64,000 nt of DNA. It comes from a virus. The position numbers were made by a program, and so were the translations under genes. Positions within the stretch are counted from its first letter, which is position 1; every line of letters starts with the position of its first letter. Location: the IMG/VR virus record IMGVR_UViG_3300044801_000208, positions 1 through 64,000 of that record; one strand, given 5' to 3'. The notes below the pieces were generated by a model. It saw nothing but the letters and a program-made list of their open reading frames with translations. It was not told the origin of the DNA and did no database searches. Shown piece by piece: positions 1 through 64,000 of this stretch.

Positions 1-2
1 CA

Positions 3-158
3 ATCGTCGTGGCACAAAACCGGTCTTTCTACTCTACCGATCAGTCGTGGAAGGGCACGTTCTCCACTCTACCTGCGCTTATGGCAATGCTCCAAGGTGC
101 CTTCGACCAAGCTATTCTTAGCTCTGGTTATGTGACAGGTACAGAGGTGGCCGGTTAA
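3..158 (+). CDS. 3' end of a gene truncated by the window edge
   Basis: Open frame IVVAQNRSFY...TEVAG* ending in TAA at 156-158. Confidence 0.55.
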   Translation: MVVAQNRSFYSTDQSWKGTFSTLPALMAMLQGAFDQAILSSGYVTGTEVAG

Positions 159-187
159 CGTCCCGTGAGCGGGAAATCCCTCCATTT

Positions 188-644
188 ATGGGCTACGCGG
201 CGGACTCGGTCGTCAACCAGCCGCCGTCAAACGCCAGCTCCAGCCCCAGCGTGGGGCCGAACGGCTCCCCGATCCCGGCCGACTCCACCCTGGTAGGCTC
301 GGAGGACGCGTCCGGCAACTTGCAGCCCGCCAGCGCGGCGAACCCGCTCCCCGTTGACCACCGTGACATCCGCGACGGGGAACAGCCCCGCCGTGGTCAG
401 CATCCTCCTCACGTCGACCTCGGTCCTGGCGGCCAACACGGCCAGGAAGGGCGTGAACCTCACCAACATATCGTTCGGCACGGTGTCACTCGCCTTCGGT
501 GCCGCAGCTGCCGTTCTCTTTAGGGGGGTCACTTTGGGGCCGGGGGGCACGTTCTGGATGGACGCCACCGACTTCACGACCGCCGCGATCTACGCCATAG
601 CGTCCCAGGCCAACACAGAGATAGCCGTGCAGGAGTTCCAGTAA
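188..644 (+). pseudogene. Ser/Thr/Ala-rich virion-associated-like protein, split by a 1-nt frameshift near 354
   Basis: ORF 188 (...ANPLPV) continues naturally into ORF 354 (TTVTSATGN...EFQ) if one base of CCCGTTGACC is removed. Confidence 0.55.
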
Positions 645-645
645 A

Positions 646-1340
646 ATGCCCGTAAACAATCCGTTCGCCCTGACAGCGGGCATACAATACGTCGACGGGA
701 CAGCGTCAACAGCCACGAGCTTCTCGGGCACCGTGGCGATGTCGACGTCATTGGCGTTAACGCCTCTCTCTTCGTTGGCAAGACTGTTGCGGTCGCTTCG
801 GCTGCTGGCATTCTGAAAGTCGGCATCTCTGGTAACGCGGCGGCTACGCTTGATGCCGTCATCACCGCTGCCACAGCTCCAGCGAACGGTCTCGCTGTGC
901 TGGGTGTCAACAATACCACCACCGCCCCTTCTCTGACGACAGGTCAGTCTGTGGCGCTACAGGTTGACTACGAGGGAAGTCTCTTCGTCAGACCGGGTCG
1001 TCGTAGTCAGACTGTGTCTAAGGCAACAACCTGCACGACCGAAGCGGCAACAACCATTTTGGCGGCACAAGCGGCTGGTATCTTCGCTGATATCACTACG
1101 ATTGTCTTAACGGCCACGGGTGCGACTGCGGCGGCATTCACTGTGACCTTGGGCGACGGAACAGCTGGCTACATTTACGATATGACCACCGGCGCGGCAA
1201 CGAGTACGGGAACGCAAATCAACATCAATTTCCAACCACCCTTGCCAGCAACCTCAGCGGCAACAGCTTGGACGCTGGCTATGAGTTCGGCGACCACAGT
1301 TCACGCAACAGTCGTAGCGGTGCTCCAGAAGTCAAGCTAA
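646..1340 (+). pseudogene. Thr/Ala-rich virion-associated-like protein with a frame switch near 740
   Basis: ATG 646 gives MPVNNPFALTAGIQ...VAM; the sequence then continues in another frame as VDVIGVNASL...LGVNNTTT...QKSS (ORF 897-1340). Confidence 0.5.
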
Positions 1341-1356
1341 CCCCTTTCAGCAATCT

Positions 1357-1554
1357 TTGAATTTTAGAATTATCGGCGGGACGTCAGGCGTCGTCACGTT
1401 CACGTGGACGCCTATGGGCGGAGCCTCGGCCGTGGTCATGAACCTGGAGCCAGGCGGGATCATTTTCTTCTTCGGCCCGGGCGCGGGCATCAGCGCGTTG
1501 TCGGTGTCGTCCACCGTGAACAACACCCTCGTCGACTACGTGCTGGCTGGCTAG
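1357..1554 (+). CDS. small hypothetical protein or fragment (beta-rich, virion-like)
   Basis: ORF with GC-rich coding codon usage, collinear with upstream genes. Confidence 0.45.
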   Translation: MNFRIIGGTSGVVTFTWTPMGGASAVVMNLEPGGIIFFFGPGAGISALSVSSTVNNTLVDYVLAG

Positions 1555-1850
1555 TTCCCCCGCTGCTTCCGCAGCTCGCCTGGGAACTTGAACTTCGGCC
1601 TGGGCACGAGCCCGAACCTCAGGGCTATCACGACCCTGAACTCCTCAAGCGTCAAACACCCCTTCAGGTTGTTGCAGTCCCGGCACGCGTCCACGATGTT
1701 GCTGCGGGCGTTGCTGCCGTTCCTGCTCCTCGGGGTGACGTGGTCTCTCGTCTTTTTCTGGCGGCTTAGAAGCCTGTCGCAGTACCAGCAGCGATACGTT
1801 TTTTGTTTCTTCCGCAAAATGTCTCCGTTTGCGTGTGGCAATTGGGGCAT
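1551..1850 (-). CDS. HNH endonuclease
   Basis: CWYC...TRDHVTPRSRNGSN...CRDCNNLKG; start uncertain. Confidence 0.8.
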   Translation of the reverse strand: MPQLPHANGDILRKKQKTYRCWYCDRLLSRQKKTRDHVTPRSRNGSNARSNIVDACRDCNNLKGCLTLEEFRVVIALRFGLVPRPKFKFPGELRKQRGN

Positions 1851-2287
1851 ATCTTCTGTAGGTTCTCCCAGCGGCAATCTCGGTTGTCGCCGTTCTTGTG
1901 GTCGATTTGGAATTTGAGCGGTTTCCCGTTCCAGACGGGGCCCTGCGGACAGAGCATGCACTGGTCGGGCGTGCGCTCGTAGAAGCGGTCCTTGGCCCGC
2001 CATGTGTGCGGTGAGTTAAGGCGGAAGATTTCCTCGTCGCTCAGGAGGAACTCTGGACGGGGCGTGTAGTGTATGAAATGGTTCGTGTCCAGGCCGAGTT
2101 TCTTCACCCAGCGTTTGACTGTTTGAACCCCGCCCCGCGTGATGCCCAACCTCTCGCAGAGGTCCGTCCATGAGCGGCTGGCTTCAACCTTGACGGGCAG
2201 GGCTTCTTGACTCCATTTCAAAGGTCGTCGGACTGGATTAGATGCGTCACTCGTAGTGCCATCTTCTGCCCTCACCAATGCTCTCAA
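1766..2287 (-). CDS. HNH homing endonuclease
   Basis: QIDHKNGDNRDCRWENLQKICPNCHTQT. Confidence 0.85.
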   Translation of the reverse strand: MRALVRAEDGTTSDASNPVRRPLKWSQEALPVKVEASRSWTDLCERLGITRGGVQTVKRWVKKLGLDTNHFIHYTPRPEFLLSDEEIFRLNSPHTWRAKDRFYERTPDQCMLCPQGPVWNGKPLKFQIDHKNGDNRDCRWENLQKICPNCHTQTETFCGRNKKRIAAGTATGF

Positions 2288-2324
2288 AAATCAGTATTAT
2301 CCATGTATGAATAGAGGTTAGTAT

Positions 2325-2966
2325 ATGGATACTCGCGGGAAACGGCGCTACAAACGACTAAAAGCTACGGGAATGTGCGCGTCTTGCGCAAAAACCCCTG
2401 CCGCGACGGGAAAAACGTTGTGTGAAAAGTGCGTTGAGGCTCATAAAGAATTTTATAAGCAGTCCAAAAAATCCAAGGACTTTCGTCAAAAGCGAGCCGC
2501 GAACTTGAAGGAGTGGGTACGGGATAACCAAGACTATTCTCGGCAAAGAAACCGCTCGTATATCAAGCGTCGCAGGGACGAAGTCTTCACTCGCTATGGC
2601 GGTGAATGTGTGTGCTGCGGGGAGAACGAATTCGTGTTCTTGACGCTCGATCACGTCCACAACGACGGAAAAGAAGAACGAGAAAGGTGGGGCAGTGGAA
2701 CACAATTCTATCGGGCAGTGAAAAAGCGCGGGTACCCTAAGACACTTCAACTTCTATGCCACAACTGCAACCAAGCTATGAGAATAAACGGCTTCTGTCC
2801 GCACCGCCCAGAACAGCCGCGTCGCCATGTGTGGTTTGCCGGGGTATGCAGTAATTGCCGGGCAGCGAAAACAGAAGCGAATGGAGTGTGTGTCCCCCAG
2901 GAATTCACACCTAAACGCCATGACACTAGGTGCCTGTGCCTAGAGTGTGAATCGCAGAGAGATTAG
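2325..2966 (+). CDS. HNH-like homing endonuclease with Zn-finger extensions
   Basis: CVCCGE...LTLDHVHNDG...LQLLCHNCN; AT-rich. Confidence 0.8.
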   Translation: MDTRGKRRYKRLKATGMCASCAKTPAATGKTLCEKCVEAHKEFYKQSKKSKDFRQKRAANLKEWVRDNQDYSRQRNRSYIKRRRDEVFTRYGGECVCCGENEFVFLTLDHVHNDGKEERERWGSGTQFYRAVKKRGYPKTLQLLCHNCNQAMRINGFCPHRPEQPRRHVWFAGVCSNCRAAKTEANGVCVPQEFTPKRHDTRCLCLECESQRD

Positions 2967-3163
2967 AGGCGGAATGTGACGTAGTCGTTGTACCCCTCGT
3001 GCGGGTCGAGCTCGTGCAGGGTAGGCCACTTCGAGCCGTTCTTCGCTAAGTGCTGCTTCACGCGAGCGTCGGAGTGCTGCACATGCGCGACATCCAGCGA
3101 GCACGCGTCTCCCGTGACCGGGTGGGTCTCGGCGCAGGGGACAAATCCCTGTTCAGTTGCCAT
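2963..3163 (-). CDS. hypothetical protein
   Basis: MATEQGF... preceded by RBS AAAGGAG and a CAGTATTA motif. Confidence 0.6.
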   Translation of the reverse strand: MATEQGFVPCAETHPVTGDACSLDVAHVQHSDARVKQHLAKNGSKWPTLHELDPHEGYNDYVTFRL

Positions 3164-3363
3164 GTGAGGTCTCCTTTCGTAGATTCTGCTTCTATAATAC
3201 TGCGGGAATTGGGTTTGCCGCAAGGAGTTTGCGGAGGCGGTATCGTCAGAGCTCGTCCGCCAGGTCCATGGAGCAGGAGTCGTAGATGTAGGGTCCGGGC
3301 GCTTCCGCACGTCGGCCTTGAGCTCCTTGCACCGCTCGCAACGCTTGCGCCGCTTGGCCCTCT

Positions 3364-3567
3364 TCATATCTTGATTTTGTTCGGGAGCTTCGTCACGAAG
3401 TCAGCGAAGATGCCGCGCACGGCCACCTCGTCCAGCTCGGGCACGCCCTGCGGGCGGTCGTTGTTCAGCTCCACGGCGATCTCCTTCTTGGCCTTGGCGA
3501 GGACGGCCCCGCAGTTGTCCTCCAGCTCGATCAGCATGACTATGGTCCTCGGCTTGCGATCCTTCAT
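3364..3567 (-). CDS. hypothetical protein
   Basis: ORF with RBS GAGGTGAAGG and coding codon bias. Confidence 0.6.
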   Translation of the reverse strand: MKDRKPRTIVMLIELEDNCGAVLAKAKKEIAVELNNDRPQGVPELDEVAVRGIFADFVTKLPNKIKI

Positions 3568-3570
3568 CCT

Positions 3571-3825
3571 TCACCTCACGTAAGTGCTCATACCGCCGTT
3601 CACTGAAGCGTCTACCACGCACTGCCAGCGCCCGCCCGCCTCCACGTACTCGACGGTGGCGAGCTCGCTGTACCAGTTCCCTTTGGCGTCCTGCTTCAGC
3701 GCCTCCGGACCCCATTTGATGAACTTGATGGGGTACACCCACCCGGTCATCATGCGCCGCCAGTCGTACCCCTCGTAGCTCCTGCGCCAGTCCCCCTCCG
3801 GGTACTGGCTTGGCGGGTACTTCAT
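3571..3825 (-). CDS. hypothetical protein
   Basis: MKYPPSQYP... overlapping the stop of the upstream ORF. Confidence 0.55.
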   Translation of the reverse strand: MKYPPSQYPEGDWRRSYEGYDWRRMMTGWVYPIKFIKWGPEALKQDAKGNWYSELATVEYVEAGGRWQCVVDASVNGGMSTYVR

Positions 3826-4094
3826 TGCCGCATCGGCTGCTGCAACGCGCTCGTGATTATCGGCGTCCTGTGCTCGAACACCGGGTCCTTCTCCTCGTCC
3901 GGCTTCACGCCGTTGTCCTGGTCGTCCCCCTGCGGCTGGGGCACGACCGTGACCGTCGGGGCAGGCACGGGGATGTAGAAGGTCTGCTCGATGGTGATCT
4001 CCGGGGCCTTGGCCTCGGCGACCGGGCACGGCGGCGGGGCGGCGGCGAAGGAGAACTCGTTGAGCGCGACGCTGAGCCTGACTCCGTCTCTCAT
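3822..4094 (-). CDS. hypothetical protein
   Basis: ORF in the minus-strand run with coupled start/stop. Confidence 0.5.
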   Translation of the reverse strand: MRDGVRLSVALNEFSFAAAPPPCPVAEAKAPEITIEQTFYIPVPAPTVTVVPQPQGDDQDNGVKPDEEKDPVFEHRTPIITSALQQPMRQ

Positions 4095-4249
4095 CCCTCT
4101 ATCCTATCACGGCGCGGCTTGGTGCCTTGTCCTGAATTTTCACTTTCCAGCCGTTGTCCTGGCAGAAGCCCCTGACCGTGTCCTCGCTGACGTTGGTGAA
4201 GAGGCCCAGTGGTTCTCGTCACCCTCGAAAATCTCCCCGTCCTCCACGA

Positions 4250-4426
4250 TTATCCACATGCTGGGTCCTTCGGCAGCCCGCAGTCCTTGCACCTGCCCGC
4301 GTCCCAGCGGTGGGAGCATTCTTTACTCCGGCGCTCCAGGAAGACGCTGTGCGGCACAAGCTCGGCGTCGATGTAGTACTTCATCCCGTCCGGGGATTTG
4401 TCGATGTAGAAATCCTTGTGCGCCAT
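4250..4426 (-). CDS. small Cys/His-rich hypothetical protein
   Basis: MAHKDF... after RBS AGGAGG; CSHRW...CKDC. Confidence 0.55.
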   Translation of the reverse strand: MAHKDFYIDKSPDGMKYYIDAELVPHSVFLERRSKECSHRWDAGRCKDCGLPKDPACG

Positions 4427-4451
4427 GCTTCGGCGGCTACCTCCTTGTATT

Positions 4452-4949
4452 TCATACTTTCCCAAAATTTGTAAGCGCAAATTCACCGAAATATAAACGA
4501 GCGGCGGCGTCGTATACTAAAGCAGCTTCACATTCAGTCCCAAACAGACCCAAATGCTTGCGTTTCCCGTTCATCCCGATCTGGGCTACCCATCTGCCCG
4601 AAGCCTTATGAAAACTCACCCCTTTGTATGAACTCGTTCCGCCTGAGCGCACACGCTGATTCCCTTGGTTCCCTTTCTTAACTGTGACTCTAAGGTTGTG
4701 TTTTTGACAGTTCAACCCGTTATGATCTTCGTGATCTACTTCTACAGCCGGATCAGTGACCCCCTTCACGAAGCGGTGCAAATTTATGCACACTGTTTTG
4801 TTGTCTTTTCGTTTTCCGACCCTGACGGTGCGACTTGCGTATACGGTATTTTTATCTATCCTAGCGATCCACCTGTACTGAGACACGGCGACGTAATCTT
4901 CATCGTCGATGAAAGCAACGTAGCCCTTTGTGAGAGGAATCTCTTTCAC
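4452..4949 (-). CDS. HNH-AP2 domain homing endonuclease
   Basis: IPLTKGYVAFIDDED, VDHEDHNGLNCQKHNLR, AP2 motif YKGV...W.AQI...LGLF...EAALVYD.AA; GTG start overlaps upstream TGA. Confidence 0.9.
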   Translation of the reverse strand: MKEIPLTKGYVAFIDDEDYVAVSQYRWIARIDKNTVYASRTVRVGKRKDNKTVCINLHRFVKGVTDPAVEVDHEDHNGLNCQKHNLRVTVKKGNQGNQRVRSGGTSSYKGVSFHKASGRWVAQIGMNGKRKHLGLFGTECEAALVYDAAARLYFGEFALTNFGKV

Positions 4950-5689
4950 GGTCTCTCTATAGACGGAAACTCGGGAATTGGCAAAACAATTTTCGGTGGG
5001 TAGGGATAATCCCCCGTCACAACTATATGAAAACATGAACCATTAAGAAGCTCCTCTTCCGCTATGACCATCCCGAGGTCCGACAGGTACTTCAGCTTCC
5101 TCTGGATGAACCTCACCTGCGCGAGCGTCAGGCCGCGCCTCTGGAGGTCCACCGCCACGCCCGCGAGGTGCGCGGACGCCGTCTCCCCGTGGACCGGGGC
5201 GGCGTTGTGGTTCCAGCGGCGGAGCCAGGTCTGCGTCCTCTCCGTGCGGACGGCGGAGTTCACCTGGATCGGCTCCCCGAACTCGGCGTAGTACTCGCCG
5301 CCGAGCTCCTCAAGGAACGCGTTCACGAACGGCCGCACGTAGCGCCGCTTCGCCTCCAGCCTGGGGCTGACGCGGACGCCCTCGCCGCCCGTGATGGGCA
5401 CCAGCTCTTCCTCGCGCACCAGGGACTTCAGGACCCTGTCGTCGCGGATGCGCGGCAGGCCCATCTCGTCGATCGCGGCGTTCTGGGCGAGCAGGTTCTC
5501 GTGGGACGGCACGAAGACGCGGCGCTCCCACCACTTGGGCTGCCTCGGACGCCTGTGCCTCCGCGACACCGTCTGGTACCTCGCGGTGACACAGTGGGCG
5601 GGCGGGGCGAGCAGCGCGATGCCGACGAGGATCGCGGCGATGCCGATGGCGGCGTTCGCCCTGCTGAGTCCTGGGGGCGTCTGGATCAT
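4946..5689 (-). CDS. DUF5715-like / peptidase M15-fold cell-wall hydrolase
   Basis: N-terminal signal/TM segment; VNSAVRT...N.NAAP...SAHLAG.AVD...FHI zinc peptidase motifs. Confidence 0.7.
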   Translation of the reverse strand: MIQTPPGLSRANAAIGIAAILVGIALLAPPAHCVTARYQTVSRRHRRPRQPKWWERRVFVPSHENLLAQNAAIDEMGLPRIRDDRVLKSLVREEELVPITGGEGVRVSPRLEAKRRYVRPFVNAFLEELGGEYYAEFGEPIQVNSAVRTERTQTWLRRWNHNAAPVHGETASAHLAGVAVDLQRRGLTLAQVRFIQRKLKYLSDLGMVIAEEELLNGSCFHIVVTGDYPYPPKIVLPIPEFPSIERP

Positions 5690-5958
5690 TTGAGCTTGTT
5701 CTTGAGGACGTACTCGGCGACTTCCTCGGGCGTCAGCCTGCTGTCCGCCGTGCCGTTGTTGACCCCCGTGCGGCTCCCGGCGGGGCGTCCCGTAACCTGG
5801 TCGATCCGCAGGAGGTGCCGCTTGCGGCTGGGGGTTATGATGCCGACGGTGTAGGTCCCGACGAGGTAGCGGTACTTCAGCGTGCCGATCTCTATGTGGT
5901 ACATTCGTCGCCTCTGTCCTTTAGATGCCGCCCCGAGGTGCAAAGGGGTCTTTTTCAT
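5686..5958 (-). CDS. hypothetical protein
   Basis: ORF coupled to the next gene. Confidence 0.5.
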   Translation of the reverse strand: MKKTPLHLGAASKGQRRRMYHIEIGTLKYRYLVGTYTVGIITPSRKRHLLRIDQVTGRPAGSRTGVNNGTADSRLTPEEVAEYVLKNKLK

Positions 5959-6048
5959 TCTATCACACCTGGAATGCTACTGTTTTCAACGGGTTGCGCC
6001 CAGACGATTCCGCCAGAGGGGCCGTATACTACACAAGGAGGGAACGAC

Positions 6049-6876
6049 ATGGCGCAGGGACGCATGACAGACCCGAAGGCGATACTGTCCTTCATGACCG
6101 CTGGCAAGGCGACGATCACCCTCGTCGGCAAGCAGGAGCGGTTCACCTACAAGGTCAGCGCCGCCCCGAAGCGCAAGCCGACCGACCCCGACACCTGGTT
6201 CGTGAGCCTCCTGAACGGCCCCGACAACTACCTGAACTACGCCTACATCGGCATCCTCCAGCGCGGCGAGGACGGCAGGCTGTTCTTCAAGTGGACCTCC
6301 AAGGCCCGCGTGGGCGAGACCGCCCTGTCCGTGCGCGGCTTCAAGTGGGCGATCGTCTACTTCGCGGACAACCGCTTCCCCAAGAACCTAGAAGTCTACC
6401 ACGAGGGCAGGTGCGGCCGCTGCGGTCGCAAGCTCACCGTGCCTGAGTCCATCACGAGCGGCTTCGGCCCCGAGTGCATCGGGCTGGTCGGCCCCGTGAT
6501 CGGCCTTGAGGAGGAGAAGGACAACGCAGAGGAGCGGGGCTTGCACTTCGACCCGCAGGTGTACCTCGGCGGCGAGGCGACACCCGTGCTTTTCAAACTC
6601 AACGACTTCGGCTTTCGCGGCGCTCACGACACCAAGGCGGTCAAGGCGATCGGCGGGTACGCCGCCGCACGCGCCCTGTACGCGCCAGCCAAGAAGATCA
6701 CGAACGTCACGGGCATGGACGCCGAGATTCGCCGCCGCGTCGCGGAGTACAAGGCGGAAGCGCCCGAGAACTACTGGCAGGACGGCGAGCTCCGCACCGA
6801 GCGCGAGGCGTTCAGCGTCGCCTACAACAAGTTCCGCGAGGAAGTCCAGGCGGAGATGAACGGGGGCCGACGATGA
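6049..6876 (+). CDS. DUF6011-domain protein
   Basis: HEGRCGRCGRKLTVPESITSGFGPEC motif; RBS AAGGAGG. Confidence 0.8.
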   Translation: MAQGRMTDPKAILSFMTAGKATITLVGKQERFTYKVSAAPKRKPTDPDTWFVSLLNGPDNYLNYAYIGILQRGEDGRLFFKWTSKARVGETALSVRGFKWAIVYFADNRFPKNLEVYHEGRCGRCGRKLTVPESITSGFGPECIGLVGPVIGLEEEKDNAEERGLHFDPQVYLGGEATPVLFKLNDFGFRGAHDTKAVKAIGGYAAARALYAPAKKITNVTGMDAEIRRRVAEYKAEAPENYWQDGELRTEREAFSVAYNKFREEVQAEMNGGRR

Positions 6877-7125
6877 GGGTCGGACTTCATCAACGAGGTC
6901 GCCCTGATGTACGACGTAGAAGTGCTGGTCGACCTGGGCGGCGACGAACTGCGAATCACGGTCGCGCTCGGCGCGAGCGCCGAGGACGGGACGCGCACGG
7001 TGATGACCCCGTGGTTCCCCACGGAGGACGGGCTCGACGAGTTCTGCGAGCGGCACATTGGCCGCTTCCAGTTCAAGGTGGTCGCGGAAGGACTGCCGGA
7101 CGCTACGGAATGGGAGGCTGTATGA
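6873..7125 (+). CDS. hypothetical protein (probable 1-nt frameshift near 6878; in-frame ORF from 6907)
   Basis: ATG AGG (G) TCG GAC TTC... restores MRSDFINEVALMYDV... Confidence 0.5.
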
Positions 7126-7484
7126 GACTGATGATCGGACGTCTGCAAACTAACGCGCGGGAGTACCCCAGGTTCACGGCATTGGTCGCCTCAATCTACG
7201 GCGGCGCAGCGGTCCTAGCGGCTATCGCAGCCCTCGCCTGCTCGAACTCGCTCCGCAGTGTCCTGCAATGGGCTGGCGTCGCCATCCTAGCGGTGCTCGC
7301 GCTCGACATCTTGACCTACATCTGGGTCGTAGCGGACGCGGGACGCACTGACCGGTTCGTAGAGTTAGTCGACGACTTCGAAGGCAAGCGCAACGGTGAC
7401 GAGTGCCCCGACTGCGGCAGCGACGAGTGCCAATGTCCGCCAGAAGAGGAAGAGGAGTACAACGACGAGGACAGGAGCCTATAG
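7122..7484 (+). CDS. membrane protein with C-terminal Cys/acidic tail
   Basis: Two hydrophobic segments; CPDCGSDECQC. Confidence 0.55.
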   Translation: MRLMIGRLQTNAREYPRFTALVASIYGGAAVLAAIAALACSNSLRSVLQWAGVAILAVLALDILTYIWVVADAGRTDRFVELVDDFEGKRNGDECPDCGSDECQCPPEEEEEYNDEDRSL

Positions 7485-7494
7485 GAGGACCCCC

Positions 7495-7650
7495 ATGCTC
7501 AAGCACCTGATACAGAACGAGGAGGGACAAGACGTCGCGGAGTACGCGGTGATGCTTGCCGTGATGCTGGTCATCGTGATCGGCGTCGTCCGCCTCATCG
7601 GCAGCAACGCGAGCAATGTGTTCAGCGAGATAGGGAGCAAGATTCAATGA
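7495..7650 (+). CDS. flp: Flp family type IVb pilin
   Basis: EEG|QDVAEYAVMLAVMLVIVIG prepilin cleavage and Flp EY motif; 51 aa; RBS AGGAGG. Confidence 0.85.
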   Translation: MLKHLIQNEEGQDVAEYAVMLAVMLVIVIGVVRLIGSNASNVFSEIGSKIQ

Positions 7651-7976
7651 ACCGCAACGGCGTGGAGTTTGCAAGCGCGAAGCGCGGCGAGAACAGGGAC
7701 TGAACATGGGCGGAGCTGGCCGTTGATCACGTCGGTCTCCACGACTTTCGCGGCCCTGACGGGCGCGGCGGACGGCGGGGGAGGCGGGGGCGGGGGAGGC
7801 GGGGGAGCGACCAGGTAGGTCATGAGCTGCGCCGCCGGGAGCGTGTCGGTGTAGTACAGCGGGATCAGCAGGGCGACGCCGAGGAGCGCCGCCTCGATGA
7901 GGAAGGCGACCCCAGTGTACCGACCGCGCTTGTCCTTGAGCCTGCCGCCAGACTCCAAAAGGCTGTCTTCGAACAT
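7644..7976 (-). pseudogene. TonB-family energy transducer N-terminal fragment (no TonB C-terminal domain)
   Basis: MFEDSLLESGG..., TM helix, then poly-Pro linker; frame degenerates after INGQLR. Confidence 0.65.
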
Positions 7977-7992
7977 GGGCTTTACCCCTATC

Positions 7993-8367
7993 TTAGTGCC
8001 CCGTATTAGGTTCCTCGTCCTTCCAGAGCTCGGCCAACTCGGCCGTGATCTCGCGCCTGCCCTCGCGCCGCTCGAACTCCTTCTGCGCGTGCTCCGAGTG
8101 CGGGTGCTGGAACTCCCTGGCCTCCGGCGGCAGGACGGTGCAGAGGGTGCTGCGCTGCTTGTCGTACACGACATTAAGGGACCTGTCCTGGAAGTCCACC
8201 CGCCACAGCGAGCGGTTGTTGGACTGCTTGGCCACGAACTCCGCCTGGTTCGTCTGAATCTTCTGGACGATCTCGCGCCTCGCGTCCTTGTTCAGGGCGA
8301 GGTCGTACCGCTCGGCCGCCCTCTTCTTAGCGTGGGCGTTCAAAATTTTGCTAGTTTTCTTAGTCAT
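7993..8367 (-). CDS. hypothetical protein
   Basis: HAKKRAAERY...VVYDK...TVLP; RBS AAGGAG. Confidence 0.65.
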   Translation of the reverse strand: MTKKTSKILNAHAKKRAAERYDLALNKDARREIVQKIQTNQAEFVAKQSNNRSLWRVDFQDRSLNVVYDKQRSTLCTVLPPEAREFQHPHSEHAQKEFERREGRREITAELAELWKDEEPNTGH

Positions 8368-8402
8368 GGGCGGTACTCCTTCGCTGTGCCCAAAATAGTT
8401 TT

Positions 8403-8705
8403 CTAGCCTTGCTGATTCTGTCTCGTGCCTCCTTGGTATGCTTGTACCCGAGGCCCTTTTTGTTGCCCGTCTGCGCCTTGCTCATCCTGCGACGTGTCTC
8501 TAGTGTTAACACCGAACATGTCGCCGTTTGCGTAAAGATGCTCGATCGCCGCGTCGATCGGGTCGGGCTTGGGGACGGGGTGCAGGTCTATGGGGGTGTC
8601 ATACAGGTCGATCGCGTTGATGGGCTTGTCCGCCGCGACCGCCGCGTCGTAGTCACGCCAGCCCCGCTGAATAGCCTCCCTGGACATCGGTTCCTGGTCA
8701 GCCAC
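8403..8705 (-). CDS. hypothetical protein
   Basis: GTG start overlapping the end of the upstream ORF. Confidence 0.4.
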   Translation of the reverse strand: MADQEPMSREAIQRGWRDYDAAVAADKPINAIDLYDTPIDLHPVPKPDPIDAAIEHLYANGDMFGVNTRDTSQDEQGADGQQKGPRVQAYQGGTRQNQQG

Positions 8706-8946
8706 GCTTGCCCACCGCCTTCCCCGCGAAAAACGCCCTCTTGGCCACGTCGTAGTTGTTGCGGCATGTGCCGCAGCGGTCGCTCCAGGAGAGCGGCCAG
8801 TCCGTCTCCGTCGGCTCCTCGCACCCACTGCCGAACATCATGTTCACGCCCCTGTGGAGGCCGCAGTAGGCAATCCCCTCAAGGAGCGCGTTGCGCTTCT
8901 CCATCAGCTTGATGATCCTCTTGGATGTCGCCTTCTTGGCCTTCAT
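8698..8946 (-). CDS. hypothetical Cys-rich protein
   Basis: Coupled ORF. Confidence 0.55.
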   Translation of the reverse strand: MKAKKATSKRIIKLMEKRNALLEGIAYCGLHRGVNMMFGSGCEEPTETDWPLSWSDRCGTCRNNYDVAKRAFFAGKAVGKRG

Positions 8947-9266
8947 TGGTCCTCGCCTGTGTCAGGGTTCGCGGGCTTCGGGGACTGGTTCTTGCGGCGG
9001 ACCTTCCCGCCCTCGAACTCGACCCCGGCAAACATGGTGGAGTTCTTCCGTGCTGGCTTGGTCTTCTTGACAGCTTTGCCGATGCTGGCCTCGCGGCCCT
9101 GCTTGAGGTTGCGGCGCTCATTGCGACGGCTGAGGAGCTTCCAGTCGGCCCTGCCGAGCTGGCCGTTCTTGCCCTCGCCGCCGCATCCCATGGCTGGGAC
9201 GGGGCGCTCGTTCTGGCGCTTGTTCTTGTCGTTGGGGTCGCGGTGGTGGTTGACTTGGTTGCTCAT
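8943..9266 (-). CDS. basic hypothetical protein
   Basis: ORF downstream of an extended -10 (TGcTATAAT, 9281-9289). Confidence 0.55.
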   Translation of the reverse strand: MSNQVNHHRDPNDKNKRQNERPVPAMGCGGEGKNGQLGRADWKLLSRRNERRNLKQGREASIGKAVKKTKPARKNSTMFAGVEFEGGKVRRKNQSPKPANPDTGEDQ

Positions 9267-9290
9267 CGACTTATCAGCCGATTATAGCAC

Positions 9291-9929
9291 CTACTCCGCG
9301 TCCTTCAGGAGGGCCAGGGGCACGCCCTGCTCCTTCGCGTCCTGCGCGTCAAGGTAGCCGGACATGGCGTCGAGGCTCTCCTCCACGTTGGCGTCGACGT
9401 TGGGGTCCGCCGGGACTCCGTCGATGTCCCCGGTCATGGTGATCCCCGCCTCGGCCAGCTCCTCGTCCGTGAGCGGCTGGGCGATGTTGAGGTGGCCCGT
9501 GGGGTCAATGTGGGACGGGCGAGCCGGGCCCTGCGGCACGGCCATCCTGGTGTTCTTGGCCTCAAGGGGGTCGCGCGGCTCGCGGCGCTTGGGCATGTTG
9601 ACACCCATGGCCTGCACGCTGCCGCCCGCCTCTGCGGTGGCCACGAGGCCACCCGTGTCGCCCGGCTCTACCTGGCGGGACGAAATGAATTGAGTCTTGC
9701 CTGAATTTTGTGCTTCAGCCGCTAAGCACTCAATCATTGTTTCTTTCGCAAATTCTGCTATATCTGCGTTTGCGGCGTGTTTTTCACACGCGGCAAAGAC
9801 AGGTTCCCCCAGAGGGGCTGTATACCGCACATCGCCATATTCACGATGGATTCTACACGGACAGGTATCCTTCTCAAGCTCCAAACGAAACACACTGACC
9901 TTTTTCACCTTCATAGATATCTCCTCCAA
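9291..9929 (-). CDS. hypothetical protein
   Basis: 212-aa ORF; 5' third is AT-rich. Confidence 0.6.
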   Translation of the reverse strand: MEEISMKVKKVSVFRLELEKDTCPCRIHREYGDVRYTAPLGEPVFAACEKHAANADIAEFAKETMIECLAAEAQNSGKTQFISSRQVEPGDTGGLVATAEAGGSVQAMGVNMPKRREPRDPLEAKNTRMAVPQGPARPSHIDPTGHLNIAQPLTDEELAEAGITMTGDIDGVPADPNVDANVEESLDAMSGYLDAQDAKEQGVPLALLKDAE

Positions 9930-10040
9930 TTCTTTTCTTTGCTTGGTTTGGCAACCGCTTCCGGCTGTACTCTCGGATTGCCTTGCAGCCGCACGCCTTC
10001 TCGACCGTCAGGCGGTGCACGCTGCTCTTGGTGACCTTCA

Positions 10041-10403
10041 TTAGGCCTTCTTCTTCGCTGCCTTCTTCTTCGCCACGGCGACGGGCTTGGCCTTGGCCTT
10101 GCCGTTGGCGGACGGGTCGGCTACGGTCGTTGTTGGCGTGGGCTGGGCGGCCGCCTGCGCGGGGACGACCTCTGCGGGCTGCGGGATGCTCAGGTTGACG
10201 TTGTAGTTGATGAACGGCCTGAAGCCCGCCTGGGTCTTCTGGTTGCCCTTCTCGTCCAGGTCCGGGGTGCCGTCCTCCTTGGTGAGGGGGACGAGGACCT
10301 CGTGGCCGAGGGCCGCGACGCCGGGCTGAATCTGGCGAATCTGGAGGGCCTCCGGCGCGATCTCCACGTACTCCTTGTTGTCCAGCAGAAACACTACCTT
10401 CAT
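10041..10403 (-). CDS. hypothetical protein with Lys/Ala-rich (histone H1-like) tail
   Basis: ...KAKAKPVAVAKKKAAKKKA. Confidence 0.65.
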   Translation of the reverse strand: MKVVFLLDNKEYVEIAPEALQIRQIQPGVAALGHEVLVPLTKEDGTPDLDEKGNQKTQAGFRPFINYNVNLSIPQPAEVVPAQAAAQPTPTTTVADPSANGKAKAKPVAVAKKKAAKKKA

Positions 10404-10414
10404 GGTGTTTTTAG

Positions 10415-10732
10415 CGGCGGAAACCCAGCCTTTAGGCTGGGAGGAGCCGCGTCCTCCGACTCTAAATTTGGCGGTTTAACGTTCCGCCAAACGTCGGGAT
10501 CACTCCCAAACCCAAACCCTAAGGTTCGGCTATTGATCTCTTCGACAGTTGCCGACTTAGAGGCTGGAAACTAGAGAAGCATTCCCCGCATAAACCGTAC
10601 TACCACGTACAATCGGCTAACTTTGCGAACTGGAACTTAACCCAGTCTAGACTTGTCTAGTGCATAGGTTTGACCTGCTTCCGCCTGTTGGTCAGGCTTC
10701 CGCAAGCCCAGACTTTAGTCTGGGTCTATGAC
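10415..10732 (-). mobile_element. non-autonomous IscB-family (HEARO/omegaRNA) IS200/IS605 mini-element without iscB
   Basis: 5' GTCA + hairpin CCCAGAC-TAAA-GTCTGGG-CTTG; internal GAATGCTTCTCTAGTTTCCAGCCTCT; 3' CTCCTCCCAGCC-TAAA-GGCTGGGTTTCC; no ORF; removal restores GCA TTC TAA at the end of the flanking gene. Confidence 0.7.
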
Positions 10733-11517
10733 AATGCGTGTCCGGCGTAAAGACCGGAAACGAAGCCAGTGATGAACCCAAACTTAAACCAGCGCCTCTT
10801 GGACTTGCGGGCCTCGTCCTTCACGACCTTGATCTGGTCCACGCACTGGGCCTGGTGGTCCTGGTCCAGCTTGACCGCGCCCGCGACCGAGGCGTTCAGC
10901 GTCGTCACCTGCCCGTTCAGGTCGAAGATGCTCTTGTTCTGGGACGCTATCAGCTGGTCGCCGTTCGCCTTGAGCGTGGTCTCGTTCGCGAGCTCCTGGG
11001 TCAGGACGGGCACTTTCTCGAGCTGCTGCACCGTGGCCAGGGCGTTCGACGGCGTGACCGTGACGTTGTTGCCCGAGCCTATGGCCCCGGAGAAGTTCGT
11101 GCCGGGGGCGAGCTGCGCCCAGCGGTCGACGAGCGCGGGGACTGGCAAGGAGGCGTCCGTCTTCTGCTGCTTCGTCAGGGCGTTCGCCAGGGCCACGTTC
11201 GCGGCCGTGAGCTGCGCGTTCTGGGCGGTGACCTTGTCGGTGAGGGCCTGGAGCTGAGCCTTGTCGGCGGCGACGATCTGTGCCTGCTGCTGGGCCTGGG
11301 CCGCCAGAACCGCGTTCTGCTGCGCCTGCTGGGCCGCCACGATCTGCGCCTGCTTGAGCGCCGCGTTGTCGTGGTCCAGCCTGATCTGCGCGTACTTGCC
11401 GTAGCCCCACCAGAGGACGACCGCCGCCACGATGACGATGATCAGCCGCTCGTGGTCCAGGAGGAACGTCCTGATCTTGCCTGGGGTGCTGCCCGTGATC
11501 GGTGCTGTGGATGCCAT
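10726..11517 (-). CDS. membrane-anchored coiled-coil protein (spanin-like or virion)
   Basis: N-terminal TM, Q/A-rich coiled coil, C-terminal hydrophobic tail. Confidence 0.6.
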   Translation of the reverse strand: MASTAPITGSTPGKIRTFLLDHERLIIVIVAAVVLWWGYGKYAQIRLDHDNAALKQAQIVAAQQAQQNAVLAAQAQQQAQIVAADKAQLQALTDKVTAQNAQLTAANVALANALTKQQKTDASLPVPALVDRWAQLAPGTNFSGAIGSGNNVTVTPSNALATVQQLEKVPVLTQELANETTLKANGDQLIASQNKSIFDLNGQVTTLNASVAGAVKLDQDHQAQCVDQIKVVKDEARKSKRRWFKFGFITGFVSGLYAGHALS

Positions 11518-11548
11518 GGGGAAGTCTCCAAAACCCCTAAAACAGGGT

Positions 11549-12091
11549 CTAATAGGGGTTTGAAATTGCTGTTTTTGCTCCTAGATTGAGATGGAAGTGC
11601 ACGCGCCTAAGCCAGGCCACAAACTCTTCGTAGGATAAGTCTGACTTGGCCTGATTGCAGATTCGGCAGCAGGGAACACAGTTGCCGCTCACGTATCCAA
11701 GCGCGTTGTCTTTGCGGTCCACGCCGTTGTACACGTACACAGTCGGGCAGGTCGGCTGCTTACGGACCTGCTTCGGCTCCACGCCGCAGTAGTGGCAGTT
11801 ACCAGATGCCAGTGTCCTGAACTCGTTGAAGGACAGGTCGAAGATGTACCCGCGCTTCGCCGCCTTCGCCCTGTAGGCGGCAAACAATGCGTTCGCGGCG
11901 GCGGCTCCGGGGGGCAAGGAATTTTTTCCCGTTAGGCATCCGCAGCTTTTGGTGGGTCGTTTGCGGCTGCGGAGCTTGTCCTGACTTATGGCCGCAGTCT
12001 CCCCACAGGCGCACTGACACTCCCACTTCCTGCCGGGCAAGCGGCGTAAAACCGTCAATAAACCTATCGGCTGATTCGTCAGATCAATCAC
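11549..12091 (-). CDS. HNH-type homing endonuclease
   Basis: DLT...GLLTV...W.C.C.CG, KSCGC, CHYCG, NGVDRKDN..GY..GNCVPCC..CN.AK. Confidence 0.85.
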   Translation of the reverse strand: MIDLTNQPIGLLTVLRRLPGRKWECQCACGETAAISQDKLRSRKRPTKSCGCLTGKNSLPPGAAAANALFAAYRAKAAKRGYIFDLSFNEFRTLASGNCHYCGVEPKQVRKQPTCPTVYVYNGVDRKDNALGYVSGNCVPCCRICNQAKSDLSYEEFVAWLRRVHFHLNLGAKTAISNPY

Positions 12092-14484
12092 TTTTTCTTC
12101 TCTTTGAACCGCACACACCAACAAGGTCCAGTAGCTTGTTTAGTACTCACCCACGGGTGGATGGCGTGGTTCGACACGTCGGTGCACCTCATCCACGCGC
12201 CCTTGGGCGACAGCTTGTGGGCCTTGCGCTCGTGCAGGCACTCCCCGCACTTGTCGGTCGGCAGCTTCTTGCGCTTCTTCGGCTCCTTCTTGGCCGCCGC
12301 GAGCCTCTTGACCTCCGCCGCCGGGAGGGTCTTCGCCCTGGACTTCTGGCGGGCCTCCCTGCTGCGCCCGTCCTTGCAGACCTCCTGGGTCAGCACGGGG
12401 ATGCCCAGGGCGGGGTCGATCTTGGCGATCTGGGCGGCGCTGAACTTGTACTCCTTGCCGTACTTCTTGATGATCTCCCGGTAGTTCGAGAGGCTCGGGT
12501 CGATCTTGGCGAAGTAGTCCTGGCGCAGCCTGTCCTTGACGATGCAATTATGCGCCACTACCCCATTTGCCACATAGGTTTCTGTGTTCGCCACCGAAAA
12601 GTTGTGGACGTTTCCGTCGAACTCCACCAACGCGACGGATTTTACAGGCATGCAATAGTAACCAGCGTGATAAAAGGTGTCATGACGCATCTCTTTTCCT
12701 GTGTCTGTCCACCAGATCATCCAGCTTTTAGCGCGGGAGCCGAAATTGGTTTGCTCCCCGTCATGGTAATGACTAATGCTCGGATAGCATTTTAGGGCGA
12801 CCAGTAGGTACCAAATTTGGTAAGCGAGTTGGTATGACGCTGTAGTCGCCCAGTGTCCTCCGTTGCCGTGTTCCGCATCGTGCCCGTCCCCCTCGGCGTA
12901 CCCGTCTATCAAGCCCCTTAAACACTCCTCATCCCATCCGTACAGAAACTCAGGGATGTGCTTCGTGTAGCGATCCTCCCCGAACCACTCACGGAACGTG
13001 GCCGCCAGCGACACGGAATTCACCCGCACCACACGGTAGTTTTCGTGTTCATCAACATCGGCGGTTACACCAAATTGCGCGAGCGCCGCCTGCACTTTTA
13101 CAACAGATGTTTTTTTGTCTAAGGTAAGAGAGAATGATGTTTCGCCTGTTTTGCCGCCATCCGCTATGTACAACCCGAACAACCAAGCCAATTCTTTGTT
13201 GGGCTTGATGCCTGTAATGATCTTCTTGGCGAGATGGTGTGATGACTCCTGAAAAATCGGAACACTACCAACTTTGGGCAATTTGACCGGGCACAGCAGA
13301 AAGTCGCTGTCCCGTACTTCTGACGCAGGAACCCATACCGGCGCGGGGTTCTTCACGCTCTTGGGGCTGGTTCCCCAATGCGGCCTCCACGTCTGCCCTT
13401 TGCTGTTCTTTTTTGACCGCAAGACAAGTAGCCCATGCTCTGGAGTGCTACGGAAAGGCAAGTTTCCGAGCAAACTGACTTCAACAAGTTTGCCTTTATA
13501 CGGTCTCGCCATGTAGTCGGTCAAAGCTTGAATATCCCCGTTTAAGTCTAACACATCATTGGAGATAAGTCCATCGCTCGCTCTGAATGGAAGAAGTCCC
13601 TGCATGACGGTCTCGCCGGGTAAGCAATAGACGATGAACAGGTTCTTGGGGGCCTTGATCTCTTTCCGCTTCAGGGAGGCGACGACGGCCTTGGCGATCT
13701 CCATCGGGTTGTGCTGCCCCTCGATGAGCACGAGCTTCTTGACCAGCGCGGTGACCGTGCGCTGCCGGGAGTGCTTCTTCGGCTCGTCCGTCGGGACCTC
13801 CGCCACCTGCTCCACGGGCGGGGCGGACTCGTCCAGGTGCAGGTCCTCCTCCACCATCGCGGCGGCGGCCGCCGGGAAGTCGCGGAACAGGTCGGCGACG
13901 AGCTGGCAGTAGTAGTAGACGCGCTGCTCCTTCGGGACGTGCGAGAGGTTCAGGAGGTTGCGGACGGGGGTCTCAAGGAGGATGGACTTGGTGCGGAGGG
14001 TGACGCGCACGACGGCGCGGCCGTCGCCGATGATCTCGACCGTGCCGCAGAAGTCGCGGGTCTCGCCGTTCAGGATGCGGACGAAGGAGCCGACCTCGAT
14101 GCCGATCGCGCGGCGCTGGTGCTCGTCGGCCGCCTGCTTGATGAGCGACTGGACGTAGGCGTCCTCAACGGGGATGGCCTTGGAGGGGCGGTTCGTGTCC
14201 CCCTCCGTCACGAGTCCACAAATTCCCGTAACAGATTTTAATCTAAGTAATGCTGAAAAATTAGTAGAGCGGACAAAAAGGTACGGACCCGTTGAAAGCT
14301 CGAAAATATCCAAGTCGCGCTTTACCACAGGGATAAAAATTTCAATGGGGGCGTCTCGGAATATCCCGCCGAGCGCCTTGCCCATACGCCGCAAAGTGGA
14401 TTCGGCTGTTTTCTCGCTTCTGATCTCACATAGAAACCAAGGCTGCCCCTGCACCTTTGATACGTCGCCATAGGTCAGAATCAA
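12088..14484 (-). CDS. NusG-family antitermination factor (NGN+KOW) with long C-terminal extension and an intein
   Basis: WFLCEI...IFIP...PYLFV...VTGICGLV...AIPV (NGN); IEVGSFVRILNGETRDFCGTV (KOW); TTG start overlaps upstream TGA. Confidence 0.8.
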   Translation of the reverse strand: MILTYGDVSKVQGQPWFLCEIRSEKTAESTLRRMGKALGGIFRDAPIEIFIPVVKRDLDIFELSTGPYLFVRSTNFSALLRLKSVTGICGLVTEGDTNRPSKAIPVEDAYVQSLIKQAADEHQRRAIGIEVGSFVRILNGETRDFCGTVEIIGDGRAVVRVTLRTKSILLETPVRNLLNLSHVPKEQRVYYYCQLVADLFRDFPAAAAAMVEEDLHLDESAPPVEQVAEVPTDEPKKHSRQRTVTALVKKLVLIEGQHNPMEIAKAVVASLKRKEIKAPKNLFIVYCLPGETVMQGLLPFRASDGLISNDVLDLNGDIQALTDYMARPYKGKLVEVSLLGNLPFRSTPEHGLLVLRSKKNSKGQTWRPHWGTSPKSVKNPAPVWVPASEVRDSDFLLCPVKLPKVGSVPIFQESSHHLAKKIITGIKPNKELAWLFGLYIADGGKTGETSFSLTLDKKTSVVKVQAALAQFGVTADVDEHENYRVVRVNSVSLAATFREWFGEDRYTKHIPEFLYGWDEECLRGLIDGYAEGDGHDAEHGNGGHWATTASYQLAYQIWYLLVALKCYPSISHYHDGEQTNFGSRAKSWMIWWTDTGKEMRHDTFYHAGYYCMPVKSVALVEFDGNVHNFSVANTETYVANGVVAHNCIVKDRLRQDYFAKIDPSLSNYREIIKKYGKEYKFSAAQIAKIDPALGIPVLTQEVCKDGRSREARQKSRAKTLPAAEVKRLAAAKKEPKKRKKLPTDKCGECLHERKAHKLSPKGAWMRCTDVSNHAIHPWVSTKQATGPCWCVRFKEKKK
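12547..13626 (-). mobile_element. LAGLIDADG intein (360 aa) in the NusG paralogue
   Basis: Y|CLPGET...TPEH...FGLYIADG...LIDGYAEGDG...VHNFSV...VAHN|C; AT-richer than exteins. Confidence 0.9.
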
Positions 14485-15302
14485 TGTGCACCCGCCGATA
14501 AAGAGCAAAGTTTACACGCGGGGTTTACGATATTTCGCTTGGAGTGCCAGCGAATGTGATTCCCAAACAAGCCGCCTTTGGCGCAGCTTTCTGGTGTAGG
14601 CATTCTGTAAATTTCTCCGCTTTCAACCTTCAGGCGACCGCTTGCGCGTCCGCCCCTAGCCCGGATTTCCTGCGTAATGATTCCAGCGAGTCGTCCGCTC
14701 TCAACGTTCTTTTTCCCCTGTGTCCTGCCCAATTCCTGTATATGCCCGCTTGCAACATGGTTTTGTCCGCTAGTGCGCCCACCCTTGGCTCTAACTTCTG
14801 CGGTCGCTATTCTTGCCAGATGACCGCTCTCAGCATTTTTCTTCCCCCAGACTCGCCCCAACTCCTGTATACGCCCACTATCGACGGCTTTACGCCCAGC
14901 AGCCTGCGCAGCGAGTCGCTGGTGCTCAGGCGTCCGAAATTTGGCGAACTCCGCTTGCCCGCGAGCGTAAAGCTCCGCATACTTGGGCAATTCGGCAATG
15001 TCAATGTGAGCGGCGCAATGGCGATTCGCCATCATGTAAAACGTGCGCTGGAACGAAACAGTTTGCGGGGCGCACAAAGTGAGGTGGTAATGAGCCCGGA
15101 AATGGTTCTCCACGGACAGCCGAACGAGGTTGCTGTGATCCTTGCGAAACTCGGAGAACTCCGTCTTGGGAAGAATGTGGTGTCGGTGCCCCCCAGTCGC
15201 CAGCGGCGGAAGCGACTCAATGAAAGCGAAATACGGCGTGAAGTCCGCGCCGGGAACGCGGGCGGACAGGACTTCGCGTAAAACGTTGGGAACCATCATC
15301 AC
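14481..15302 (-). CDS. HNH homing endonuclease with tandem C-terminal repeats
   Basis: HRHHILPK...NLVRLSVENHFRAH; repeated SG.IQELGR..GKKN.ESG.LA. Confidence 0.75.
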   Translation of the reverse strand: MMMVPNVLREVLSARVPGADFTPYFAFIESLPPLATGGHRHHILPKTEFSEFRKDHSNLVRLSVENHFRAHYHLTLCAPQTVSFQRTFYMMANRHCAAHIDIAELPKYAELYARGQAEFAKFRTPEHQRLAAQAAGRKAVDSGRIQELGRVWGKKNAESGHLARIATAEVRAKGGRTSGQNHVASGHIQELGRTQGKKNVESGRLAGIITQEIRARGGRASGRLKVESGEIYRMPTPESCAKGGLFGNHIRWHSKRNIVNPACKLCSLSAGAH

Positions 15303-15320
15303 CCTGCTTAATACTCAAAT

Positions 15321-15349
15321 TTTACAAATTGGCACGAATTGGGTATAAT
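15321..15349 (+). promoter_or_regulatory. sigma70-type promoter
   Basis: TTTACA-N17-TATAAT; ATG 7 nt downstream of the -10 (probably leaderless). Confidence 0.7.
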
Positions 15350-15356
15350 TGGTTCT

Positions 15357-15560
15357 ATGGGCGGCTGGACGGAGGCGCGGAGCGCGGCTGGCAAGAGGAA
15401 CAGCGGGGTGAAACCTCGGACATGCCCGGTCGGGCACGCCTACGCTGGTGGACCCGCCAAAAGGTGTCCGGAATGTGGAAAAGCCCCGCGCGAGGCAGGG
15501 CTCATATTTGACGGGAAACTGCGGCTAACGGAGATCGTGATGCGTTTCGAGCCGGTCTAA
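15357..15560 (+). CDS. small Zn-ribbon protein
   Basis: CPVGH...CPECG; directly after the promoter. Confidence 0.55.
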   Translation: MGGWTEARSAAGKRNSGVKPRTCPVGHAYAGGPAKRCPECGKAPREAGLIFDGKLRLTEIVMRFEPV

Positions 15561-15566
15561 TGAAAC

Positions 15567-15852
15567 TTGATCCCCCCAGAGTGAAACTCTGGGATTCTTA
15601 GGCTACGCATACGTTTACAACCGTTACGTTAGCGCCTAAGGGCCCGATCCGGGCCCACTTGTTGCCCGCCCTTGCGGGCGTTTGCGGCGTTCGCCGAGGT
15701 TTCAAACAGGAACTAGTCCCGTTACAGTTTTGCCCGTTCCGTGCTTGGGCTTTCCAGTTCTCGCTAAGGCATAATACCGCATTTTTTTGGCAAAGGCACG
15801 ATTTCACCCGCTAACCCAGAGTGAAACTCTGGGCTTGCGCTCGTCAGAGCCG
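15567..15852 (-). mobile_element. non-autonomous IS605/tnpB mini-element (left end + omegaRNA/right end)
   Basis: Right end GAATCCCAGAG-TTTCA-CTCTGGG...TCAA like 62640; left end CGGCTCT...CCCAGAG..CTCTGGGTTAGCG like 28704; retains tnpB 3' codons KWARIGPLGANV...CVA; excision restores ATG AAA CGT CAC ATG. Confidence 0.85.
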
Positions 15853-15857
15853 GTCAC

Positions 15858-16031
15858 ATGGACGAGGAGAGGCTGGGGCAGTTCATCGCGGAGACGAAGC
15901 TGAGGGCGCAAAGGCTGGCGGAGAGCCTGCCGCCCCCGCCGTGGTACAGGCGGGTGTGGTGCGGCGGGGGAAGCGCGGACCTGTGGGACTTCCTGGTGGT
16001 ACTGCTGATCCTGAGGCTGCTGTTCGGCTAG
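15858..16031 (+). CDS. small membrane protein (original start at 15560 cut off by the mini-IS)
   Basis: MDEERL...FLVVLLILRLLFG; in frame with ATG 15560 after IS removal. Confidence 0.6.
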   Translation: MDEERLGQFIAETKLRAQRLAESLPPPPWYRRVWCGGGSADLWDFLVVLLILRLLFG

Positions 16032-17155
16032 ACCGCCTCGTCGTCCAGGAGGGCGGCGAGCGGCGAACGCTTGACGGGCGCGGGGGCGGCTGCGGCCAGG
16101 GACGGCTTGATCTGGCGGGGCGTGTGGACGCTCTGCTGCGTCTTGAGCAGCTCGTAGACGATGATCGTGATGACGTCGGCCGGGGCGGCCTGCACGGCTG
16201 CCCACTTCACCAGGACGTCCGCGACCCTGCCCACGTCGGGCAGCCCCATGTATATCTTGTTCAGCTCCTCGTCTTTCGTGTAGATCGACCTGCTGTAGAG
16301 GGAGAGCATGCGCTCGGCCGCCCTGCCGGGCATCTCCTTCCGCACCAGCTCGTCGGCCAGCGTCACCGCCCCCGCCTGGTCGCGGCGGGCTATCGTGAGG
16401 AGCAGGCGCTCGCACAGGTCCTCCATGGACGTGTCCACGACCGTCTTGACGATGTCCGGCGTCACGGTGACGCCGAGCGCCCCGCACGTGTCGAGGTACT
16501 GCACGGCGTCCCTGACGATCCCCTTGGACTGCCTGGCGATGAGCTTCAGCGCGTCCAGCTCGTAGGCGATCTGGTTGGCCGTGGCCACGGACGCGAGGTG
16601 CCCCACCATCGTGCCGTCCGGTATCCTCTCGAACGGGATGCGGATGCAGCGGGAGGCGATGTTCCTTTGGATTGAGCCGACCTGGTTGGTGACGAAGACG
16701 AACACGGAGTCCGTGTTCCCCGACTCAAGCGTCTTGAGGTACGCGCCCCACGCCTCGGGGCTGAGGAAGTGCGCCTCGTCCACCACGGTGACCCTGCGCC
16801 TGCCGATGACTGGGAGGGACAGCGTCGTGTCCACCATCTCCCTGGCCGCCTCGACCCCTGGCCTGACCGCGCCGTCCACCTCGATGAAGTCCGGGTGCTT
16901 GTCTATGCCCTCGTCCCGTATGAGGAGGCAGGAGGGGCACTGCCCGCACCCCAGCTCCTCCGGCTGCCCCGTGCACATGAGCGCCCTGGCGAGCAGGTAC
17001 GCGGTCGTAGTCTTCCCGACCCCGACGACGCCGTAGAGGATCAGGCCCCTGGACAGGAACTTGGTGTTGCGGAGCACGGCCTGGAGCACCTCGATGGGGC
17101 GCTGCTGCCCAATAATCGAACTCCATGCGCTCGGCCTCTGAGCTATTAAATTCAA
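16028..17155 (-). CDS. dnaX: DNA polymerase III gamma/tau clamp-loader subunit
   Basis: RP..W..IIGQ, GVVGVGKTT, CGQCPSC, HPDFIEVD, VDEAHFLS, LKTLE, SRC, G.VRDA. Confidence 0.9.
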   Translation of the reverse strand: MNLIAQRPSAWSSIIGQQRPIEVLQAVLRNTKFLSRGLILYGVVGVGKTTTAYLLARALMCTGQPEELGCGQCPSCLLIRDEGIDKHPDFIEVDGAVRPGVEAAREMVDTTLSLPVIGRRRVTVVDEAHFLSPEAWGAYLKTLESGNTDSVFVFVTNQVGSIQRNIASRCIRIPFERIPDGTMVGHLASVATANQIAYELDALKLIARQSKGIVRDAVQYLDTCGALGVTVTPDIVKTVVDTSMEDLCERLLLTIARRDQAGAVTLADELVRKEMPGRAAERMLSLYSRSIYTKDEELNKIYMGLPDVGRVADVLVKWAAVQAAPADVITIIVYELLKTQQSVHTPRQIKPSLAAAAPAPVKRSPLAALLDDEAV

Positions 17156-17442
17156 GCAGCTACTCCTTTCTTCGTTTGAAAACCGCCTGCTTTGATTAAG
17201 TAAGCGACAAATTCTTCATAAGGCATAGTTCGCTTCGCTTTATTGCAGACTACGCAGCACGAAACGACATTAGCTGAAAAATATCCAAGACGGTTGTTCT
17301 TGCGGTCAATTCCGTTATAAACACAGGCATTGCAGCAGCCCGGCGCGTCTGAGTAGTCCTCAAGGTTGCGGATGCGGGCGCTCACGTAGTTGCCGCACTC
17401 GCACGTCCAGGAGAACCCGTAGCTCCACTTGTTGACCCACAT
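17152..17442 (-). pseudogene. chimera: GC-rich hypothetical N-terminus fused to an HNH endonuclease C-terminus
   Basis: Abrupt GC drop near 17332, then YNGIDRKNN..GY...NVVSCC..CN.AK. Confidence 0.6.
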
Positions 17443-17488
17443 GTCAGACGACTCCGCTGGTAGGCGGCCTGAATCCCTGCTGCGCGGC

Positions 17489-17893
17489 CTACGCCTGGAG
17501 CACCTTGCTGAACTTGTAGAAGGCGTCCGCCGTGAGGTCGGACATGCCCTCCCTCTGGTAGTCCCCGAGGGTCCTGGGGTCGACGAAGCGCACCTCCGTC
17601 AGGCTCGCGCCCGGCGTCGGCTCGCCGCCCAGCCAGTCCGCGAAGCAGAAGACGGCCACGCGGTGGTCGCCAGGCTCCACGACCTCGGACAGGAACAATA
17701 CCTGCTTGGGCTGCACCTGGAGCCCGGTCTCCTCAAGCGTGACGCGCTCGGAGGTCTTGATGACCTGCTCGTTGTCGGCGATGTAGCCGCTCGGGATGAC
17801 CCACTTGCCCGCGTCGGGGCCGGACTTGGCCTTGCCTATCAGGACGTTGACGGCGTCCTTCATGATGATCGTCGCTACCTCGAGCTGCGGCAT
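17489..17893 (-). CDS. NUDIX hydrolase
   Basis: GKWVIPSGYIADNE......RVTLEETG degenerate Nudix box. Confidence 0.8.
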   Translation of the reverse strand: MPQLEVATIIMKDAVNVLIGKAKSGPDAGKWVIPSGYIADNEQVIKTSERVTLEETGLQVQPKQVLFLSEVVEPGDHRVAVFCFADWLGGEPTPGASLTEVRFVDPRTLGDYQREGMSDLTADAFYKFSKVLQA

Positions 17894-18183
17894 TACTTTT
17901 TCTCCCCGTTGCTGCAAGTGTTGGGCATCAGGACCAGGCCGCCGGAGTACCCCTCTTTCGCGAGGAGGTATTGGCACTTCGTGTCCTTGTCAGTGATCGT
18001 CCACAGCTCGGGGGTGAAGGTATCCGTCTTCTTGCGGTTCGCGATCTCGAACCTGTCCGTCTGCGTGTACTGCACGTCCGGAGTCGGCTTCTTGGCGGAG
18101 TCGTCCCCGCAGTTGGTCATGGCGATTACGCCAAAACCGGCGACCAGAAGCAACACCCACCAAAACTTCTGTTCCCAACTCAT
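17893..18183 (-). CDS. exported or membrane-anchored small protein (possible lipoprotein)
   Basis: Hydrophobic N-terminus followed by Cys; DKDTKCQYL motif. Confidence 0.55.
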   Translation of the reverse strand: MSWEQKFWWVLLLVAGFGVIAMTNCGDDSAKKPTPDVQYTQTDRFEIANRKKTDTFTPELWTITDKDTKCQYLLAKEGYSGGLVLMPNTCSNGEKK

Positions 18184-18225
18184 ATCTCCGTGACCTCCTG
18201 GACCTCGGACCTCGAGCTGCGGCAT

Positions 18226-18621
18226 CAGTTCTCCTTAAGTACTCAATCAAGCCGAGTATGCGAGCTTCGTTTTCTTGGAGCATAGCCAGCCCCACGTTGC
18301 ATCCGTTGCACAATAGACCACGGAATCTTCCCGTAGCGTGATCATGCCTATGCGCCAGTTCTTTCTGCGGTTTCCGGGTGTAGTTGATCCGCAGCCGGGG
18401 TTTGCACACTTGCCACTTTGTACCTTGAGCTGTTCTTCAGCCTTCTCAGGGGTCAAGCCGTAGAGCTTCAGCTTTGAGCGCCTATTCTGTTCGGCTCTTC
18501 GCTCTTTGTGAGCAGCGCCCCATCGCGCCGCCTTTGCTAATCTCTTCTTCCGGTGCCTGGCGTAGGACTCCCGTGTCCTTCTATTCTGGCAGGCGCGGCA
18601 CTGCGCGTACCCCTTCTCCAT
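18226..18621 (-). pseudogene. endonuclease VII-family homing endonuclease, frameshifted near 18347
   Basis: YGLT...QSGKCA..C in one frame; HDHATG.FRGLLC..CN.GL in another. Confidence 0.75.
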
Positions 18622-18698
18622 CTTGATGTTGTCACCCGCTACTAAATGCCCGTACTTGCATGTTTTAGGTGTAGGTAGTCTATTTTGTAATCCGCAAC

Positions 18699-19043
18699 CT
18701 ACGGAATTTCAGCGACCTCCGCTATCTGTGAAGTCACTATCGTTTTGCCGTCAACTACGAATTCAAGAAACATCCCGCGCCCCACGAAGTTCATCTTCAG
18801 CATGCTGCCGCCGAAGTTGGACCCAGAGATGATGCACTTGACGGGCGTGGGGCAGTACTTCGCGTTCCCCGATATGTAGAGCAGCTTGTCCTCGCGGCGC
18901 TCGATCGTGTACAGCGTGTTCTTGGTCTGGACCAGCAGCTTCCTCCCGACGGCGAGGTTGTCCAGGAACACGCCCCCGGCCAGCTCGCTCTCCGCGATGG
19001 CGGCATTGACCTCGTCGCTGAGGTTAGGATGCGGCTGGAACAT
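18699..19043 (-). CDS. hypothetical protein
   Basis: 114-aa ORF, RBS GGAGGT. Confidence 0.65.
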   Translation of the reverse strand: MFQPHPNLSDEVNAAIAESELAGGVFLDNLAVGRKLLVQTKNTLYTIERREDKLLYISGNAKYCPTPVKCIISGSNFGGSMLKMNFVGRGMFLEFVVDGKTIVTSQIAEVAEIP

Positions 19044-19293
19044 GGAATACCTCCGCGTCCTCCGCGTCCTCCGGCGTCACGCAGGCCCGGTTGAGCTCGG
19101 AGGCCACGCGCTCCAGCAGGTTGGACTTCTCCGCGATGATGTTCATGATGATGTCGCTGGCGAAGTACTTGTTCTCGCCTGTGCGGTTGGTCTCGATTTC
19201 CGCCCAACGGTACAGGTCGCGGCGGTGCTCCTCAAGCTGCGCTTGCAGCGCCTTGACCTTCTGCTCAAGGTACTCAATGACGTGCCCGCGCAT
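19024..19293 (-). CDS. hypothetical coiled-coil protein
   Basis: MRGHVIEYL... coupled to upstream stop. Confidence 0.55.
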   Translation of the reverse strand: MRGHVIEYLEQKVKALQAQLEEHRRDLYRWAEIETNRTGENKYFASDIIMNIIAEKSNLLERVASELNRACVTPEDAEDAEVFHVPAAS

Positions 19294-20495
19294 CAGAGGT
19301 TCTCCTCCCCGATCGCGTGCTCGTACGCGAGCATGCCGAACTTCTCCTTGTCCAGCTGGAGCGTCTCCGTCACGTTGTCGATGAAGAGGTACACGGCCCC
19401 CTTCATGGCGACGTGCCATTCGAACCAGTAGTCCCTGATGCTCAGGTCCCCACGGTCCTTGGCGTGCTTCTTCATGGCCTTCTTGAACTGCGGCAGGTCG
19501 AACCCGCGCAGCGCGGCCGCCCCCGCGTCGGAGATGTTGGCCTTGTCGTTGATGTCGATCGTGAACAGGTCGGTGCGGCGCTGCTTCTCCACGTCCTTCT
19601 TGGTGATCCAGGAGTCGAGCTCCTGGAAGACCACGGCTGCGGACGCCACGGTCGCGCCGTCCACCAGGTTCATCAGGGTGAACGCCGTGCTCACGCTGGC
19701 CTCGCTGGACGGCTCGGACGCGACGAACAGGCGCACCTTGGCGGGCGTCGTCAGCCCGGCCCACTTCCCGGTGTCCAGCTCGGACATGGCGAAGTAGCCG
19801 GAGACGATGCTCTCCAGCATCTTGTCCTCCAGCTTCTCTATCTCGTCGCCCCTGAAGCGGCGCAGGTCGTCGGCCCTGGACTGCATCTGGGCGTGGAACT
19901 TGTTCTTCCCGTTGACCTCGTTGAGGAACTTGGTCGGCCAGTCGTAGCCGCCGAACTGCCAGGAGAGGTTGTACACCTCGGCCCCGAGCGCCTGGAGCTT
20001 GGCCCTCAGCTCGCCGATGTGCTCCTCCTTGGTCGTGAGCGCGAAGACGCGCTCCGCGTTGAAGTCCACGAGCACGGGGAACTGCTTGCGGGAGGCGACG
20101 GCGGAGGCCTCCACGCGCTCGTCCACCAGCTTCTTCTCGTCCTTGGTCAGGAACTTGAACGGCTTCTCGGAGAGCTCGTACGCGAGGCTCTCCTGCTTGG
20201 ACTTGGGGTCCGTCACGTCCTCGTGGTCGTTGAGGCAGAACCACAGCCCGTAGACGCCCTCGCCGAGCCTGAAGTCCGCGCTGGTGACCTCCAGCCCGGC
20301 CGTGATGGCCGTGTCCTTCTCGTCCAGGCGCGGGTTGCCGAACGGGTTGATGCCCGAGGTCGGTACGCCGTCCTGGAGCGCCTGCGCCACCGCGCTCGCC
20401 TGGCTCACGCCGACGAAGCTGTCCAGCGCGGCGGACACCGACGACTCTGTGTCCTTCTTGATCCCGAACACCGCCCACGAGCCTCTTCCGAACAT
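19293..20495 (-). CDS. hypothetical protein, possibly RdgC-like
   Basis: 400-aa ORF with strong coding bias; segment KDEKKLVDERV...VLVD....VF resembles RdgC only weakly. Confidence 0.5.
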   Translation of the reverse strand: MFGRGSWAVFGIKKDTESSVSAALDSFVGVSQASAVAQALQDGVPTSGINPFGNPRLDEKDTAITAGLEVTSADFRLGEGVYGLWFCLNDHEDVTDPKSKQESLAYELSEKPFKFLTKDEKKLVDERVEASAVASRKQFPVLVDFNAERVFALTTKEEHIGELRAKLQALGAEVYNLSWQFGGYDWPTKFLNEVNGKNKFHAQMQSRADDLRRFRGDEIEKLEDKMLESIVSGYFAMSELDTGKWAGLTTPAKVRLFVASEPSSEASVSTAFTLMNLVDGATVASAAVVFQELDSWITKKDVEKQRRTDLFTIDINDKANISDAGAAALRGFDLPQFKKAMKKHAKDRGDLSIRDYWFEWHVAMKGAVYLFIDNVTETLQLDKEKFGMLAYEHAIGEENL

Positions 20496-20842
20496 TAGTT
20501 CTCCTCGTCCAGCACTTGCTTGGTGAGCGTCATGCCCGTAGTGGCGATCTCCTCGCCCTTCTTGGCCAGGGCCTCAAGGAGCCTGGTGCGCAGGAAGTAC
20601 GCCTCGCTGACCACGTCCTCCCCGACACCTACGACAGCGATGTGGGTCTTGACGGGGTTGCCCTGCTCCGAGACCTCGTTCAGGTCGATGAACCAGCCCG
20701 AGACCTTCATGATGTACTCGTCCATGAGCTGGTCAATCGTGGCTGTCGCCGCGAGCTCCTCGGTGAGCTCGGCGTCGCCCTCTAGCGTGGCGTCAGTAGT
20801 GTCGTGAAGCACTGGGGGTAGGTCTTCGTACGTGTCTGCCAT
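20495..20842 (-). CDS. acidic hypothetical protein
   Basis: Coupled ORF. Confidence 0.6.
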   Translation of the reverse strand: MADTYEDLPPVLHDTTDATLEGDAELTEELAATATIDQLMDEYIMKVSGWFIDLNEVSEQGNPVKTHIAVVGVGEDVVSEAYFLRTRLLEALAKKGEEIATTGMTLTKQVLDEEN

Positions 20843-20844
20843 GG

Positions 20845-21135
20845 TTAGCCTGCCTTCTTGATGAGTTCCTGCGGCGTCGCAGCCTTGTCGGCTGACGTCA
20901 CCTTGCCCTTGTGTGGCCCGGCGGGCTGCCGCTCCTCGCCCTCAAGGTGCCACGTCGCCTCCTCCGCCTGCTCGTCCTCGGGGCGGATGAGCGCCTCGAC
21001 CTTCTCAGCGCAGTCGCGGTAGTACTTAATGCCCGCCTGCTGGTCGGGGGTGAGTTGGCCCGCGATGTCGCCGCGTGCGGCGATGGCGTTGGCCTGCCTG
21101 TGGTACTTGGTCGCTACTTCTCTGAGTCCGTTCAT
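20845..21135 (-). CDS. hypothetical protein
   Basis: MNGLREV... in the minus-strand operon. Confidence 0.55.
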   Translation of the reverse strand: MNGLREVATKYHRQANAIAARGDIAGQLTPDQQAGIKYYRDCAEKVEALIRPEDEQAEEATWHLEGEERQPAGPHKGKVTSADKAATPQELIKKAG

Positions 21136-21280
21136 CCGAACACCTTCTTCATCAGGTTGTCTATGGCCTTCTGTCGCCTTCGGCGCTGCCACTTCCTCGG
21201 GGTCGCTCTCCCGGAGCTCGCGGTCCCTGGACTGCTTGAGTTGCGATGAGCACTGGAGGCATGGTTTTCCTTTTTCCTTT

Positions 21281-21769
21281 TTAAGCGAGTTTTTCCGAGA
21301 GAAAATCCCTCACGGTCTTGTCTATTCTGTCCCTGAGCTCGGTGCTGTGCAGGAGCAGGAAGGCCTTGGTCTGCTCGGTGCCGAAGTCCCCGCCCTTGGC
21401 TTTGGTGACCAGCCTACCGAGCAGGCGGAGCCTCTGGGTCGGGTACTCCACGCGGACGCCGTCGTACGGCAGCGCCTTCGGCGATCCGCCCTTGGGGAAG
21501 CCCGCCGCGTCGCGCACGGCCGTCCAGAGCTCGCCTGCGTCGTAGGGTATCTGCCTCATCCCGTCTTCGAACTCGTCCCCGAACTCAGTGCGGTGCAGGG
21601 GGCGGTCCGGCGTCCAGTGCGCGGCGTAGTACAGGTCGCGCACGGCGTCCCTCAGGTTCGTGAACTGCTGCTTTGCGGCCTCATAGGCTTCGTTGGGGAC
21701 GACCAGTTTCTTGTCGTGCTTGGCCATGTAGCCGCGCTGCGTCAGCTCGAACGATTCTTTTGCCTTCAT
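21281..21769 (-). CDS. hypothetical protein
   Basis: MKAKESF... after CAGTATTA motif and GAGGG RBS. Confidence 0.6.
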   Translation of the reverse strand: MKAKESFELTQRGYMAKHDKKLVVPNEAYEAAKQQFTNLRDAVRDLYYAAHWTPDRPLHRTEFGDEFEDGMRQIPYDAGELWTAVRDAAGFPKGGSPKALPYDGVRVEYPTQRLRLLGRLVTKAKGGDFGTEQTKAFLLLHSTELRDRIDKTVRDFLSEKLA

Positions 21770-21785
21770 ATTCCCTCTAATACTG

Positions 21786-22015
21786 TCATTTGCCCACCAG
21801 CTCCCCGTCTGGCTCGGGCTCGGGGGCGAGCGGGTCGTCGTCAAAACCCCAGTGCCGCCAGTCACCCGAGATATGGTCGTCCTTCGGGACGTGGGCGAAC
21901 CAGCAGCAGAAGGCCGCCGTCGTCCCCGCTTAGTAAGACCGACCCGTTGCAGCACGGTCAGTCTGCCAAATCTCTGCCCGGTCAGATTGAGTGCGTTATC
22001 TGCTTGATTTTTCAA
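21786..22015 (-). pseudogene. HNH endonuclease N-terminal fragment joined to the tail of another gene
   Basis: NLTGQRFGRLTV then loss of similarity near 21910. Confidence 0.55.
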
Positions 22016-22364
22016 GGTATTTATTGCTGACCAGTTTCAAAACCACCCTTCCCAGTTTCCAATGCTTTCGTTCTTTCAAAGGTTTTATGACAATACCTTC
22101 TCTTACATGGTTGGCCCCCTTGACGAGGGACTGCCCGTCAGCGAGGGCCTGGAGCTTCTCGAAATCGAACGGCATGACCCCTAGCGACGGGGCGCGGCGC
22201 TCCTCCGGCAGGGCCGCGACGAACTCCTCGGCGTCCATGTACTCTGGCCCCCTGAGGATGTCGAAGGCGCGGAAGAAGAGCTGCCCCTGCTTGGCCCCGT
22301 ACTTGAGGGGCTGGACCCAGCCGAACACCTCGCCGTACAGGACGTGCTCGGGGTTCGTGATCAT
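21996..22364 (-). pseudogene. RNA ligase (Rnl2/DRB0094-like) C-terminal portion
   Basis: VLYGEVFG..Q.LKYG, FRAFDI, REGIVIKP, LKLVS..YL; motif I (KxxG) absent. Confidence 0.75.
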
Positions 22365-22729
22365 ACAGGTCGGTTGGTGTCGTCAGCGTGCAGCTTCCAT
22401 GCGATCGCGTCGAAGTCCATCAGGTAGAAGTCGTCCGGCCTCGGGCGCTTGTCGTCCACGTCCATGAGCCTGCGCCACCGCTTCCTCTCGTCCGTCAGGT
22501 GACAACGCTTGGGCTTCTCGCCGTTGACCTTGATGCCCGGCTGGAAGTTCCCGTCGCCGTCCGCGAAGAACGCGGTCCACCGCGACACCCCCGCGCTCCC
22601 GAGGTAGTTCCACAGCGCGAACAGGTCCTCCAGGGCCAAGGCCTGCGCCTCGGTCAGGGTCTCGAACTCCACCGTCAACTTCCTATACTCCGCCTGTGCC
22701 GTCCTGGTATCCGTCCTTTTCCTCGTCAC
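22361..22729 (-). CDS. hypothetical protein
   Basis: LG..G.SRW..F.ADGDGNF.P, a motif typical of phage proteins. Confidence 0.65.
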   Translation of the reverse strand: MTRKRTDTRTAQAEYRKLTVEFETLTEAQALALEDLFALWNYLGSAGVSRWTAFFADGDGNFQPGIKVNGEKPKRCHLTDERKRWRRLMDVDDKRPRPDDFYLMDFDAIAWKLHADDTNRPV

Positions 22730-23030
22730 CCTCGCCTTCCAGCTCTTCCTGTATGTACCGCTGCTCCGCCGCGATCATCCTCTTGAGGTTCTGCCTCACC
22801 CGCAGCTGGTATTCGCGCACGAAGTTGTCGTAGACCTCTGGCTGCTGGAACCTGTGGCGGTACAGCGTGGTCCACTTGTCCATGTACGCCTCGACCGCGA
22901 AGTCCGCCTCGTGCATCACGATTTCGATAGCGATCGGGTCGGTGGGGTTGAACTTCTGGTCGAAGACGGGCTTCTCCTCGTCCGCCCGGCACAGCTTGGT
23001 CAGCTCGAGGATCAACTCTACGTCGCTCAC
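22683..23030 (-). CDS. hypothetical protein
   Basis: ORF after CGGTATTA motif. Confidence 0.6.
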   Translation of the reverse strand: MSDVELILELTKLCRADEEKPVFDQKFNPTDPIAIEIVMHEADFAVEAYMDKWTTLYRHRFQQPEVYDNFVREYQLRVRQNLKRMIAAEQRYIQEELEGEGDEEKDGYQDGTGGV

Positions 23031-23084
23031 ACGGAGTAATACCGTGGGCGTGGCGGAAAGGCTGATTTTGGAGGGAAATCAGGG

Positions 23085-23420
23085 CTACTTGTGCATCTGC
23101 TCGTACAGCTCTATGTGGCACGCGCCGAGGTCCTTCTGCGCTCCGCTCATGGTCTCGAGCTGCTTCACCAGCTCAGTCCGTTGTTTGCCGATCACGCTGT
23201 CCTGGTAGAACACAGTCATCGCCAGGATCGCCGCCGCCAGCCCCAGCAGCAACGACGCTTTTCGATCTGTCACGTTGCTCCACCTTCTCGACGATGTTCT
23301 CGTCGACGGTCTTCTTCTGCTTGTCGAACGCGGTCTGGTCTGAGAGGTTATCGCCACGATCTTGACTATTTCCTGACTTGCGCGGAACGACCCTCCTACG
23401 TTTTCCCTATAAATCCTCAA
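23085..23420 (-). CDS. hypothetical membrane protein (start uncertain, possibly GTG 23273)
   Basis: TM segment + short coiled coil. Confidence 0.4.
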   Translation of the reverse strand: MRIYRENVGGSFRASQEIVKIVAITSQTRPRSTSRRRPSTRTSSRRWSNVTDRKASLLLGLAAAILAMTVFYQDSVIGKQRTELVKQLETMSGAQKDLGACHIELYEQMHK

Positions 23421-23473
23421 GAATTTCTATAATGGTCATAAACCCATCTTGACGTCGAAACCCGACAAATGTC

Positions 23474-23890
23474 TTATTTTCCGTCTTTTTTTGCAACTTT
23501 ATGCTTCTCCACGCCAGCAACAACTTTTTCATCCGGTTGTTGCTCTTCAAAAGCCCCCAGCACCCAGAGGAAGACGGTCACGTCCCGGTACTCGCGCAGG
23601 AGCACCTCGGGGTTCCTCAGCTGGTCCGCAAACTGCTGGGCCAGTTCTTCCTTGGTGAACAGGGGCACGAAGCCGGGCTCCCGGGCGCACTGCTCTGGGT
23701 TGCGGCTGCCGCAGTTACCACATCCTACCACTTTGTGGCCAACCATGGAAGCCCCCTTGCAGTTTAGCGGGCATGGCCTCAGGTTCCGCTGGAGGAAGCG
23801 GCGGCGGTGCCTATGGATCGTCTCCCTGGCGGCCGCGATGATCTCCTCCAGGGCCTTGAGCCTGACCTTACTGAGGAGCGGGTCTTTCAT
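23474..23890 (-). CDS. Cys-rich hypothetical protein
   Basis: CP.NC...C..C....C; coupled start. Confidence 0.6.
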   Translation of the reverse strand: MKDPLLSKVRLKALEEIIAAARETIHRHRRRFLQRNLRPCPLNCKGASMVGHKVVGCGNCGSRNPEQCAREPGFVPLFTKEELAQQFADQLRNPEVLLREYRDVTVFLWVLGAFEEQQPDEKVVAGVEKHKVAKKDGK

Positions 23891-24432
23891 AGAAGACCCC
23901 GTTTTTGGCACTCGTCCAACAGCTCCTCAGGGGACCATTGGTCCAGTCTCAGCCGCCTTCGCTGATTAGAAGCCTGCTCTATTTTCGTTGCCCAGCGTAC
24001 GTTGCCGGACTCATAGTTTCCGTCATTGTTGGGAAAACGATCAACGGAATGCTGCGGAGACGGCCGCGGACCAAGTTCGGCGTACCACTGCTCAAAAGAA
24101 GCAAACAGGAGCTTGATGCCGCGTCCGCCGTAATTTTTGAACCCAGCGTCGTTGGGGTTTGTGCAACGCTGCTTGGCCGTCTGAAAAGCGTCGTACTCAG
24201 GAGTATGCCCGGTTCTGCGGGCCGCGCCGTGCCTAGTCACCCGTTTTAGGAGATAACAACCACAGCTCGTAGTGTGGCCGTTTCGCAGGTTACTACCATA
24301 GGTGACGGTCTTACTCCCGCAGGCGCACGTGCACTCCCACAGCGCATGACCGCCTTTAGCCTGCCCGTAAAATCGGGTTACGGTGAGAAGTCCGTAGGTG
24401 TTTCCGAGTTCCTGTTTGACGGGAGTTCCCAT
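23887..24432 (-). CDS. HNH homing endonuclease
   Basis: W.C.C.CG, TTSCGC, RC.NP....NYGGRGI, SVDR..NNDGNY...NVRWAT. Confidence 0.9.
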   Translation of the reverse strand: MGTPVKQELGNTYGLLTVTRFYGQAKGGHALWECTCACGSKTVTYGSNLRNGHTTSCGCYLLKRVTRHGAARRTGHTPEYDAFQTAKQRCTNPNDAGFKNYGGRGIKLLFASFEQWYAELGPRPSPQHSVDRFPNNDGNYESGNVRWATKIEQASNQRRRLRLDQWSPEELLDECQKRGLL

Positions 24433-25088
24433 AAGGGGTCTCGTTTCACTAATTTTGGTCCGCCTTCTGACGGGACTACTTCGTACACTATGTCCGCGCT
24501 GTCCGTGATTAGCGGCTGGTGAGAAATAACGAAAATTGTAAACCCAAGATTCACAAGAACCTTGAGCATCTGGGAGATTTTATGCTGGTACTCGGGGGAC
24601 ACGTTAGAAAACTGCTCATCTAATACCAACACTTTTGCCAAATGAAACCTTTTTACGAGGATGACGCGGAGCAGGAACGCGGCCACGTTCTGGACGCCGC
24701 CGCCGAAGGAGTCCATGGGGTTGCCGACGGTCCTGCCCTTGCGGACCAGGATGCGGTAGCTGTTGCCGCGCTTGGTCTCGTTCTTCTCTACGACCAGGCC
24801 GTACCTGTCGTTGCCGAACACGCGGCGGAGGCCGTCCGAGACGAGGTCCTCGATCTTGCCAATTCCGTTGGAACTGACGATTTGAATACATCTGTCTAGT
24901 GTGCCTACAGCCTTTACAAGGGAGCCTTTCTCTTCTTCGAGCGCAGTAATTCTAGCCTTTAGACGCACGATTTGTCCACGTTCATAATCGACCTGACTAC
25001 AGATGCGGTCGACTGTAGAATGGACGGCGGAGATACGATTAGACAGAACGGCGTCCATCAACTGTAGCTCCTCTTCTAATTTAGGCAT
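24378..25088 (-). CDS. SbcC/Rad50-like ABC ATPase C-terminal half
   Basis: Coiled coil, then SFGGG signature, Walker B LVLDE, H-loop ISH; no Walker A. Confidence 0.75.
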   Translation of the reverse strand: MPKLEEELQLMDAVLSNRISAVHSTVDRICSQVDYERGQIVRLKARITALEEEKGSLVKAVGTLDRCIQIVSSNGIGKIEDLVSDGLRRVFGNDRYGLVVEKNETKRGNSYRILVRKGRTVGNPMDSFGGGVQNVAAFLLRVILVKRFHLAKVLVLDEQFSNVSPEYQHKISQMLKVLVNLGFTIFVISHQPLITDSADIVYEVVPSEGGPKLVKRDPLWELPSNRNSETPTDFSP

Positions 25089-25320
25089 TAGTCTCTTTGA
25101 AAGAAACGACCTCGTAGCTGCCGCCGATCGCCAGGCTGATGTTCAGGTCGACCAGGACGCCGCCCTCCGCGTGGAGCTTGTCCAGGTATTGGGCGAGGTT
25201 GTTCTTGTTCACGTTCTCGACGGCGTGCTTGCGGACCTTCGCGGGGCGGCTGCGCGTGCCCTTCTGCTTCGTGGTGCTTGCCTCTAGCGGCTGGCCGCTC
25301 CCTGCTTCATCCATGCTCAT
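25081..25320 (-). CDS. hypothetical protein
   Basis: ORF after CGGTATTA motif. Confidence 0.55.
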   Translation of the reverse strand: MSMDEAGSGQPLEASTTKQKGTRSRPAKVRKHAVENVNKNNLAQYLDKLHAEGGVLVDLNISLAIGGSYEVVSFKETNA

Positions 25321-25426
25321 AGTGGAACCTCAGGGGATAATACCGCGCACAAGGAAAAACGCCCGCTTTTGAAATTGCAACCTAGTTTTAGGCCTTTGTT
25401 GGGACGACCTCAAAGTGCTTGAGGGG

Positions 25427-25457
25427 GTCCTCGCCTACCTCAAAGGTAGGCGAGGAC
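25427..25457. repeat. perfect 14-bp hairpin
   Basis: GTCCTCGCCTACCT-CAA-AGGTAGGCGAGGAC, intergenic. Confidence 0.8.
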
Positions 25458-25579
25458 GTAGGAAAGAGGCGGGGGTCTAGTTCTTGCGGTCGCCTGAGGC
25501 GGCCTTCTTGGCCTTGTACTCCTTGGCCATGTCCATGTCCGCCGTGACGGGGTCGGGGCAGCGGAACCAGTACTCCATG

Positions 25580-25927
25580 CTACTTTGATGCCGCCGGGGC
25601 GGACGCCGACAGGATTTCTTCGAGCGTCTCGCGGATGTCGGTCTCTACGGAGGAAGCCCACCCGGTGAACTGCTTGAACAGTTCGCCGTGCACGAAGATG
25701 CTGAAGTTCGGGATGCCGCGCACGCCGTAGGCCAGAGCGTTCTTGGACCCCGTGTCGACGTCGAGCTTGGCCACCTTGACCCTGGGGAAGAACTCCTGCG
25801 AAATCTTCTCTATGGAGGGTGCCGCCGCCCTGCACGGGCCGCACCAGTTGGCGTAGAAGTCCACCAGGACGGGGACGTCTGACTTCAGCACCTCTTGCTC
25901 GAACGTCTGGTCCGTTACCTCGGTCAT
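25580..25927 (-). CDS. trxA: thioredoxin
   Basis: PVLVDFYANWCGPC; YGVRGIP. Confidence 0.95.
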   Translation of the reverse strand: MTEVTDQTFEQEVLKSDVPVLVDFYANWCGPCRAAAPSIEKISQEFFPRVKVAKLDVDTGSKNALAYGVRGIPNFSIFVHGELFKQFTGWASSVETDIRETLEEILSASAPAASK

Positions 25928-26505
25928 CTCACAAACCTCCTCTTGCCGTCTACAATCACCAGTCTTGTCCCTAACCGTGATCGTCTGACTTTGTCTCCAA
26001 AACCTACAGGCTTAGCCTTGCCCTTTAACGCTTTAGAAATGTTTTTCCGACGTTTTTCTTCGTCAAAATCGCCCATGTTTGACGGACGTTTGCCTTTCAG
26101 AGATTCGCTTTTTCGTCTGCGGCTCTCCGCAGGCCATTTCTTTCCCTTAGCCGGGCTAGGCTTGCCTTTCCGCGCTGCTCTGAGTTTAGCACGGACGGCC
26201 TCAGTTGGCACGCATCCGTCGCCGCCGAACGTGAGGTTGCAGCCGTGTCCGGGCTCGTTGGCCCTGTAACGTCGGATAAAATACGCCTCCATCCTATCTA
26301 ACTCTTCGGGTGAAGAAGCGTACGAGACGACGCAGTGTTCGAAGTTCTTTTCACCGTGCTTCCGCAGGGCGTTGTGGAAGTAGTTCTTGTCCCTGTAACG
26401 GGCCATCGCGAGATGTTCGTTGTGCCTTTTCTTCAGGGAGAAAGCTGTCTTGCCGACGTATACTTTATTGTCGAGGCGGTTGCGGTAGATGTAGACCAGG
26501 CTCAA
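25924..26505 (-). CDS. GIY-YIG homing endonuclease with NUMOD3-like repeats
   Basis: VYIYRN...KVYVGKT...R..EH; NLT.GGDG; basic C-terminal repeats. Confidence 0.85.
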   Translation of the reverse strand: MSLVYIYRNRLDNKVYVGKTAFSLKKRHNEHLAMARYRDKNYFHNALRKHGEKNFEHCVVSYASSPEELDRMEAYFIRRYRANEPGHGCNLTFGGDGCVPTEAVRAKLRAARKGKPSPAKGKKWPAESRRRKSESLKGKRPSNMGDFDEEKRRKNISKALKGKAKPVGFGDKVRRSRLGTRLVIVDGKRRFVR

Positions 26506-27515
26506 AATGACCTAAATGATACCTCGAACGTCCCGCGCCGCAGCCTCATGAGCGAGGTCGGCCCGGTTCCGCTCGACATGTTCTCCAGTATAGCATAGTC
26601 GTCCGTGGCCTGGGAGAGGGCGTCCACGACGGCCTTGGCGGTCTTGGCCTGGAGCCCGAACCTGCCCCACTCGCCCGTCTCGCCGAGGGACGTGCGGTTG
26701 TCGCCGAAGCTGCCCTTGGCGATGACGCCGAGCTTCGGGTCCACGTCCACCCTGTCCGTGTCGTCCAGCAGGCCGACGGCGGAGGACAGGCCCGTGATCA
26801 GGCGCTCCGCCGGGAGCTGCGTGACCTCCACTCCCTGCGTGTTGTACGTGTCGAAGAGCTGCCTGCCGAGGGTGTGCCCCTTCGTGTAGGTGACCATGTC
26901 GCCGAACACCGCGCCCCAGTATCCGTTCGCCGTGAGGACGAGCTCGTCCACGTCCTGGGTGCAGACCATGCGGAGGAACGGCTCGCGCGGGCTGAGGTTC
27001 TTCGGCAGGGCGGCGAGGTGCTCGCCCCCCCACATGATGATGGCGCTCCTGTCCGTGACGAGCATGAGCTTGCCCGCCGCGACGACGGGAGGGCTGGCCA
27101 GCTTGAACGGCTTGATGTCGATCCCGGAGAAGGTCTGCGCGTTGGCCGTGACCTGCCTCGGCCCGATGTCGTGGTGCTTGACGCCCGCCTGGCCCTCGGC
27201 GACGGTGTGCACGTGCGCGGTCGTGTCGTACCCGACGCTGACGCCGTGCAGGCGCAGGATGCCGCGCTCGTTGAGGCTGAGCTCGATGCTCTCCTCGTGG
27301 ATGCTCTTGAGGACGTCGGTGAAGTGGCTGAGGGAGACGTAGGTGGTCGGGAAGAGGCCGTAGTCCTTGGACTGGACCACGCCGTCGTTGTTGGAGCGGT
27401 AGAAGAGGGGCTTCTGGCCCTCGACGAGCTGCACGCCGATGTAGGGCGCGCCCTTGGTGTCGAAGGCGGCCAGCTGTTTTAGCGGAAGCAGGAGATCGCG
27501 CTTGACTACAAGCAT
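26502..27515 (-). CDS. putative sliding clamp (DNA pol III beta-like)
   Basis: 337 aa; N-terminus MLVVKRDLLLPLKQLAA resembles DnaN; dnaX is in the same region; similarity weak. Confidence 0.45.
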   Translation of the reverse strand: MLVVKRDLLLPLKQLAAFDTKGAPYIGVQLVEGQKPLFYRSNNDGVVQSKDYGLFPTTYVSLSHFTDVLKSIHEESIELSLNERGILRLHGVSVGYDTTAHVHTVAEGQAGVKHHDIGPRQVTANAQTFSGIDIKPFKLASPPVVAAGKLMLVTDRSAIIMWGGEHLAALPKNLSPREPFLRMVCTQDVDELVLTANGYWGAVFGDMVTYTKGHTLGRQLFDTYNTQGVEVTQLPAERLITGLSSAVGLLDDTDRVDVDPKLGVIAKGSFGDNRTSLGETGEWGRFGLQAKTAKAVVDALSQATDDYAILENMSSGTGPTSLMRLRRGTFEVSFRSF

Positions 27516-27542
27516 CGGTTCCCCCTGTAGAGCAAAGCCTTG

Positions 27543-28704
27543 TTGATCCTCCCAGAGTGGAACTCTGGGATTCCTGACTGAATTATGCGCAGGCATAACT
27601 CATCTCGTGGGCCAATCCAGCCCCGGCAAATAGCGTGTTACAGGCCGCATTGACATCGCGGTCGTGCTCCGCTCCACAGGCGGAACATCGCCATTGCCTT
27701 ACCGACAATCCTGCTAGTCCTGTAGGTCCGGTTGGCTCCCCACATACCCAGCAAGTCTTGGTGGAAAACTTACTCTCAGGTTCGACATACGTCCCACCGC
27801 TTTTGGGCATCTTGTAGGACAGCATTTGCCGCAACTGATAGTGTGCCGAAGAAGCCACACTCTTGCCAAATCTCTTTGCGATTCCCTTGATTTTGTCTTT
27901 ACTGAACGCAATAAACACATTCTCTGCCACTAACCGTCGCGACAGTTTATGATTCCTGTCCTTCTTGCGATTGGCGATGCGTTCCTGAATCCTCGCCGCC
28001 AATGTTTTGTCGTGCCCCCGTTGGGCTTGGGCGAGGCGTTCCGCACCTGCTTCCAACTCCCGTGGGTGCTCGATGATTTCCCCGTCAGATGTTGTGAGCA
28101 GATTCGAGAAGCCGGGGTCAATGCCGATCTCTCCGAAAGCCAATCGCTCAATTGGCTTAGGGTATGCATCTATAAACAAGCAGAGGTGCCAGCCTGACGC
28201 TCGTTTAACCAGCCGTCCACACTTTATCTTGCCCTCCGGCAACTCCTGCTTGTGGAAGCGAAGACTGCCAAGTCCGGGCAATGTGATGCGGGTTCCTTTC
28301 GGTGCCTTGATTGGGTCTGGAAATGGAATGCTGGTCAGCCTGTTCCGCATCCCCTTTAGCCGTGGTTTGCCAGCGATTTTCCTGAAGCAGCGCTTCCACG
28401 CATCATGGACGGTACAAAGAACGCCCTGTAGCGCGTGGCTAGGAATGCCCAGCTTCTCTCCGTGGTTCGCTAAGATGTTTTGGAACTCTTGCCTACAAAA
28501 ATAGATTTTGTCCTTGGCGTTTAGCTCAATCTTCCTCACGGCGAAATTGTAGACCGACGCCAGATGGTAGAGCCATTGGTCGCAGGTTTGTTCCTGCACC
28601 TTGCAGGGTCGAAGTTTGAGTTGAACTTGGATCATATATTCCTAATACCGCAAAGGCATTCGCTAACCCAGACTGGAAGTCTGGGATTGCGCCCATAAGA
28701 GCCG
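27543..28704 (-). mobile_element. IS200/IS605-family (IS1341-type) element, tnpB only
   Basis: Left end after TTGAA with hairpin CCCAGAC-TTCCA-GTCTGGG; right end hairpin CCCAGAG-TTCCA-CTCTGGG ending TCAA; no tnpA. Confidence 0.85.
27583..28635 (-). CDS. tnpB: TnpB RNA-guided nuclease family protein (non-canonical RuvC-II)
   Basis: GIDPG, C..CG...W.C..CG..HDRDVNAA; FSKD where Glu is usual. Confidence 0.9.
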   Translation of the reverse strand: MIQVQLKLRPCKVQEQTCDQWLYHLASVYNFAVRKIELNAKDKIYFCRQEFQNILANHGEKLGIPSHALQGVLCTVHDAWKRCFRKIAGKPRLKGMRNRLTSIPFPDPIKAPKGTRITLPGLGSLRFHKQELPEGKIKCGRLVKRASGWHLCLFIDAYPKPIERLAFGEIGIDPGFSNLLTTSDGEIIEHPRELEAGAERLAQAQRGHDKTLAARIQERIANRKKDRNHKLSRRLVAENVFIAFSKDKIKGIAKRFGKSVASSAHYQLRQMLSYKMPKSGGTYVEPESKFSTKTCWVCGEPTGPTGLAGLSVRQWRCSACGAEHDRDVNAACNTLFAGAGLAHEMSYACA

Positions 28705-28772
28705 TTCAAACCCCCCGGATACTCTCAGGCAGAGTTCTAGTAACTGCTGATCTGCTAGCATGCGCGTGTCCC

Positions 28773-29111
28773 CTAAAGGCGGGACTGGCAGATCGCAACG
28801 CCCGTGGCCATGTTGCGCTTCTGGTGCGCGGGGCGGATGCAGGCGAGGCTGCCCTCCTCGTCGAAGCATTCCTGGCACTCGATCGGGCGGTTCTGCGGAT
28901 TGCGGGGGTCGACCGCCGGGGAGGACTGCCCTGCGGGCGTGCCCGCCTTGGCCGTCTCCTGGACGTGCTTGTCGTCGATGTGGGTCACCTTTTTGGCGCA
29001 GGCCTCCCAGAGGTTGGCCATGGCCACGCCTTCCTCGGGGTGGGCGTGGTACGTCAGGAGGACGTGGACGAGGTACTCATGCAGGACATCCGGTAATGTG
29101 ACAACCTTCAT
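28773..29111 (-). CDS. hypothetical protein
   Basis: 112-aa ORF; RBS GGAG. Confidence 0.55.
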   Translation of the reverse strand: MKVVTLPDVLHEYLVHVLLTYHAHPEEGVAMANLWEACAKKVTHIDDKHVQETAKAGTPAGQSSPAVDPRNPQNRPIECQECFDEEGSLACIRPAHQKRNMATGVAICQSRL

Positions 29112-29115
29112 TTTT

Positions 29116-29667
29116 TTACTCCAAGGGGTTGATACTGAGATGGGCGGAAATTTTCAAAACCCACGCGGCGAACTCTTGCTGACTGAGATGCCTTTTTGCG
29201 TAGTTGCACTGGGAACAGCACGGAACAACATTGCTACATGAATACCCTAGGTTGCTGTCCGCCCGATCAAGACCGTTGTAGACGTAGGAGCCGGACTTGA
29301 GTGCTTTTACGGCGGCTGGCGCACACCCGCAGTAGCGGCAGTTCTTTGACGTCAGAACAAAGAACTCTTCGTCCGTCAAGTTCCATCCGAGACCGCGCCT
29401 GGTAGCATTAAGTTTATACCGTAGGAGGACGTGGTTTTTGGCCGCTTCGCCAGGCGGGAGAATTTTTCTGCCCCTGCTGGCCTCCCGGCGTAAGCACCAG
29501 CAGCTTCGTGTCAGACCTCGGCGCAGGGCGTTGCTTGAAACTGGTTTCTCTACTCCGCAGTCGCAAAGGCACAGCCACACAGTGGCTCCCCAACGGTTGT
29601 TCTCCAGTCTATAGAGAGCCGTTAGCCGCCCGAATTTCTGCCCCGTAAGGTCAACTAGATTAGCCAC
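29116..29667 (-). CDS. HNH-type homing endonuclease (paralogue of 11549)
   Basis: DLTGQKFGRLT, W.C.CDCG, CRYCG, YNGLDR.DSNLGY...NVVPCC..CN.AK. Confidence 0.9.
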   Translation of the reverse strand: MANLVDLTGQKFGRLTALYRLENNRWGATVWLCLCDCGVEKPVSSNALRRGLTRSCWCLRREASRGRKILPPGEAAKNHVLLRYKLNATRRGLGWNLTDEEFFVLTSKNCRYCGCAPAAVKALKSGSYVYNGLDRADSNLGYSCSNVVPCCSQCNYAKRHLSQQEFAAWVLKISAHLSINPLE

Positions 29668-29672
29668 GCGTA

Positions 29673-30188
29673 CTAATACTGAGTAGTTGAATAACTACTT
29701 AGTTCTGGGGCTCGAACTGACTGACTATCGAACGGGAAGCCCTGGCCGAGCAGGGCGGACAGGTCGACGTCCTGCGCGGCGTCCTGTTGCGGCGCGGGGG
29801 CGAAGTACTCCGCGAGGGTGGTGGCCGGACTGACACCTAGAGCCTTGGCGACGATCTTGCCCCAGCGGTAGTCCCCCGCGTAAATCTTGGAGACCTGGTT
29901 GATGGTCATGGACAGGCGGTAGTGTTTGGACTGGCCCGCCGCCAGCTTCGCGACTTGGGTTCGAAGAGCCGCCCAGCCCTCGGCGTCGTTGCGAAAGTGG
30001 ATGTAGTGGTCGACGCGCTTGAGGTCGCCTGGGTTGTGGTTGCGGGTGGGGAGCGCGTGTTTGACGCCGAAGCCCTCGGCTTGGGCGACGGCGGCGGCGA
30101 ACGAGTCAAGCTTCTGCTGGTCAACAGCTTGGGCGGCCGCGAACACGGGCAGCGCAAGCATGGCGGCTAGCATCAGTTTAGCTCTCAT
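29673..30188 (-). CDS. exported lysozyme-like protein
   Basis: Signal peptide; AEG......RNHNPGDL...F....EGW.AL motif. Confidence 0.6.
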   Translation of the reverse strand: MRAKLMLAAMLALPVFAAAQAVDQQKLDSFAAAVAQAEGFGVKHALPTRNHNPGDLKRVDHYIHFRNDAEGWAALRTQVAKLAAGQSKHYRLSMTINQVSKIYAGDYRWGKIVAKALGVSPATTLAEYFAPAPQQDAAQDVDLSALLGQGFPFDSQSVRAPELSSYSTTQY

Positions 30189-30418
30189 GTGTTTCCTCCG
30201 TTCCTATACTGTACGGTTTTCCTGTCATCTTTGGCCAGCCGCAAGGTGCTGATTCGGCTGGACTTGCAATCTTGTTTTCCTCCAAAAAACACTTCGGGGA
30301 GCCTGAAGCTCCCCGCACACATAATACCCCGGAAGTTGAAGAAAACACAAGAAGAAAGTATAAGCCCTTTGCTTTCAAGCGTTTTGTGTGACTTTTCGCC
30401 CCTTCAATGAGGGGCTCC

Positions 30419-31969
30419 ATGGCCGACGTCTACAGGATTCCGACAATCTCCGCGCCCGTGGCCCAGCCCCAGGCGGCGGGCAGCGCCCTGATCGGCGCGG
30501 TGGCGGTGTCGTCGGGCGTGGCGGACGCAGGCAAGGTGCTCCTGCTGGACTCCACGGGCCAGATAGACCCCTCGTTCATCTCGGGCGGCGGCTCGCAGCT
30601 CTACGTCAACACCGTCCCCGTCTCCAGCCCCAACTTCCAGAGCAGCGCCACGGTCGCGTTCGCCGTGCTGGGGAGCAACATCACGGCCACGGCGGCGAGC
30701 GGCTCCGCGTTCCAGGTCAACGGCTCCCCGGTCTCCTCGTCCGCGACGATCAACTTCGAGAACGGCACGGACATCACGGTCAGCAACCCGTCGGCCGGGA
30801 ACGTCCAGTTCGCCTTCAACGGGACGCTGCCGCAGAACACCCCGGCCGTCTTGCACGAGTTCGTCACGGCGTACAACTCCGCGACCGGGGTCTTCACCCA
30901 GGCGCAGCCAGCCTACGGCGACATCTCGGGCACGCCCAACCTGTCGGTCTACGCCCTCCTGTCCGGCGCTACGTTCACGGGGACGGTGTCAGCGCCGACC
31001 CTCGTGTCCACGACGAACCTCCACGTGGGGGGCACGCTTGAGGACGGCTCCAGCTCGGTGGGCACGATCGGCCAGGTGCTCACCTCCACGGTGACGGGCG
31101 TGCAGTGGGCGACGTTCAGTTCCACCCCGTCCTTCAGCGCGATCACGACGGGGACGAACATCACGGCGACCATGACGGTGGGGTCGGGTGCCTCGCTCGC
31201 GTTCAGCGGAACCGGGGTAGTGAACGCGAACGAGCTGTACGGGGTCACCATAAACAGCACAGCGCCCGGCACCGGGCAGGTGCTCACGGCGACGAGCTCC
31301 TCGGCGGCGGCGTGGCAGACGCCAGCCGGCTCTCTGTTCGCCTTCCAGCCCGCCATCGTCCCCCCGGCCCCCGTGACCTCGTGGACCAAATACGACGTCG
31401 GCTCCACGGGCACGTTCACGGACCTCGCGGAGGCCGTCATGGTCAGCACGTCGGCGGGCGACGCCTGGAAGTTCCTGTACACTGCGGTGCCCGGCCCGTC
31501 CGGGACCGCGTTCACCCTGACGGCCGCCTTCTTCGCCAACATATACCCGAACAACGCCGGGAACCTGAACGGCTACCCGCAGGCCTGCCTGTTCGTGCAG
31601 GGGGCGTCCGGCTTCAGGCCGTTCGGGGCGATCAGCGGGTCCAACCCGAGCTCCTCCGCCCTGAACGCCGCGCCCCTGGGAACCTGGGTCGGCGGGTGGA
31701 GCAGCTTCACGAGCCAGGCGCTCGACGCCGTGCCGCCGGTCGCCTACCCCGTGCCCCAGCCCATGTGGTGCCGCATCCGGTACGACGGCACTAACCTGTC
31801 CTTCTGGCTGGCGCAGAACGGGGTGGACTGGATTGAAGCGTACACGGAGGTCTCCAGCTCGGGTGTCCTGGCGGGAGCGCCGCAGCAGATAGGGTTCGGC
31901 GTCAACAACTACTCAAGCCCGAAGCCGGCGATAATCACGCTGGTGCACTGGAGCGTGACAACGCCATGA
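30419..31969 (+). CDS. tail fibre / receptor-binding-like protein
   Basis: Ser/Thr/Gly/Ala-rich repeats (GQVLT twice), C-terminal lectin-like beta domain (RIRYDGTN...NGVDW). Confidence 0.65.
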   Translation: MADVYRIPTISAPVAQPQAAGSALIGAVAVSSGVADAGKVLLLDSTGQIDPSFISGGGSQLYVNTVPVSSPNFQSSATVAFAVLGSNITATAASGSAFQVNGSPVSSSATINFENGTDITVSNPSAGNVQFAFNGTLPQNTPAVLHEFVTAYNSATGVFTQAQPAYGDISGTPNLSVYALLSGATFTGTVSAPTLVSTTNLHVGGTLEDGSSSVGTIGQVLTSTVTGVQWATFSSTPSFSAITTGTNITATMTVGSGASLAFSGTGVVNANELYGVTINSTAPGTGQVLTATSSSAAAWQTPAGSLFAFQPAIVPPAPVTSWTKYDVGSTGTFTDLAEAVMVSTSAGDAWKFLYTAVPGPSGTAFTLTAAFFANIYPNNAGNLNGYPQACLFVQGASGFRPFGAISGSNPSSSALNAAPLGTWVGGWSSFTSQALDAVPPVAYPVPQPMWCRIRYDGTNLSFWLAQNGVDWIEAYTEVSSSGVLAGAPQQIGFGVNNYSSPKPAIITLVHWSVTTP

Positions 31970-32240
31970 CGATACTCACGCCCGGCGCACACGCCGCCGG
32001 AGGTGACGCGGACTTCGCCGCGAAGCCGGCGGGATTTATTTTCTCGCCAACTCGGGGCAGAGCCAGCCGACGTCAACCGCCGCGTACACGGGCTGGGGAT
32101 TTTTAGGGATGACCTGGATGAAGACCGTCTGGGCGATATGCGTGGGCTTCTGGCAGCCCAGCCAAAGCACTCCGTACTCCGGTCAGGTCTACCCGACGGG
32201 CGGAAACGGCGGCGGCGTGGGCCAGACTTACCCCTACTGA

Positions 32241-35200
32241 TTACGGCGCGTACAGCGTCGGGATGTGCGGCTCGTAGAGCATCGTGTCCGCCGTCTGCGC
32301 CATCCCCACGTACACAATCCACCCGACCTGATTGATGAGCGTCACGTAGTCCTGCGTCAGTGCGCCCTGCGGCCCGGCGTAGATCGGATTCCCGACCGTG
32401 AAGGACGCGCCCCGTATCGTGTACTGCCCGCCGTAGGTGGTACCGACCGGGGCGTCCGCGCCCGCCACGCCCTGGACCGGCACTATGCCGTCTGGGTTCG
32501 GGGCCAGCAGAGCGCCCGTGGAGTCGACCGCGTAGAACGCGTTGCCCTGGGTCTCAGGCGTCGTGGCGTAGGCTCCGTACAGCGTAGGGTCGGCCGCCGT
32601 GAAGCCCGTGTAGGCCGGGCCGGGGCCGATCAGGGTCGCGACCGTGGTCACCACGCCGTTGAGGTACGTCGCCGCCCCCAGGTTCCTGAACACCACGAGG
32701 CTGCCGACGGAGAAGTGGTTCGCCGCCGTGATCGTCAGCACGCTCCCCGCCGACTCCGCCACGTTGGTGACAGGCGGCACGAACGGGTCGATCGGGGCCA
32801 CGGTGCCGTCGTCCTGCACGAACACGACCGTACCTGGCGGGAACGGGCTGGTCCACCACGTCGGCGGAGCCTCCACCACGAAGTCGATCGTGTCCCCGGC
32901 GGACGCGACCGGGATGACGGGGAGCGGCGTGATCGAGGTCAGGATCATGCTGAACAGGCTACCGGGGAGGACCTGCACGAGGGGCGCGGTGAGGTTGCTG
33001 GACGCCTCGACCATGACGATGTCCCCGGCGGTGAAGTTCCCGGTGAAGGAGAAGGGCACGGTCAGCATCCCAGGCGCGTCGAGCTCGTACGAGTTGGTGT
33101 AGATCGGCGTGCCGTTCTGGGTCACGGTCACCGTGAACAGCCCCTCGGCGGCCGTGGAGAAGATGAGCTGCCCGTTCCCGGAGTACGCGCCCGTGGCCCG
33201 CAGGGTAAACGTCGTCGGGCTGGTGACGTTGCCCGTGTAGTCGAACACGATCTGGTCGAACGCGACGGGGGTCTGCGCGGGGGCGGCGGCCACGGTCGTG
33301 GTGTCGGCCTCCGCGTCAACGTTGAACCCGACCTGCTGCGCGTTCGCTATCAGGGCGTTGGCGGTGGCGACCTGCGCCGCGACCGCGCCCTGGAACTGGT
33401 TCTTGAACGTCTGGAGCCCCGCGTAGCTCAGGTTCGTCCTCAGCATGGCCATCTGCACGGGGATGGGCTGCCCCTGTATGTCGGGGCGGTTGAGGAACGC
33501 CTCCGCGTCCAGCTCCGTGGGGATCGTCACCCAGCCGTTGGTCGCGGGCGTGGGCGTGGAGCTGTTGGTGAACGTGACGATCGGCGCGACCGGGATCGGG
33601 AGGAGCGGGGTGCCCGGCGTCCGGCTGCGGTTGCGGCTGGCCGTGTCGGCCTGCAACGCCTGGTACGCTGACGCGCTGCCCAGCGGGTCGACCGCACCGT
33701 CTAGCGTACCGAAGTACGTCACCGCGAACTGCACGAGGTACGGGTCCTGCGCCAGGAGCGTCGTCAGGCTGGTGGAGAAGTCGCGCCAGAACTGGCTGAA
33801 GCGGTCCACTGTCGAGGCGACCGCGAACGGGCTGTAGGTGTAGCGGTTGCCGAGCCTCGGCGACTGGTACGTGGTGTCGTTCAGGATGTTCACGGACGCC
33901 GCCTGGATGACCGCCGCCATGACCGCCGCGTAGGCGCTCGGGAAAGTGATTGGCACGGGGAACTCCGCCGTGCCCTCGCCGAGGGTCACCGTGGTCGTGC
34001 CGCTGCCCGCAGGGGTAGGGACGTAGTCGAGGTCGGAGCCCGTGGGGCCGGAGAGGTAGTTCGAGTCCTGGTAGCCGTCCCACGTCTTGTTGCGCGTGTA
34101 CCCGAGCAGGGACGCCTCGACGTAGGAGAGCTTCCACAGCAGCGTGAAGAGCTTCTGGCCGCTCAGAGAGTTGAGCAGGGTGTACAGCGGCAGCACCGGG
34201 GCGTTCTGGTAGACGACCCCCTGGGGGCTGACCGCCCACGTGGACGGGTTCGCGCCCGGCTCCAGGTTCGTGTTCCCGGAGTTGGCGATGTAGAGGTTCC
34301 CGCCGAAGGTCACCACGTCATTCTGCTGGTACTGGACCGTGGGGTCCCAGATGCTCATGTACTCCGGCCCGTCGCCGCTCGCGTCGTTGTACGGCACGGG
34401 GACGGTGTTCAGGTAGGTCACGGACGGCTGTATGTATGCCAGGAACGCCGCCTCGAAGTTCGGTATCCAGTTGCCGCCGCGCCCGGCCCTGGCGGCGGCT
34501 AGGTAGAGGAGCCACGCGGACATGATGAACGGGTCGTAGTTGTTCGCGACGATCTCTCCGAGGTTGATGTAGTGGACCAGGTCCTTGCGGAGCTGCGGCT
34601 GGCGCACGGCGAGGTTCGGGCTCGCGTAGTCCGGGTCGCTCGGCTCCACGGTGTCGCCGCGCAGGGACGGCACGATGGACACGATGTTCGCCGTGTACGT
34701 GGACGCGGGCAGGCTGTAGGCGTCGACGATGGTGTGCGGGTCGGGGACCGCGCCGTCCATAGAGGAGTTCGGGTTGAAGTCCGGGCCGAACACGGGGGAG
34801 CTCGTCGGGTCCACGGACGGGGAGCCGCCGAGCGGCGGGATGTACTGCGCGGTGCCGAGCGACAGCCCGCTGTTCGTCAGGACCATCTGCGGGATGCTCG
34901 GGCCGAGCACGCCGGAGCCGTTCAGGCCGGGGATCGTGAGCGAGCACTGGCTGAACGAGAAGTTGAAGTTGAAGACGGGCGGCTTCGTGAACGCCTTGGC
35001 GAAGTTCGCGAGCGGCGCGAAGTTGAACCCGTTCCAGTTCCACATGCCCTCGGGCAGGAGGTTCGGGATGGACGGGAGCGCGGGGAGCCCCCAGTTGCAG
35101 ATGTTGTTCAGCAGGTTGGCCAGGGCGTTCAGGCTCGACTGCACCATCTGGACCATGGACTGCTCTATCGCCAGGAGCGTGTTGAGGTTGGTCGTCACCG

Positions 35201-35552
35201 CCATCACCAGCCCCAGAATCTCCTGCTGGAACTTGTTCGCCGTCTGGATGATGCTGATGCCGTCCGCGATGTACTTGGGGACGCGGGCGTGGTGCCCGAG
35301 CTGGCCGTCGACCGCCAGCTGGTTCATGTGCGTGTACGTCTCGATCTGGTTGACGAGGAGCTGCTTCTTCTGGAGGATTATGTTGTTCGCGTCCGTGATG
35401 CTGGACTCAAGGACGCGGCCCTGCTCCATCGCCTGCTGGTAGTAGTGCGAGATGGTCGGGTCGTTGAGCGGGTTGACGCGGTTCACCGCGCCCTTGGCCT
35501 TGATGGGCCACAGCAGCGCGTTCTGCTCGGCTTGTGTTAGATTATCCGCCAT
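32241..35552 (-). CDS. large virion structural (baseplate/tail) protein
   Basis: 1103 aa; WDPTVQYQQNDVVTF carbohydrate-binding-like module; lies in the tail module. Confidence 0.65.
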   Translation of the reverse strand: MADNLTQAEQNALLWPIKAKGAVNRVNPLNDPTISHYYQQAMEQGRVLESSITDANNIILQKKQLLVNQIETYTHMNQLAVDGQLGHHARVPKYIADGISIIQTANKFQQEILGLVMAVTTNLNTLLAIEQSMVQMVQSSLNALANLLNNICNWGLPALPSIPNLLPEGMWNWNGFNFAPLANFAKAFTKPPVFNFNFSFSQCSLTIPGLNGSGVLGPSIPQMVLTNSGLSLGTAQYIPPLGGSPSVDPTSSPVFGPDFNPNSSMDGAVPDPHTIVDAYSLPASTYTANIVSIVPSLRGDTVEPSDPDYASPNLAVRQPQLRKDLVHYINLGEIVANNYDPFIMSAWLLYLAAARAGRGGNWIPNFEAAFLAYIQPSVTYLNTVPVPYNDASGDGPEYMSIWDPTVQYQQNDVVTFGGNLYIANSGNTNLEPGANPSTWAVSPQGVVYQNAPVLPLYTLLNSLSGQKLFTLLWKLSYVEASLLGYTRNKTWDGYQDSNYLSGPTGSDLDYVPTPAGSGTTTVTLGEGTAEFPVPITFPSAYAAVMAAVIQAASVNILNDTTYQSPRLGNRYTYSPFAVASTVDRFSQFWRDFSTSLTTLLAQDPYLVQFAVTYFGTLDGAVDPLGSASAYQALQADTASRNRSRTPGTPLLPIPVAPIVTFTNSSTPTPATNGWVTIPTELDAEAFLNRPDIQGQPIPVQMAMLRTNLSYAGLQTFKNQFQGAVAAQVATANALIANAQQVGFNVDAEADTTTVAAAPAQTPVAFDQIVFDYTGNVTSPTTFTLRATGAYSGNGQLIFSTAAEGLFTVTVTQNGTPIYTNSYELDAPGMLTVPFSFTGNFTAGDIVMVEASSNLTAPLVQVLPGSLFSMILTSITPLPVIPVASAGDTIDFVVEAPPTWWTSPFPPGTVVFVQDDGTVAPIDPFVPPVTNVAESAGSVLTITAANHFSVGSLVVFRNLGAATYLNGVVTTVATLIGPGPAYTGFTAADPTLYGAYATTPETQGNAFYAVDSTGALLAPNPDGIVPVQGVAGADAPVGTTYGGQYTIRGASFTVGNPIYAGPQGALTQDYVTLINQVGWIVYVGMAQTADTMLYEPHIPTLYAP

Positions 35553-36283
35553 TAGCTATACCTGCCGTTAGCGCCCCTTTTCCGATGTGCGGCTGTGTCA
35601 ATCCCTTTTTTACTTTGACTTATACGTTCTGCACGCAGCCGCCTTTTTTCGGCGTTCGCCGGGTCTGCATGCCAATGATGAGATCGTTTAGACTGCCCCT
35701 GTTTCCACTCTTCAGAGTGTTTCAAAGGATGTATTTTCTGCCATTGTCTTGTTGATTCAGCATGACGGTTTCTTGTTTCTTCGGTGTTGTGGGCTTGCTT
35801 GAAAGCCGCTTTTTTCACGGGGTCGGAGAAACGTGCTAACTGAGCTTCAGACACAGCTTTTTTGACCGTAGAACTGGTCATAGCCTGTTTCGTAATAGCG
35901 CTTTGTCGTTCTCTGTTTGCTGAATCGGTGTAAAACCGTGCTAAAGACTCCTTCTGTCGCCTTAAAATTTCAGGGTTCTTGTCATCAGATGGGGTCCATG
36001 CGCACGAGATGTTGAACTGAGAGGCTGCTGTGCGGGAAATCCAAGCCTGCTCGCGGGCTCGTAACCAAATCTTGTCCTCAACCTTTTCCAAAATCCCGCA
36101 CACGAACTCATTTTCCCCATACTTGTTCCAAGCTTTCTGGAGATAGGGATTATCGTGGGTACCTCTGCGCAAATTTCTTTGGTGGTATTGCAAGCGCTTT
36201 TCACACTGCACGGAGCTGCCGACGTACACCCGTCCATCCAGCAACAACGTTATCCCGTACACGCCTTGTGTGTTCGTTTTCAT
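35552..36283 (-). CDS. GIY-YIG homing endonuclease
   Basis: GVYGI......VYVGSS....R...H...LRRG.H.N..LQ.AWNKYG. Confidence 0.9.
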   Translation of the reverse strand: MKTNTQGVYGITLLLDGRVYVGSSVQCEKRLQYHQRNLRRGTHDNPYLQKAWNKYGENEFVCGILEKVEDKIWLRAREQAWISRTAASQFNISCAWTPSDDKNPEILRRQKESLARFYTDSANRERQSAITKQAMTSSTVKKAVSEAQLARFSDPVKKAAFKQAHNTEETRNRHAESTRQWQKIHPLKHSEEWKQGQSKRSHHWHADPANAEKRRLRAERISQSKKGIDTAAHRKRGANGRYS

Positions 36284-36289
36284 TTGTTT

Positions 36290-38620
36290 TTACGAGTTTT
36301 CGTCACTTTGGTATAAGCCTTGTGAATTCACGATGTCGGGTGCCTCGGTCGTGTCCCTAGCAAGGGAGGCGCTTATCGCCTTTTGCTGAGTTTCGATGCG
36401 GTCGGTCTTCACGATGGAGCGCAGGGTCGTGGCCTCCGTGACCATGTCGCCCGTGCAGTGGTACTGGAGGTTGCCCTGGTGCGTGACATCCACGTCCCCT
36501 ATGATGTTGAGGCGCATGGCCTTGCCCTGCGCGTTCGGGAGGATCGTGATCTCGATGCCGCCGTCCAGCGCGGCGGTGACGGAGCGCCCCATCAGGTCCT
36601 TGCCGAGGGCCATGACGACGCCGCCCGCGAGGTCCAGCAGGAGGGACTGCCCCGTCGCCGGGTTGGAGCCGAGGCGGAGCAGGAAGTCCATGACCGCGTG
36701 CAGGTCCAGCGAGCGGCCGGAGGAGTCCATGCTCATGACGGGCGGCCCGCTCCAGCTGTAGGGCGGGTAGTCGTTGGCGGACGGGGGCGAGCCCGCCTGC
36801 GTGAGGTCGTGGAACTGGTAAATGCTGTCCCCCGCGCCGTAGGTCGGCCTGCCGGGGCTCTTGGAGTCCACGCGGGAGGAGTCGCCGACCGCGTAGGCCG
36901 TCTTGCCCGGCCCGTCCGCGTAGCCGTTGATGAGGTGCCTGCGGAGGGACTGCGCGTTCTTCGCGCCGAGGCGCAGCACGACGCCGCCGTCCGCCGCCGC
37001 CCTGACGGAGATGTTCTCCCCGCCCACCTTGTTCGTGAGGCTCACGGCGTCGCCGGGGATGAGCCTGGACTTCGCCCAGTACTGCACGGGCTTGCCGTCC
37101 GCGTAACGCTTGGCGGGCGTGTCGCCCTTGCTCCTGATCTGCGTGAGGACGGAGCGCCGCGAGTCCGGCAGAGACGTGTCGTCCGCGCCGAGGCGGAGGA
37201 CCGACTGCCCGAGGACCTGCGCGTCTAGCGCGTCCTCCTCGTCGCGGTTCTTGCCGACGACGAGCTTGGCGGAGCCTACGAGGTGCGCCTCAAGGGAGCG
37301 CCCGGCCCCGTGCGGGTGCTCGTAGCCGCCCTGGAGCGGGATGTTCTCCTTCGGCAGAGTGGAGCCGATCTCAAGGCTGGTGAAGCCCTCCTTAGTGACG
37401 TCGAGGCGCGTCGTGTTCTGCTCGTACGGGAACCTGACCGCCAGGCAGGAAGCGGCGAGCCTGGCCTCCTCGTGGTCCGGGGAGTCGACGACCGGGAGGT
37501 AGCCCGACTCCACGTCCGCGCCGAAGCGCCCGTTGTAGTTGTACGGGAACAGGACGGGCTTGAGCACGTAGCCGTAGGTGGACTTGTCGTAGATGTTGTA
37601 GCCGACGAGCGTGCCCTGCGCCCGCTCCAGGATGTAGGCGCGTCGCGCGGGGGTCGAGCCCTCGTTGAGCGTCGGCCCGACGGCGCTGACCCTGTCGTCG
37701 TACGGGTCGTCCCAGCCCTGGTTGACCGTGAAGGTCTCGTTGTCGTACGCGGGGACGTTCCCGGCCGCCGGGGTGACGGTGGTCCTGCCCCACGGGTCCG
37801 CCGTGGTGCCGAGGATCGTGTCGAGCAGGCTGGTCTGAAGCACCTCGTAGGGCACGGGGTAGTCCAGCGAGTACTCCTGGATCAGCTCCGTGTTCTCGGA
37901 GAACGGGATCACGTCCTGCTTGCCGCCGACGTAGCGATCGCTGGGCTGCGAGCCGGGCTGGAGGTAGACGATGTAGTCCGACGTGCCGTCCGGCAGGACG
38001 ACGGGGACGACCGTAGGGGCCGTCGTGTTCGGGCGGTTGACGGAACCGACGTACGAGACCCCGGCGTCGTCGTACCCGACCCTGCGCCCGGCGATCTGCG
38101 TCCACTGGCGCTTGTCTGAGTCCGCCTTGTCGCGGTCCATCGCCGCCGACTGCCTGTCCCAGGACGTGTCGACCTTCTCCGAGAAGCCGCCCGTGTAGGA
38201 GGACGTTTTCTGGCCTGGGGTCGCCTTCCGCCACGTGGCGCGGAGGCGGTCGGAGTAGCCCTGAATGCGGTCGCCGGAAATCTGCCTGCTAGCGATGGCG
38301 TCCACGCTGGGGTACTGCTGTGCGTTGACCCAGCCGAGGATCATCACCTGGCGGTAGCCGCGCTCGTAGGAATAGTTCGCGGCCAGGCCGATGGAGCCCT
38401 GCTCCGGCATGTTCGTGTCGCCGCCGGTGAGCCCGGAGTAGTTCGCCGGAAAAACGCTAATCTCCGAGTAGACAAGCCCGTCCTTGACATCCTCCACGGT
38501 CAGGACCTTCCGCTCGTAGTCCACCGTCAGCACCTCGACGATGAATATCTCGTAGGCGAGCCTGTCGTTGGTGCGGTTGAACGTCGGCCTGTAGTTGCTG
38601 TTTTCCCTTACTGGGGGCAT
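36290..38620 (-). CDS. putative baseplate spike/hub (gp5/GpV-like) protein
   Basis: N-terminal OB-like V..VDYE...MPE.G segment; beta-helix-like C-terminus; position in the tail module. Confidence 0.5.
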   Translation of the reverse strand: MPPVRENSNYRPTFNRTNDRLAYEIFIVEVLTVDYERKVLTVEDVKDGLVYSEISVFPANYSGLTGGDTNMPEQGSIGLAANYSYERGYRQVMILGWVNAQQYPSVDAIASRQISGDRIQGYSDRLRATWRKATPGQKTSSYTGGFSEKVDTSWDRQSAAMDRDKADSDKRQWTQIAGRRVGYDDAGVSYVGSVNRPNTTAPTVVPVVLPDGTSDYIVYLQPGSQPSDRYVGGKQDVIPFSENTELIQEYSLDYPVPYEVLQTSLLDTILGTTADPWGRTTVTPAAGNVPAYDNETFTVNQGWDDPYDDRVSAVGPTLNEGSTPARRAYILERAQGTLVGYNIYDKSTYGYVLKPVLFPYNYNGRFGADVESGYLPVVDSPDHEEARLAASCLAVRFPYEQNTTRLDVTKEGFTSLEIGSTLPKENIPLQGGYEHPHGAGRSLEAHLVGSAKLVVGKNRDEEDALDAQVLGQSVLRLGADDTSLPDSRRSVLTQIRSKGDTPAKRYADGKPVQYWAKSRLIPGDAVSLTNKVGGENISVRAAADGGVVLRLGAKNAQSLRRHLINGYADGPGKTAYAVGDSSRVDSKSPGRPTYGAGDSIYQFHDLTQAGSPPSANDYPPYSWSGPPVMSMDSSGRSLDLHAVMDFLLRLGSNPATGQSLLLDLAGGVVMALGKDLMGRSVTAALDGGIEITILPNAQGKAMRLNIIGDVDVTHQGNLQYHCTGDMVTEATTLRSIVKTDRIETQQKAISASLARDTTEAPDIVNSQGLYQSDENS

Positions 38621-38627
38621 GTCTTCC

Positions 38628-41549
38628 TTATGACTGCTGCGCCTTGTTCGGCTGCGACATCTTGAACGCCGCTATCTCGGCCAGCGTGTTCAGCTTGGGC
38701 GCGATGCCCTGCGCGGACGTGCCGAACTTCGCGGACTGCGGGAGCGGAGTCAGCGGGTAGGACGGCGGCTTGTTCTGGCTCGCGATCAGGGTCTCCTGGA
38801 CGGCCGGGATCGGCGCGGCGTACCCAGAGACTAATACGTCGACGAGCTGCTGGTCGGCGTTTTGCGCCCCGGCGATGAGGGCAGCGGCGATGGTGTCCTC
38901 GGGCTGCGCGGTGTTGAGGAGGCTCTGGTCGGAGTACACGCCCGGCTGGTCGTACTTCAGCACGATGACCGTGGCGTCGGGCTGGAACGCGGGGTTCTGC
39001 TGCTGGCCGCCCTTCGGGTTGCTGGTGGACGGCGGGATCGCCGTGCTGCTGAGGCCGCCGACCGTGGACTGCAAGGAGGACATGGCGGTGAGGAGCTGGT
39101 TGGACGCGTCGCCGGAGGCGCTGGGCGTGCCGAGCCCGGCGAACAGCAGGGCGTCCGTGCTCTGGAGCACGACCACGTCGTTGAGCGTGAGCGGGGCGTT
39201 GGTGCCGACCCAGCCAGCCTCCGTGAACTCGTGGATCGCCGCGTTGAGGTTCTGCCACCTGCCCCACGGGAACGGCGCGACGAGCTCGTAGCCCTTGTCG
39301 TCCGTGTACGGGATGGTCGAGTGCGTGGTCAGGCTGCCGCTCTTGCTCCCTACCAGCTTCTCCATGTACTTGTAGTCCGCCGGGATGAACTGGCCCGCGT
39401 TGAAGTAGCCCTGGTTCGTGCCCGGCGCGATGGTGCCCTGGGCCTGGCTCCCGTCGTTCTTGACCACGTACACGGCCGTCGGCGAGGAGAACGCGTTCTC
39501 GTAGGTCTGCTTGACGACGTTGGATTTGTAGGAGTGAATCTTGACCTGGTCGTTCGACGGGGCGAGCTTCGTGCCGTCCGTGTTCGTGTCCGGGACGGGC
39601 AGGGTGGTCGACGAGCCGACGATGCTGCTGGGGCTCGATCCGCTCTGGCTCACTTGCTGCGGCCCGCCTGCGATGTTGTTGGCGTTGGCCGTGAACACCC
39701 CGACGCTGTTCCCCGGCGACTGGCCCGGGTCGATCGAGGTCGGCTGCTTCGGGTTGTCCGTCCACTGGAGCACGAGGTTCGGGGCGGAGGTGTATGCAGC
39801 GTACGACTTCTGGGTGGTGCCGCCCGTGGACACGGTCTGCCAGGTGTTGACTAGGACCCTGCGGCGCACTGAGTCGCACGTCACCGTCATGGTCGCGGTG
39901 CCGCCGACCTGGTACTGGATGTTGACGGACTTCACGTACGCGTACATGTCCTTGTGCGGGATGAACACTGGGAACCCGAGCTTGATCTCAGGGCGCAGCG
40001 GGATCGTGACCGTGTAGGTGCGGTAGCCACGGTTGGCCCTGGCCGTCTCCGCGCAGGCGTGGGCGAACAGGGAAATCTTGTCAAACGGCAGCCACGGCAC
40101 CATGTAGGCTGGCTCCTCGCGGAGGCCGAACTTCGCCATTTTAGCGACGTCGGTCCACTCCACGGTCGGCGAGATGTTCGCCGGGTAGTTGATGTTGAGG
40201 TCGCGGTCCTTGTTCCCCGTGAGCGTCGTGCGCGTCCTGCGGATGGCGCTCTGGTCCTCCGTCTCCTGCTCCGTCAGAATCTCCGACAGGTAGATGACGA
40301 ACGGGTTGTTGTTCTCGTAAATCTGCGTCAGCGGGTTCGTCAGGCTGTTCGAGCGGGTTCCGCTCGACGGGCTGCTCTGGATCGCGTCCGGCCCGAGGTT
40401 CCTGAGCGTGGACTGCTGGTTGGCCTGCGCCTGCTGGTCCGTGACCACGGGGTCGGAGGTCGTCTGCTGCGAACGCGACCCGAGGTCCGTCACGTCCAGG
40501 TTGTAGAGCGGCGGCTTGATGATGATCTTACCGTCGATGTCCTGGTACCCCTCGAAGTCGATCATGTTCACGACCTGGCGGATCATGTCCAGGCGGTTCA
40601 CGATGACGTTGTCTGTGAGGTTCTGCTGGGTGATGGTCTTGAACGGAGCGTACTTCTGGATGTTCTGGTAGTAGGTCTGGTTCGCGTTCTCCTTGACCGA
40701 CTCCTTCTGTGCCGTGTGCCTCTGGACGGACGCCGCCTTCGTGTCCTTGCCCGCCTCCTTGTACGCCTTGCTCCTCTGCATCAGCGTCGACTGGCCGAGG
40801 TTGTCCTTGTTCGGGCCGTAGATGTGGACGTCCTTCACCATCTGGAACAGGATCGCCTGCCACTTGGCCATGTAGCCGCGCTGCACGGCGTCAAAGAACG
40901 GGTTGCCTTTTACGAGAGCGTCCTGCTCAAGCGAGGAAAACTGAAAGCCGTCCGACTGGAAACCCTCCGTGAAAATGGCCGCGAGCGTCTCGAAGCAGTC
41001 GCAGTTCGCCAGGATAGACTGCCAGATCGTCAGGTTCGACCCGGTGTTCACGGCAGTGTTCACGGCCGGGTGGATGTTGATCATCATCTTCTCCAGCATG
41101 TACATCGCGCCGTGGCACTGGACGTCGATCTGGAGGGTCTTGCCGTTGTCGTTGTAGCTGATGTGCGAGGTGACGCCCTTGAACACGCGGCGGTAGATCG
41201 TGTCGCCCTGCGAGGACATGTAGTACGCCTTCGCGTAGACCTGTACCTGCGCCATAGTCTGTAGCAGGTTGTTGCCGCCCGGCGTCTGGTACAGGTACTT
41301 CTGGAAGTTCGGCACCTGGAGCCCGATGGAGCAGTTCGGAACGAGCATGTCAGTATCGTACCCTGCGCTGAAGGACGCCACGTGATCGTTGAAGTTGACG
41401 AGCGTGTACGCCTTCCCGGTGGTCTGGTCGTTCAGGAAGTAGTTAGTCAGGTACGGGAGCCCGTCAATGTAGACGACGACATCGGGTGCCGTCTTGATGA
41501 TTTCCCTCTCCTGGCAGGTTTGGGAAATGTTTCTAATCATGCTAGTCAT
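38628..41549 (-). CDS. putative baseplate hub protein
   Basis: 973 aa; FEGYQDIDGKIIIKPP and TIPLRPEIKLGFPV motifs resembling jumbo-phage hub proteins. Confidence 0.55.
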   Translation of the reverse strand: MTSMIRNISQTCQEREIIKTAPDVVVYIDGLPYLTNYFLNDQTTGKAYTLVNFNDHVASFSAGYDTDMLVPNCSIGLQVPNFQKYLYQTPGGNNLLQTMAQVQVYAKAYYMSSQGDTIYRRVFKGVTSHISYNDNGKTLQIDVQCHGAMYMLEKMMINIHPAVNTAVNTGSNLTIWQSILANCDCFETLAAIFTEGFQSDGFQFSSLEQDALVKGNPFFDAVQRGYMAKWQAILFQMVKDVHIYGPNKDNLGQSTLMQRSKAYKEAGKDTKAASVQRHTAQKESVKENANQTYYQNIQKYAPFKTITQQNLTDNVIVNRLDMIRQVVNMIDFEGYQDIDGKIIIKPPLYNLDVTDLGSRSQQTTSDPVVTDQQAQANQQSTLRNLGPDAIQSSPSSGTRSNSLTNPLTQIYENNNPFVIYLSEILTEQETEDQSAIRRTRTTLTGNKDRDLNINYPANISPTVEWTDVAKMAKFGLREEPAYMVPWLPFDKISLFAHACAETARANRGYRTYTVTIPLRPEIKLGFPVFIPHKDMYAYVKSVNIQYQVGGTATMTVTCDSVRRRVLVNTWQTVSTGGTTQKSYAAYTSAPNLVLQWTDNPKQPTSIDPGQSPGNSVGVFTANANNIAGGPQQVSQSGSSPSSIVGSSTTLPVPDTNTDGTKLAPSNDQVKIHSYKSNVVKQTYENAFSSPTAVYVVKNDGSQAQGTIAPGTNQGYFNAGQFIPADYKYMEKLVGSKSGSLTTHSTIPYTDDKGYELVAPFPWGRWQNLNAAIHEFTEAGWVGTNAPLTLNDVVVLQSTDALLFAGLGTPSASGDASNQLLTAMSSLQSTVGGLSSTAIPPSTSNPKGGQQQNPAFQPDATVIVLKYDQPGVYSDQSLLNTAQPEDTIAAALIAGAQNADQQLVDVLVSGYAAPIPAVQETLIASQNKPPSYPLTPLPQSAKFGTSAQGIAPKLNTLAEIAAFKMSQPNKAQQS

Positions 41550-41616
41550 GAGTTGAGCTCTCCAACGCCGCAGTCATGGACTACAACAGTCTGCGAGATG
41601 TTGCGGATCATGCTCG

Positions 41617-42762
41617 TCACGGCTTGCCTCCCAGCGTGTCAGTGAAGGGCCCGCCCGGCAGGGTCGGGTCGATCAGCCAGGGCGTGTAGGGCAGGAAATC
41701 CGAAGAGGTCGGGTCGTTCTCTGGGAACGTGTTGGACGCCGTCGACGAGTCCACGGACGGCGACTGGAGCGCGGGCTGCGACTGCGGCGCGACGGGCGGC
41801 GGCGGCCCGTAGGTGACATTGGTCGCGGAGGAGTTCTGCGTCGTGCCCTGCTGCGTCGTCAGGGCGGTCGGCTTCCACGCGCCGTAGGTGTGCCCGCGCT
41901 GGACGTTGTTCGGGATCAGGTTCGCGTACGGGGAGCTCCTGCGGAAACGCTCCTTCCAGGCGACGAAGGTGATGCTGAAGTTCATGAGGTACGGCGCGTT
42001 CGCGTCCTGGGACACGGTCAGGGAGTCGAACATCCCGTACCAAATGAAGTTCCCGACCCAAAGCTCCACGTCCTGGTGCATCTTGATGCGGCGGCGTGTG
42101 AAATCGGCGGCCAGCGGGCCCTCGTTGAGCTGCTCGCCCTCAAACCAGTAGCCGTTGTTCTCGAACACCACTAGGAGCTGCTCAAGGTTACGCCACGACT
42201 CCGTGTACGGCTGGAGCGCGTCCGTGAGGCCGAAAGAGAAGTACTGCCCCGCCGTCTTGCCGGACATGGTGATGCTGAGGGAGTCCTCGCCCCACACGCC
42301 GATCTGCCAGCCTGCGCGGGTCATGGCCTGTCCGTCAAGCGTGGTGCGGCTGACCTGCACCGTCGCGGGGTTGATCAGGAAGCGGAACACGGCGGGCGGG
42401 CCGTTCCCGGCCGGGGTCCCGGTGGAGGTCAAACCACGGCCGGGGATACGCACGATGACGTAGTCCACGAACGGCTCCATGGCGGCCGTGACGTAGAAGT
42501 CACTGCCGGAGGAGAGCACCGTCCTCCCGGTCGGCCCGTTCGGGGTCGGGGGCGCGTTCCCGGTCTTGAGGAAGGCGTCCGTGACCCCGTCGTTCAGGTC
42601 GATCGGACTGATCGGGCAGGGGATGATCCTCTTCTCGCCGCGTATCGGGAGCTGGGTCGGCGAGACGCCGGAGGCCTGGGCCCCGTCCGGCCGAACGTCG
42701 CTGAGGTCCGGGCTGTTCGCGTTCGTGTTCACCTGCGCGTTGTTGGCGTTGCTGCTGGGCAT
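41617..42762 (-). CDS. tail/baseplate structural protein
   Basis: FLINP......TRAGW...WGE....I..SG.T ... YG.F.S.....DA..PY...F.I.F (tube-initiator-like). Confidence 0.55.
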   Translation of the reverse strand: MPSSNANNAQVNTNANSPDLSDVRPDGAQASGVSPTQLPIRGEKRIIPCPISPIDLNDGVTDAFLKTGNAPPTPNGPTGRTVLSSGSDFYVTAAMEPFVDYVIVRIPGRGLTSTGTPAGNGPPAVFRFLINPATVQVSRTTLDGQAMTRAGWQIGVWGEDSLSITMSGKTAGQYFSFGLTDALQPYTESWRNLEQLLVVFENNGYWFEGEQLNEGPLAADFTRRRIKMHQDVELWVGNFIWYGMFDSLTVSQDANAPYLMNFSITFVAWKERFRRSSPYANLIPNNVQRGHTYGAWKPTALTTQQGTTQNSSATNVTYGPPPPVAPQSQPALQSPSVDSSTASNTFPENDPTSSDFLPYTPWLIDPTLPGGPFTDTLGGKP

Positions 42763-42837
42763 AATTTACTCGATCTGGTCCGGCACGGAGGACGTCGACG
42801 TCGGCACTGGGCCCGCGTTGGCCGCCTCGCTTAGCGC

Positions 42838-44274
42838 CTAGGCCAGCGTGGCGGCCGGGCTCGGTGTGAACAGAGACGTATAGGTCCTCTCTACTTGAAA
42901 GATAAAATTGAACTTCCATTGATACGGACTGTCCGCTGTCATTTCCCACGACAAACTTTTGAAGTACCCCAGATACACAGAATTCCTGTACTTCATGGCC
43001 ACGTAGCCGCGAGTCATCACGTCGTTGTTGCGGGCGGCCTGCTGGAAGGAACTAGCGCCCGTCGACGGCGACCACGCGTTCGGCGCGGCCTGGTCCTGGC
43101 CCGTGAACACGCCCTGGTAGTTCTGGCTGTAGAACCACACGTTGCCGTTCATCTGGAACAGCTTCATGAACTCCACGAACGCGTCCTGGGCGGCGACGCG
43201 GAACGCCTCGGGGTTGGCGGCGATCGCCATCTCCACGTCCGGGCTGTCCGGGTACGCCGCGCCGATCAGCCGGGCGATGGTGTCATTGATCGACGCCGTG
43301 CTGTAGTAGTCGGTCAGCCCCGCCTGGTTCATGAACACGCCCGTGGTGCCGCTGCCGCTGATGAGGTCGGGCTGCATGCCCCAGAGCGTGACGTGCATCC
43401 CCGTGCGGGACGGCTGGCGGTTGAAGACGTGCTTGCTGGTGAGCTCGAACGTCTGAATCGAGGTGTTGAGCTGCACCTGGATCGGCTCGTACGTCTGCGG
43501 GTTATACATCAGCCCGTTAGTGGCGTCGGGGACGTAGCCCCCGGAGCTGGTCCGGGTGAAATACACCAGGAAGGACACGGGCTGGACGGCGGCCCTGACG
43601 CGCCTGTTCCCGGTCGTGAGGTTCTCGTCGTCGTACCACGGCGTGGCGTCCAGCCCGGCGTCTATCTGGAGGTCCGGGTTCATGGAGGCCTGTAGCGCGG
43701 CCACCTGCTGGTTGGCCACGTCGGGGTCCGAGCCGCTGCCGTAGTTGAGGCCGGAGGTGCCCGGGTCTATGAGGTTCCCCACCTCGGTGGACGCCGTGCC
43801 CGTGTCGTCTAGCGCCTGGCTCTTGAGCATGAGCAGCCTGGACACGGAGCGGCTGCCCGCCTGGGCGGCGAGGCCGGACACGCTGTACACGAAGCTCTGC
43901 GCGAGGGGCAGCGCCGGGATTCCGTGCTGGACCTGGACCGCGTTGACGGAGGTGACGTAGGCGGCGAGGGCGAACGGGTAGCTGCCGACGAAGACCTGCA
44001 AGAGCGCGGCCATGTACTCGATCCCCGCCTGGATGTTCCCCGCTGTGTTGTAGACGTCCAGCCCGAGCTGCGCGACGGAGCTCGGGAGCACGCCCATCAC
44101 CCCGACGAACTGCCCGTTCTCGGTGACGTTCTGCTCCGCGTCGTATTGCTGGCCCCCGGACATGTACTGCGCGATCGCGGAGCAGACCAGCGGGTCCACG
44201 CCGTACTGCGAGGCGTAGCTGTTGATCTGGTCCTGCACGGCCTGCGGGAGCGAGATGAATAGGGGGGTCGACAT
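42838..44274 (-). CDS. lytic transglycosylase (SLT-like) domain fused to a tail-tube-initiator-like domain
   Basis: A.QYGVDP....AI...S..., GVMGVLP, NI.AG..Y, ALAAY; C-terminus paralogous to 41617 (YLGYF.S......PYQW.F.F.F). Confidence 0.65.
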   Translation of the reverse strand: MSTPLFISLPQAVQDQINSYASQYGVDPLVCSAIAQYMSGGQQYDAEQNVTENGQFVGVMGVLPSSVAQLGLDVYNTAGNIQAGIEYMAALLQVFVGSYPFALAAYVTSVNAVQVQHGIPALPLAQSFVYSVSGLAAQAGSRSVSRLLMLKSQALDDTGTASTEVGNLIDPGTSGLNYGSGSDPDVANQQVAALQASMNPDLQIDAGLDATPWYDDENLTTGNRRVRAAVQPVSFLVYFTRTSSGGYVPDATNGLMYNPQTYEPIQVQLNTSIQTFELTSKHVFNRQPSRTGMHVTLWGMQPDLISGSGTTGVFMNQAGLTDYYSTASINDTIARLIGAAYPDSPDVEMAIAANPEAFRVAAQDAFVEFMKLFQMNGNVWFYSQNYQGVFTGQDQAAPNAWSPSTGASSFQQAARNNDVMTRGYVAMKYRNSVYLGYFKSLSWEMTADSPYQWKFNFIFQVERTYTSLFTPSPAATLA

Positions 44275-44281
44275 AGGTTAT

Positions 44282-47200
44282 TTATTTCTGCGCCGGGGAC
44301 GAGCCGTGCTCCGACGGCGCTGCGCCCGTGCTGCCCGGCGGCGGGACGATCGTGCTGGCGTCAGTGGTGAAAATGTTCCAGACGGTGGTGGCGGCAGACT
44401 TGGTCTCGGCCCCCGCTCTGCTGGCCAGGTTGCCCCAGTAGTCGGCCGCTATGTCGAGCTTCTTCTGCTCCCACTTCTGGAGGTCGTTCTGCGGCATGCC
44501 TCCGGCGGCCAGGCCCTTGCCCGTCGCCGCCTCGATCAGCTTCGACGTCGCCTCCTCCTGGTCGCTGCTCCTGTACATCCCCTGGCCCTTGGTGTCCGTA
44601 AGCTTGGCGAGGAGCTCGTGGTCGTTCTTCAGCCCCTCCTCCAGGGTCTTCCCCTGCTCCTGTAGCGCCTTCTTCTGCTCGTCGGAGCCCGGGGGGAGCT
44701 TCGCTATCTGGTTGGCGATGTCCTGGAGGTGGGCCCCCGACTCCTGTATGCGGTCCTTGACCGCCTTGACCGAGTCGTCGATCTGCCCCGACGTCTCCGC
44801 GAAATCCTTCTTGAGGTCCTCCGTGTCGCTGCCGCCCGAGAGCCACTGCACGGCGTCCACGATCTTGCCCACGCCGGTGAGGAGCTCGGTGAACCACGGC
44901 TTGAACACATTGGTGAGGATGTCACCTATCGTCTGGGTCTTCTCGGCGATGTCCGTCTTGGCCACGGAGAGAGTGGCGGCGAGCTGCTCGTCGCCGACCT
45001 TGCTGGAGTCGCCAGCGTGCTTCACCAGCGACAGACCCCAGTCGTTGGCGGCCTGGAGCTCCTTCACGTTCAGCTTGCTGAGGTCGCCCTCCTTGACGGT
45101 CGCGTCCAGGAGGTCGGACAGCTGGTCCTCCGACATCTTGTTGAGGTCCTCGAACGTCCCCTTGCCCTTCTGGGACAGGAACATCGGGATGCCGCCCTTG
45201 TCCTTGGACATGTAGAGCGCCTTGACCATCTCCTTGATGTTCTGCCGCCTGTCGGCCGTGCCGGGGGCCGCCTGCTCGATGTCCTGCATGCGGGTCGTCA
45301 TCGCCCTAGACGTAAGCTGGTTGAGGGCGTCCTGCGTCTCCTTCAGGGACTTGGTGCCGAGCATGGGCATGAGCTGGCCCATCATGATGTTCTGTGACAT
45401 CCCCACTTTGCCCGGCTTGGGGTAGAGGAGGTCGCCCATGCTCACGTGCGAGAGCTTGAGCACCTTGTCGATGTTCCTGATCGACTCCTCGGTGGCCTGT
45501 ATTGGGCTGGCCCCGAACCTGAGCTTAGCCGACTCCCTGAGCCCCGGCGTCGCCTCCATCTGTCCGGAGAGCTGCTGAATCTGCGCGATCAGCTTGTCGT
45601 ACTGGTCCATGAGCGGTGCCGCGACGGTCGCGTCCTTGCCCCTGAGCCCGGCGAGCCCGATCTTGCCCTTCTGCGCCGCCACGAGCGCGGCCGAGTAGTC
45701 ACCGGCCGCCATCGCCGCCTTAATCTCCGGGGCCGAACTGGGCACCTTCCCGGTGAGCTGCGACTTCGAGATGCTGTCGGCGATCTGGTCACTGGTGTCC
45801 AGCACCGTGTTCGCCATCGCCTTGCGCGTCGCCGCCAGGAGGTCCTTGTTCTCATCCGTGGCCGCGAATATCTTGGTCGCGATGTTGTCCGGCGACACCT
45901 TCTCCCCCTTCAGGAGGAACTCCATCATGTCCTTGAGAGACTCGGAGCTGATGGCCCCGTAGCGGCTGAGCTCTCGCATCATGTTGGTAGTCTGCTCCAG
46001 CGACTTGTTCATGCGGTCAAAGTGGCTGCTTACCTCGTCGATGACTTTGAGGTACTTCGTGGTCGAGATGCCCGCCGCCTGCGTGTCCTTGTTCAGCTTG
46101 TTGAAGAACTGCTCCGAGCTGGTCAGCGTCTCGCCGTACTGCTCCAGCAGCTTGATGAGCTGGTCCGCGCCCTCCGTGTCCGTCAGCCCGGCCACGCGGG
46201 CCGCGCCGAACACCGTCCTCTGCGCGAGGCCGAGGCCGCCGCCCATGAACTCGCCCTGCGCTCCCGGCATCATGTTGGCCGACATGGGCGCTCCTGGAGC
46301 CATGGCCCCGCTGATGCCGAAGCCGCCCTGCGCCATCGCGCCCGCGAGCTCGAGGTTGCGCTGGAAGGTCGCGCCGAGGGCGACGCCCCCGCCGCCGAGG
46401 AGCCCCTGGTTGAGCGCCTGCCGCGCCTGGTTGAACGGGTCCTGAAAGCCAGCCGTGAAGATGCCGCCCTTGCCGAGCTTGGCCTCCATGTCCTTGTTCT
46501 GCTTGACGTAGGAGTTGAAGATTTCGTAGAGCGCCCAGATCGCGCCCACCACGAGCTCGAGCGGCAGCATGATGCCCTCAAGCGCGGTGACCGCCGTGAG
46601 GACCCCGTCCTCAAGCGCACCCATCGCCGTCGCGATGGCCCCGCCGCCCGCCTCCATGACCCCGCCGTACGCCGCCCCGACCTCGCCGCCCGTGGCCATT
46701 GCCTCCTCGCCCGCCTCGCCCGCCTCGAACGCCTCGGCCCCGGGAAGCGCCTCCCCGGCCTTCGACCTGAAGCCCATCTTCCTAGAGAGGAGCTTCCTGG
46801 CGTCCTCCTTCTTCAGGTCGATCTTGGCCATTGCCTCCTCGCCCGCCTCGAACGCCTCGGCCCCGGGAAGCGCCTCCCCGGCCTTCGACCTGAAGCCCAT
46901 CTTCCTAGAGAGGAGCTTCCTGGCGTCCTCCTTCTTCAGGTCGATCTTGCCCGTCTCGGGGTCAAGGTGGGCTGCGTTGCCCAAGGACTCGATATCCTTG
47001 ATGGACCTCTCGCGCTTCTCCTCCATGTGCTTCTTGGTGGCCTTGGCCCGCATGTCCTTGGACGCGGCGACCGCCGCCTTGATCTCCTGCGCCTGCTCCA
47101 GGCGGCGCTCCATCCGCGTCGCGAACCCCTTCCCTATGCCTAGTGAGCTGAGGATGCCGGACGCGCCCTTGATGGCCGCGCCCGTCTTGGTGAGGTTGGC

Positions 47201-47743
47201 CATGGCGGTGACGAGGTACTTGACGTTCTTGGCGGCGTTCTCGAAGTGCTTCGACATCTCCTCCATTTCCTTGTTCGTCAGCTCGCCGTGCTTCGTCATC
47301 TTCGCCCAGAACTCCTCGGCGAGGTGCAGCCTCTTCCCGAGCTCCGCCGCCTCGGCGGAGGTGGTCTTGGCGGACGCCATGGCCGCCTTGTACATGTCGA
47401 CGAGGTCCTTCATCGTCTTGTTGGCTTTGTCGGCGTTCTTGAGCTTGGATACGTCCTTGTCGAGGAGTTTCTTGGCGAAGGAGTTGAGCTGCTCCTGGAG
47501 GTTGAGGAGATGCTTCATCTTCTTGCCCTCGTTCTCCCGGCTCTTGACGGTCGCGTCGAGGTCCTTCAGGCCCTCCCTCACCGCATCGTTGGTCTTCTCC
47601 GTCTTGTCCAGGACGTCGGAGGTAACGGACGAGACCTGGTTCAGGTTGTTCAGGTGGTCGTTGAGCGCGGCGGGGTCCATACCCTGGTTGGGGTTCTGGT
47701 TAGATGCGTTTGGGTCGTTCGGGGTGCCTGGTCCGTTTGCCAT
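44282..47743 (-). CDS. tape measure protein
   Basis: 1153 aa, helical Ala/Lys/Gly-rich, central hydrophobic segment, between chaperone-like and SLT genes. Confidence 0.7.
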   Translation of the reverse strand: MANGPGTPNDPNASNQNPNQGMDPAALNDHLNNLNQVSSVTSDVLDKTEKTNDAVREGLKDLDATVKSRENEGKKMKHLLNLQEQLNSFAKKLLDKDVSKLKNADKANKTMKDLVDMYKAAMASAKTTSAEAAELGKRLHLAEEFWAKMTKHGELTNKEMEEMSKHFENAAKNVKYLVTAMANLTKTGAAIKGASGILSSLGIGKGFATRMERRLEQAQEIKAAVAASKDMRAKATKKHMEEKRERSIKDIESLGNAAHLDPETGKIDLKKEDARKLLSRKMGFRSKAGEALPGAEAFEAGEEAMAKIDLKKEDARKLLSRKMGFRSKAGEALPGAEAFEAGEAGEEAMATGGEVGAAYGGVMEAGGGAIATAMGALEDGVLTAVTALEGIMLPLELVVGAIWALYEIFNSYVKQNKDMEAKLGKGGIFTAGFQDPFNQARQALNQGLLGGGGVALGATFQRNLELAGAMAQGGFGISGAMAPGAPMSANMMPGAQGEFMGGGLGLAQRTVFGAARVAGLTDTEGADQLIKLLEQYGETLTSSEQFFNKLNKDTQAAGISTTKYLKVIDEVSSHFDRMNKSLEQTTNMMRELSRYGAISSESLKDMMEFLLKGEKVSPDNIATKIFAATDENKDLLAATRKAMANTVLDTSDQIADSISKSQLTGKVPSSAPEIKAAMAAGDYSAALVAAQKGKIGLAGLRGKDATVAAPLMDQYDKLIAQIQQLSGQMEATPGLRESAKLRFGASPIQATEESIRNIDKVLKLSHVSMGDLLYPKPGKVGMSQNIMMGQLMPMLGTKSLKETQDALNQLTSRAMTTRMQDIEQAAPGTADRRQNIKEMVKALYMSKDKGGIPMFLSQKGKGTFEDLNKMSEDQLSDLLDATVKEGDLSKLNVKELQAANDWGLSLVKHAGDSSKVGDEQLAATLSVAKTDIAEKTQTIGDILTNVFKPWFTELLTGVGKIVDAVQWLSGGSDTEDLKKDFAETSGQIDDSVKAVKDRIQESGAHLQDIANQIAKLPPGSDEQKKALQEQGKTLEEGLKNDHELLAKLTDTKGQGMYRSSDQEEATSKLIEAATGKGLAAGGMPQNDLQKWEQKKLDIAADYWGNLASRAGAETKSAATTVWNIFTTDASTIVPPPGSTGAAPSEHGSSPAQK
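46694..46949. repeat. in-frame 123-bp tandem duplication in the tape measure gene
   Basis: KIDLKKEDARKLLSRKMGFRSKAGEALPGAEAFEAGE occurs twice with identical DNA. Confidence 0.9.
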
Positions 47744-47747
47744 CTAC

Positions 47748-48404
47748 TTAGCTCTTCTTGGCGTCCTCCGCGCCCACTGGCTCTGGCGTGGTGTCGTACA
47801 GCGCGGACACCTGCTGCTCCAGGATGGTTTGGGTCTGCTCCTCCATTTGCTTGCGGGCGCGGTCGAAGAGGCGCTGCTCGACCTCGGTGAACTTCGCGTC
47901 GTTCGGGAAGTCCTCCCTCAGCCTGTCCTCAATGTTCTGGGAGTGGTTCATCAGGACCTTCCACAGGACCTCGACGACCTCCTGGCCCCAGCCCATGATG
48001 ATGTTGCGCAGCGCCGCCTGTACGTCCTTCAGTGCGCCGCCGTCCGTCGGGTCTTGCACGAACCGCTTGTCGCCCGTGAGCTCGCGGAGGTTGATCCCGT
48101 CGATCCAGGAGATGGAGCGCGACAGCAGCTCCACTTTGACTCTCTTCATCCAGAGGTATCCCTTGAACTCGTCCGCCGCCTGGACGGAGAGCATCTCGTC
48201 GGTGGTCGGGACGTTTGCGATCTTGAGCCGCAAGGTCCTCCCCGCCTTGGTCCTGACTGTTAGCACCTCTTCGAATTCTTCAATTCCAAATCCGCGAAGC
48301 CCCGCGATCACTTCGTCGACAGACTTAGGTGCTTCTTTATCCGGGACCGCTGGGGCTATGATATTGAGCTCGTCTTGCACGTGCTTTAGGTCTTCAATGG
48401 GCAT
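47748..48404 (-). CDS. putative tail assembly chaperone / baseplate protein
   Basis: Acidic 218-aa ORF directly upstream of the tape measure gene. Confidence 0.5.
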   Translation of the reverse strand: MPIEDLKHVQDELNIIAPAVPDKEAPKSVDEVIAGLRGFGIEEFEEVLTVRTKAGRTLRLKIANVPTTDEMLSVQAADEFKGYLWMKRVKVELLSRSISWIDGINLRELTGDKRFVQDPTDGGALKDVQAALRNIIMGWGQEVVEVLWKVLMNHSQNIEDRLREDFPNDAKFTEVEQRLFDRARKQMEEQTQTILEQQVSALYDTTPEPVGAEDAKKS

Positions 48405-48422
48405 TTGCTCCCTCTTTCTCAA

Positions 48423-48932
48423 TCAAACTTTGTGCGGGCAGTTCACACCGGAACTTTTCGCTAGATGGCAATTGGCGCAGAGAATCTGGAACCCAGGCGG
48501 AAATCCATGACGTATGAGCCATCGGTGAAGGGCGCTTCCGGACCCTTGAGCCTGGCGATGTGTCTTGCCGTCTCCGTTGATGTGGTCCACAGTCAGCCAG
48601 ACAATTTCCGTCTCACGGCAACAGGCGCAGAACCCCCCATACTGATCAACTACGATTTTCTTATTCTTAATTCCGTTGTCGCGGGTCTTTTTCCGGGCTT
48701 TTTCAGCGTTGCGCTTATACCACAGCCTTGCTTTCTCTCTGTACGCCTCTGGGTTCTTCGCATAAAACGCCCTGTTCCTGGCGCGGACGCAGGCCTTGCA
48801 CCAGCCGAACGACCCTCCGGTTTTAGCCGTTCCCGATCTTCCTGGAAAGGGGGCTAGGGAGGCGTGGAAACCCCCCTCCGTGAATTCGCCTCCGCACTTC
48901 TTGCACTGTAAGACGGCTATAGGATCATCCAT
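48423..48932 (-). CDS. HNH-like homing endonuclease (paralogue of 2325)
   Basis: YGG.CACC.E....LTVDHINGDG...FQILCANC. Confidence 0.85.
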   Translation of the reverse strand: MDDPIAVLQCKKCGGEFTEGGFHASLAPFPGRSGTAKTGGSFGWCKACVRARNRAFYAKNPEAYREKARLWYKRNAEKARKKTRDNGIKNKKIVVDQYGGFCACCRETEIVWLTVDHINGDGKTHRQAQGSGSALHRWLIRHGFPPGFQILCANCHLAKSSGVNCPHKV

Positions 48933-49058
48933 ACCTAAGAACGTATAGTCATTTGACAACGTATGAATATCAACCTCGTTTAATACCTGTGTTTTCAACG
49001 CCTTGCGGATGGACGAAATGGCGGAGTCCGGGGTATACTGTAGGCGGAGGGACACCAA

Positions 49059-49634
49059 ATGAAAATCTTGGGAGCGATGATAGGTTTAATCATGAGACTG
49101 TTGGCGATCCTGGGCCTTTTGCTTTTCGCCCCGGCGATCTTCCTCGTCGTCCCGATCGTCCTTGCCTGCGGGGCGAGAGTGAACGTGGGCGGGCTGGCCT
49201 TCGCGTACATGCTGCTCGGCCCCTTCGTCTGCGGCGTCTGGACCATGTCCTTGTGCCACGCCCGCAGGATTCTGCGCGTGACGGGCGGCAACCCGCGCCT
49301 GTACAAGAAGAGTTTCGCCCGCGACACGGCCATGTGCTTCGGCTGGCTGTTCTTCGGCTTCTTCGGCGCGGTCGCCTCCGAGGTTCTGTTCCGCCTCGCC
49401 TACGTGCGCCACGGCGCTGACATCTTCTGGTTCTCCGCCGCGCCGATCGTGATCTTCGCCCCGACGCTTCTCGCCCTGATCTTCGGGGAGATAGACGTGA
49501 TCGGAAGGCTCAAGTACCGCGATGAGATGGCGATACATGTGGCGATCCTCGGGCGCTTGCCCCCGGACTTCCCGACCTTCAAGGACTGGCGACGCCGCAT
49601 GGCCGCGATCTACCCAGGCGGCGGGGTGCCCTAG
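49059..49634 (+). CDS. multi-pass membrane protein
   Basis: About 4 hydrophobic segments; RBS GGAGGG. Confidence 0.6.
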   Translation: MKILGAMIGLIMRLLAILGLLLFAPAIFLVVPIVLACGARVNVGGLAFAYMLLGPFVCGVWTMSLCHARRILRVTGGNPRLYKKSFARDTAMCFGWLFFGFFGAVASEVLFRLAYVRHGADIFWFSAAPIVIFAPTLLALIFGEIDVIGRLKYRDEMAIHVAILGRLPPDFPTFKDWRRRMAAIYPGGGVP

Positions 49635-50146
49635 CCGTTGGCGCGGAGCCACTTCAGGATGTGGGTGTCCAGCGGGATGACCTGCTGGTCGGGGCGGGTG
49701 TAGAGCGCGTACATTCGGGCGGTCTTCGCCCCCACGCTGTGGACGCCCTCAAGCTCCTCGATCGTGGCGGTCTTCGGGTCGACGGAGATGACCTCGCGGA
49801 ACGCCTTGCCGATCCGCTTGCCGTAGATGCGTAGCCCCATGACCTCGACGCCGCCGTCCTGGAGGTACATGAGCTTGCCGCCCCCGCCGATGACGCCCTG
49901 GTTCATCAGGCTCATGGCGAGCGTGCGGTTCTTCTCGAACATCCAGTCGTGGTTGCCCGCGATGACCACGACACCGGCGGGGAACTTCTCCCCTTGTTTG
50001 CGAAGCCACGCGCCGACCGCTGCGATCTCAGACATGCGCCCGAGCATGGTGAGGTCGCCAGCGTGGACCAGGATGTCGCCGTCGGGGACGGCGGGAATCC
50101 TGTCCTGCAAGTCGTGCGTGTCGGAGATGAGTACGATCCTGGGCAT
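49631..50146 (-). pseudogene. metallophosphoesterase N-terminus fused to an HhH DNA-glycosylase-like C-terminus
   Basis: ISDTH, HAGDLT, IAGNHD, then LEGVHSVGAKTA...PLDTH; junction near 49820. Confidence 0.65.
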
Positions 50147-50147
50147 G

Positions 50148-50687
50148 TCAGTCCCGCGTCTTGTAGCCCTTCTTCAGCTTCTCGTTGAGGACCCTGTCGT
50201 AGAGCGCCTTCGCGTCCTCGTACTCCAGGCCCTCGCCCTTGAAGTCGCGCTTGAGCTTCCTACCTACCCTGCCGTAGTCGGCGAACACCAGCCAGACGGA
50301 GTTGTCCTTGTCGTTGGAGGTCAGGGACAGGTGGTACTCCTTGTCGGAGGTGCCCTCCTGGAAGTACAGGTCCGCTACTAGGGACTCGTTCTCGATCAGC
50401 GGCTCCTCGTCCTCCTTGGGCTCGTAGTCGAGGCCGAACGCCTCCGCGTAGAGCTTCGCCCCCAGGTCTCGGTACTTCTCGGGGAGCTGCTTGACCTCCG
50501 CGCCGAGGTGCGCGAGGATGCCGCTCATGTACTCGCCGCGCCAGTGGGCGTCGTTGCAGTCCCAGCCGTCTATGTAGACGAGCTCGCCGTCGGGGTCGAA
50601 CTTGAAGAAGGCGTCGCCCTCCCCGAGGTCGTCGCCGCAGATGAACTGGTGGTAGATGACGCGCTGTTGAGCCTTTGCCTTAGCCAT
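50148..50687 (-). CDS. WGR domain protein
   Basis: LYFQEGTSDKEY.....V...YGRVG......A...Y.....EKLKKGY. Confidence 0.8.
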   Translation of the reverse strand: MAKAKAQQRVIYHQFICGDDLGEGDAFFKFDPDGELVYIDGWDCNDAHWRGEYMSGILAHLGAEVKQLPEKYRDLGAKLYAEAFGLDYEPKEDEEPLIENESLVADLYFQEGTSDKEYHLSLTSNDKDNSVWLVFADYGRVGRKLKRDFKGEGLEYEDAKALYDRVLNEKLKKGYKTRD

Positions 50688-50988
50688 GACACTCAATACC
50701 GGAACCATCAGTATGAGCAAAGATTTCCAGACGGCATTCCCAGAGGACTTCGAGCAGGAGCCGGACCCGAACGTCATCATGTGCAGATGGGGGTGCGGGC
50801 AGCCAGCGAAGTACGGGAACCTGAGGCCGGGCTTGCAGGGCGGCGACCCGCCGTGCTGCTCGGGCGACCCGAAGACCGGGCGCGTAAGCAAGGGGGAGTG
50901 CCCCGCAATCAAAGGGGCCGCCTTGAGGGCGGCCCGGAGGGCTGGGCGGCTAGGCCGAAGGTGGCAGAGCCGCTTCTGATCTGAAATT

Positions 50989-51063
50989 TGGTAGCCCTGA
51001 GCGGTATCGATCCGCCTTCCGCGCCTTGAGAGGGTGCTGTCCTAGCCAGTAGACGACAGGGCC
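50989..51063 (-). tRNA. tRNA-Glu(CTC)
   Basis: Cloverleaf, anticodon loop CT-CTC-AA, CCA end. Confidence 0.85.
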
Positions 51064-51072
51064 ACTTTCTGC

Positions 51073-51186
51073 TGGTACAGCTCGCGCCCGCCCAGGCGCG
51101 GTTGCTTGCGCCAGCGGAGCGGCGGGCGGGGAACCCACTCCGGCGCTGAAAGTCGCACTCTGGCCTCTGAGTTAACAGCGCGAACT
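51073..51186 (-). ncRNA. tRNA-like RNA: Val-like 5' acceptor/D arm followed by non-tRNA stems
   Basis: GCGCTGTTAACTCAGAGGCCAGAGTG...; 9-bp closing stem; ends ACCA; no T loop. Confidence 0.4.
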
Positions 51187-51262
51187 TGGTAGGGTATAGG
51201 AGAATCGAACTCCTCATCATCTGATTGAAAGTCAGAGGTCCAAACCGATAGACGGATACCCC
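51187..51262 (-). tRNA. tRNA-Glu(TTC)
   Basis: TCTGA-CTTTCAA-TCAGA; TTCGA; CCA. Confidence 0.95.
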
Positions 51263-51295
51263 ATCTCTAAATTTACTCCCGCGTGCTCCTAAATT

Positions 51296-51371
51296 TGGTG
51301 GACCTAGTCGGGATCGAACCGACGACCTCTTCCATGCCATGGAAGCGCGCTCCCAGCTGCGCTATAGGCCC
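51296..51371 (-). tRNA. tRNA-Ala(GGC)
   Basis: CTTCC-ATGGCAT-GGAAG; G3.U70; CCA. Confidence 0.95.
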
Positions 51372-51384
51372 AGCGAACGGCTTT

Positions 51385-51459
51385 CGGCAGGTACAGGATT
51401 CGAACCCGCGTCTCCGGCTGCCCGGAATCCTAAGCCACTAGACGAACCCCTACTCGCCG
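51385..51459 (-). ncRNA. anticodon-less tRNA-like element
   Basis: D arm and T arm (GGTTCGAATCC) intact; anticodon stem TCCGG/CCGGA closed by a 4-nt loop. Confidence 0.55.
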
Positions 51460-51487
51460 TTCTTTGCGTCGTGCACGGACGCAATCT

Positions 51488-51563
51488 TGGTAGCGCACGA
51501 GGGACTCGAACCCTCATTTCACACGCTGAGAACGTGGTTGCCTAGCCGTTAGCAGAGTGCGCC
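51488..51563 (-). tRNA. tRNA-Glu(CTC)
   Basis: CACG-TTCTCAG-CGTG; TTCGA; CCA. Confidence 0.85.
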
Positions 51564-51569
51564 GAAACT

Positions 51570-51645
51570 TGGTGGACCTAAGGGGGCTCGAACCCCTGAC
51601 CTCATCGTTGCGAACGATGCGCTCTCCCAACTGAGCTACAGGCCC
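51570..51645 (-). tRNA. tRNA-Ala(CGC)
   Basis: CATCG-TTCGCAA-CGATG; G3.U70; CCA. Confidence 0.95.
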
Positions 51646-51655
51646 AACTTCAAAC

Positions 51656-51732
51656 TGGAGCGGCTGGCGGGATTTGAACCCGCGATCTCTTCCATGGCAA
51701 GGAAGCATTCTACCAGGCTGAACTACAACCGC
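51656..51732 (-). tRNA. tRNA-Gly(GCC)
   Basis: CTTCC-TTGCCAT-GGAAG; U73-CCA. Confidence 0.95.
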
Positions 51733-51746
51733 GTATTTCCAATCTT

Positions 51747-51820
51747 TGGAGCGAGAGACCGGACTCGAACCGGCAGTCTGAGCACACTGTCGTTGTAATC
51801 CATTCCACACCGCTCATAGT
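51747..51820 (-). pseudogene. tRNA-Gly-like 3' half without a matching 5' half
   Basis: GCCGG-TTCGAGT-CCGGT-CTCTCGC-TCCA; upstream sequence does not complete the acceptor stem. Confidence 0.55.
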
Positions 51821-51827
51821 CAAAATT

Positions 51828-51991
51828 TTTGCTGCGTTTACGTCCCAGTCGGTCGATGGCTTTTACCCCATCGCGTCAGTCGGGGCATTCGCCGAGGCTG
51901 ACGGACATTCCGTGGTCGTCGAATCTCGTAGCCGAAGCTACGGCGTTTTTCTACCCACTTAAGGGAGTCCACGCGGATGCCACGCAGCAAA
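51828..51991 (-). ncRNA. unknown multi-branched structured RNA (about 164 nt)
   Basis: 10-bp closing stem TTTGCTGCGT/ACGCAGCAAA, UUCG-capped hairpin, several further helices; lies between tRNAs. Confidence 0.55.
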
Positions 51992-52001
51992 CCTCTAAAC
52001 T

Positions 52002-52076
52002 TGGAGCGGGTTACCGAAATCGAATCGGTCTCTGTGGCTTGGAGGGCCACGGCACCGCCAGTTATACCTAACCCGC
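52002..52076 (-). tRNA. tRNA-Gly(TCC), atypical (C33, weak D arm)
   Basis: GTGGC-CCTCCAA-GCCAC; TTCGA; U73-CCA. Confidence 0.8.
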
Positions 52077-52562
52077 TAAACGATAAAACTTTCCACACTG
52101 ACTACTTTCTCGCGTTTGTTTATTGGTAGCGATCAGCCCCTTGTTCCTGTCCTCCGCTGTCTTTACTGCGTGACAGTTCGCACAACGTACGTCACATTTG
52201 GCTATTTCGTCCAAAACTCGCTGCCGACCTTTAGTCCAACCTTGGGCCAAATTGAACTTCTTTTCCTTTGGATCGCGATGGTCGAAGTGCAGGGCTGCTG
52301 CGTATTCCTTGTACCCACAATCCTTGCACCCCAGTTCCAGCTTTACAGAGTCAATCCATTTTCTGCGAGCGGCATACCGGTAATCTCTTGCACGACGGTT
52401 GCAGATAGTTTTTGTTTCTTTACGCTCTTCCGGCGTTTTTACCTGCGTTGAATCTTTGCAGACCCGTGTACAGAAAAATATTTTGTGCTTACACAGCTTG
52501 TACCGCGACGGGTATATGTCAAAGTCATTTTTGCAAACCCAACATTGAACCGTTATCATCAC
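52068..52562 (-). CDS. HNH endonuclease inside the tRNA array
   Basis: GCKDCGY...LHFDHRDP..K.F...EIAKC.V.CANCH. Confidence 0.85.
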   Translation of the reverse strand: MMITVQCWVCKNDFDIYPSRYKLCKHKIFFCTRVCKDSTQVKTPEERKETKTICNRRARDYRYAARRKWIDSVKLELGCKDCGYKEYAAALHFDHRDPKEKKFNLAQGWTKGRQRVLDEIAKCDVRCANCHAVKTAEDRNKGLIATNKQTRESSQCGKFYRLAG

Positions 52563-52609
52563 TATTTGCTCCCCCTACTTTGAATACTGTAGAAGGAGCA
52601 AATAGTTAA

Positions 52610-52969
52610 TTTACGCGACCTATAAGCGGGGTTCTGTAAGCACCGAAGTGCCCGACAGCCATTCGTCTAATCCACCTATTACTAGGCGGCTCAAGCCCCT
52701 AACCCGCAGATTGATAACGAACCGAGCAAGCTCTCTCTGCCTATTTAGGGTTGCTTCACGCAAGGTTTGCCATGCAACGACTGTTACCAGCCGCCCGGTG
52801 GTCTCTTAAACCGCCTTTTCACCCTTACCGTCTTGCGACGGCGGTATATTCTCTGTGGCACTGTCTATCACGGTTACCCGTGTCCGGGTGTTACCCGGTG
52901 CGCTGCTCTATGTAGCCCCGACTTTCCTCCCCCGTAAAATCACAGCGGCGACTGTCCGGTCAACGTAAA
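52610..52969 (-). ncRNA. rnpB: RNase P RNA, bacterial type A
   Basis: GAGGAAAGTCGGGGCT, AGTGCCACAGA, GGGTGAAA, GGCAAACC, AGACGAATG, ACAGAACCCCGCTTAT; P4 covaries; P1 closes the ends. Confidence 0.92.
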
Positions 52970-52972
52970 ATT

Positions 52973-53049
52973 TGGAGGTCCGGGGGAGAATCGAACTCCC
53001 GCATTTTCACGTTTGCAGCGTGACGCCTTACCGTCTTGGCTACCGAACC
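52973..53049 (-). tRNA. tRNA-Cys(GCA)
   Basis: TCACG-CTGCAAA-CGTGA; U73-CCA. Confidence 0.95.
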
Positions 53050-53056
53050 AAACTAA

Positions 53057-53161
53057 TTGGATCAAGTGCTCTACTACTGAGCTACACCCGCCATCTGTCG
53101 ATAGCCGAAGCGTGACAGTGGGCGGGAGGGCGGGTACGAGACCGCCGACCTCCTGATCCAA
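53057..53161 (-). ncRNA. circularly permuted tRNA-like RNA (YrlA/Y-RNA-like topology)
   Basis: Order: stem 5' strand, T arm, acceptor 3' strand, hairpin linker, acceptor 5' strand, D arm (TAGCTCAGTAGTAGAGC), stem 3' strand; 10-bp terminal stem replaces the anticodon arm. Confidence 0.7.
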
Positions 53162-53164
53162 ACT

Positions 53165-53238
53165 TGGCGGGGCGTACGGGAGTCGAACCCGTGTGTCTCG
53201 GTAGACAGCCGAGTAAATTGCCGTCATTCTCACGCCCC
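53165..53238 (-). tRNA. tRNA-Asp(GTC)
   Basis: CTCGG-CTGTCTA-CCGAG; G73-CCA. Confidence 0.9.
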
Positions 53239-53312
53239 GGACGCCGAGACGGGAATCGAACCCGTGAATAAACGTTTTGCAGACGTTCGCCTTACCACTT
53301 GGCTACTCAGCT
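53239..53312 (-). tRNA. tRNA-Cys(GCA), 3' end abutting tRNA-Asp (no complete CCA, 1-72 mismatch)
   Basis: AACGT-CTGCAAA-ACGTT; GGTTCGATTCC. Confidence 0.8.
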
Positions 53313-53327
53313 TACACAAAAATTATG

Positions 53328-53398
53328 CCGCGATGATTAAGGGGCTGATCCCCATCCCGGCGCTCCGAAGAGCCTTCCGGTATCTATCGCCGTCGCGG
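53328..53398 (-). ncRNA. unknown three-way-junction RNA
   Basis: CCGCGA/TCGCGG closing stem; CCGG..GCTC-TTCG-GAGC..CCGG; GGGG/CCCC hairpin. Confidence 0.4.
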
Positions 53399-53409
53399 AC
53401 GACACACTC

Positions 53410-53479
53410 TGAGCGCTGTATCCACGTCTTAGGTGGGTGTTCTTCACAGACCGCTAAGTCTGGTACTGGACAGCGCTCA
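53410..53479 (-). ncRNA. unknown three-way-junction RNA
   Basis: 10-bp TGAGCGCTGT/ACAGCGCTCA closing stem; CAGAC/GTCTG and CCAC/GTGG hairpins. Confidence 0.5.
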
Positions 53480-53483
53480 AACT

Positions 53484-53558
53484 TGGTGGACACAGGGAGA
53501 TTCGAACTCCATAGTTCTCATTGCAAGTGAGACGCATTCCCAATTATGCTACTGGCCC
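53484..53558 (-). tRNA. tRNA-Ala(TGC)
   Basis: TCTCA-CTTGCAA-TGAGA; G3.U70; CCA. Confidence 0.9.
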
Positions 53559-53570
53559 ACATTCAAAACT

Positions 53571-53646
53571 TGGTGCGCTGGAAGGGACTCGAACCCCCGA
53601 TGAGTGTCTTGTAAGGGCACCGCTTTAGCCGCTAAGCTACCCGCGC
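53571..53646 (-). tRNA. tRNA-Val(TAC)
   Basis: GTGCC-CTTACAA-GACAC; TTCGA; CCA. Confidence 0.9.
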
Positions 53647-54039
53647 AAATCTCTCTACGTACTCTGCCGCAAGCCTCAATAGGTTCGCTCGGTCGCGAAA
53701 ATGACCAAGCCCTAAATTACACCCGCGACACAAAAACCCACGAGCTATATCCGTCTCGTGATTATGATCTAAGTGGGCCTTCCTGAACCCACCCTCGATT
53801 ATTTCAGTACACACGGCGCAATGCCCTTGCTGTCCCGTCCACAAAGTTTGAAGCTCTTCTTCGCTCAAACCTAATCGAGTTCTCTTCCTCTGACTTCGAT
53901 TTGTGCGTTCACATCCCGCACAGAACGGGCGGCGTCCGCTCTTCCGGCTGACATCTGGATAAAATTCTCCCAGCTTCAACCATGCTTCACATCTTGGACA
54001 CCACTTCTCGTGTTCATTAAACTTTTTGTTTCGTCCCAT
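53632..54039 (-). CDS. endonuclease VII-family homing endonuclease
   Basis: Q.G.CAVC...HLDHNH.T...RGFLC..CN.GLG.F.D. Confidence 0.85.
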   Translation of the reverse strand: MGRNKKFNEHEKWCPRCEAWLKLGEFYPDVSRKSGRRPFCAGCERTNRSQRKRTRLGLSEEELQTLWTGQQGHCAVCTEIIEGGFRKAHLDHNHETDIARGFLCRGCNLGLGHFRDRANLLRLAAEYVERFARVA

Positions 54040-54060
54040 TCTGGACAATACTCGGAAAAT

Positions 54061-54092
54061 AAAAAAGGACGCTCACTTTTCAGTGGCGTCCT
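54061..54092 (-). terminator. intrinsic terminator of a putative attenuator
   Basis: AGGACGC-CAC-TGAAAA-GTG-A-GCGTCC-TTTTTT. Confidence 0.85.
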
Positions 54093-54140
54093 CGGAATCT
54101 CTGTTGGGTGGCTATTTAGCCGACTCGACCCTCCGAGGAC
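54088..54140 (-). promoter_or_regulatory. antiterminator helix overlapping the terminator 5' arm
   Basis: GTCCTCGGA (54140-54132) is perfectly complementary to TCCGAGGAC (54096-54088). Confidence 0.7.
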
Positions 54141-54235
54141 ATGGTATCTCCCTCCGCCGCTTCGGCGGCGACCGTACCTGCACACACGACGACTGCGGCG
54201 GATACGACGGTCGAGTTGGAGTTGAAGGAGTTCAT
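54116..54235 (-). CDS. putative attenuator leader peptide (39 aa)
   Basis: MNSFNSNSTVVSAAVVVCAGTVAAEAAEGDTMSSEGRVG*, downstream of TTGACA (54283-54278), overlapping the antiterminator arm. Confidence 0.65.
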   Translation of the reverse strand: MNSFNSNSTVVSAAVVVCAGTVAAEAAEGDTMSSEGRVG

Positions 54236-54296
54236 GTCTCTATCCTGATACTGCATATTCGCAAAATCTGCGGAAACTGTCAAGCGAAAAATCGCG

Positions 54297-54632
54297 ATGG
54301 CGCGGGAGGGGCCGGTTGCCAGTCCGACATCAGGCCCTGGTCGGGGATTCCCGGCCGTTGCTTTCGGCGGGTGCTCTTTGGGCTGCCGCCCTAGCGTTTG
54401 AGCTACACCTTCCCGCGCCAAACTTGCCGGGTGCCCGCTGTGGCTCCCCGCGCTGCACCCTGACTCCGTGTTGCCAAAGTGTTTCCCCCAGCATCTCTTG
54501 GCCCGGTGAATACAGGGTCGGAGTCGGGGGCTGCGGCGCGGCTCAGTGGGCTATTCACGCCCTTTGTCCCTCTGGGCTGTTTATCCTCTGGGGACGAGCG
54601 GCGGTTTCCCGCAGGCTAAAATCAATCTCTCA
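54297..54632 (-). ncRNA. candidate large structured RNA (about 330 nt)
   Basis: At least 8 nested helices and a 7-bp loop-loop complement; no credible ORF; CAGTACTAT motif just upstream. Confidence 0.55.
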
Positions 54633-54947
54633 TGTATAGTACTGCAAAGTCAAGGTTTTTCTTCGCGAAGCGGACTTTTTGGGAACCTACCCCTTCGGTG
54701 GGCCCCCTACCACGGCTTGCGCCGGGGTACTTTTTGCGGGCCTTGGTACTTGCTGACGCTTTCCCTGCCCAGACCGTCTAAAGGTTTTGGGGCGGTGGAT
54801 GCCGCCCCGTTGAGAGTGGTTTCCTAGGCCGTAGAAGGCGCGGAACGACAGCGTGGCCACGCTGAGGCCGCCGGAGCGCCAAAACTTGCTGGACGGATTG
54901 TGTACCGTCGCCAGGGAACCCGACCCCTGTCCGTTGCCTTCGCTCCC

Positions 54948-55634
54948 TCACAGTATACGCTGGGCGCGGCAGGATCGTCCGGAACCCTCCTGTATCTGCT
55001 GAATCAGTATCTTGCGACCCCTCAGGAGCCTGGACTTGAGCGCCGCCATGGGGATCAGGACGGGGGTGCCGTCCTTCTTGCGGTGGACGGGGCCGAGGAC
55101 GCGGCGGATGTCCTTGTTCCGCATGCCCTCCCAGAAGCGGAGGCGGAGTATCTCGCGGTACGCCGTCGGCACGCGGGTGATCGCACGCCTCAGAACCTCC
55201 CGGTCGGCCACGCCCTCCAGGCACAGGTCGCGGACGGAGAGCCTCACGGCTACCTTCCTGCCGTACGTCTCGCCGCTGAGCTCCTGGTCCAGGGAGACCT
55301 CGTTGCGGCACGCCTGCGTGTTCTCGTGCCTCAGGTGTTGCAGCCCCTCGTTGATTGCGATGCGGGTGACCCAGGTGGAGAACTTGGACTGCTCGTCGAA
55401 CGTCCCGAGCTTCTGCCAGACCTTCGTGAGCGCGACGTTCGCCAGCCACTCGGCCTGGTCCTCGTCGTGCACGATGCGGCTGATGACGATCCGCAGGCGG
55501 TTGTGGTGGTGGGCGTAGAGCGCGGTGAACGCCGCCTCTTCGCCGCCCTTGGCGCGGCGGACCAGCTCAAGCTCCTCCGGCGAGTCGTAGACCTTGCGCT
55601 TCAGCGCGGGTGCTGCGGCTGCTGATGCTCCCAT
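54948..55634 (-). CDS. ECF-type RNA polymerase sigma factor
   Basis: LVRRAKGG...AF..LY, F...SKFSTWVTRIAIN (region 2); LP/VP..YREIL.LR...G....I...LG...KSRL.RGR (region 4). Confidence 0.85.
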   Translation of the reverse strand: MGASAAAAPALKRKVYDSPEELELVRRAKGGEEAAFTALYAHHHNRLRIVISRIVHDEDQAEWLANVALTKVWQKLGTFDEQSKFSTWVTRIAINEGLQHLRHENTQACRNEVSLDQELSGETYGRKVAVRLSVRDLCLEGVADREVLRRAITRVPTAYREILRLRFWEGMRNKDIRRVLGPVHRKKDGTPVLIPMAALKSRLLRGRKILIQQIQEGSGRSCRAQRIL

Positions 55635-55678
55635 TCTTGTCGTTCCTCTCTCGCAGTGTACGTTATACCTCGCGCAAA

Positions 55679-55725
55679 CGTCCGGCCCAGCCGTCCGGCC
55701 CAGCCGTCCGGCCCAGCCGTCCGGC
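55679..55725. repeat. 13-bp tandem repeat, about 3.5 copies
   Basis: (CCGTCCGGCCCAG)n upstream of the sigma gene. Confidence 0.85.
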
Positions 55726-55788
55726 GTCACGGCCGTCGAGGCGGGGCGGTACTCCGCCGTGTACTTGAACTCCGGCTTCTCCGTGAAC

Positions 55789-55846
55789 GGCGTGGTGAAC
55801 CTCCAGCGGGGTCGGGCGTGGTGAACCTCCAGCGGGGTCGGGCGTG
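55789..55846. repeat. 26-bp tandem duplication
   Basis: GGCGTGGTGAACCTCCAGCGGGGTCG twice. Confidence 0.85.
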
Positions 55847-56164
55847 ATGACGAACGTCTGGTTATTGATCTCGTCGTACCCGGCGGCGGGGTCGAAGCGG
55901 TCTTCCTGGACTTTGAGGGTGAGGCCCGAGGCGGAGAAGCCGACCACGGTGTACGGATAGCGGTCGCTGCCGACGTACAGGGTGCCGCCGATGCCCTTGA
56001 CGAGCTCGTGCTGTCCGTCGGGGTCTTCATTTGGCCGCCTTCCTGGCGAGCGCGGCCTGTAGCTCGTACCACGCCCTGACCTGCGCCTTCGTTGGCTTGT
56101 CCATGAGAACAGTATACGGGCGGGCGGGCGGAAACGGCTATGGCACCGAAGTGCCTGAGTTTTG

Positions 56165-56404
56165 CTAGGGTTGGGGCAGGTCCTCGGGCAGGTTCAGGCT
56201 CACGTCGCCCTCTTCGTCCTCGTAGGCGAGCCTGATCACGACGTAGTCCCTGGTGAGGTGGCGGCCGACGACGGGCGCGTCCTGGTACGCCTCGAAGTCT
56301 GCGCGGCTGATGACCACTTCCCCGCCGAGCCTGTCGAGCAGGCAGGCGAGAATCTGGAGGAGGGTCTCGATCTGGGCCTCGTGGGGGGTGACGATCTCGT
56401 CCAT
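56165..56404 (-). CDS. hypothetical protein
   Basis: MDEIVTP... after AGGAGG. Confidence 0.6.
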   Translation of the reverse strand: MDEIVTPHEAQIETLLQILACLLDRLGGEVVISRADFEAYQDAPVVGRHLTRDYVVIRLAYEDEEGDVSLNLPEDLPQP

Positions 56405-56433
56405 GGGAGAAAATCCTCCTATTGAGGAGGCCC

Positions 56434-56715
56434 CTAGTCCGGTTCCTTCTCCTGCTCCTGGGTGTCGCCCTCGCCGAAGATGGCGCGGAGAAGTTTCTCC
56501 TCGGGCGAGAGGCCGATCGTCTTGTCCTCGGGGTAGAAGAAGGCCCTCATCATGCAGCACAACAGCGCGGGCTCGCCGTCGATCATGACTACCGCGAGCT
56601 CGTACTGCGAGAGCCCGTCCTCGTGGCAGATGTCGCAGCAGCGCACCCCGGTGTAGTCGAAGTCGCGGCACGATTTGTTGTACTCGAACTGGCGATCGCC
56701 GTTGTCGAAGATCAT
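56434..56715 (-). CDS. Cys-rich hypothetical protein
   Basis: CCDICH...LLCC. Confidence 0.55.
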   Translation of the reverse strand: MIFDNGDRQFEYNKSCRDFDYTGVRCCDICHEDGLSQYELAVVMIDGEPALLCCMMRAFFYPEDKTIGLSPEEKLLRAIFGEGDTQEQEKEPD

Positions 56716-56877
56716 TTCTCGTCCCAGATGGCCGGTCGTCCGGCTCCATCTACTGGCGGAAAGTCGGGGAATGCGATCTTGGTTGGCGGGGGCGGGGTCT
56801 TGCGGTTGACGATCTGCGGGGCGTACGACGCGGCCATGAGGAGGCCGAGCAGGATGAGGAGGCCGATTTGGCTGTCT

Positions 56878-57177
56878 TTAGTCAAGCGTGAGCTTTGGGA
56901 CCTCGTTCGCCCCGGCGAGGATTATGCTGGGCAGTTCGCATTCTACCATGGCGAGCTGGCTGGGGCAAAGGAGCATGTACTTGTTGGGGATCAGTCGGCC
57001 GTCGTCGTCGGTCGCCTGGCGGATCATGCCGACGGAGGCGTACTGGATGAACATCCGGTTCATCAGGGCCTTCATCTGCTCGTCGACGTGGTGGCGCGGG
57101 TCGGCCTGGGCCGTGATGTCCTGTATGGTCTGCTCGCCGGAGGTGAAGGTGATCCGGAACGACAGCTTGATGTCCAT
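56878..57177 (-). CDS. hypothetical protein
   Basis: MDIKLSF... directly after the RNR gene. Confidence 0.55.
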   Translation of the reverse strand: MDIKLSFRITFTSGEQTIQDITAQADPRHHVDEQMKALMNRMFIQYASVGMIRQATDDDGRLIPNKYMLLCPSQLAMVECELPSIILAGANEVPKLTLD

Positions 57178-57181
57178 CTGG

Positions 57182-60100
57182 CTACATTTCGCACGCGCCT
57201 GCGGAACAGGCAAGCTCCTTGGCGGCCGTGGTCATGTCCTCTTTTTCAAAGTCGGGGAGGCGGGCCCAGTCTATGGACGGCTCCCTCCCCCTGAGGCTTA
57301 AATACTCGGCCTGGGTGATTTCCGTGTAGGGTGCCTGGCGGTATATCCCGTTGTCGTGGGGCTGGAAGCTGATCCCGCCGATCAGGTCGAAGTGCTTGAA
57401 GCACCAGGCCAGCACGTCGGTCCACTCGGCCTCGCGGACGTAGATCGTGCAGTTGTGAGTCAAGATGTTTCCCTCTAGCACAAAATGCCCTTCCTCTGGT
57501 TCCTCGACGCAAAACACAGGCTCTATTTTGTCTGTCTTGCGTACCGCGACAATCTTCCAGAATTTGTCATGCTTAGCCGGTGAGAACCGGGACCGTTTGT
57601 CCTCCAGCACAAAGAAGTTTTCATCAAGCGTGCCTTTATGTATCCCGACGACATAGCCCGTGTGACCGCCAAAATTCTTGGACCAGCGCTCCCCGATCTG
57701 GGTAGATACAGCCAGCCCAGCTTTTGGGGCTGCTTCCTGGAGCCAAAGTAAGCTGTCACGAACACTGGACGCCAATGTACATTGCCCGTCCTGCGCTATG
57801 TGCCCGTCTGCGGCAAACCAGCCGCTGATAAACCCCCGCAGGTATTCTGGACTGCTTGTTGTGATGCCGGGCAGGGTCTTCCAGTTGTTTGGGAGCCCAT
57901 AAAATCTGACTTGCCCCACATCTTCCCTTGGGGTCGGCTTATATCCGGCTTGCTCAAACAGCACCGACAGCTTGCGGCTATCACAGCCGTTCGGGTCGTT
58001 GCAGAGATATATTTGGCAGGCTTTCGGCTGGCTGGTGCCGTCAGCGGAGGCCGCCACGCGGGCAGCCCCGTCCCCGTACGTGATCCCGTGGAGGACGGCT
58101 TGCTTGTCAAGGCTAACCCGGAAAGCGGGATTAACGGTGACAAACTGCCGCTTGCCGACAAAGCCGTGAATCTTGTCCGTAGGAACCAGCTTTTCCTTGT
58201 ACCCAGCCCAGCGCCCGAAAGCGTAAGTCAACGGCCAGAGATGCGAAGCTGTAGTTTCTATCGTATGTTTTGCCCCACATCTCTCCAACTCAACCTCCCA
58301 AATGGGCTGTTTACCGAAACGACGCACAGTGGCATCCTTCCATACGCCTCGTTTGCCGAGCACGCGCACCTTCTCCCCGTCTGAGAATTGGGAGAAGCTT
58401 GCCAGCCCCCGGTCTGTGATAAACCGCGTTTTTCCAGAAAAGCAACTCGGGTTGTGCTCCGTCCAGTGCATCTTGTACGTCTTGTATGTCTCCAGCTGCT
58501 CCATGGCCGTGCGGTCGTTGCGGCACACGCTCGTGTCCGGCGACTCCAGGGCGAAGAAGAACACGTCGGAGTCGTTCGGCTTGTTGAGCTCCGGCTCGGA
58601 CAGCCAGCCGATCGCCTTCATGAACTCGTTGACCGGGCTCTTGCGGTCCTCCTGCGTGCCGCGCATGATCCAGCGGGCGTAGCGGGCGTGGATGCCGGGC
58701 GAGCAGTTGACCAGCTGGGACACGGTGCCCGAGGGCTTGATGCAGGTGATGGCGGCGGGGACGGGGATGCCCAGCTTCCCGGCCCACTCCGTGGCGACCT
58801 CGATGGTGTACTCGCGCAGCTCGTCCAGGAACTTCGCCAGCTCGGGGCCGTTCGTGGACATCATGACGTTGTCCATGATGCCCGTGAGGGAGACGCCCAG
58901 CAGGCGCTCCTCCTCCGCGTTCTTCTGCCACTCCTTGCGGAGGTAGCGGAACTCGGTCAGCGTGGACTGGAGGCAGCCGATGATCGTCGCGATGCGGACC
59001 TTGCGCCTGATGGTCGCCTTGGTGTCGTGCGGCCTGATGACGCACTCGGAGAGGTTACAAAATCCTTGAGGACGGAGATTTATCTCACCGCAGTTATGAA
59101 CATACAACCCGTTGGCATCAAAGGCATTGATGCCGGGAATCGAGCAGTCGAATACTTCTTTATCGCCGATGTAGGTAACTGTTTCAACTTTAGAGAAAAA
59201 CCGCTCACGGTTGATTTCCCGTTGGTAGTTCGTCAACGCTGACATCAATTTCTCTTGCTTAGATTCATCCTCAAAGCCTACTACGCTAGCAAATTCTACG
59301 AGATTGTCATTAGCTATAATAAGTTCATGTTGTGCTTGACAAAAATATTCCTTCGAACCCCCACTGCCATCAGGCAACAAACGCAAACCCGCTTCTCGAC
59401 GGTCTCTATAAATTGCAGAAACTACCCCCAGCCTAGCCAGCATCCGTTGGGCGACTTGCAACCCCGGCAAATCAATTGAAGAAAGGCGAACACTCACTCC
59501 CTTAGCTTGCGTTCCCTGTACAGAACCATCAGCGTCAAACCAACCCCGTAAAAATCCTCGATGAAAGTCGCTGCTAGTGGCCTCGATGTTTGGGGTCAGT
59601 TGTTTTGCTTGCGTAAAGCCGTACTCAGACGCTAAGGTACCCAGTTTTACAGAACCTACTCTGGTTCGATTGCACTGTGGTTGATCATTCCCTTTAAGAT
59701 CAGAACGTGCCCCTACGGCTGCATAAACGCGAGCTATAGCGACCTCAACCAGCTCAGAGCGGCTGTCGCCCCAATAATCAAGGTTGGCTTTACCGCTAGA
59801 CTCTATATTGCCATCCCCTTTCAAATTACCTAGAAGCCAACCTTCGTCAAAGGTCCCAACCCCCTTGAACTGGTAATTACGGTGGTTATTCAAAACCACC
59901 CGATCCCCCACCTGTAGATCACTTACACGCTTCCATGAAGTACGCTGAGTCTTTTGGCTTAGGTAATCCATAACCAAAACAAGGTGGTCACCTGTTGCCT
60001 CCAACAAATAGCCGTGAGTAGTTACCAATTGGTACACGGGTTTTACGCCTGTGAAGAAAAATCCGTCCTCAGTGGATTCATGCTCTTCGCCGTCCACCAC

Positions 60101-62122
60101 GGCGGTAAACTTTTTACCTAATAAATTACCGACTTGATTCGGTCCGTTCGCAGTTGTAATCCACACAGTTTTAGTTAAGCACGGGTTGGTGCCGAACTCG
60201 ATGCCCTCCCACTTGCGCCTGCCCGTGCGCTTCGCGGAGTTGATGGCCGCGACGCGGTTGAAGATGCCGCGCTCGCCGGACTTGGACTCGATGAGGGTGA
60301 GGAACTCCTTGATGAAAATCTCCGGCTCGGGCTTCTCCGTGTAGGCCACGGAGTTGTTGGCCAGCCTGCGCCAGGGCGTGGCGCTCGGCTTGTACCACTC
60401 GCCCGTCTTCGCGCCGCGCATGCGGTCGTCGGACAGGTTGGACAGCGACAGCATCGCGCTGCGGCGCACGCCGCCCACGACGACCACGTCGCCGACCATG
60501 CACATGAGGTCGTGGCACTCCAGCGAGCTGAGCCTGCGCCCGGCCGCCTCCTTGAAGAGGCCGACGGTGAACTTGAAGAGGCGCTCCAAGGGCTCGGGGC
60601 CGGAGGCGCGGCCGCCCATGGTCTTGAGAACGGAGCCCGCTGGCCTGACGGCGCTGAGGTCCCAGGTCGGGACGGAGCCGCTGTAGAGGAGGCTGATCAG
60701 CTGGCGGAACGCGTTGGACCAGCCGATCTTGGAATCCCTTACTTTGATGCAGGTCTCGACGGGATAGAACTTCTCGGCGATCGTGGGGAGGAGGTTGGTG
60801 TACTGGCGCTCGACGGAGAAGCCCACGCCCGTGCCGCACATGCTGAGGTACATCGCCTCGTCGAACGCCCTCGGGTCGTTGACCGCGATGTAGGAGCAGT
60901 TTCCGGTGACTATCCCCCCGGCGAGCACAAATGTGCTGGTGTCGGGTACCTCAGCGCAAAAGACCTCCTTTTGGTCTCCCGTCTCCTCGACGGCGTCTAT
61001 CGTGAAATAAGACACCAATGGTTTGAAGTTTTCGCGTTTCCGGCTGCACAGGAAATCCTCCTCCACCATGGAGCTCCGGCTGAATCGCACCACGTATGAG
61101 TCTTTTTTGCGTTTTCCGTAGTTTGTTTCCGCCTTCTGCTTATGAAACCCCTGGACGACGCATCCGAGTCTTTCGGAGTTCAGCAGCAGCCACTCCAGCC
61201 CCTCGGCGGCGGTGCAAAGAGACACTGAGCCGCTCCCTCTGTTCACCGAACCGTCGGCGGCCATCCATCCGCGAATAAACCCCAGTAGGTACGACTCTGT
61301 TTCGGACATCGGGGGGAGTTCTTTCAGCGCGTGGGTTGCCGCAAAATCGTCGTACAGCATAACTACCGGATCGCCGCCGAACGACGGTGGGTAGCACACG
61401 GGGTACCCCTCGAAATGCACCAGCAGCTCCCGGCTATCCCCGCAGAGGCGGATGTGCCAGCCCTTTACGCGTTTGCACGATTTGGTCGCGGTGCCGTCTC
61501 CGTATATGAGCCCGTGCCTCACCCCGAGCGGGTAGTCGTCGTCAATTTCCGGTTTTAGGGCGCGCGTGAACGGCACCCTGTCTTTTCGCTGAAGGCCGCT
61601 TGTGGGGACGACTCTGCCGTCCGTCAGCAGCCAGCGGTGGTTGGCTGAGCATTCGACTGTTTTTTCCGTGTTTGAGTTGAGTTTCAGCTTGACGTTAAAC
61701 GTGGGCTGTTTTCCGTAACCGTGAATCGCGGCCTCCGCCCACGCCCCGTTGGAGTTAACCACGGTGACGGATTCGCCCGCGACGGCTTGTATCTCCACGT
61801 TCCCGTGCTCGCGGGTGACGATTCTCGTCTCCCCCACGACAGGGTTGTACCCGGCGGCGTTGTCCTTCTCCAGCGCGGGGCCCGCCGTCATCATCGCCCG
61901 CATGGAGGGCATGACCTCCATGTGGTAGATCGCCTTCTCAAGCTCGGAGGCCGTCGCCTCGCGGTCGGCCTTGGGGATGCGCGGCGAAAAGAAGGACACG
62001 TAACGGCTTACCGTCTCGTCCCAGTGCTCCCTCCTGCCCTTTTCTTCCACCCAGCGTGCGTATCTCGACTTGTGTATGAAGGCGGAGTAGGTAGACATCT
62101 CGAACGGAGATTTGGACACCAT
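57182..62122 (-). CDS. nrdJ: class II (B12-dependent) ribonucleoside-triphosphate reductase with three inteins; spliced product about 637 aa
   Basis: SRYARW...RE.W.ETV.RY, PSMR, GTGVGFS, GGVRRSA, TNP|CGEI, TCIKPSGTVS, C-terminal CSAGACE. Confidence 0.92.
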   Translation of the reverse strand: MVSKSPFEMSTYSAFIHKSRYARWVEEKGRREHWDETVSRYVSFFSPRIPKADREATASELEKAIYHMEVMPSMRAMMTAGPALEKDNAAGYNPVVGETRIVTREHGNVEIQAVAGESVTVVNSNGAWAEAAIHGYGKQPTFNVKLKLNSNTEKTVECSANHRWLLTDGRVVPTSGLQRKDRVPFTRALKPEIDDDYPLGVRHGLIYGDGTATKSCKRVKGWHIRLCGDSRELLVHFEGYPVCYPPSFGGDPVVMLYDDFAATHALKELPPMSETESYLLGFIRGWMAADGSVNRGSGSVSLCTAAEGLEWLLLNSERLGCVVQGFHKQKAETNYGKRKKDSYVVRFSRSSMVEEDFLCSRKRENFKPLVSYFTIDAVEETGDQKEVFCAEVPDTSTFVLAGGIVTGNCSYIAVNDPRAFDEAMYLSMCGTGVGFSVERQYTNLLPTIAEKFYPVETCIKVRDSKIGWSNAFRQLISLLYSGSVPTWDLSAVRPAGSVLKTMGGRASGPEPLERLFKFTVGLFKEAAGRRLSSLECHDLMCMVGDVVVVGGVRRSAMLSLSNLSDDRMRGAKTGEWYKPSATPWRRLANNSVAYTEKPEPEIFIKEFLTLIESKSGERGIFNRVAAINSAKRTGRRKWEGIEFGTNPCLTKTVWITTANGPNQVGNLLGKKFTAVVDGEEHESTEDGFFFTGVKPVYQLVTTHGYLLEATGDHLVLVMDYLSQKTQRTSWKRVSDLQVGDRVVLNNHRNYQFKGVGTFDEGWLLGNLKGDGNIESSGKANLDYWGDSRSELVEVAIARVYAAVGARSDLKGNDQPQCNRTRVGSVKLGTLASEYGFTQAKQLTPNIEATSSDFHRGFLRGWFDADGSVQGTQAKGVSVRLSSIDLPGLQVAQRMLARLGVVSAIYRDRREAGLRLLPDGSGGSKEYFCQAQHELIIANDNLVEFASVVGFEDESKQEKLMSALTNYQREINRERFFSKVETVTYIGDKEVFDCSIPGINAFDANGLYVHNCGEINLRPQGFCNLSECVIRPHDTKATIRRKVRIATIIGCLQSTLTEFRYLRKEWQKNAEEERLLGVSLTGIMDNVMMSTNGPELAKFLDELREYTIEVATEWAGKLGIPVPAAITCIKPSGTVSQLVNCSPGIHARYARWIMRGTQEDRKSPVNEFMKAIGWLSEPELNKPNDSDVFFFALESPDTSVCRNDRTAMEQLETYKTYKMHWTEHNPSCFSGKTRFITDRGLASFSQFSDGEKVRVLGKRGVWKDATVRRFGKQPIWEVELERCGAKHTIETTASHLWPLTYAFGRWAGYKEKLVPTDKIHGFVGKRQFVTVNPAFRVSLDKQAVLHGITYGDGAARVAASADGTSQPKACQIYLCNDPNGCDSRKLSVLFEQAGYKPTPREDVGQVRFYGLPNNWKTLPGITTSSPEYLRGFISGWFAADGHIAQDGQCTLASSVRDSLLWLQEAAPKAGLAVSTQIGERWSKNFGGHTGYVVGIHKGTLDENFFVLEDKRSRFSPAKHDKFWKIVAVRKTDKIEPVFCVEEPEEGHFVLEGNILTHNCTIYVREAEWTDVLAWCFKHFDLIGGISFQPHDNGIYRQAPYTEITQAEYLSLRGREPSIDWARLPDFEKEDMTTAAKELACSAGACEM
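57452..58444 (-). mobile_element. intein 3 of nrdJ (331 aa, LAGLIDADG)
   Basis: NPS|CFSGKT...ASHLW...GITYGDG...GWFAADG...VFCVE...LTHN|C. Confidence 0.9.
59093..60181 (-). mobile_element. intein 2 of nrdJ (363 aa, LAGLIDADG) at the thiyl-radical Cys
   Basis: TNP|CLTKT...TGDH...GWFDADG...VFD...VHN|CGEI. Confidence 0.92.
60899..61843 (-). mobile_element. intein 1 of nrdJ (315 aa), class 3 (Pro1, WCT)
   Basis: GYN|PVVGET...ANHRW...GLIYGDG...GWMAADG...VFCAEV...VTGN|CSY. Confidence 0.88.
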
Positions 62123-62607
62123 TAGGCGGCCTTCCCGTACGATTTCGTCTTGCCGTTCAGGGCCCGCCAGGTCGTCATCGTAGCCGTGTTCATCCGCTCC
62201 GCTATCGTCGAGTACGTAAGGCCTTGAGCACGCATGGCGAAGACCGAATCGATTTGTTGGGGGCTCAAAACTGTGTGCTGAGGGACGCCATAGCACTGAA
62301 TGTTGAAGAGCTTTGCGCCGCTGTTCTTGTTTTCTTCGGTCAGCTCAGCCTCAATTTTCCGCGCTGACCTGTTGTCAAGGCTTTGAGCGGCGATGACGAC
62401 GTAGTCAGCCGGGGTGTACCCGGCGTTGAGTAAGCCTTGAATCCAGGTCTGGTGTTCTTTCGTGCGGTTTCCTCGTCCGCTGGGGCTAGACGAGCTTCCG
62501 ATAGCCCAAGCGCGTCCGCCTGTGCCTTTGCCGACGTACACAACTTCTTTTGTTTCAGGGTGAATGTGAAGGTAGACGTAGAATCTATTGCCTGACCTGC
62601 TGACCAT
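62122..62607 (-). CDS. GIY-YIG domain protein with C-terminal HTH
   Basis: FYVYLH......VYVGKG...RA; G.TYSTIA.......WRAL. Confidence 0.8.
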   Translation of the reverse strand: MVSRSGNRFYVYLHIHPETKEVVYVGKGTGGRAWAIGSSSSPSGRGNRTKEHQTWIQGLLNAGYTPADYVVIAAQSLDNRSARKIEAELTEENKNSGAKLFNIQCYGVPQHTVLSPQQIDSVFAMRAQGLTYSTIAERMNTATMTTWRALNGKTKSYGKAA

Positions 62608-62639
62608 GGGGGAATCTCTTTCCTATGAGGGGACAACGT

Positions 62640-63810
62640 TTGATGCTCCCAGAGCAAGCTCTGGGATTCTTAGGCTACGCATAGCACAGTTCTGCTTACG
62701 TTGACGCCCAAGGGCTCCATCCGAGCCCACTTTGTTTTAGCCCTCGCCAGTATGCGTTTGGAGGCGTTGGTATCGCTGTGATCTTCGTGGTTACAGAAGA
62801 TGCACTTGAACTTCTCACCCTTCCGATTATCTGGATGTGATCTCTCACATTTGTCGCATTCCTGGCTTGTGTACTGCGGTGGAACGATTCCTATAGTCCT
62901 GCCAGCGCTTTCAGCCTTGTAGGACGTGAACCATCTCCACATGCTCCAACCTGCGTCCAGAATCTGTTTCGGCAAATACCCGGCCATGTTTTGGACCCGC
63001 AAGTTTTCCATCGCTATGAACCCAAATTTTTTGACGATCTTCGTCGTCTCTTTATGCAAAAAGTCCAGGCGTTTGCTCCTGATCTTTTCGTGCAGTTTCC
63101 GAAGCAGGATTACAGCTTTGGCTCGACTATGAGACTTCTTGTTCTTGCGTCTCGCAAGCCTACGTTGAGCAATCCTTAACTCGGGTTGGGCGTTCTCGTA
63201 GATTCTTGGGTTCTCCACAAAAGTCCCGTCGCTCAGGGCGGCGAACTTCGTGATCCCAAGATCAATGCCGGCCTCAAAGTCAGACACTGGCAATGGCGTG
63301 GGCTCGTGCTCAAAAGTGAGGATGGCGAACAGTCCGTTGACCGTGTTCAGGATGGTGCATGTTTTTATCTCGGCATCCTTCGGAAGTTCCCTGCTCAACC
63401 TGAGTTTGACGTTCCCGATCTTGGACAAACTCAAGATATTGCCGTTGAGCGAAAATCCACTTTGGGGGTAGGTGAACGAGTTGTAGCGTCTCGCCGACTT
63501 GTATCTGGGGAATCCAAACCCCCGCCTGAAGAAGCCATTGAATGTCTTGTCCAACCTGTCCAAGACATTCTGTAGGACTTGGGAATACACATTCTTGAGG
63601 ACTGGAAAAGTTGCCTTGAGTCCTGGGAGTTCCTTGTCCTGGTCAAATCTACGGCACGTGTTTCCACTCCTGTGGTTGAGGTTCCGTTGGAACAACGAGT
63701 CGTTGTAGAGGTCTCGGCACACATCTAGGGTTCTGGCAATGGCGTATCTCTTCGCCTTGTTCGCCACAATTTTGTATTTGTGTGCTTTTAGCATCATTGT
63801 CTAATACTCC
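62640..63810 (-). mobile_element. IS200/IS605-family tnpB element (right end seen; left end not identified)
   Basis: GAATCCCAGAGC-TT-GCTCTGGG-AGCATCAA right end just after the tnpB stop. Confidence 0.75.
62670..63797 (-). CDS. tnpB: TnpB RNA-guided nuclease (canonical D-E-D)
   Basis: GIDLG, IAMENL, PQYTSQ.C..C...C..C...HSDTNA. Confidence 0.93.
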   Translation of the reverse strand: MMLKAHKYKIVANKAKRYAIARTLDVCRDLYNDSLFQRNLNHRSGNTCRRFDQDKELPGLKATFPVLKNVYSQVLQNVLDRLDKTFNGFFRRGFGFPRYKSARRYNSFTYPQSGFSLNGNILSLSKIGNVKLRLSRELPKDAEIKTCTILNTVNGLFAILTFEHEPTPLPVSDFEAGIDLGITKFAALSDGTFVENPRIYENAQPELRIAQRRLARRKNKKSHSRAKAVILLRKLHEKIRSKRLDFLHKETTKIVKKFGFIAMENLRVQNMAGYLPKQILDAGWSMWRWFTSYKAESAGRTIGIVPPQYTSQECDKCERSHPDNRKGEKFKCIFCNHEDHSDTNASKRILARAKTKWARMEPLGVNVSRTVLCVA

Positions 63811-64000
63811 AAACGACGCCCCTGGGCTTTCGGGGCTAAAATGGTAATACTGATTTGGGCGACATCTACGGGCTGGCTAGCGAGGAAAAATCTCGTTGGC
63901 GATCAGAACTTCGATGTGCGGGAAACCAGCGTGTTTACAGGCTTTTTCGCAGATTGGTCCGGGAGGGCTAAAACGAAATTGCAAGTGCTGGTGCGTTTTT

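Follow-up and report, generated by a model that had tools for sequence, protein, structure and literature searches.

A putative leader-peptide attenuator preceding an amino-acid-sorted tRNA array in a giant phage

The transcription of tRNA genes is generally held to be controlled at the promoter, through growth rate, the stringent response and repressors. The locus described here raises the question of whether a phage tRNA array may be controlled by the speed of decoding, sensed through a short ORF that precedes the array. The locus lies in a window of 64,000 nucleotides, the first 64 kb of a 97.8-kb viral contig from IMG/VR with a G+C content of 60.6%. CheckV places the completeness of the contig at ~31%, which implies a phage genome of roughly 300 kb. 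The original prediction, made from the letters of the window, was that of a trp/his/ilv-type attenuator in which the codons of the short ORF match every anticodon of the tRNA array downstream.

Genomic context

All of the features discussed here are on the minus strand. A sigma factor gene is followed by ~700 nt of non-coding sequence, the hexamers TTGACA and GAATAT, an ORF of 39 codons, and a hairpin with a U tract. 3' of the U tract are an endonuclease VII (EndoVII) gene and then 12 tRNA genes, with an RNase P RNA and an HNH gene interspersed among them. The elements originally listed (TTGACA, the 39-codon ORF, a U-tailed terminator and then the array) are all present in that order and in those places. 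The genes and the promoter-like elements are as follows.

54948–55634, minus strand: gene for an ECF-type sigma factor of 228 aa (P0001), with Pfam Sigma70_r2/r4 domains; the synteny anchor for relatives
54278–54283, minus strand: −35-like hexamer TTGACA, invariant in an alignment of 7 homologous leaders
54255–54260, minus strand: −10-like hexamer GAATAT, 17 nt after the −35, identified from the sequence, its position kept in relatives
54236–54250, minus strand: short 5' UTR with an AGGA-type Shine-Dalgarno-like motif ~7 nt 5' of the ATG, a conserved block in the alignment
53632–54048, minus strand: endonuclease VII gene, likely start ATG 54039 (Pfam PF02945, E 9.5e-19; PHROG endonuclease VII)
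50989–53646, minus strand: putative regulated unit of 12 tRNA genes, RNase P RNA and HNH gene (ARAGORN, Rfam, PHROGs)
52967–52608, minus strand: RNase P RNA, type A (Rfam, 268.9 bits)
52562–52068, minus strand: HNH gene (PHROGs)

These scores confirm the RNase P RNA and the EndoVII gene as they had first been read. The tRNAs assigned by ARAGORN are Val(TAC), Ala(TGC, GGC and CGC), Cys(GCA, two copies), Asp(GTC), Gly(TCC and GCC) and Glu(TTC, and two copies of CTC), giving 10 distinct anticodons. This Val/Ala/Cys/Asp/Gly/Glu array is the sole tRNA array of the 97.8-kb contig. The terminator is 421 nt from the first tRNA gene in the window and 11–26 nt from it in relatives, the difference being that the window has gained the EndoVII gene in this interval, ahead of tRNA-Val. 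The 3' end of the EndoVII gene overlaps tRNA-Val by 15 nt.

The −10-like hexamer was originally flagged as weak, and it matches the E. coli consensus at 3 of 6 positions. A scan with consensus promoters and terminators called neither the promoter nor the terminator of the window. In one relative (G008) the hexamer at the same position is TAATAT. Transcription would begin ~15 nt ahead of the ORF if the two hexamers act as a promoter. The AGGA motif is a modest match that may function in a Shine-Dalgarno-like manner, and a Shine-Dalgarno check in the long ORFs of the phage gave no clear signal (43 versus 33 of 132).

Codon content of the leader

Two features of the ORF are needed for what follows.

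54116–54235, minus strand: leader ORF of 39 sense codons plus TAA (ATG at 54235, TAA at 54118–54116), read from the sequence, with homologues in nine relatives
54146–54208, minus strand: putative sensor block, codons 10–30, with 19 of 21 codons for Val, Ala, Cys, Gly, Glu or Asp and cognate codons for 10 of the 10 anticodons

The codons at 54208–54146 are exactly those first reported, as is the count of 19 in 21. A cognate codon had also been claimed for each of the ten anticodons, and the ARAGORN assignments agree with this under a rule of Watson-Crick pairing for U34 and C34 with wobble permitted for G34. Three anticodons (GCA, GCC and GTC) are matched by leader codons solely via G:U wobble.

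We scanned 123,361 stop-free windows of 21 codons across all six reading frames of the contig (97.8 kb). At least 19 of 21 codons for amino acids of the array were found in 14 of these scan windows, at 3 loci, and cognates for all 10 anticodons were found in 4, at 2 loci. The leader is the only place in the whole contig where the two coincide. The null probability, per scan window, of full anticodon cover within 38 codons is 0.0018. The A/T-ending codons of the leader, described at the outset as scarce in this genome, each account for 8–22% of their own synonymous family in the long ORFs of the phage (GTA 9%, GCA 8%, GGA 11%, GGT 10% and GAT 14%).

The match is imperfect as a strict rule. The leader contains five GTC codons and one GTG codon, and the array of the window has no tRNA genes with the anticodons GAC or CAC. 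Genes for Val(GAC), Val(CAC) and Gly(CCC) are missing from this array and present in all complete relatives, where the leaders cover 11–13 of 13 anticodons (0–2 missed). The statement that every anticodon is matched thus holds for the window leader (10 of 10) but does not hold as a strict rule, both because of the relatives and because the leader keeps Val codons that lack genes in its array. The N-terminal Asn, Ser and Thr codons have no tRNA counterpart in the array.

The GTG codon could also be decoded by the TAC tRNA via wobble. In addition, GC-rich stems within the ORF favour Ala, Gly and Val codons, and the composition of the Val/Ala/Cys/Asp/Gly/Glu class could be partly structural. The codon match in this single leader is real and unusual, but if it stood alone it would amount to a pattern noticed after the fact.

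Conservation among relatives

Relatives were retrieved from viral and metagenome loci by alignment of sigma-factor homologues, which are 46–60% identical to that of the window. A scan of viral contigs with a single over-long sigma ORF as the query gave no relatives, whereas the alignment query did retrieve them. A degenerate motif derived from the ORF core added four more distinct relatives on contigs of 102–463 kb. The Val/Ala/Cys/Asp/Gly/Glu class comprises ten distinct leaders, those of nine relatives and that of the window. These counts leave out G005, which is nearly identical to G001, and the comparison also leaves out P0002–P0005, the closest loci by sigma factor (80–87% identical). No isolated-phage relatives were found in a phage record collection, either by DNA or by sigma protein, and none of the at least 120 matches listed from a leader-motif scan of bacterial and archaeal genomes has the build of the leader.

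Despite the divergence of the sigma factors, the order sigma gene, leader, tRNA-Val(TAC), tRNA-Ala(TGC) is conserved. Directly 5' of tRNA-Val, the relatives have a short ORF homologous to that of the window and, after it, a hairpin with a U tract. Among 7 leaders, the −35, the −10, the block preceding the ATG, the ATG itself, the ORF core, the TAA and the terminator can all be aligned. The length of the ORF ranges from 35 to 48 codons and is always in frame; between the ATG and the antiterminator arm there are 83 to 122 nt, in six different lengths that are all 2 mod 3.

Antiterminator and terminator

Three RNA structures are predicted in the leader.

54088–54140, minus strand: antiterminator hairpin, 53 nt, with outer arms 54140–54132 and 54096–54088 (−22.6 kcal/mol, z = −3.5)
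54056–54091, minus strand: intrinsic terminator, a bulged 10-bp stem with a GAAA loop (54091–54067) and a U tract (54066–54056) (−15.5 to −18.4 kcal/mol)
54154–54171, minus strand: hairpin within the ORF, with a 6–7 bp stem and a variable 4-nt loop (RNAalifold; stem columns invariant, loop codon variable)

The 9-nt outer arms of the antiterminator are perfectly complementary, and the 3' arm shares 4 nt with the terminator stem (54091–54067). The inner stems flank the stop codon (54118–54116), which is placed in the apical loop. A 9-bp antiterminator had been proposed at first; its arms are complementary and overlap the terminator as described, but they form the outer stem of a longer structure, a hairpin of 53 nt whose loop contains the stop codon. 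The terminator was missed by a simple consensus scan because its stem is bulged.

Both structures are found throughout the class. The antiterminators of all ten leaders have predicted energies of −21 to −28 kcal/mol, with z-scores of −3.5 to −6.2 relative to shuffled sequences, and the terminators have energies of −14 to −21 kcal/mol. The stop codon is always in the antiterminator loop, at a fixed offset from the arm. The terminator hairpin and U tract are kept in all relatives, with compensatory changes. In one such change an extra G at the start of the terminator stem is accompanied by a matching change in the ORF arm, and the encoded residues shift from Ser-Ser-Glu to Ser-Leu-Gly. This change in step with the RNA arms indicates that the constraint there is on the RNA. 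The inner stems are wholly different in sequence between relatives and retain their complementarity.

MAFFT alignments of the switch region are not structure-consistent, and we used per-sequence folds together with an alignment-free test in which native pairs of strands are compared with chimeric pairs. Across the ten leaders the native strands pair with a mean energy of −26.1 kcal/mol versus −19.9 kcal/mol for chimeras, and 0 of 20,000 permutations reach the native value. With the inner strands alone the means are −10.4 and −6.7 kcal/mol, and again 0 of 20,000 permutations reach the native value. Conservation of the ORF and of the alternative stems, on which the original prediction had been made to depend, is thus seen in nine distinct relatives with compensatory changes.

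The hairpin within the ORF may be an RNA polymerase pause hairpin; the RNAalifold consensus that predicts it is partly meaningless, as the alignment included promoter DNA. The start-codon region may pair with the antiterminator arm, as seen in folds; the columns involved are invariant and hence give no covariation signal. No clear anti-antiterminator (a 1:2 pairing of segments) was found in folds of the leader. An untranslated leader would consequently default to read-through, unlike that of trp.

The nucleotide conservation and hairpins found throughout the ORF body, together with the covarying alternative stems, are also what would be expected of a switch made of RNA only, such as a riboswitch, a T-box-like tRNA sensor or a protein-binding leader, in which the open frame is incidental to the structure. 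We regard this as very improbable. The frame survives indels in every relative and the stop codon is fixed in the hairpin loop. The N-terminal and sensor sequences vary while the amino-acid class is kept, no T-box or other Rfam family is matched at E up to 1, and structure cannot account for the unrelated leaders described below, each of which matches its own array.

Other tRNA arrays and their leaders

We compared the tRNA arrays of six giant-phage contigs (G001, G002, G006, G007, G008 and G009), using a tRNA scan of the whole records and ARAGORN on selected regions. The tRNA genes of these relatives are grouped into arrays by amino acid. The classes are Val/Ala/Cys/Asp/Gly/Glu, Pro/Met/Phe, Tyr/Leu, Ile/Thr/Gln, Ser (which ends with Leu-TAA), Trp/His/Arg/Asn/Gln/Lys, and Lys with CUA-anticodon tRNAs. 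A short ORF and a terminator are present 5' of every class except Lys/CUA; these Lys/suppressor arrays are preceded by protein genes and have no leader.

The codons of the leaders differ with the array. Pro/Met/Phe leaders contain CCA, CCG, CCT/CCC, ATG and TTT/TTC, those of Tyr/Leu contain CTA, CTG, TTG, CTT and TAT, and those of Ile/Thr/Gln contain ACA, ACG, ACC/ACT, CAA/CAG and ATT. In the Ser leader, Ser codons of both boxes occur nine times and TTA once. Trp and His codons are included in the Trp/His/Arg/Asn/Gln/Lys leaders. When leaders were scored against each class on the codons between the start codon and the antiterminator strand (the ten codons that end the ORF), the class of the leader's own array had the top enrichment score in 24 of 24 leaders (−log10 p of 1.2–7.7, versus 1.9 or less for the remaining classes). 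The 24 leaders are homologous within a class, so that the independent units are the six classes, along with the changes inside them. Co-variation of leader codons with array content in relatives had been put forward as a check on the original prediction, and the outcome is positive.

A random open window of equal length covers all anticodons of a class with a probability of 0.002–0.008, depending on the class, and these per-window nulls combine to a chance of ~1e-10 that the classes all match. The choice of synonymous codons carries a further signal. With the peptides fixed and synonymous codons resampled according to the codon usage of the phage, the expected cover is 162.8 anticodons and that observed is 194, a value reached in 0 of 2000 draws. 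For the window leader alone, a cover of 10 of 10 has P = 0.034 in the same test. The comparison with genome codon usage suggested at the outset is accordingly in favor of the match. The class-by-class comparison, rather than the leader of the window alone, carries the argument.

A common RNA build is found in all leader classes. In the other classes the last codons of the ORF fall within a long hairpin (−30 to −37 kcal/mol), which has the stop codon in its loop and a 3' end that forms the first half of a short terminator. In the Pro/Met/Phe class the hairpin around the stop codon covaries and the terminator is less canonical.

A conserved and hydrophobic ORF core, as seen in the Val/Ala/Cys/Asp/Gly/Glu class, could instead mark a gene for a small peptide, such as a hydrophobic peptide of the membrane; the terminator would then belong to this gene, and the codon match would have arisen by chance. 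The joint chance given above argues against this, and the C-terminal residues change exactly where the RNA arms change together. Moreover, the RNA build is shared by leaders of other classes whose peptides are unrelated, and no Pfam or PHROG family matches the leader peptide. Of the explanations that we considered, the peptide gene is the one to which we give the least credence.

Ribosome position and proposed mechanism

We modelled the folding of the leader with a ribosome at successive positions. As long as the nascent transcript stops short of the 3' half of the terminator, its minimum-energy fold is the antiterminator. In the model it forms without a ribosome or with the A site at codons 2–28, forms in part with the A site at codon 29, and is blocked at codons 30–39. 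The linear footprint of a ribosome at the stop codon covers just 2 nt of the outer arm; blocking from this position would have to come from steric hindrance and from melting of the inner stem. In the full leader a gap of 2.8 kcal/mol separates the two conformers (−70.1 versus −72.9), and the equilibrium fold of the complete leader is the terminator form at all modelled ribosome positions except with the A site at codons 4–8. As the terminator form is favoured nearly everywhere at equilibrium, the switch would have to be kinetic, as in classical attenuators.

The locus has a short 5' ORF with product-matched codons, an intrinsic terminator, and an antiterminator that shares a strand with it. 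We consider it likely, with a probability of roughly 80% judged from sequence comparisons, that the Val/Ala/Cys/Asp/Gly/Glu array is gated here by leader-peptide attenuation of transcription, with feedback on tRNA supply. The trp/his/ilv-type reading of the original prediction gains support from the matching of leaders to arrays in relatives, the conserved frame, and the covarying, mutually exclusive stems.

In the proposed mechanism, the antiterminator would fold from the ~10 codons at the end of the ORF together with the sequence 3' of them, with the stop codon in the loop and a 3' strand that includes the first half of the terminator stem. When decoding is fast, the ribosome would unwind the antiterminator and sit on the stop codon; the terminator would then form, and transcription would stop before the tRNA genes. 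Should the ribosome lag at any sensor codon (about 10–28), the antiterminator would form first and transcription would read through to EndoVII, the tRNAs and the RNase P RNA. The circuit would therefore open if any one cognate aminoacyl-tRNA of the array became limiting. As the products of the array read the sensor codons, the result would be negative feedback on tRNA supply. That the ORF is translated, that the two folds compete kinetically, which way the switch responds and what triggers it physiologically are inferences from these arrangements. Candidate causes of slow decoding are starvation, loss of host tRNAs after shut-off, a mismatch in codon usage, and anticodon nucleases; any preference for anticodon nucleases over starvation as the trigger is speculation.

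A less specific reading is that the attenuator senses general translation speed or the coupling of transcription and translation, as under stress, antibiotics or host shut-off, and that the codon composition is a by-product or a coarse bias. Since the ribosome-free default is read-through, any slowing of translation would open the switch; the anticodon match is imperfect, and the GC-rich stems in the ORFs of this class favour Ala, Gly and Val codons. Such a sensor has no need for class-specific codons, yet the leaders of six classes are enriched in their own, differing amino acids, including the rare Trp, Cys, Tyr and Met. A rare TTA codon is found in the leader of the Ser array, whose last gene is Leu(TAA), and isoacceptors are sampled by synonymous codons beyond the expectation from codon usage. 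We therefore find a sensor of general speed unlikely, while giving it more weight than the other alternatives.

If the attenuator does respond to the individual tRNAs of its array, it could be one unit of a modular, closed-loop supply. In this broader proposal a genome would have up to six amino-acid-sorted arrays, each with a leader that acts as an OR gate over isoacceptors, and each set of tRNAs would be made if, and only if, its own codons are decoded slowly, and shut off once the phage tRNAs have restored decoding. We put this forward tentatively and would rate its chances at a little under even.

Comparison with known systems

Leader-peptide attenuators are well known in enterobacteria, where ilvGMEDA is preceded by Ile, Leu and Val codons and thr by Thr and Ile codons, with further examples in trp, his, leu and pheA. 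The phage leader resembles those of ilvGMEDA and thr in having a short ORF rich in product-reporting codons, in the proposed sensing of several amino acids by one leader, and in a terminator that competes with a mutually exclusive antiterminator, a choice which in the phage would likewise be set by the position of the ribosome. However, the phage leader would control tRNAs and RNase P RNA and not biosynthetic enzymes, and its synonymous codons appear to be selected to sample isoacceptors. It also has the stop codon in the apical loop of the antiterminator, and it consists of three segments and not four, having no clear 1:2 anti-antiterminator, with read-through as the predicted default. Finally, it is phage-encoded, with up to six parallel units per genome.

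The T-box riboswitch (Rfam RF00230) binds uncharged tRNA directly through a specifier loop and a T-box motif, without translation. As proposed for the phage leader, the status of tRNA decides between a terminator and an antiterminator 5' of translation-related genes, but the phage sensor would be a conserved in-frame ORF. A T-box is ruled out at this locus, as positions 50800–55000 have no Rfam match to any cis-regulatory family at E up to 1.

The attenuator of E. coli pheST, which encodes phenylalanyl-tRNA synthetase, has the pheM leader. Here, as proposed for the phage, leader-peptide attenuation acts on a component of the decoding apparatus and is read via charged tRNA. In contrast to the phage leader, the pheST attenuator controls a synthetase, senses a single amino acid and is cellular. 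Leaders of the pheL type are discussed elsewhere (PMC3082878).

In the open-access and bioRxiv literature we found no description of tRNA genes under the control of a leader peptide. If the proposed mechanism is true, the control of tRNA transcription by decoding speed would add a new kind of logic to the regulation of tRNA supply, and it would explain the amino-acid-sorted tRNA blocks of giant phages. It would also provide a testable handle on the purpose of phage tRNAs, whether codon-usage compensation, replacement after shut-off or escape from anticodon nucleases, as the sequence of a leader would state which shortage the phage watches for. Such leaders would be compact, modular sensors of single aminoacyl-tRNA pools and could act as reporters.

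Among published systems, the nearest functional counterpart that we found is in Anabaena sp. PCC 7120, whose long tRNA array (trn operon) is under the repressor TrcR, acting at direct repeats in the promoter (PMC8421152; PMC10272220). Leader peptides and attenuation are not mentioned in the 2021 paper on this array. Like the phage arrays, it is an accessory, horizontally spread set of tRNA genes; it is silent by default and induced when translation is impaired, as is proposed for them. Unlike them, it is controlled at its promoter by TrcR and is not sorted by amino acid.

Sequence upstream of the leader

In the related giant-phage contig G001 (L087 and L088), the leaders that serve the Tyr/Leu and Ile/Thr/Gln arrays are preceded by a promoter-like motif in which a TATAC-type box comes after a core GACTTTGCAGTA, and a variant of this motif precedes the Pro/Met/Phe leader of the same contig. 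The window has the motif as well, located upstream of a non-coding stretch that itself lies before the leader's own TTGACA promoter.

54625-54652, minus strand: GACTTTGCAGTA/TATAC-type promoter-like motif, as seen ahead of the G001 leaders
54297-54632, minus strand: G+C-rich non-coding stretch of ~330 nt, in the interval from sigma gene to leader

L007 and L008, the closer relatives, keep the non-coding stretch, with similar pseudo-translations. An Rfam search covering this stretch returned no match to it.

Gene content of the arrays

The window array (50989-53646) was compared with those of the relatives L002, L003, L005, L008 and L013. Genes for Val(GAC), Val(CAC) and Gly(CCC) are missing from the window array and present in all complete relatives. 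Despite the absence of the two Val genes, GTC still occurs five times in the window leader and GTG once. The three genes may have been lost from this phage, or they may reside on the missing two thirds of its genome.

Recurrent spots within tRNA arrays are occupied by homing-endonuclease-type genes, two of which are found in the window.

53632-54048, minus strand: EndoVII gene, after the terminator and before the first tRNA
52068-52562, minus strand: HNH gene, adjoining the RNase P RNA

The post-terminator slot that holds the EndoVII gene is occupied in the relative G006 by an unrelated 75-codon ORF (L130:1290-1520).

Unusual tRNA genes and leaders in relatives

A tRNA-like gene whose two halves lie ~90 nt apart (L088:2388-2550) directly follows a small zinc-ribbon ORF at the start of the G001 Gln/Lys array. 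This gene looks like an intron-containing tRNA.

The Ser array of the relative G008 retains a terminator and a remnant of the Ser codons (L135:1380-1480); the remnant has no ATG and contains two in-frame stops, and the leader appears to have decayed. G008 also repeats a ~70-nt 5'-UTR element, with one copy upstream of this array and another upstream of the Trp/His/Arg array (L136).

Four relatives carry two or three CUA-anticodon tRNA genes each (amber-suppressor type), which ARAGORN labels Pyl. These lie in a Lys/Gln array that has no leader in any of the four.

L088:3203-3489: CUA-anticodon tRNA genes, G001
L128, ~4248-4570: CUA-anticodon tRNA genes, G006
L134:2586-2740: CUA-anticodon tRNA genes, G009
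L139:2791-2960: CUA-anticodon tRNA genes, G007

These genes could be a sign that TAG serves as a sense codon in these phages.

Follow-up and report, generated by a model that had tools for sequence, protein, structure and literature searches.

The function of the orphan structured RNAs found in phage tRNA arrays has, to our knowledge, been an open question since RNAs C and D of bacteriophage T4 were described. GOLLD and ROOL are multimeric RNAs of several hundred nucleotides. A preprint describes GOLLD (RF01998) and ROOL (RF03087) as orphan structured RNAs that often lie beside tRNA genes of phages and prophages, and as rich in tertiary contacts, with loop-loop pairings that serve assembly (bioRxiv 10.1101/2024.12.08.627333). 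The T4 rnaC (139 nt) and rnaD (119 nt) are small stable RNAs encoded in the T4 tRNA transcription unit (PMC3014915; T4 annotation). The DNA analyzed here, which we call the window, covers the initial 64 kb of a viral contig of 97.8 kb from IMG/VR (completeness estimate 31%) and belongs to a giant uncultured soil phage. Its minus strand encodes, from 54617 to 54481, the 137-nt conserved core of a real non-coding RNA. This core is a member of a previously uncatalogued family of ~140-nt structured RNAs of huge uncultured phages.

The core and the two T4 RNAs are phage RNAs of about 120-140 nt; the T4 RNAs share the transcription unit of a phage tRNA cluster, as the core is predicted to do, and the cuts that free the tRNAs presumably free all three. 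They differ in location and fold: rnaC and rnaD lie at the distal end of their array, whereas the core lies at the head and has its own promoter, and the fold of rnaC has a tRNA-like T arm and, unlike the core, no loop-loop knot. Homology to rnaC and rnaD was considered and rejected; our covariance model R1, which gives the window core 136.9 bits, was run with filters off over T4 70.5-72.7 kb, and its best score was 9.6 bits, over tRNA genes, with no match on rnaC or rnaD. GOLLD and ROOL are far larger than the 137-nt core, and their size and ornate multi-domain architecture were not found in a unit that measures 120-145 nt across eight copies. A location next to tRNA genes in phage DNA is common to them and the core, although this is a matter of context and does not define a family. 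An earlier note on this DNA, made from the sequence of the window, had mentioned GOLLD and ROOL; the comparison is useful as a loose contextual analogy, but neither of these far larger RNAs matches.

No family of Rfam 15 reached its gathering threshold in the region, in a search that took in GOLLD, ROOL, YrlA, raiA, HEARO, EAR, riboswitches and ribozymes. At E<=10, positions 53900-55100 returned only noise (mir-3960 at 22 bits vs 73, and a lncRNA fragment), and the homologous cores of four other loci (L010, L122, L076 and L178) returned nothing at E<=0.1-5. ARAGORN identified 12 tRNAs in the window and Rfam 9, none of them between 53647 and 54947, and no tmRNA was found in this gap. The earlier note's statement that no known family can be assigned is borne out by an Rfam search that is empty even at E<=5-10. 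A protein-coding reading was also rejected: ORFs overlapping the core have no Pfam match, the lengths of the copies differ by non-multiples of three, and all sense frames are stopped in three copies, in agreement with the lack of a credible ORF noted before. We conclude that this is a new RNA family. In kind it joins the structured orphans of phage tRNA arrays, such as T4 RNAs C and D and, by context, GOLLD and ROOL.

The consensus fold of the core, given here in minus-strand order, is built from six helices. The long-range closing helix P1 (54614-09 with 54536-31) continues via P2 (54603-596 with 54544-537) into a three-way junction with the hairpins P3 (54595-91 with 54570-66) and P4 (54562-59 with 54551-48). 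P2 contains a C.C opposition at 54600/54540 in the window, where four copies have U-A. The 3' strand of P1 leads into P5 (54530-26 with 54489-85) with no linker between them, and P5 encloses the hairpin P5a (54517-15 with 54504-02). Invariant unpaired nucleotides include the GGAG-AAAC block of L3 and AAA in J3/4. The molecule is closed by a kissing pseudoknot of 6-7 bp, in which the P4 loop GUGAAUA (54558-52) is the exact complement of the P5a loop UAUUCAC (54512-06). Six of the pseudoknot pairs are invariant in seven copies, and L188, which diverges most, has matching changes in its two loops (GUGACA with UGUCAC), so that covariation of the pseudoknot comes from one lineage only. The P5a stems are unrelated among copies (CCC/GGG, CCUU/AAGG, CUUCCGG/CCGGAAG, GCCC/GGGU), and the loop that they carry is always the same pairing loop. 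The pseudoknot is the best-conserved tertiary feature of the RNA. By analogy with the much larger ROOL and GOLLD, the complementary P4 and P5a loops may pair between molecules and give an RNA-only oligomer.

One detail near the 5' end stands apart from this consensus. The trinucleotide CGC at 54601-54603 of the minus strand is invariant in 8/8 copies, and in L002, L010 and L188 it is bulged from the consensus fold, outer P2 being formed there by GAC/GUC or CAC/GUG. Local pairing of this CGC (54603-01) with the GCG of P1 is possible, a hint of either a tertiary contact or a second conformational state. A local GCGG-GAAA-CCGC hairpin was considered as the true 5' helix and rejected; it shows no covariation and is broken in L188, where P1 is compensated.

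Folding energy and sequence comparison make different contributions to the evidence for this fold. The whole stretch of 336 nt folds better than its shuffles on the plus strand (z -3.6) and on the minus strand (z -2.7), and therefore energy alone does not choose the strand. The z-score of the isolated core is only -1.7, and the minimum-energy fold of each isolated core (8/8) has the same architecture. As energy in this GC-rich DNA decides neither function nor strand, we turned to comparison of homologues. In a MAFFT alignment (A4), 88.8% of cells are paired and 11 of 33 pairs change on both sides; shuffled controls gave 5.7+-1.6 two-sided pairs (0/500 reached 11) and slid partners gave 1-3. 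With only eight sequences aligned, several of them closely related, these covariation statistics are indicative and not decisive, and related sequences can beat shuffles without any structure. The model-fitted alignment has 94% of cells paired and 11 two-sided pairs against 4.6 in shuffles. RNAalifold recovered P1, P3, P4 and P5 with 8 compensated pairs from an unfitted MAFFT alignment.

Compensated positions in a hand-registered table number 3 in P1, 2 in P2, 3 in P3, 2 in P4 and 2 in the pseudoknot, the last in L188. The first three pairs of P1 alternate between C-G and U-A, U-A and C-G, and G-C and A-U, respectively; P2 has pairs varying among G-C, U-A and A-U, P3 has one that is U-A or C-G and another that is C-G or U-A, and P4 shows C-G, A-U, U-A and U.G. 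Nine G.U cells of the alignment would be A.C if read on the opposite strand, and together with the promoter and synteny described below they fix the RNA to the minus strand. Collection of homologues, a check proposed in the earlier note, thus yielded eight distinct copies that share the fold, with covariation above that of shuffles.

We detected at least eight distinct copies of the RNA: in the window, L122, L121 (=L158, L178), L076, L193 (=L194), L002, L010 and L188. The homologues sit on huge-phage contigs. A search with an alignment of the sigma factor encoded upstream led to four viral loci with the order sigma gene, gap, tRNA-Val(tac), tRNA-Ala(tgc), further tRNAs and RNase P RNA, while a single-sequence search of viral contigs with the sigma protein gave no match. 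Alignment of these gaps showed a stretch upstream of the attenuator (see below) that is common to the window and L002 only. Pattern scans anchored on the core or on a block of the attenuator were then filtered with nhmmer and the covariance model, by which L007, L009, L013, L015-L071, L192, L203-L205 and L215-L220 were discarded as chance motif matches. Four phage records, including two complete genomes (463 kb and 332 kb), each contain a single copy of the RNA, and the sigma proteins of RNA-bearing phages are only ~50% identical.

Outside this group the RNA was not found. No match was obtained by blastn of the window and of L193 against GenBank phages; 185,579 species genomes gave 8 pattern matches, 0 of them confirmed; and none was found in 151 sampled Acidobacteriota, a weak test in that the phylum was picked only from one weak MAG match. 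As far as tested, the RNA family is confined to this huge-phage group. Within it, a clade represented by L003, L004 and L005 lacks the RNA at the syntenic position despite keeping the order of sigma gene, attenuator and tRNAs. Related phages with the array and the attenuator lack the RNA, and it is therefore not required for either. In the RNA-less clade the slot is occupied by a conserved small ORF with the start MLNELPMFRDL (L004 ~4790-5100; also L126, L129, L139 and L166), possibly a functional substitute such as an anti-sigma factor or another regulator. A separate observation concerns the 463-kb phage: upstream of its core RNA, at L010 923-1053 (= L208 908-1038), the Rfam tRNA model spans 131 nt with 44.8 bits, suggesting that a tRNA gene there carries a large insert.

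All genes around the RNA locus are encoded by the minus strand. In the direction of transcription, a class II ribonucleotide reductase laden with inteins (57182-62296) is followed by an ECF-type sigma factor whose real product is ~228 aa and whose gene ends at 54948, by a gap of 900 nt without genes that holds the RNA, by an endonuclease VII gene (53632-54048), and by 12 tRNA genes, between which a class A RNase P RNA is encoded (52608-52967; 268.9 bits). The array downstream of the RNA comprises ~3.6 kb of untranslated tRNA and RNase P RNA genes. Wherever a locus has sufficient flank, tRNA-Val(tac)/Ala(tgc) lies downstream of the RNA in the same orientation, and so does a class A RNase P RNA if the flank extends to it. 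The sequence between the sigma stop codon and the promoter of the RNA (54656-54947, minus strand) contains GC-rich hairpins, for example GGGGCGG..CCGCCCC, and a short block CTACGGCCT-GGAAACCAC is common to this interval of the window and L002 4694-4790. This interval may be the terminator region of the sigma gene.

The gap also contains a leader-peptide attenuator (54060-54290, minus strand), which consists of a promoter, a 39-codon ORF and a terminator/antiterminator and is near-identical across the aligned gaps. Its promoter is TTGACA-17-GAATAT, its short ORF is rich in Val, Ala, Cys, Gly, Glu and Asp codons, and its hairpin is GGTCGCCGC-N4-GCGGCGG, with GTCCTCGG competing with the terminator, which lies near 54060-54092. 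The attenuator is far more widespread and more conserved than the core RNA. It was found in the window, L002, L003, L004, L005, L010, L121, L076, L122 and L188, as a sequence variant in L193, and further in L126, L129, L139, L147 and L166. The comparison upholds the view that the interval from sigma gene to attenuator, beside a phage tRNA cluster, contains a non-coding RNA that is structured and pseudoknotted.

A predicted promoter of the RNA has the -35 hexamer TTGACT (54648..54653, minus strand), with TTGACT or TTGACA at the same place in 8/8 loci, and 18 nt further on an extended -10 TG-A-GAGATT (54624..54632, minus strand). A block of the form TGA-GAGATT, GACATT or GACAAT is kept in six window-clade copies; L010 and L188 have TATTCT and TATTGT as -10 instead. 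From these motifs we infer an active promoter of the sigma-70 type, with a likely start near 54617, three nucleotides before P1, placed to within about 15 nt. The earlier note had pointed to a different promoter-like motif, CAGTACTAT, which is indeed present at 54636..54644 of the minus strand; the promoter hexamers are other ones, and this motif sits in the spacer of the better promoter. The TACTAT that it contains is possibly a second -10, although it has no matching -35. CAGTAT is conserved ahead of the RNA at every locus.

The promoter spacer and discriminator (54620-54644, minus strand) are unusually conserved as CAGTATC..CATGAGAGATTGA. The same interval can also be read as a three-codon mini-ORF, AUG AGA GAU UGA, the stop of which is UAG in L076; this reading frame may be a coincidence.

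P5 is followed by an A/U-rich single-stranded tail, AAACACUUUGG (54474..54484, minus strand). Its consensus AACAAYUUUAGG is present in 7/8 copies, even in those without a promoter downstream, and it could be a processing site of the RNase E type. No intrinsic terminator was found on the minus strand after the window core. The attenuator promoter follows 13-20 nt past the core with no terminator between in L121, L076 and L002, a tRNA begins 13 nt past the core in L188, and other non-coding sequence follows in L010 and L193. These last two have in common a conserved non-coding stretch of ~160 nt 3' of the core (L010 1781-1940 and L193 7881-8049; nhmmer E 1e-19), which has no Rfam match, is absent from the window and may be another uncatalogued RNA. 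L193 further has an N6/N4 DNA methylase ORF with an HTH (8081-9307) between the RNA and the attenuator, showing that RNA and attenuator are separable modules.

The RNA had originally been outlined as a unit of 330 nt; the RNA that we find supported is the 137-nt core with its short A/U-rich tail, and the remaining ~190 nt are a lineage-specific 3' appendage. The first part of this appendage is a 3' extension of ~60 nt (54421..54480, minus strand) that is common to the window and its closest relative, L122, only and is absent from L121, L076, L002, L193, L010 and L188. In the window the 3' strands of P1, P2 and P5 are potential pairing partners of the extension, and the resulting fold (-149.1 kcal/mol) is 5.9 better than the consensus-constrained fold (-143.2 kcal/mol) before the pseudoknot, worth about -5.4, is counted. 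The gap of 5.9 is nearly offset by the pseudoknot, and the two window folds are therefore close. L122 has the extension without the competing helices.

The second part is a branched domain of 123 nt (54298..54420, minus strand) closed by a perfect, GC-rich helix of 10 bp (54420-11/54307-298). It folds as a five-way junction, its fold energy is not unusual (z -1.5), and no counterpart was found in L122 or the four phage records. It has no Rfam match, tRNA call or repeat. The possibility that it is a repeat, or a relative of a branched RNA at 51828-51991, was rejected since no similarity was found. The domain looks like a recent insertion unique to the window phage.

These results divide the structure drawn in the earlier note into roughly equal parts. 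Its helices exist in the sequence: 54298-307/54411-420 (10 bp), 54310-15/54351-56, 54324-28/54340-44, 54462-68/54519-25, 54473-77/54498-502 and 54566-70/54591-95 are perfect, and 54448-60/54528-41 are complementary with one wobble and one mismatch. About one third belongs to the conserved fold, namely P3 (54566-70/54591-95) and the hairpin P4 (54548-62), both supported by 7 other homologues, and the pseudoknot, for which 54552-58 is exactly complementary to 54506-12 as proposed and which comparison of the homologues supports. Another third consists of window-only pairings in conflict with that fold, as 54448-60/54528-41, 54462-68/54519-25 and 54473-77/54498-502 all need the private extension, clash with P1 and P5, and are not kept in L122, the only other copy with the extension. 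The final third, three helices and the hairpin 54380-91, falls in the 123-nt private insertion, found in no other genome. P1 (54614-09/54536-31), P2 (54603-596/54544-537) and P5 (54530-26/54489-85) were missing from the drawing.

We hold, with somewhat better than even confidence, that the RNA with the fold established above is cut from the transcript of the RNA operon, is stable and acts in trans. Host sigma-70 polymerase would transcribe it from the TTGAC(T/A)/extended -10 promoter, starting 2-20 nt before P1, and in the absence of an intrinsic terminator transcription would continue into the attenuator and the tRNA/RNase P RNA operon. Processing would free the compact core, either at the A/U-rich tail or by RNase P cleavage at the next tRNA, the latter being suggested by the layout of L188. 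The freed core would persist, as a parallel to RNAs C and D of T4, and act in trans on a partner. This reading is favored by the compact knotted fold, the RNA's own promoter, its single copy and its membership in an island of stable RNAs. Against it, the 3' end, the stability and the processing are all deduced from sequence here, the missing terminator and the fixed upstream place fit a leader acting in cis equally well, and thermodynamics slightly favor, for the full-length transcript of the window, a fold in which P1 and P5 are lost.

The main rival, possible though doubtful, is a leader of the RNA operon that works in cis, in which the core would stay on or act on its own polymerase, by analogy with known antitermination RNAs. 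The putL and putR RNAs of HK022, EAR and the boxB-boxA leaders of rRNA operons are, like the core, promoter-proximal folded RNAs before a terminator and a long transcription unit. The likeness of the core to put, EAR and boxA leaders is one of position only; the core has no sequence or model similarity to these RNAs and no boxA, is larger and is knotted. Transcripts from the upstream promoter would pass the attenuator terminator and resist Rho, and those from the attenuator promoter would stay regulated. Such a role would fit an RNA that is always upstream of and co-oriented with the array, two tandem promoters ahead of a terminator-containing leader, and the lack of a terminator between the core and the next promoter in L121, L076, L002 or the window. 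A long untranslated operon is moreover a natural target of Rho. The role is harder to reconcile with phages that have the same attenuator and array and lack the core RNA, and with L193, where a DNA methylase gene and another RNA lie between the core and the array. There is also no similarity to Rfam families, catalogued antitermination RNAs included, and no boxA-like GCUCUUUAACAA; by eye, the tail AACAAYUUUAGG has only AACAA in common with boxA. That the core represents a new class of cis-acting RNA, which would reprogram the polymerase of the host where a phage RNA island begins, is in our view rather unlikely. If the cis reading is true, transcripts would ignore the codon-sensing attenuator and Rho over several kb of untranslated genes for tRNAs, RNase P RNA and other structured RNAs, and the same tRNAs would be reached by an unregulated early route and by a regulated route.

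It is improbable that the core is the aptamer of a ligand- or factor-sensing switch, with the window extension as a platform competing for the 3' strands of P1 and P5. The two near-isoenergetic window folds, the start site close to P1 and the ability of the invariant CGC (54603-01) to pair with GCG of P1 would suit such a switch, and the core resembles purine and lysine riboswitches in its multi-helix junction, in the pairing of two distal loops and in a start near P1. It differs from these in having no Rfam match, no conserved platform, and a promoter following it instead of a regulated gene. A conserved expression platform was not found: the extension is missing in 6/8 copies and without the competing helices in L122, a promoter or other RNAs follow after 13-20 nt in 6/8 copies, the next element is a promoter and not a terminator or ribosome-binding site, and the alternative pairings show no covariation.

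A catalytic RNA, either self-cleaving or a processing ribozyme, that trims the operon transcript at its start would account for a compact pseudoknotted fold with invariant unpaired nucleotides at the 5' end of a processed polycistronic RNA, and is nevertheless very improbable given that no Rfam ribozyme family matches at permissive thresholds and that the copies do not conserve the hammerhead-like strings CUGANGA and GAAA. Hardly credible at all is a chance fold of a GC-rich spacer, a decayed gene or a missed small protein gene: GC-rich sequence does fold well on both strands, the core z is only -1.7 and open frames arise by chance in such composition, but compensatory changes affect the pseudoknot as well as five helices, the RNA has a conserved promoter and is kept in single copy across phages with sigma factors ~50% identical, and indels that are not multiples of three, stops in three copies and the lack of a Pfam match speak against a protein.

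Huge phages encode RNAs for translation themselves; in the clade that bears this RNA these are tRNAs for few amino acids and an RNase P ribozyme, together with an attenuator matched in its codons. The core would be a further part of that apparatus. With it, the known orphan RNAs from phage tRNA arrays gain a fold that is compact (~140 nt) and supported by covariation. Its small size, defined predicted promoter and 7-bp kissing interaction make it tractable for structural and functional study. Should the core prove to control polymerase or the processing of RNA, it would reveal a way in which phages achieve expression of long RNA operons that are not translated.
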